From the NCBI GenBank assembly GCA_001179505.1, contig CDMY01000870.1:1-14260 (forward strand): a DNA stretch of 14,260 bases, given 5' to 3'. How positions within the stretch are numbered: the first letter of the stretch is position 1; each line of letters starts with the position of its first letter. Below, piece by piece: positions 1-14,260 of the stretch. The DNA comes from Vitrella brassicaformis CCMP3155. Taxonomy: Eukaryota; Protista; Chromerida. Under the pieces are notes generated by a model. That model ran no database searches. It saw nothing but the letters and a program-made list of their open reading frames with translations, and was not told the origin of the DNA. The translations under genes were made by a program, and so were the position numbers.

Positions 1-96
1 AGCTTTGCCCCCACAAGGCCTGATAGCTGAGTTCGTGGAATGACTCGGAGTATAGCGGTCTGTAACCATTTCCGACGTCTGGGGACACATTCGTCC

Positions 97-174
97 ATGT
101 CTTCAGCAATTCAGGGTAGAGTCTTTCTCTCCCTTTTTTGCCTTTGCCTCTCCCCATCTCTCCTGCCGACAGCA
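97..174 (+). other. Putative N-terminal signal peptide (MSSAIQGRVFLSLFCLCLSPSLLPTA)
   Basis: Basic residue, then hydrophobic core FLSLFCLCL, then small residues. It fits the extracellular location expected for peroxidase and DOMON domains. The same bases could instead be a 57-nt GT-AG intron (116-172). Confidence 0.5.
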
Positions 175-3100
175 TGCCAATCCAATCAGAAGAACGGCAT
201 CGATAGCAAAACGCCGCTTGCTTCACTCCCTGGTCACCCCTATTGTCGTAAGGCAGGGCTGCATTCTTATTTGCCCTCTGGCGAGATGCGGGATGACTTG
301 CCGCCTGCTAGTGAGGTGGCGAAACAGGTAAAGGATTACTGATGCGCTCATGGCGCGTATACGGATGTTCATGATATGTGTACGTGTAGCGTGCATGCTG
401 CTTCTTCTCTTTGTTTGTGCATACAGGCCTTCAGCTCTCTGCCAGCTCCGCTGGACACATCAGCTTCGACTCTTCTCTACGCATGGGGCCAGTTCATTAT
501 TTCACACATTTCCCAGTCAAGAAAGGCACACGACGAACAAATCGGTTTGGCCTTCCCTACCCGTCACTCTCCCTCATATGCCGCCAACTGCTCTTCTTTT
601 TCAGGTACCTCTTTCTTCCGCAGTGCCTATACGGTCATTGAGGGCATCAGACATCCGATAAATCGCAAGAGTGTGTTTATAGATGGGTCATCTCTCTATG
701 GAGAAAATGAGAAACAGAGAAGGACGGTGAGAGAGGGAAAGGGAGGTAGGGTAAGATTGGATAGCAGCGGCTTGCCTGAGGGAGAGGGGAAGGAGAAGGA
801 TGAATGTCGGCATTTTGCCTTTGCGGATCCTTTGTTGAATCTTCATCCGCTGCTAAGCGTCTTTGCTATTGGTGAGTACACACACGTAGTACACGTTGAT
901 ATGCATACCCGTACATACTGAAAAAAGAAATACAAGAGTGAGCTCTGTTTTGTCCTTCATTCGCTTTTGCGTAACGCACATGCGAATCAATGTATGCGTG
1001 CATATCTATTTGTGTCTTTACCTATATCCAGTTCTCCTTCGCGAGCACAATCGCTATGCAGCCGTACTGGCTTTGCGTCATCCTCAGTGGTCGGATGATG
1101 ACATCTTTTACGAAGCGAAAGCATGGATTGTGGCACTCATGCAGAAGATTACACTCGAACAGGTGGCGAGAAAAGTGTTTCGACCTACACTGTACCTGTC
1201 TCTACGCATGTTGCTGTTTCATAATTATGCATGCTCTGGGGCAAATGTGCATATGGATGTATACATGAATGTACACTATGTATCCTTATGTGTGTCGTTT
1301 CAGTATTTGCCGGTCCTCCTTGGACATCCGTTGCCTCCCTATCGAGGCCATGACCCAGCCATCGATCCTTCAATTGACGTCTTCGTAGCATCCACTGTAT
1401 TTAGGTATATACACGCATGTACGGCAAGACGGATGTACATATATATATGGTCGACAGCTCGTCTTGGTTTTCAGGTATGGCCCTTTCATTATTCCTCCTC
1501 TTATTCACCTTTACGACCCAATTACCCTCAAGCCACACCCACTCGGTATGCACCATTTTGCATCTTAGCTATACATATACATACGCTACATGCACATACA
1601 CACACATATGGTACCAGATATATACAAACATGTCCACATGTAGGCCCCATCCCCCTCTCCTCCACCATCTGCCACCCCTATACTCTGCGATCAATCAACG
1701 TCGAGCCCTTCATATTTGGAGCACTCCTACAGGCGGCAGCACTCATGCGAGGAAGAATGAATACAGGTGGCGTGATTGTCAAGGCAGATAAACACTCTAT
1801 CCGATGCATGCATGCGAACACGTAATGTGTATGCCTCTAATGATGCGTGGAATGTTTTTTGTACCTCCATGCAGATATCCGTCACACGCCTCCCCCTTCC
1901 TCCTGCAACGACACCTCTAACTGTGCATTCGACCTCGCAGCAGTCGATGTGCTGAGGGGAAGAGACTGGGGCGTAGGTAAGTCTGTTGTCGTAGATGGTC
2001 AGATTGTCCCTTCCCTACATACGTATCTCACTCATCGCGCAAAAGAATACGTAAATCCTTTGTGCTTTCGATGGATTTCCACCTCTGTGTCTATTTCATC
2101 GTCAGGCTTCTATAATGATGTGCGGCAGAGCTATGAATTATCGAGAGTGGAGAGTTTTAGGGAATTTGGTGAGATGGGTGACGTGTTGGAAGAGGTGTAT
2201 GGTGATGTTGACAGGATAGAGGCTTATGTGGGAGCGAATTTAGGTGAAAGGGGGGTGTGGGAGATATTGACAGATCTTGTTAATTAGTGAAAATATGCGT
2301 CTGTAGTAGCAAATATGTGCTTGAGTATTATCCATGCCTTTCCTTTTTTGGCTCCATGCAGAAATGCTGCGTCATTCTCCCTCTGTCGAAAGTCATGGCG
2401 TCCTTCCGCCTCTTGACAAAGCAGCTACACATGACACTTTTCAGAAAATAAGACATGCAGATCCAAGGTGAGAGGCATAGAGAAGGCCATGAATCTTGAT
2501 ACTTGTCCAACCATGTATTGTGCGTCAGATGGTTTGAGAATTATCTGTCTTATTTCGACAGCTTCCGTACGAACATCGCTTCCTCTCCCCCTCCTCCTCC
2601 CTCCTTTCCATTCAAAGATGTCGAACTCGCTAAGCAGCTCGTTTCAGTATCTCTTGCAGACGTCTTGATGTGGAATACGCGCCTCTGTCGTTATATCCCG
2701 AGTAACCCATTCCGCTTCTCCCCTGAAGAGGTCTTCTCCAACATTTATGTTTCATCCCCTCTTTCTCCCTTCTTCGCCCCGTCGCCCTTATATGCGCAAT
2801 GTGACGATACTTACCATAAAGTAAAGGGAGGGAAAGAAGAAAATGACGATCCTTCCGTACGTACAATGCAACTATGTGAGGGCGATCTGTTGATTCGGTG
2901 GAAAGTTACTGATATGACTGATGAGATTGACTTTGAACTGAGAGGGCGCACGACAGGTGAGTCGGCACACATATACATATACACATGGATTTCTTCTCCT
3001 TCATATGTACATGTGTCTATCCATCCACCAGGTTGGGTAGGTATCGGCTTCTCGTCAAACGGCCGTATGCACGACTCAACACTCCTCATCGCCCACAATC

Positions 3101-6100
3101 TCCACAACCAAACCAGTATACCAATCGTCCAAGCCTATCGAGCAGGAAGCGACCGTCTACCTCGCTTAGATGACGAGCGGTCGAAGGCAATACGTGTGAT
3201 GGAAGGGAGAGAGGAAGAAGGATGGACTACTGTGAGGTTTGCCGTAAGATTGGGCGATATAGGCATCGACATTAGCGGAGAGGAAAGAAAGACCACGTGG
3301 TTCTTGGGTGCTGTTGGGCCGGATGGGAAGAAGGGTCTGTGTGAGGGAGAGGTGAGTGAGACGGGATGGATGGAAGGAAAGACGTACAAAGGAATGTATA
3401 TATACGCAGAGAGGGGGATATTGGTGCTTACATTGCATGCACTGTATTTAGCTGTAAATCATCTTTCGAGCTCTCTCTCTCTATATATGTGTGGGTGCCT
3501 GCAGGATGCCTACCACCAAGGCAAACGGCAATCAGTCCAAGTGGACTTTATACGAGGAAGGGGCACTATCACTGCTAACGACTATCGACCTGTGATGTGG
3601 GTTCACGGGGCGATCATGTGGGTGGCGGCAACTTTCCTTCTGCCGTTAGCCGTGTGTATATCGAGATATTTCAAGCATACGAAGTGGTAGGAGGGATATT
3701 TACGGAGTGAGGGACCTTTACACATATATATCACAAAAAGATACGTACAGACAATGGACGACATATGTATACATTGATTGTTTTCTCTCATATATACATT
3801 CATGTGCATCTCTTTTCTCAGGTGGTTGTCAGCCCACGAACGTATCGGAATTACCCTAGCAGGCAACATGGTTGGCCTAGTATTTACCGCCATCGCCGAA
3901 AAGAACGCACGAATTGCTACCGTTCATGGGGTGGTCGGTCTTGGATTGGCTGCTATGGTGCTTTTCCTGCTGGTCTCGGGCTTCATTAACCGGAAGTGGC
4001 AGGCCTTGGTAGGTTGGTCGACGGACAACACGAGAGATGTATACGTGTATACGTACGTCCATGTGTATGCATACAGATGCACATGCATATATATATATAT
4101 GTCTATACATACGCATATATACAGATGTACGTGAACACAGGCGGATGGACATATACATAGAACCATCACTGTCCTCACAGGCCTCCAAAAGGATCGTCAG
4201 CCGTCAGACATTCAGACTCTTCCGTTGTCTTCACGCATTCATGGGCAAAGCTCTCTTATTCGGTGCTTTCGGGAGCTCCATCCGAGGTATGTGCTCTACT
4301 TTTTCTACATACACCTTAGTGCGTATTCGTTTGTCACCTCTGAGTTAATCCTTGTTTTTTGACATGTAGGCTGCATGCTTCTCTTTCCCACGACTCCGTG
4401 GGTCTGGCAGGCTCAACTGGCCCTATGTGTAGTAATTTGCGTCGTCATATGTCCGTTAGAAGTGAGACGGCGTTATCCGAGGATGTTTTGTAGTATCTGT
4501 CATGCGCTGCCGCGGGGAATGCAGGTATGTAAGAAGGGAGGTGGGAGCTTTCCTATATCTGACTATACACTATGCAGATACGTGCGCGCATGTGTATATC
4601 TATGTTGCAGATGGGCATTCTCACTCCCTTGGACCTCAGCTATGTGTCCTCTCTTTCCCACAACACTGACCCAGGCCCTAAATCTTCATACCTCAAGCAG
4701 TGTTTTAAGTGGCTCTGCTTCGGTATATATGCATATTATCGCATGAAAAGAACACCGATTTATCTTTGGTTCCGATTCATCTTTGGCTCATCTCTCCTCT
4801 CCTTTGTCACAACAGATAGGAAGGGCCCTCGTTCGATCCGTGCAGCAGAACGGCTGTTCACGTATGATGAAGTGTGTGATGCGGTAGAGAAAGGGGGTCA
4901 GTGGGTGGCTGTCATAGATGGTGTGTATGATGTGAAGGGATTCTTGGGAGCACATCCGGGTAAGATAATGAAGGGGGCAAGGATTTGATATTGCAACTAT
5001 TTGTAAATGGATGGATGAGCTGTGCTTGGTATGTGTGCGTTCGGTACGTGTGTGCTGTGACAGGTGGGAGTGCTTTAATCGAAAGGCATATTGGCTGTGA
5101 TATCACGTTTCTGTTTCTGGGGTATGCGTATGTACGTATGTATGTATGTACGAATCTATGTAAAGCAATACCTCATGAAATACCCGTATTGTATTGCGGC
5201 AGCCTGGAGGAGTCCAGGAGGAATTTTTTGCCACAGAGACGTACATCGACTATGACCGCTACATCATGGACCTTCCTAAGGAGACGGTCATTGCGTAAGC
5301 TAATATTTACATGCTTCTAATGTCCTCATCTTATTGCATACATGTTTATTGCATCTGTCTGCACACATACTTAGTTAGACCTCCCCAGCCTGACACAGTT
5401 GCACCTCCGAAGTCCAATATAGCACCGTCATCTTTACGGTCGTCTTCTCCATTACCCATCAGCAATCAACTTGGTACGCCATCGCACATAATGGAGGACA
5501 TCAAGATGCCCTTTCATAATGTCAAGTTGGTTTTTGCAGATACACTGGACCCGACAAGAACTGGGAGGACACACAGTGTGTTTGCTGCCTACACGCTGAA
5601 AGGATACAGGTATGTAGAGTCGTATGGATGTTATGTAGGCATATGCATATATACAACTGCAAGGACAGATATGTATGTATCTCTCTGTGACTGTCTGTGT
5701 ATAGAGTTGGCACCTTGATCACTTCCAGTAGCCCATACGATGAACGCAACGAGCTAGACCTCTCTTTTACACCGCCTCCCTCCTACTACGCACAACGCAC
5801 TTTCTGTCTCAATGTCAAACAGAGAGATGCTCTCACTGTCTTGACAAATAACAGACTCTCTTCAATCCGCTCGTCATCCGATCGACTTCCGAAGAAGGCC
5901 GATACGATATTGTTTCCAGAGACAAATGAGGATAAGGCAGAGGGCAAGGCAGACAAGAGAGTCATTGCGGGGTAAGCTGGTGAGAAAGAGGCATCTATTC
6001 ATGTATACATAAGTCTCACTATACATGAATACCTTCGTGGGTCACTGATATTATTCTCCTCTACTTTTCTTCTGTTTCCTTTGCCTTTTACAGGTTATAC

Positions 6101-7432
6101 CAGGAGATGCACGTGGTAGAGAACGTCATGCTGAGTCGATGTGCGAAGCGAGACAAGGGCCTTCTACCCGTCCACCGCCTGACGCTCGAAAGCTTAGTGC
6201 CTCTTGCCGTGCACTCATATCGACCAGGTGAGAAAACACATACAACATACAAACATGTCCTTCGTATGTATGTATATATGCTATTCCTTCACCTTTCAGG
6301 CATGCACGTGGAGGTTCTAGAAGATATCGATGGTCGTCGCTTAAAACGTTCCTATAGCGTTGCGTCCTCTCCCACCCCCCATCGCTTAAGCCTCCTCTTC
6401 AAAGTCTACCCTACCGCAGGACGGGGCATGTCCCAGACACTATCCAACGTGCGTCCAGGTGATACCATTCGTGTGAGAGGCTTCAAAGGACCGGATCTTC
6501 TTGAGGGCGCGCCCCTTCTGCCCTCTACCATCGAGAACAAGACCATGTGGCACGAGTTTTGGCCGTATTGTGGTGTGATAGTCGGAGGGACTGGTATTGT
6601 TGCTTTGCTGAACTTCATAAGGCATCAGGAGCATGCGCTGAAGGCTCTTAGAGACAACCCAGCGATTGATACATCTGGGACGGAAATGGGGTTGATTTTC
6701 GCGGCCAAGGATATGGATGAGGCAAAGGTAGGTATGACATAAGTGTACATATATGCACATATATTCCAATCAATATGTTACGTCGCTTACATTCGCTTAC
6801 GTGTACGTCTGCGTACTTGCATATATGATTGCGTTCAGGCGCTTGGCTGGGATGAGGTTTGTGAGCTGAAGAGGGGGCTGGCCATGAAGAAAAACGGCGT
6901 ATCGCATTACATGCATGGGCGACTGATGCTGTCTCGGGTCGGCTATGAACTATCCGGTGATTCCCCAGACGTCCCGGAAGGAGACAATGATGTTCGAGTG
7001 GGCATCATAGATTCTTTCACGCTCAAGGAGGGCATCCCCTTCCTCCATGCATTGGCTGAGATAGCGAAGCAAAGTAAGCCAGAGATCCACGGAAGTGTCG
7101 AAGTGACGGCGAGAGAAGCATCTTCGGATACCATGCATTTCTCGACTCCAGGAAATCGGTTGTCGACCGATGGGGAGCAAGATATACGGACGCTTCCGAA
7201 CATAGATACGTCCATGAATTTAGAGGACTCCATGCCATCGAGCAACATGCCTTTCAAGTCCAACCACTTGGACAAATCCATCCATACAACGAGTGAGAGA
7301 TGGCAGTCTGGGAAGCCGACGCTCAGAACGTCCCGTATTTTTATCTGTGGGCCGCAGTCGTTCAGAGATGGAATGTGGTTGGTTCTTGAGGAATTGGGCA
7401 TTCCGACGGAATGCCTACGATTCCTTGAGTGA
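97..7432 (+). CDS. Multi-exon membrane redox fusion protein (about 1629 aa): peroxidase-like / DOMON / cytochrome b561 / cytochrome b5 / FAD-NAD(P)H oxidoreductase
   Basis: Hand-spliced exons, all joins GT-AG and phase-compatible: 97-327, 427-871, 1032-1162, 1304-1404, 1475-1545, 1644-1766, 1875-1976, 2106-2243, 2362-2467, 2529-2956, 3032-3351, 3505-3686, 3822-4008, 4181-4286, 4370-4524, 4611-4722, 4816-4959, 5064-5121, 5203-5294, 5375-5609, 5705-5971, 6094-6227, 6300-6727, 6839-7432 (TGA). Total 4890 nt with no internal stop. Family motifs are rebuilt across junctions (e.g. VLLREHNR, ITLEQ|YLPVLLG, DPR|WFEN, HPG|G, KGYR|VGTL). The 5' end is uncertain: an alternative uses ATG 40 with an intron at 116-172 and gives the same length. 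Confidence 0.9.
193..2715 (+). other. Animal heme peroxidase (An_peroxidase / peroxidase-cyclooxygenase superfamily)-like domain, non-canonical active site
   Basis: Motifs WGQFI, INRKSVFIDGSSLYG, LLREHNRYA..L...HPQWSDDDIFYEAK, QKITLEQYLPVLLG, DLAAVDVLRGRDWG, YNDVR, LEEVYGDVDRIEAYVG, DPRWFEN, SLADVL..NT....SNPF. Confidence 0.9.
2866..3558 (+). other. DOMON domain, heme-binding type
   Basis: LLIRWKV..DEIDFELRGRTTGWVGIGFS.NGRM, TTVRF, WFLGAVG, YHQGKR. Candidate heme ligands Met (3067-3069) and His (3514-3516) are both present. Confidence 0.85.
3590..4470 (+). other. Cytochrome b561 (CYBDOM-type) transmembrane domain, five hydrophobic helices
   Basis: Four His ligands in the expected contexts: VHGAIM (3604), WLSAHERIG (3835), TVHGVVG (3925), RCLHAFMGK (4232). 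A fifth helix follows (AQLALCVVICVVICPLEV). Confidence 0.85.
4850..5720 (+). other. Cytochrome b5-like heme-binding domain with a large internal insertion
   Basis: FTYDEV...WVAVIDGVYDVKGFLGAHPGGSALIERHIGCDITFLFLG, then THSVFAAYTLKGYRVGTL. His ligands at 4953 and 5572. Confidence 0.85.
6094..7432 (+). other. FNR-family (cytochrome b5 reductase-like) FAD-binding and NAD(P)H-binding domains
   Basis: RSYSVAS (6347), FKVYP..G.GMS, VRGFKG, VIVGGTGI (6584), IFICGP (7337-7354), LEELGIP. Confidence 0.9.
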
Positions 7433-7859
7433 TTAATGCTATGTGTGTATGTGTATCCTCTGCTTACGGTTCCAACCGTGTCTTCAAGTACGGTTTTTTT
7501 ATGTGTGTCGAACAACGATAAGTCACGGCGCTCATAGACTTTGGGGCAGATTGGGTGACAGACGAGGCTCTTTGTCAGGCGAGCGTGCGCTTGTTAGTTC
7601 CTTTCTATTTCCAGCCACTATTTCTTAGACTTCCTTCCTTTGTCGGCTTTCTTTCGCGCTGCTGTCAACAGGACTCTTCACTCTTACGATCTGACAGTCC
7701 CTAATGGCTGTCTCCATATTGTGATATAGACATCGCGCCCTAACTCTAGATCTCGATTCCCGCAAGACGTCTATACCACTGAATGCTTGTGGGCGGTGGC
7801 TTTGATAGTATCTACACGCATCGATAGAGGATAGGCAGGAGGGGAAGCTGTTGAGCCGT

Positions 7860-8900
7860 TCAGTCGTTAAGTGATTGTCTGCCTGCCTTCCTGGCTAGGT
7901 ATACACCCATCCGGTTGCCCCTGAATGGCGTGGTGTATCGTGCAAGTCTGTTCGACCTGCTGCGTAGCTTACTGTCGCCTACCTGTTTGTCCTGGGTGTC
8001 GTTGAGCATTTGAACGGACACATGCGCACACTTGATATTGAGTCGATAGGTGTGATGCGCCGGGGTCCACACACGTGTTGGTCCACGGCACGAAGAAACG
8101 AACAGGCGGGAACAGTCGATCATAATGAAACGTGCAAACACTCGAGAGGCGAACCAGCAGAGCTCCATGACTAGCATACGTGAATGCAACGGACGGCCAT
8201 GTAGTATCATGTGGTGCACCGTGCCAAGCGAAGAAATGAAGGCGGCATACTTGAGTGCACATACTCATTTCGTGAAGCACTGTCGATGGCTCGTCCGAGA
8301 GGTTTGTCGGACAAATAATGTTCCCGGTTGCTCGAGAGCAGAGTGATGACCAAGCCAATAATTCACAAAGTGAATGAGAGTCTCTGCCTTTGGCAAAAGC
8401 TCTGTTATCCTCAACGCCTTTTCTGTTAGCGTTGCGCTGTCTCCGTTAACACAGTGGATTCGTCTTCGCATGGAGTTCCTCCTCTAACTGACTTTGCGAG
8501 CTTGAGTGCACAACTCGACGGGGTTGATGGACCTATGCATAGACAAGGGAACAGAGACGTATATATGCAAATGGACGAGGTATCATGACGGTGGGAACTG
8601 AGTTCATCTAATGATGTCCACTCATCTAGTCGCAGTCCTCTCCCTCTCATCACCATGCCGGCTACCCGAGCACCACCTTTCCCATTGCAAAACGCTCGTG
8701 CAGCTCTACCGAATGAGGGAAAACACGGCCAAACCACTCGATCACGTCACAGCAGTGGCAGTTGGTGCACATCTTGCCCTTTTTGAAGCAGGGACAGCCT
8801 CGCTTCTCTCCCTTCCTCTTGCATCTCGATCCAGTCGCTTTGTTCTTCTTCAGTAGTCTTATACAAGGGATTTCTGATACTCGCTTCGCTCGCATCAAAG
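7860..8900 (-). pseudogene. Degenerate ORF remnants including a CXC/CRC-like cysteine cluster; possibly transposon-derived
   Basis: RCKRKGEKRGCPCFKKGKMCTNCHCCD at 8823-8746. A possible acceptor near 8535 is followed by a mostly open frame (…TEKALRITELLPKAETLIHFVNYWLGHH…). There are several stops and no recognisable catalytic motif. Confidence 0.35.
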
Positions 8901-9004
8901 ATCCCTTATAGGGGAGGGTTTGAAGGGTCAAGGGTTTCAAACCCAGAAGAAAGCAAGAGAGAGAAGCGAGCATCAGAAAACCCATTGTTTAGACGGTGTG
9001 TCAT

Positions 9005-9195
9005 ACTGGCCAAGAGCCAAGCAAGCACGCACGTGTCAGTCAGTAAGCAAGCACGCATTGCGTCCCGTCCGCTCTTTCCCTTACGCAAGCCGACAAAACA
9101 CTAAACAAGCAAGCAAACACGCACTACACTGCTTGTCTGCCCTCCCTTATGCACGCAAACATCAGTCAATCAGTCAACAGGTAGGTAGGTAGCGG
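9005..9195. repeat. Low-complexity (GCAA/GCAC/CAGT/GGTA)n tract with a degenerate internal duplication
   Basis: AAGCAAGCACGCA…TCCCTTACGCAAGC recurs imperfectly as AAGCAAGCAAACACGCA…TCCCTTATGCACGCAAAC. Confidence 0.5.
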
Positions 9196-9262
9196 ACAAA
9201 CACATGCATCGATTGCTTGCCCTTCCTCCCTTTCTTCCGCATTAGTCCTCGTTCTTCTCCCT

Positions 9263-10460
9263 TCATCTACTGAATGCTGGTCCTCTCAATGAGACTGTCC
9301 AGACCTCTTCAGTGTCTGTGTCATGCATCACACGGTCCTCCAATGAAAAGTCTGTCAGTTCAGGTTCTTCTCCATTGCGAATTGCCCCAAAAATCTCTTC
9401 ACATTGTCGCCATGAGAGATGGCGAATATTGATGGGGGTCGAAAGGCGTTGACGAAATGTTGGGTTGAAAATGCAAAAAAGGAAGCAGGCTAGTCGTAAT
9501 TGGCATCGGTGCCCGTTCCTCTGAAAAGGTCCCATAGACAAAACCGAATGGGGACTGTAGAACAAATGCTATTTTCTTCCTTCTGCATCCACATATGTTG
9601 CTGGACTTGAATGAGCACCACATCGGTAGGGCAGGTTTGGTATTGCAGATGAAAGCAAGGGATTAACCTGCGATTTGCTTGCTTGTACTTAGAGGCTTCC
9701 CAGAGATCACGGTTGCCCTTTCGTGGTAGTCACGTTAAACAGATTCGGGAGAACCACTCTCCCCATGTAAGAAAGTGTGCAATAAAACAACACACGTTCA
9801 TTTCGTTTTTGTCTTTCTTTGCCACTAGTGAGTATCTTGGTGGCTCGAAAACTATACGGGCAAACAGCCGGTGTGTCACTGTGTCGATGTATGAGTGCCT
9901 CCCTGTGCTGCAGCTGCTCGAAATAAGCAAGAGCTTCGTGATCCGTTCGATCGTTCTTCTTGTCCCGAGCTCCTAGTGATGCCCATAGGTAACATCATCT
10001 AGGCTGGAAAGAACCAGTTCATCGCCCTCGACATGGTATCTCAGTCTACTACTTGTCAGTCGCCTCTTTTCATATTATGTTTAGCATTTTCCCACACGAA
10101 TTCAGGTGTAATTTGGCTTTTTGACCGAGCAAAGATTGTTTTGAGGTGGTCTTAAGCGTGCCACCTGCAACATTAATTGAACAGAGATGACAGATGAAAA
10201 GAAATGATAGCTAGAGCGACTCTTGCGCCTCACCAGAACCGTATAAGGACACGATTTCCGAAATCAATAGCAGCTCTGAAATATTCACGAGGAGAAAGAG
10301 CCCTCACCAGCCTCAAGAAGGTGGGAATTGTCTCATTGAAAACAATCTCGTCCTTGGCCTTGAATTCCTCTCATATAGCATAGAAGCTCACGTGGAGGGA
10401 GCGGTTAACTGACGGTCGCAGTGGCCATTCGGCCTCGTCTGAGTCTAGGTGGCTACCTAC
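9263..10460 (-). pseudogene. Degenerate intron-containing coding remnant, family not recognised
   Basis: One frame from about 9995 to 9263 (about 245 codons) has only 3 internal stops (…DHEALAYFEQLQHREALIHRH…RHLSWRQCEEIFGAIRNGEEPELTDFSLEDRVMHD…). Upstream are protein-like segments (EEFKAKDEIVFNETIPTFLRLVRALSPREYFRAAIDFGNRVLIRF; DHLKTIFARSKSQITPEFVWENAKHNMKRGD) separated by a GTGAG…TTGCAG intron-like stretch. Confidence 0.45.
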
Positions 10461-10548
10461 GCATGCAAGCACGGCACAGAGACAGTGCAAGCACAGAGTA
10501 CGGTAAGTCCCTTTGCAAAACAAGCACCAGTGGCAACCCATGCTCACC

Positions 10549-10915
10549 TTGTTGTCGATTGATTTAGTGCGACACCGTGCACGAATGTCCACCATCGTCC
10601 ACACAAGCTATCGATACATATCTGTGCACAAAGCGTTCGAGTCACTCATCCGAGAAGATCCCCGCCCCATCCATAACCCGAACACTACGCCATGACTGCC
10701 TCCCGCCACGCAGACAAAGACTAGCAGCCCGCACCAACGCGACAGACAGACGAGGACGCAACCAACACTGTACACGTGCCTGCCCTCTGTCTGACCACCC
10801 CTGCCTTGTCACCAGCTGCTCGGTCAGGCGAGTGAGGAAGTGCTCAGCCTCTCTCCCCCACACCGTGACGACCGGGGGGTGAAGGTGACTGACAGATTCT
10901 CGCATTGTTGTCGAT
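10549..10915. repeat. Target-site duplication TTGTTGTCGAT at 10549-10559 and 10905-10915
   Basis: Exact 11-bp direct repeat read directly from the sequence, bracketing the retrotransposon fragment. Confidence 0.85.
10560..10904 (-). mobile_element. 5'-truncated CRE-like (restriction-like endonuclease class) non-LTR retrotransposon fragment
   Basis: Encodes CENLSVTFTP[frameshift]VVTVWGREAEHFLTRLTEQLVTRQGWSDRGQARVQCWLRPRLSVALVRAASLCLRGGR…DE*, matching the C-terminal pattern of CRE-clade ORFs (FTP.V….G.EA..F..RL……W.R.R.S….RA…C.RG.R). About 80 nt of 3' UTR follows. Flanked by an exact 11-bp direct repeat. Confidence 0.8.
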
Positions 10916-11049
10916 CGGCAGACACAGCAGCGGCTACGCATGCGCAGGGAGGTACATACACACTTTGACTGCATGCAAATCACCCGGTGTACCGTTGATG
11001 GGGGTGGTTAAGAAGCCTGTCAGATGGAGAGCCTGAAGGCGTCCAAATC

Positions 11050-13410
11050 GTGAGATGCCTTTTTTGGAAAAGGGTCGCTTCGCCTTTCTTCTCTCATCCT
11101 TCTGCCCTCTTCACTCTGAAGTCAGCGCCTCGCCTCTGTACTGTGTCATGTCACCTACGTGTCAGACAGACCTTGTGTGTGAGTGTGGGCGACAATGCTT
11201 TCGACGTGGCGCGCTCGGGCTTGTTCTGTTTGATAAATGGTGTCTTTGACAATGAATTCGTTACCACTGATTTGTTCTGACGCGCGACAAGTTTCACACA
11301 CTCTTCCTGCCGCTTCGTCATTTGACGGCTGCATCGCATTGGCCATGAGGAGACAGAGGTCTGCAGCTATAGATGACACGAAAAGTGAGATACATCATTC
11401 AACGCGCCGCACCATCTCACAACTGACTTTGCATTCATTGCAAGCTGGATCGAATCAATAATCGTTGATGACTTCTCGCTCTAAACCCCCGAAGGCTCAT
11501 CGGGGGCTGCCTGGATTATCAATCCCGTACCCCGATAAAGACATTCCATTCGCTGGCGATCTCCTTGGGAGGGCCACAATCAAGCTGGCAGGACCGTACA
11601 AAGTCGCAAGGCATGCAAGCTGAGAGACACACTCATTGGGAGCATACATGGTTCCCTTTCTCGTGTCAGAAAGGTGCTGCCTCTCAAGAGACCCAGCGAT
11701 TCGTCCAGTCGGTGGCCCATTTTAACCAAGAAGAAGCACTGTGACTTATGTAGCTGTCGTGTATCTGACAAAGTCCCTCGACAATCGGTCTGACCTGGTC
11801 CTCCTCGCTCAGAAGGCTTCCGCGACCAGAATGCTCGCAAGTCAATTGACTTCCAGCTAGAAAACTACAATGTCAATGTCACTGTGTATAGGGTGAGTGT
11901 GAAAGCCATTCGATCGTCGCATTAAGCGTCCATTTGTCGCAGCTTTACGTGCTTGAAAGCATTAGGAGATGACCGGAGTGATCAACTTACCCCTCGATGG
12001 CCACACACGAGTTTCGCCTGCTGGTAGGTAACCGGAATGTGATAGTCGCACCATCATTCTTGGCCATCGAGTGCAGTTGGGGCGCTAGCAGAACCGGTGT
12101 GTCTCGCATTGCGGTTGACGTCACTTGCCAAGAAGAGAATCTAGAGTTCTACATGCTACAAAGTAAGGCCATTTCCTACGTCTCTCCGTCCTCAAGACTG
12201 AAAGCTGAGGCATTTTTCACAGGACGGAAGAGAAGACAGGTTGCGTGATAGACGGACAGCACCGATGGGTCTGATGTTGTGTGTATTGACTTGCAGCAGT
12301 TTGAGGCTCAAATGGCCATGCTGAGACCGAAACCGGCCCGGTACCGAAGAAGCCGGCCATCTTGCCTTAAGAGCCTGGCTCAAGACCCAGCAGAACTGTA
12401 GGGACAAAACAACAAAGAACAGCAGGTATTGGCTATCTTTGCTCATCTCCTTGGTTGATCTGGCTGAGATGCCCGGTCCACAAAGCTGATGCGTGAGACG
12501 AATCAATTGATGAGTTCTATGTCTACGTCAGAGAGAGCAGAAGGGCATGGGCAGCAGAGGTTCAGCTCTATGACACACAGAACGGACAACTCGGAGGAGA
12601 GGTGAAGAATACGATACACGACTGTATGCATGTTTCTCTCTCTCTCTGCAGGTAGTGCTTTAGGTGGACATATTGTGCTCTCTCGAAATAGTCAACTGGT
12701 CTTTGGAGATGAACAGACAAGCTCTAAGCGAATCCCTCACGGTTGGATGCTTGGCTCTGCAAGTCAGTCTCTCTCTCTCTCTCACTAAATGTGTCTCTTT
12801 GCTCGCTGCCCATGCGTCGGCGTGTTTGGTAGCACCTGTGTGCTAAAGCGCTGGGCACACCAAGGAAGGACCATGCTGTCGTGGTGATTAAGTAAGACAT
12901 AAGCGATCTGAGGCCAGAAGGCTACCCTTTGTGTGCCTGCTTGTGTGTAGGGAGGTGTGGATTCCCTAAGCATCTATCGTCGCTCGATCTGCCTCTCGAT
13001 AGACGTCAAGAGAGATGTCCACAAATTCAATTGGCCTGTGCTCCTAAAACGCTCGGCGGACCGCGATTGTGAGTGTAAGTAACTCTTCAAAAGGCTCTCT
13101 ATATCCGATCTGGTATAAGCAGACGCAAAGAAGCACGCAAACTTGACGTCACGTGTGTTCTTCGTGTATGTGTGTCATGTGCCAGGGATAAAGAAATCAC
13201 GGTGTTGGTTCAAGGCTCCAGCCAGCATCTTTCTCAAGGCGGAGGGACCGACCGGTGATGCCCGACAGCAAGCTGAAGAATCTAGCCGAAGGTGACTGCT
13301 ATCTGACTCTGTGTTTTTGCATTAATACAGAACCTATCCCTATGCGCAGCGTGTTTCATATGTTCGACAGAGTGTTCATGTGCACTCTGAAGTGTTTCCT
13401 CCCTCCCAGA
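11050..13410 (+). pseudogene. Multi-exon decayed gene of unrecognised family
   Basis: One frame runs 11050-11892 with 7 stops in about 280 codons. It continues in phase through GT-AG introns at 11893-11942, (12163-12222), 12240-12296, 12602-12651, 12763-12832, 12892-12950, 13075-13185 and 13292-13330. Protein-like exons include ATHEFRLLVGNRNVIVAPSFLAIECSWG, DESIDEFYVYVRESRRAWAAEVQLYDTQ, VDILCSLEIVNWSLEMNRQALSESL and IDVKRDVHKFNWPVLLKRSADRDCE|WIKKSRCWFKAPASIFLK. At least two frameshifts are needed. The true start is unknown. Confidence 0.6.
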
Positions 13411-13520
13411 CACACAGATATTCAGCATATCCACACACTCCAAGTCCACGCGTGCATGCGCAGGTTTGCGCATAGAGATGTTTATCATATAGCCACACAG
13501 TCCAAGTCCACGCGTGCATG
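13411..13520 (-). repeat. Inverted, diverged copies (about 1.6 units) of the downstream minisatellite
   Basis: The reverse complement reads CATGCACGCGTGGACTTGGACTGTGTGGCTATATGATAAACATCTCTATGCGCAAACCTGCGCATGCACGCGTGGACTTGGAGTGTGTGGATATGCTGAATATCTGTGTG. It aligns to the forward unit, best to the variant at about 14040-14100. Confidence 0.85.
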
Positions 13521-13530
13521 AAATGATGAA

Positions 13531-14260
13531 TTCTCTGTGCGCACACCTGCGCATGCTCGTGTCGACTTGGAGTGTGTGTGTATATGAATGACTGTGTGCG
13601 CACGCCGCTCGTGTTCTGTGTGCGCACACCTGCGCATGCTCGTGTCGACTTGGAGTGTGTATATATGATGAACGAATGTCTCCCCGTGTGCGCACATCTG
13701 CGCATGCTCGTGTCGACTCGGAGTGTGTGTGTATATGAATGACCGTGTGCGCACACCTGCGCATGCTCGTGTCCTGTGTGCGCACACCTGCGCATGCTCG
13801 TGTCGACTTGGAGTGTGTATATATGATGAACGAATGTCTCCCTGTGTGCGCACATCTGCGCATGCTCGTGTCGACTCGGAGTGTGTGTGTATATGAATGA
13901 CTGTGTGCGCACACCTGCGCATGCTCGTGTCCTGTGTGTGCACACTTGCGCATGCTCGTGTCGACTTGGAGCGTATATATGATGAATGTCTCCGCGCATG
14001 CTCGTGTCGACTCGGAGTGTGTGTGTATATGAATGTCTGTGTGTGCACGCCTGCGCATGCACATTTGGACTTGGACTGTGTGTATATGATGAATGTCTCT
14101 GTGTGCGCACATCTGCGCATGCTCGTGTCGACTCGGAGAGGTGTGCGCATGCTCGTGTCGACTCGGAGTGTGTATATATGATGAATGTCTCCCTGTGTGC
14201 GCACACCTGCGCATGCTCGTGTCGACTCGGAGTGTGTGTGTATATGAATGACTGTGTGCG
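13531..14260 (+). repeat. Minisatellite array (31/59/68-bp units on a shared 31-bp core) with a 158-bp higher-order repeat; runs off the window end
   Basis: The core CTGTGTGCGCACACCTGCGCATGCTCGTGTC repeats about 14 times, followed by tail A (GACTCGGAGTGTGTGTGTATATGAATGA), tail B (GACTTGGAGTGTGTATATATGATGAACGAATGTCTCC) or no tail. Tail B starts at 13647, 13805 and 13963, i.e. 158 bp apart. Confidence 0.95.

Follow-up and report, generated by a model that had tools for sequence, protein, structure and literature searches.

The window, that is the whole stretch of 14,260 nucleotides that was analysed, carries on its forward strand a protein-coding region of 25 exons (97-7432), in which all introns are of the GT-AG type and the spliced coding sequence of 4827 nt gives 1608 codons in one frame with a sole stop at 7430-7432. 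An in-frame ATG at position 40 lies 19 codons upstream of the start at 97. Open reading frames further downstream (7.8-12.5 kb) gave no match in a Pfam scan. The exons are as follows.

Exons 1 to 9, + strand: 97-327, 427-871, 1032-1162, 1304-1404, 1475-1545, 1644-1766, 1875-1976, 2106-2243, 2362-2467
Exons 10 to 17, + strand: 2529-2956, 3032-3351, 3505-3686, 3822-4008, 4181-4286, 4370-4524, 4611-4722, 4816-4959
Exons 18 to 25, + strand: 5064-5294, 5375-5473, 5540-5609, 5705-5971, 6094-6227, 6300-6727, 6839-7073, 7152-7432

The gene model was built from GT-AG consensus and reading frame first, and then corrected with RNA contigs. Fifteen splice joints were seen directly in the contigs, five others (5294|5375, 5473|5540, 5609|5705, 6727|6839 and 7073|7152) were derived from RNA piece coordinates and bin depths, and exons 1-4 were placed by splice consensus, frame, a loose RNA end at 1473 and profile alignment. 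The bin depths agreed with the final model within 3 letters per 200-letter bin. Enumeration of GT-AG chains over 5064-5704 returned too many solutions to decide among them. A first model of 24 exons and 1631 amino acids, in which 5132-5202 was spliced out, 5203-5294 was read in another frame, and 5474-5539 and 7074-7151 were coding, was rejected by the RNA piece coordinates and bin depths. The exon list of an earlier sequence-only reading of this DNA probably differed from ours in 5064-5609 and 6839-7432, where the RNA lengthened one exon and gave two additional in-frame introns.

By scanning Pfam on stop-free pieces of the window, together with hydropathy and alignment with relatives, the following modules and residues were placed in order along the chain.

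97-177, + strand: N-terminal signal-like hydrophobic segment, aa 1-27 (hydropathy peak at aa 9-27; list of open reading frames)
364-2700, + strand: peroxidase-like ectodomain, about aa 90-540, exons 2-10 (Pfam An_peroxidase; alignment with relatives)
487-510, + strand: distal motif QFIISHI, with the distal His replaced by Ser103 and a His one place later
820-849, + strand: catalytic Arg replaced by L213 and covalent-link Glu replaced by L216 (alignment with relatives)
1400-1487, + strand: proximal His replaced by P306 in FRYGPF (alignment; FRYGHS in relatives)
2872-3560, + strand: DOMON, about aa 596-750, exons 10-12 (Pfam DOMON, E 1.6e-11)
3058-3078 and 3505-3528, + strand: DOMON haem ligands M638 and H736, respectively (columns conserved in relatives)
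3580-4460, + strand: five-helix cytochrome b561 core, aa about 760-921, exons 12-15 (hydropathy, His columns)
4816-5740, + strand: cytochrome b5, aa about 990-1170, exons 17-21 (Pfam Cyt-b5, E 4e-4, first half only)
6094-7432, + strand: b5-reductase-type FAD/NAD module, aa about 1250-1608 (Pfam FAD_binding_6, E 3e-7)

The boundary between the peroxidase-like domain and DOMON falls inside one exon (2529-2956), and that between DOMON and b561 likewise within a single exon. RNA contigs from four public runs (X1, X2, X7 and X8) support the splicing, cross the module boundaries and link all modules, and within the peroxidase-like domain they showed zero letter differences from the genome from position 1470 onward. 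The proposal of the sequence-only reading that one spliced frame joins five modules, expressed as a single transcript, was thus borne out.

The peroxidase-like domain was recognized by Pfam An_peroxidase in three stop-free pieces (E 2e-12, 3e-17 and 3e-8), and exon 2, searched against PDB with phmmer, matched peroxidases only marginally. The Vitrella protein lacks the set of residues that marks a catalytic animal haem peroxidase (distal Gln-x-x-Asp-His, catalytic Arg, proximal His and, in many such enzymes, a Glu or Asp for the ester link). The proximal His is kept in 23 of 23 five-module relatives, Pro being found only in the Vitrella protein, and the relatives from Glomeromycotina are likewise without the distal His and Arg, so that a non-catalytic ectodomain is tolerated in the family. 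Judged from these replacements, the Vitrella ectodomain cannot bind haem in the usual way and, by analogy with the peroxidase-homology domain of DUOX, probably serves in structure, binding or regulation.

Every ligand of the other modules could be placed in conserved alignment columns. The DOMON pair M638/H736 corresponds to M90/H174 of Arabidopsis HYP1 (PMC10784544). In b561, H766 and H828 form the outer pair and H798 and H873 the cytosolic pair; all four columns are invariant in relatives whose matching region gives Pfam Cytochrom_B561, and by hydropathy five membrane segments lie within aa 767-920, the fourth of which is weak (score 1.43). H798 and H873 are flanked by basic residues. The b5 ligands are H1026 (HPGG) and H1149 (THS), with a loop insertion of about 95 amino acids between them, and the alignment sets GRTHSVFAAYTLKGYRVGTL on the HxHSxFA...L...V motif of the relatives. 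This placement of the second ligand at H1149 by the family alignment ruled out that it is absent or that it lies in IPHE of an optional 27-residue segment. The C-terminal module bears the FAD/NAD motifs RSYS (from R1311), GRGMSQT, GGTGIVA and CGP; its NAD lobe contains a low-complexity insertion, and the best PDB matches of the module were NADH-cytochrome b5 reductases (E 1.5e-5). The FAD/NAD motifs, two b5 His, four b561 His and DOMON Met/His pair listed by the earlier reading are therefore all present and conserved in relatives, and its five trans-membrane helices, with peroxidase and DOMON outside and b5 and reductase inside, are supported by hydropathy.

Three sites of variation were recognized in the RNA.

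Between 2827 and 2828, + strand: 8-nt insertion GAGGGAAA, confined to the RNA contigs from X2 and X7
4960-5063, + strand: intron 17, retained in roughly one third to one half of RNA depth (inferred, not a direct count)
5122-5202, + strand: 81-nt in-frame segment encoding 27 amino acids of the b5 loop insertion

The 8-nt insertion, which the X2 and X7 contigs carry at their full depth and which is absent from the window and from the X1 and X8 contigs, lies between the peroxidase-like domain and DOMON and shifts the frame to a stop at codon 607. Retention of intron 17 was recognized by a contig break 2 letters past 4959, a separate joint contig of half depth and excess depth in the bin 4870-5069; upon translation, the retained intron leads to a stop at codon 1037, directly behind HPG and ahead of the second b5 His. 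As for the 81-nt segment, contigs of X1 and X2 run unbroken over 5063-5294 and a contig of X7 begins at 5202, which weakly suggests that X1 and X2 keep the segment and that some of the X7 RNA probably has it spliced out. The segment contains a 16-nt tandem repeat.

Dozens of proteins of 1.2-1.6 kaa, auto-named "heme peroxidase", carry six Pfam domains in identical order in one chain (An_peroxidase, DOMON, Cytochrom_B561, Cyt-b5, FAD_binding_6 and NAD_binding_1), as the earlier reading had anticipated when it allowed for similar uncharacterised architectures in databases. They come from Glomeromycotina, Mortierellomycotina, Endogonales, chytrids, several protist groups and other eukaryotic contigs (for instance, Rhizophagus irregularis P0043, Paraglomus occultum P0060, Powellomyces hirtus P0070, Synchytrium microbalum P0093 and the environmental contig P0134), and an ESM Atlas cluster of 179 members, 'Heme peroxidase family protein', matches the five-module relatives. 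A profile from 23 of these relatives matched the Vitrella protein in a single alignment covering aa 90-1429 (E 5e-157), with a further match around the C-terminal CGP. The fungal proteins share with it the domains, their order, an alignment that is collinear from end to end, the b561, DOMON and b5 ligands and the FAD/NAD motifs, and many of them also have the b5 loop insertion and a low-complexity insertion before CGP; the Vitrella protein differs from them in its low identity (about 25-30%), long branch, proximal His to Pro replacement and alveolate host. In a quick-search tree it fell inside a clade with all five-module rows (SH-aLRT 98), joining another long branch (P0019), with a branch length of 2.43 versus a median of 0.63. 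When 2530-3687 was used for an exhaustive HMMER search, 18 weak matches were obtained, none with the full five-module architecture, among which only the fragment P0015 combined peroxidase and DOMON. A word-indexed search with 2500-3687 gave no match, an outcome due merely to its length filter and to how far DOMON has diverged.

By sequence, the Vitrella protein is a degenerate member of an existing, uncharacterised peroxidase-DOMON-b561-b5-FNR family, and we hold the gene model and this membership with very high confidence. It is still filed in the family because the proximal His is a conserved feature and not a formal definition. Our literature search found no paper on the family, in agreement with the earlier reading, to which no characterised protein of this exact order was known. 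On the other hand, the idea that the chain was assembled in the Vitrella lineage did not hold, since the exact order occurs in many fungi and protists, the alignment is collinear and the Vitrella protein, though on a long branch, fell inside their clade in the quick-search tree. Partial variants share the DOMON-b561 core or the DOMON-plus-reductase logic and differ by the cytosolic tail or by being without the peroxidase domain: peroxidase-DOMON-b561 in Diphylleia rotans (P0073), peroxidase-DOMON-b561-TIR in Prymnesium (P0019) and contig L001, DOMON-b5-FAD_binding_6 in a ciliate Atlas cluster (995 aa), and DOMON-NOX/FRE fusions (P0017). Their existence shows that the scaffold is modular.

Among characterised systems, the CYBDOM proteins (Arabidopsis HYP1 and CRR) resemble the Vitrella protein in having a signal peptide (a signal-like segment here), an extracellular DOMON haem with Met/His ligands and a five-helix b561 with two His pairs. 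HYP1, whose DOMON-b561 layout is the same, was shown experimentally to contain three b haems and to pass electrons across the plasma membrane to Fe(III) and Cu(II) chelates (PMC10784544). The donor to CYBDOMs is free cytosolic ascorbate, whereas the Vitrella protein has a fused b5 and NAD(P)H flavoreductase, which suggests a cytosolic donor other than ascorbate, as well as a peroxidase-like domain before DOMON. DUOX likewise combines in one chain an N-terminal extracellular peroxidase-homology domain degenerate for haem, trans-membrane haems and cytosolic FAD/NAD(P)H modules, but its membrane and flavin parts (Ferric_reduct, FAD_binding_8 and NAD_binding_6, with EF-hands) are unrelated to the b561, b5, FAD_binding_6 and NAD_binding_1 modules of the Vitrella protein. 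None of these four DUOX-type domains was matched by Pfam in the window pieces, and EF-hands are absent from the family profile too. Of the earlier description as an independently assembled DUOX analogue, the independence from the DUOX/NOX core was supported by Pfam and PDB; the assembly is neither rare nor particular to the Vitrella lineage. Ncb5or/CYB5R4 and the C-terminal half of nitrate reductase also have b5 followed by FAD_binding_6 and NAD_binding_1 in one chain, but they are soluble, whereas the Vitrella protein is membrane-anchored, has a large b5 loop insertion and presumably uses the fused membrane cytochrome as acceptor. An Ncb5or-type CS domain in the linker was rejected, as the linker pieces gave no CS-domain match in Pfam.

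With moderate confidence, we consider the most likely mechanism to be a trans-membrane electron chain from cytosolic NAD(P)H via the DOMON haem to an external acceptor. Given the signal-like segment and five hydrophobic helices of the hydropathy profile, b5 and FNR would lie opposite DOMON. In the chain that we infer, including its direction, end point, donor and acceptor, cytosolic NAD(P)H would reduce FAD of the C-terminal b5-reductase-type module, FAD would pass electrons to the fused b5 haem, and this haem, assumed to dock on the cytosolic face of b561, would stand in for ascorbate in reducing the cytosolic b561 haem (H798/H873). From there, the electron would cross the membrane to the outer b561 haem (H766/H828) and proceed to the DOMON haem (M638/H736), which would reduce an external one-electron acceptor, either Fe(III) and Cu(II) chelates, as in CYBDOM ferric reductases, or a partner enzyme. 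Where a relative still has the catalytic residues, electrons from this chain may go to the peroxidase haem instead. The electron route of the earlier reading survives as far as the DOMON haem, all ligands from NAD(P)H via FAD, b5 and the two b561 haems being in place, whereas a run of up to four haems that reaches a peroxidase haem does not, because the peroxidase-like domain of the Vitrella copy is without haem ligands.

The loss of all four key peroxidase residues, against a proximal His kept in 23/23 relatives, would also fit a decaying or neo-functionalised paralog that is losing function and may no longer act as a full chain, as would the frameshifting 8-nt insertion in X2 and X7, the retention of intron 17 in about 30-45% of depth and the very long branch. 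Indeed, the insertion, the retention and the long branch leave room for relaxed constraint or regulated shorter products. We nevertheless regard decay as rather unlikely, in view of the reference frame intact across 25 exons and 1608 codons, the conserved ligands of the other four modules, transcription and correct splicing in four runs, and the same lack of distal His and Arg in Glomeromycotina. Less probable still are two products in some strains or alleles, namely a secreted peroxidase-like protein of 606 aa that holds no haem, made either alone or alongside a DOMON-b561-b5-FNR protein that starts separately and has no signal peptide: the full-depth insertion behind 2827 in X2 and X7 gives the stop at codon 607, with M596 as the next in-frame Met, but the window, X1 and X8 are without the insertion, the two parts are fused in relatives, and DOMON of the downstream product would be on the wrong side because it has no signal peptide.

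The haems of b5, b561 and DOMON have midpoint potentials near zero to positive, whereas those of NOX are strongly negative. The positive potentials of the b561 and DOMON haems make DUOX-like ROS production unlikely, and with it O2 as acceptor, which the earlier reading had listed; the potentials of all three lie far above that of O2/superoxide. Least probable of all, and by a clear measure improbable, is a DUOX/NOX-like oxidase that converts external O2 to superoxide or H2O2 for handling by the peroxidase-like domain, for despite the DUOX-like overall logic (peroxidase-like domain outside, haems across the membrane and a flavin/NAD(P)H module in the cytosol) and the existence of DOMON-NOX/FRE fusions (P0017; PMC3591440), the membrane core is b561 and not a ferric-reductase domain, the flavin module is of b5-reductase type and the peroxidase-like domain has no haem ligands.

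Returning to the chain from NAD(P)H to the DOMON haem, we tentatively propose, as a possibility somewhat short of an even one, that the family including the Vitrella protein would be the first b561 system driven by NAD(P)H via a fused b5/b5-reductase, a self-sufficient wire with four haems and one flavin. Its members with an intact peroxidase would then be trans-membrane NAD(P)H peroxidases that remove or use external H2O2 with cytosolic reducing power, and the Vitrella wire would stop at DOMON, working as a reductase of metals or of a partner enzyme. To our knowledge, the b561 and CYBDOM proteins described so far need free ascorbate, and the NOX, DUOX and FRE enzymes have a membrane core different from b561; a conduit from NAD(P)H via fused b5 to b561-DOMON would be a third, independently built way of exporting reducing power. 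The Vitrella locus alone adds little new, because the architecture is already in public databases. This architecture occurs widely among early fungi, the arbuscular-mycorrhizal ones included, and among several groups of protists, a range that the Vitrella copy extends to an alveolate alga. With its haem-less ectodomain, this copy is also a natural variant that makes it easier to tell what the peroxidase domain does from what the wire does.

The window proved to be nuclear DNA of an intron-rich eukaryote, in which Pfam matches on stop-free pieces of the forward strand (343-7429) followed one another in the order An_peroxidase (three pieces), DOMON, Cyt-b5 (first half) and FAD_binding_6, and joining these pieces via GT-AG introns gave a single open frame. 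Four public RNA runs (X1, X2, X7 and X8) contained about 0.6 of the 31-mers in 2300-7500, which is the share expected for spliced RNA. When RNA contigs of the four runs were compared with 1470-7460, fifteen GT..AG joints among those listed (1545|1644 through 4959|5064, 5971|6094 and 6227|6300) were all found at predicted sites. The remaining joints (seven further) were derived from the piece coordinates and the letters implied by the ratio of bin depth to contig depth, which reproduced known exons with at most 3 letters off per bin; by this arithmetic, 5064-5294 is a single exon, exons 19 and 20 are 5375-5473 and 5540-5609, and an additional in-frame intron lies at 7074-7151. Since overlapping RNA contigs span approximately exon 1 to past the stop codon, the transcript data connect the modules to one another, and the claim of the sequence-only reading that five redox modules share one spliced frame and transcript was borne out by the final model of 25 exons and 1608 codons. 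Exon 10 contains the boundary between peroxidase and DOMON, and exon 12 that between DOMON and b561. An in-frame ATG is also present at 40 (40-96), 19 codons upstream of the presumed start at 97; in X1 the contig apparently begins near 110.

Features of the gene and its surroundings
97-7432, forward strand: gene for the five-module protein
2827/2828, forward strand: site of an 8-nt insertion in RNA
4960-5063, forward strand: intron 17
5122-5202, forward strand: in-frame 81-nt segment, with a 16-nt tandem repeat inside
7433-10200: RNA beyond the stop codon
13536-14240: tandem array of 158-bp period (sub-periods 24-92 bp), rich in TGCGCA/CATGC

Ligand columns were read from an alignment of the spliced protein with its relatives, and the cofactor residues named in the sequence-only reading were all present. 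The DOMON domain keeps its Met/His pair (M638, H736) and the b561 core its four invariant His (H766, H798, H828, H873), and of the five hydrophobic helices indicated by hydropathy, the first four carry these His; their position in the helices assigns H766/H828 as the predicted outer pair and H798/H873 as the cytosolic pair. The same His-pair layout is found in the Arabidopsis CYBDOM protein HYP1, which was shown to carry electrons from cytosolic ascorbate to Fe(III)/Cu(II) on the outside by way of three b haems (PMC10784544). The b5 domain has HPGG (H1026), a loop insertion of ~95 aa and then the canonical THS...A...L....VG.L segment (H1149), and relatives have insertions at the same place. 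The C-terminal module carries the motifs RSYS, GRGMSQT, GGTGIVA and CGP, and among solved structures it is closest to NADH-cytochrome b5 reductases. The topology that had been proposed also stood: by hydropathy, the signal-like N-terminus and five helices are predicted to place the b5/reductase part inside, with DOMON and the peroxidase-like domain on the outer side.

Regarding the peroxidase-like domain, bacterial, protist and some fungal relatives have GQFxDHD, GDxRxNE and FRYGHS, whereas the Vitrella protein has GQFIISH, ADPLLNL and FRYGPF. Ser thus stands at the distal His position (the next residue is a His), Leu at those of both the catalytic Arg and the ester-link Glu, and Pro306 at that of the proximal His; at FRYGPF the RNA contigs agreed with the genome and no other letters were seen. 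Because all four residues are lost, a normal peroxidase haem is very unlikely in the Vitrella copy, and the earlier proposal was too optimistic about the peroxidase end of the chain. The proximal His was kept in all five-module relatives checked (23/23), although the distal His and the Arg are missing from Glomeromycotina relatives as well. In P0039, P0043 (Rhizophagus irregularis) and other members of these arbuscular-mycorrhizal fungi, the proximal His is kept, the distal His is Met, Phe or Leu, and the catalytic Arg is absent; in chytrid members the catalytic residues are complete.

The RNA contigs pointed to three kinds of variant. Those of X2 and X7 carried the 8-nt insertion GAGGGAAA behind 2827, which was found neither in X1 and X8 nor in the genome. 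Lying between the parts for the peroxidase-like domain and for DOMON, it causes a frameshift that leads to a stop at codon 607. At intron 17, the 5' contig stops two letters beyond 4959, a separate short contig with the 4959|5064 joint has roughly half the depth, and bin depths require a third contig across the intron, so that intron 17 appears to be retained in about 30-45% of the depth, or roughly a third to a half, across the four runs, which results in a stop right behind HPG of b5. The 5122-5202 segment, which codes for 27 residues of the insertion in the b5 loop, was kept in the X1 and X2 contigs; in part of X7, splicing probably removes it. These variants allow either regulated shorter products or relaxed constraint. 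Downstream of the gene, RNA contigs of X2 and X7 extend 1.4 and 2.7 kb beyond the stop codon, and may represent a long 3' UTR, read-through or an overlapping transcript. No Pfam match was obtained for ORFs at 7.8-12.5 kb, and on the minus strand the terminal array produces long ORFs that are spurious.

An exhaustive HMMER search with the DOMON stretch returned only distant DOMON proteins and no full five-module protein. Among the matches, a single fragment (P0015) combined peroxidase and DOMON with a b561-like region, and this lead gave a haptophyte contig, a Prymnesium protein with a TIR tail and a Jimgerdemannia protein. With the last as query, dozens of proteins of 1.2-1.6 kaa were returned, whose precomputed Pfam lists contain PF03098, PF03351, PF00173, PF00970, PF00175 and sometimes PF03188, and most of which are auto-named 'heme peroxidase' (sources: Rhizophagus, Gigaspora, Diversispora, Funneliformis, Paraglomus, Entrophospora, Actinomortierella, Powellomyces, Terramyces, Synchytrium and Rhizophlyctis). 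A Pfam scan of four of them gave six domains in the same order as in Vitrella, phmmer comparison with the Vitrella model gave collinear matches in every module, and a profile of 23 relatives covered Vitrella aa 90-1429 in one stretch (E 5e-157). One five-module protein also matched, at 0.98, an ESM Atlas cluster of 179 members and 1490 aa (An_peroxidase, Cyt-b5, DOMON). The observation of the sequence-only reading was confirmed; the supposed rarity of the architecture was not, and neither was a recent independent assembly, the same order being found in many fungi and protists, while the trans-membrane chain and its analogy to DUOX stood. A full-text literature search found no paper on the peroxidase-DOMON-b561-b5-reductase combination. 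In a quick tree, Vitrella fell inside a well-supported clade with all five-module proteins, a placement that is suggestive only because its branch is very long.

Partial and altered combinations were also encountered. Diphylleia has the first three modules only. In the haptophyte contig L001 (1-3994) and the Prymnesium protein P0019, peroxidase, DOMON and b561 are joined to a cytosolic TIR instead of b5/reductase, an unusual link for a redox ectodomain. Protein P0017 (1770 aa) has six DOMON repeats before a Ferric_reduct/FAD_binding_8/NAD_binding_6 core and is one of the DOMON-NOX/FRE fusions of the kind described in PMC3591440. An ESM Atlas cluster of 995 aa, mostly Ciliophora, combines DOMON, Cyt-b5 and FAD_binding_6 without peroxidase; since this ciliate chain seemingly does without that domain, the older unit may be the DOMON wire fed by NAD(P)H.

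From these parts we infer a complete downhill path, in which electrons would pass from NAD(P)H via FAD to the b5 haem, then to the cytosolic and outer b561 haems and finally to the DOMON haem, with the fused b5/reductase plausibly taking the place of ascorbate as the b561 donor. The haems of b5, b561 and DOMON have near-zero to positive potentials, and O2 reduction in the manner of NOX is therefore unlikely for the Vitrella chain. Where a relative has the catalytic residues, electrons from its chain may go on to the haem of the peroxidase domain. The Vitrella gene is a degenerate member of this family, known in databases yet unstudied; the path in its product would end at the DOMON haem, so that an external reductase role, with metal chelates, radicals or a partner enzyme as acceptor, is our best guess.

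What the first reader, a model, noticed from the sequence alone, without database searches (positions are those of the whole stretch)
484..1490. Peroxidase-like domain has lost the canonical heme ligands and catalytic residues, as DUOX has
Seen in the sequence, compared with established myeloperoxidase-family motifs. WGQF(L/I)DHD is here WGQFIISH: the distal His position is Ser (502-504) and the heme-ester Asp is Ile. GDxRxNE is ADPLLNL: distal Arg and heme-ester Glu are both Leu (832, 841). FRFGHS is FRYGPF: the proximal His is Pro (1482-1484). NIQRGRDHG is DVLRGRDWG. The Ca-binding IDGS loop and scaffold motifs are retained. Mammalian DUOX also has Ser at the distal His position and lacks the proximal His. 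Inference: a pseudo-peroxidase acting as a scaffold, docking or ROS-handling module, possibly a convergent loss. Caveat: a His sits one residue after the distal position (505-507) and might partly compensate.
Basis: partly seen in the sequence, partly recalled or inferred. Interest (0 to 1): 0.7.

Follow-up and report, generated by a model that had tools for sequence, protein, structure and literature searches.

The report
Haem-ligand-less peroxidase domain on electron-wire protein
An alga's long membrane protein, built to carry electrons from NAD(P)H across a membrane, starts with a peroxidase-like domain that has lost the histidine that normally holds the haem iron, so this domain probably no longer works as a peroxidase, much as in animal DUOX.

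Summary
In a 24-exon gene (40-7432, + strand, 1650 codons) the animal-haem-peroxidase domain reads WGQFIISH, ADPLLNL, FRYGP and DVLRGRDWG at the stated coordinates. A profile alignment built without this gene puts Ile, Ser and His at the ester-Asp, distal-His and Ca-Asp sites. It puts Leu and Leu at the distal-Arg and ester-Glu sites, and Pro at the proximal His.

The context changes the reading. The gene belongs to an apparently unstudied peroxidase-DOMON-cytochrome b561-cytochrome b5-FNR family found in brown algae, chytrids and other early fungi. In 17 DOMON-linked relatives the ester residues are always missing, and the distal His (2 of 15) and Arg (6 of 17) usually are. So most of the "losses" are clade-wide. 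What is private to this gene is proximal His to Pro (His in 16 of 17 relatives and 159 of 163 domains) and Ca-Asp to His.

All haem and flavin ligand motifs of the other four domains are intact, so only the peroxidase domain looks dead. One transcript contig confirms four splice junctions but retains introns 4-7, so the 1404/1475 junction rests on homology spacing and donor strength.

The scan had already noted this architecture on other DNA of this genome.

The parts
40..7432 (+). Whole gene: 24 exons, all GT-AG, one 1650-codon ORF. It encodes a signal peptide, a peroxidase-like domain, DOMON, a 5-helix cytochrome b561 core, cytochrome b5 and an FNR-type reductase.
   Evidence: Model assembled from the three-frame translation. 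Pfam hits on single exons. Colinear BLASTP over about 900-1000 residues with five-domain proteins, E about 1e-60. Junctions 327/427, 871/1032, 1162/1304 and 2243/2362 are confirmed by transcript contig L002.
208..2733 (+). Peroxidase-like (An_peroxidase, PF03098) domain, model aa 57-570. It is spread over the end of exon 1, exons 2-9 and the start of exon 10.
   Evidence: Local HMM domain hit for model 57-570. Pfam on exons 2, 3, 7 and 8. Pfam on P0170, a natural spliced product of exons 1-4: E 1.7e-44.
484..510 (+). Distal helix motif WGQFIISHI. Gln kept (490-492). Ester Asp is Ile (499-501). Distal His is Ser (502-504). Ca-ligand Asp is His (505-507).
670..690 (+). Ca-binding loop S-V-F-I-D-G-S, retained (canonical T-x-F/Y-x-D-x-S).
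823..843 (+). ADPLLNL in place of GDxRxNE. Distal Arg is Leu (832-834). Ester Glu is Leu (841-843).
1400..1404 (+). End of exon 4: Phe codon and the first two bases of the Arg codon of F-R-Y-G-P. The donor GTATAT follows at 1405.
   Evidence: The donor scores 8.4 bits on a leave-one-out matrix of this gene's donors, whose range is 1.8-11.7.
1405..1474 (.). Intron 4 (70 nt). If it is not spliced, the frame reads FRYIHACTARRM..., with a His at the canonical proximal position by coincidence. It is retained in the one transcript contig found.
   Evidence: The alternative in-phase donor 1434|1435 scores 2.0 bits and would insert 10 residues where all 22 aligned relatives have fixed spacing.
1475..1545 (+). 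Exon 5: (R)YGPFIIPPLIHLYDPITLKPHPL. Pro 1482-1484 sits at the proximal His position. The Asp at +11 has the same spacing as in the relatives.
   Evidence: L002 carries the same letters.
1946..1972 (+). DVLRGRDWG. The Asn that H-bonds the proximal His is Asp (1946-1948). The propionate-binding Arg is kept (1955-1957). The RDHG His is Trp (1967-1969).
3032..3516 (+). DOMON domain (exon 11 and the start of exon 12), with the conserved Met (3067-3069) and His (3514-3516) pair.
   Evidence: Pfam DOMON on exon 11. Both residues are invariant in the 13 five-domain relatives. A Met/His pair is proposed as the b-haem ligands in the CYBDOM protein HYP1 (PMC10784544).
3505..4524 (+). Cytochrome b561-type membrane core (exons 12-15). 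Four conserved His at 3604-3606, 3835-3837, 3925-3927 and 4232-4234.
   Evidence: Weak Pfam Cytochrom_B561 hit on exon 13. Hydrophobic segments at aa 786-804, 820-838, 849-867 and 921-939. The four His align with invariant His of the relatives.
4816..5609 (+). Cytochrome b5-like domain with a long insert. HPGG His at 4953-4955 and second His (T-H-S) at 5572-5574. The exon 18/19 borders are uncertain.
   Evidence: Pfam Cyt-b5 on exon 17. Alignment with the relatives' H-x-H-S motif.
6094..7432 (+). FNR-type NAD(P)H/FAD reductase (exons 22-24). R-S-Y-S at 6347-6358. The GGTG and CGP motifs are kept.
   Evidence: Pfam FAD_binding_6 on exon 23. Alignment.

Best explanation
The gene encodes a divergent member of a five-domain membrane "electron wire" family: a lumenal or extracellular peroxidase-like domain and DOMON, a b561 membrane core, and cytosolic b5 and FNR.

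In this copy the peroxidase-like domain keeps its fold but cannot hold haem in the canonical way. The axial His is Pro, its Asn partner is Asp, and there is no distal His/Arg pair and no ester-forming Asp/Glu. It is therefore most likely a non-catalytic pseudo-peroxidase.

Electrons from NAD(P)H would still pass FAD, b5 haem, the two b561 haems and the DOMON haem. They would leave to an outside acceptor at the DOMON haem, as shown for plant CYBDOM ferric/cupric reductases. The dead peroxidase domain would then serve as a structural cap, docking surface or substrate-handling module.

Shown here: the substitutions, the intact ligands elsewhere, and family membership. Inferred: absence of haem, the exit point of the electrons, and the role of the domain.
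For: - Substitutions at all canonical haem and catalytic sites were called by an HMM that never saw this gene. They agree with alignments to solved peroxidases.
- The proximal His is present in 159 of 163 other domains and in 16 of 17 DOMON-linked relatives.
- The splice that yields Pro is the strongest donor (8.4 against 2.0 bits). It reproduces the invariant spacing from the His position to the Asp at +11 seen in all aligned relatives.
- The gene is not decaying. The ORF is intact over 24 exons and it is transcribed, with four junctions confirmed.
- The DOMON Met/His pair, the four b561 His, both b5 His and the FNR motifs RSYS, GGTG and CGP are all kept.
- Scaffold conservation is within the clade's range.
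- There is precedent for a haem-free peroxidase-homology domain on a transmembrane NADPH-driven chain: hDUOX1 shows no haem density (PMC7794343).
- There is precedent for the DOMON haem acting as terminal reductant: HYP1 (PMC10784544).
Against: - No RNA read spans 1404/1475. The only transcript contig retains introns 4-7.
- Both Arg that bind the haem propionates in canonical enzymes (the FR Arg and the QR Arg) and the distal Gln are kept. The four other domains that lack the proximal His have lost one or both Arg. That would fit continued haem binding or a recent loss.
- No structure model of the spliced domain could be made here.
- The terminal branch is as long in the other domains as in the peroxidase domain, so rates give no sign of relaxed constraint specific to this domain.
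- The function of the relatives' own peroxidase domains is unknown.
Confidence: 0.58

Rival explanations
1. The domain still binds haem, or another redox cofactor, in a non-canonical way. For example, the His at 505-507 on the distal helix could be the sole axial ligand. The domain would then act as the last redox centre of the chain, as an electron acceptor or oxygen reducer rather than a peroxide activator.
For: - Both propionate-binding Arg and the distal Gln are retained, unlike in the other proximal-His-less domains.
- In this clade a His moves along the distal helix: position -1 in chytrids (VHLD, LHTE), 0 in brown algae and +1 here.
- One phmmer alignment to alpha-dioxygenase puts this His on the distal His by opening a one-residue gap.
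- The scaffold is as conserved as in relatives that keep the axial His.
Against: - The His at 505-507 aligns with the Ca-ligand Asp, which is D or E in 175 of 177 domains.
- A one-residue shift on a helix turns the side chain by about 100 degrees.
- Pro cannot ligate iron, and no His, Cys, Met or Tyr sits at or next to the proximal position. The nearest His is at +8, beyond the helix.
- No member of the superfamily with such coordination was found in the papers read.
Confidence: 0.2
2. The Pro is an artefact of my splice model. The mature mRNA uses another junction or exon that restores an axial His.
For: - Intron 4 is retained in the only transcript contig.
- Read-through gives F-R-Y-I-H, which Pfam even aligns up to residue 335.
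- In the window the frame stays open from 896 to 1825.
Against: - Read-through replaces 24 homologous residues with about 80 unrelated ones. In L002 it runs into a stop at codon 400, because of a 4-nt indel in intron 5.
- The in-phase alternative donor 1434|1435 is weak (2.0 bits) and inserts 10 residues in a stretch of invariant length.
- Exons 5-8 are colinear with the relatives only when introns 4-7 are removed.
- No other GH-encoding stretch exists in 1405-1643 in any frame.
Confidence: 0.07
3. This is a redundant paralogue on its way to loss. The peroxidase domain is simply decaying and has no role.
For: - Earlier notes of this scan report same-architecture genes on other pieces of this genome. 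One has a peroxidase domain that keeps its haem ligands. I did not check this.
- The gene has the longest terminal branch in the tree.
Against: - A 1650-codon ORF with no stop or frameshift over 24 exons.
- All ligand residues of four other domains are kept.
- Scaffold conservation is within the clade's range.
- The long branch is shared by all domains and fits a lone, deeply branching lineage.
- The gene is transcribed.
Confidence: 0.1

Closest known systems
DUOX peroxidase homology domain (family 7 of the peroxidase-cyclooxygenase superfamily; hDUOX1 structures 7D3E/7D3F, mouse 6WXR)
   Same: An N-terminal extracytoplasmic An_peroxidase-fold domain without the haem-ligand His. It is fused to a transmembrane dihaem core and a cytosolic FAD/NAD(P)H reductase. 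Exons 1-4 (P0170:60-322) hit DUOX1 at E 2e-14. Papers report no haem density and loss of peroxidase activity.
   Different: The membrane core here is cytochrome b561 plus DOMON, not a NOX ferric-reductase domain. There are no EF hands, and there is an extra b5 domain. DUOX1 keeps an Arg at the distal Arg position where this gene has Leu. The gene groups with DOMON-linked proteins, not with DUOX, so the loss is independent. No DUOX sequence was in my tree, so the distance was not measured.
Five-domain peroxidase-DOMON-b561-b5-FNR proteins. Examples: the unnamed product of Discosporangium mesarthrocarpum (P0014), and hypothetical proteins of Blyttiomyces (P0052), Synchytrium (P0053), Spizellomyces (P0084) and Paraglomus (P0082).
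   Same: Same domain order, and colinear alignment over about 900-1000 residues. Shared absence of the ester Asp/Glu and, in most, of the distal His and Arg. The DOMON, b561, b5 and FNR ligand residues are conserved. A starred clade of 11 rows holds this gene with the brown-algal and main chytrid members.
   Different: Thirteen of thirteen keep the proximal His and the Ca-ligand Asp/Glu (where aligned). This gene has Pro and His. Identity is only about 24%.
Euglena longa peroxidase-DOMON-cyclase protein (P0096, EukProt)
   Same: The only other DOMON-linked peroxidase domain in my set without a proximal His (Ile).
   Different: It has also lost both propionate-binding Arg (Gln, Gln) but keeps the distal Arg. 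Its C-terminal partners differ (PF00211 cyclase).
Dictyostelium peroxinectin A / DdPoxA (6ERC) and the cyanobacterial-type peroxidase 8S6C
   Same: Best solved-structure matches: E 8e-17 and 9e-16 for exons 1-4, and E 2e-06 for exon 3.
   Different: These are functional haem peroxidases with the canonical motifs. The 8S6C alignment shows WGQFLDHD and GDVRSNE where this gene has WGQFIISH and ADPLLNL.
Plant CYBDOM ferric/cupric reductases (HYP1, CRR)
   Same: DOMON with a Met/His pair on a b561 core. Electrons leave at the DOMON haem to outside Fe(III) or Cu(II) (PMC10784544). The same pair and the four b561 His are present here.
   Different: CYBDOMs have no peroxidase domain and no fused b5/FNR. 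Their donor is cytosolic ascorbate (my knowledge), not NAD(P)H.

Membership tests
Peroxidase-cyclooxygenase superfamily (Pfam An_peroxidase, PF03098) | Significant match to the family profile over the whole domain | tested here: met
   Exons 2 and 3 score 47.5 and 48.7 bits (cut-off 25). Exon 8 scores 23.9 and exon 7 scores 14.9. P0170 (exons 1-4 spliced) gives E 1.7e-44. The local HMM aligns model aa 57-570 as one domain.
Peroxidase-cyclooxygenase superfamily, catalytically active members | Distal motif G-Q-x-x-D-H-D (ester Asp, catalytic His, Ca Asp), as defined in PMC4420034 | tested here: not met
   G-Q-F-I-I-S-H: Asp is Ile, His is Ser, Asp is His.
Peroxidase-cyclooxygenase superfamily, catalytically active members | R-x-x-E motif (catalytic Arg, ester Glu) | tested here: not met
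   L-L-N-L at 832-843.
Peroxidase-cyclooxygenase superfamily, catalytically active members | Proximal His ligand, H-bonded to Asn | tested here: not met
   Pro at 1482-1484 and Asp at 1946-1948. This depends on the 1404/1475 splice, which is supported by spacing and donor score but not by RNA.
Peroxidase-cyclooxygenase superfamily | Ca-binding site (Asp after the distal His, plus the T-x-F/Y-x-D-x-S loop) | tested here: inconclusive
   The loop S-V-F-I-D-G-S is kept, but the first ligand Asp is His.
Peroxidase-cyclooxygenase superfamily | Bound haem and peroxidase activity | not testable with these tools
   Needs protein expression and spectroscopy. The spliced domain could not be handed to the structure tool.
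DUOX (dual oxidase, family 7) | NOX-type ferric-reductase membrane domain with EF-hand loop | tested here: not met
   Pfam finds DOMON, Cytochrom_B561, Cyt-b5 and FAD_binding_6, with no ferric-reductase or EF-hand hit. The relative P0014 shows the same set.
DUOX (dual oxidase, family 7) | Peroxidase homology domain lacking the haem-ligand His | tested here: met
   Pro at the proximal position. The DUOX property is taken from PMC7794343 and PMC4420034.
Five-domain peroxidase-DOMON-b561-b5-FNR family (unnamed) | Domain order and colinear homology along the protein | tested here: met
   BLASTP of the model against P0014, P0065, P0079 and P0061 covers about 900-1000 residues, E about 1e-60. The tree places it in a starred 11-row clade with them.
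Five-domain peroxidase-DOMON-b561-b5-FNR family (unnamed) | Conserved ligand residues of DOMON (Met, His), b561 (4 His), b5 (2 His) and FNR (RxYS, GxGxxP-like, CGP) | tested here: met
   All are present at the aligned columns.
Five-domain peroxidase-DOMON-b561-b5-FNR family (unnamed) | Proximal His in the peroxidase domain (13 of 13 five-domain relatives) | tested here: not met
   Pro. This is the feature that sets this copy apart.

The most novel reading that the evidence does not exclude
The domain is not dead but rewired. With both propionate-binding arginines kept and a histidine moved one step along the distal helix, it would hold haem through a ligand never seen in this superfamily. It would then serve as a fifth redox centre that takes electrons from the DOMON haem and passes them to oxygen or a metal. 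The shifting His position across the clade (-1, 0, +1) would mark a family of electron-accepting rather than peroxide-activating "peroxidase" folds.
Probability: 0.12. Interest if true: 0.75.

Novelty: new variant of a known kind. Interest (0 to 1): 0.45.

Why it matters
DUOX has been the one known case in which a peroxidase fold without its haem histidine sits on top of a transmembrane NAD(P)H-driven electron chain, and what that domain does is still unclear. This gene shows a second, independent case, built on different parts (DOMON, b561, b5, FNR).

It also sits in a family whose other members keep the axial histidine. That gives a natural with/without comparison. If the ectodomain is haem-free yet the protein still reduces an outside acceptor, the peroxidase fold has a haem-independent job. 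If it still binds haem, the coordination is new for the superfamily.

The analysis also corrects the picture for the family. Loss of covalent haem links and of the catalytic His/Arg pair is the rule in DOMON-linked peroxidase domains, so none of them is likely to be a classical halide-oxidising peroxidase.

Tried and rejected
- **Word search with the exon-2 ORF.** It found only a near-identical Logan contig.
- **Full HMMER search with exon 2.** It gave one strong hit (itself) and 49 weak ones. The best was 30% identical at E 5.5e-08, so no close orthologue is public.
- **Word search with P0014.** It gave the family. Repeating it on region 520-1130 gave only the two brown-algal proteins.
- **Exact DNA pattern from exon 5 in metagenome contigs.** It found nothing, not even L002, so that collection lacks the sample.
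- **Exon 2 alone against PDB.** At E 0.01 it gave nothing.
- **Domain-specific rate acceleration.** Rejected. The terminal branch is 2.6 in the peroxidase part, 3.6 in DOMON-b561 and 3.0 in b5-FNR.
- **P0035 and P0003 as possible paralogues of the same organism.** They come from other samples and were dropped.
- **Other donors and acceptors around 1404/1475.** They either change the frame into sequence with no homology or insert 10 residues.
- **Literature.** No paper on the five-domain family was found.
- **Handling of the joined model.** The joined (spliced) protein was built only inside run_python from window.fa and compared locally. It was not sent to any search or fold tool, so the joined searches and the structure prediction of the spliced domain were left out. 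Database searches used single exons by reference, or the public protein P0170.
- **ORFs between 7860 and 12510.** None has a Pfam hit.
Full report
**What is in the window.** The + strand from 40 to 7432 carries a 24-exon gene with short GT-AG introns (61-172 nt). When spliced it gives one uninterrupted ORF of 1650 codons.

Pfam scans of single exons, given by reference, find:
- An_peroxidase on exons 2, 3, 7 and 8, and DOMON on exon 11.
- A weak Cytochrom_B561 hit on exon 13, Cyt-b5 on exon 17 and FAD_binding_6 on exon 23.

A hydrophobic N-terminus (aa 28-46) and hydrophobic segments at aa 786-939 fit a particular topology: signal peptide, outside peroxidase and DOMON, a five-helix membrane core, and inside b5 and FNR.

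I built the joined protein only inside scripts and compared it locally. It was not sent to any search or fold tool, so joined database searches and a structure prediction of the spliced domain were left out.

- WGQFIISH at 484-507, with Ser 502-504 and His 505-507.
- ADPLLNL at 823-843, with Leu 832-834 and Leu 841-843.
- FRYGP across the 1404/1475 junction, with Pro 1482-1484.
- DVLRGRDWG at 1946-1972.

To avoid circularity I built an HMM from 22 relatives without this gene and aligned everything I had collected to it. The model aligned as one domain (aa 57-570). The canonical sites read as follows: Gln kept, ester Asp to Ile, distal His to Ser, Ca Asp to His, Ca loop S-F-D-S kept, distal Arg to Leu, ester Glu to Leu, FR Arg kept, proximal His to Pro, Asn to Asp, QR Arg kept, RDHG His to Trp.

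Alignments to solved peroxidases say the same. The motif definitions are those of PMC4420034. The letters are identical in a genomic Logan contig (L001, window 20-1407) and in a JGI transcript contig (L002), so they are not sequencing errors.

**What family it is.** Exon 2 has no close public relative. A full HMMER pass over 1.84 billion representatives gave itself and then 30% identity at E 5.5e-08.

One of the weak hits, an unnamed 1484-aa protein of the brown alga Discosporangium (P0014), has the same five Pfam domains in the same order. A word search from it found the same architecture in Choristocarpus, in many chytrids (Blyttiomyces, Synchytrium, Chytriomyces, Geranomyces, Phlyctochytrium, Thoreauomyces, Rhizoclosmatium, Dinochytrium, Spizellomyces), in Paraglomus and in Podila. 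It also found peroxidase-DOMON proteins with other C-terminal parts in Prymnesium, Euglena longa and uncultured eukaryotes.

The model aligns colinearly with these over about 900-1000 residues at about 24% identity, E about 1e-60. A maximum-likelihood tree of the peroxidase domains puts it in a starred 11-row clade (97/95) with the brown-algal and main chytrid five-domain proteins. It is weakly sister to the brown algae (85/81), on the longest terminal branch: 2.43 against a median of 0.69.

I found no paper on this family.

**What is clade-wide and what is private.** In the 17 DOMON-linked relatives:
- None has the ester Asp (0 of 15 aligned) or the ester Glu (0 of 17).
- Only the two brown algae keep the distal His (2 of 15).
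- Six of 17 keep the distal Arg.
- Sixteen of 17 keep the proximal His.
- All 15 aligned keep an Asp or Glu at the Ca-ligand site.

Chytrids carry a His one position earlier on the distal helix (VHLD, LHTE). This gene carries one a position later.

Two changes are private: proximal His to Pro, and Ca Asp to His. Across all 163 other domains with that column filled, 159 have His. The four exceptions are the degenerate N-terminal halves of two double-domain proteins, a Fibrobacter protein, and the Euglena longa protein.

**Is the Pro real?** The donor at 1404|1405 scores 8.4 bits on a leave-one-out matrix of this gene's donors, which range from 1.8 to 11.7. The only other in-phase donor (1434|1435) scores 2.0.

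With the chosen junction, the distance from the ligand position to the conserved Asp (+11) equals that of all aligned relatives. The alternative would add 10 residues there.

However, the 90% cluster of the exon-2 ORF held a 399-aa JGI protein (P0170) on a 1861-nt transcript contig, L002. L002 joins 327/427, 871/1032, 1162/1304 and 2243/2362 exactly as modelled, but it retains introns 4-7.

Read through, the text becomes FRYIHACTARRM..., with a His at the canonical position by coincidence. That continuation has no homology, and in L002 it stops at codon 400 because of a 4-nt indel in intron 5. Exons 5-8 are colinear with the relatives only when these introns are removed.

I therefore take L002 as an incompletely spliced transcript. 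I put about 0.9 on Pro, but the junction itself is not yet seen in RNA.

**Is the gene or the domain decaying?** The evidence is against it:
- The ORF is intact and transcribed.
- At the columns where all 13 five-domain relatives agree, this gene keeps the DOMON Met and His (3067-3069, 3514-3516). It also keeps the four b561 His (3604, 3835, 3925, 4232), the b5 HPGG His and second His (4953, 5572), and the FNR motifs RSYS, GGTG and CGP.
- The peroxidase scaffold keeps 62% of the columns that are at least 85% conserved in 134 canonical domains. That is inside the clade's range of 58-81%.
- The long branch is not specific to the peroxidase part: 2.6, against 3.6 and 3.0 for the other two parts. 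It reflects a lone lineage, not relaxed constraint on one domain.

**How it most likely works.** Shown: a complete set of ligand residues for NAD(P)H/FAD, b5, two b561 haems and a DOMON haem, and a peroxidase fold without an axial ligand or catalytic pair.

Inferred: the peroxidase-like domain is haem-free or at least not a peroxidase. Electrons leave at the DOMON haem, as in the plant CYBDOM reductase HYP1, whose DOMON Met/His pair and ferric/cupric reductase activity are described in PMC10784544. The dead domain acts as a cap or docking surface, as is thought for the haem-free DUOX1 domain (PMC7794343; PMC4420034; PMC4654585). I give this 0.58.

The main rival (0.2) is non-canonical haem binding. 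It is suggested by the retained propionate-binding Arg pair and Gln, and by the wandering His on the distal helix. Against it stand the Pro, the absence of any ligand-capable residue nearby, and the fact that His 505-507 aligns with a Ca ligand.

**Comparison and novelty.** The domain works like the DUOX peroxidase homology domain, but the gene is not a DUOX. The membrane core and partners differ, and the clade is different, so the loss is convergent.

It is a member of the five-domain family by architecture, colinearity and ligand residues, but it fails that family's near-universal proximal His. A pseudo-peroxidase is a known kind of thing. This one is a new variant in a new setting. The architecture itself had already been noted by this scan, on this window and on other pieces of the same genome.

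Earlier notes name the organism as the alga Vitrella brassicaformis. I could not check this.

Noticed in passing
window 10621-10938, and L001:1-318: A stretch of at least 318 nt, lying about 110 nt upstream of the window's first base in the Logan contig L001, is 100% identical to window 10621-10938. So a direct repeat flanks the gene: one copy just upstream, one about 3.2 kb downstream of the stop.
   Followed up: partly
window 13410-14260: A complex tandem array with nested periods of 31, 62, 68, 92 and 158 nt. It produces long spurious ORFs on both strands.
   Followed up: no
L002:892-1830 = window 1301-2243: The JGI transcript contig splices introns 1, 2, 3 and 8 but retains four consecutive introns (4-7), all inside the second half of the peroxidase domain. 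Its called product is a 399-aa truncated protein. This could be plain incomplete splicing or regulated intron retention.
   Followed up: partly
window 896-1825 and 2503-3690: Two long frames stay open across several introns: introns 3-5, and introns 10-11. Overall, 11 of 23 introns have lengths divisible by three and 10 of 23 have no stop in the read-through frame. A 4-nt indel in intron 5 breaks the first of these frames in L002.
   Followed up: partly
window 715 and 1205: There are two single-base differences from the Logan contig L001. C715G changes Gln to Glu in exon 2. The other lies in intron 3. There is also a 10-nt indel just upstream of the start codon.
   Followed up: no
relatives P0052, P0053, P0055, P0061, P0066, P0067: Chytrid members carry a His at the ester-Asp position (VHLD, LHTE) and Leu or Thr at the distal His position. 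This is a one-residue shift of the distal-helix His shared by a whole clade that keeps the proximal His.
   Followed up: partly
P0096 (Euglena longa, EukProt): A peroxidase-DOMON protein with a C-terminal cyclase domain (PF00211). It also lacks the proximal His (Ile) and both propionate-binding Arg, which is another independent loss in the DOMON-linked clade.
   Followed up: partly
window 5064-5609: The b5-like domain has a long, poorly conserved insert between the HPGG His and the second His, as in the relatives. My exon 18 donor (5131|5132, TAT|GTACGT, 1.9 bits) and exon 19 donor (1.8 bits) are the weakest in the gene, so these borders are uncertain.
   Followed up: no
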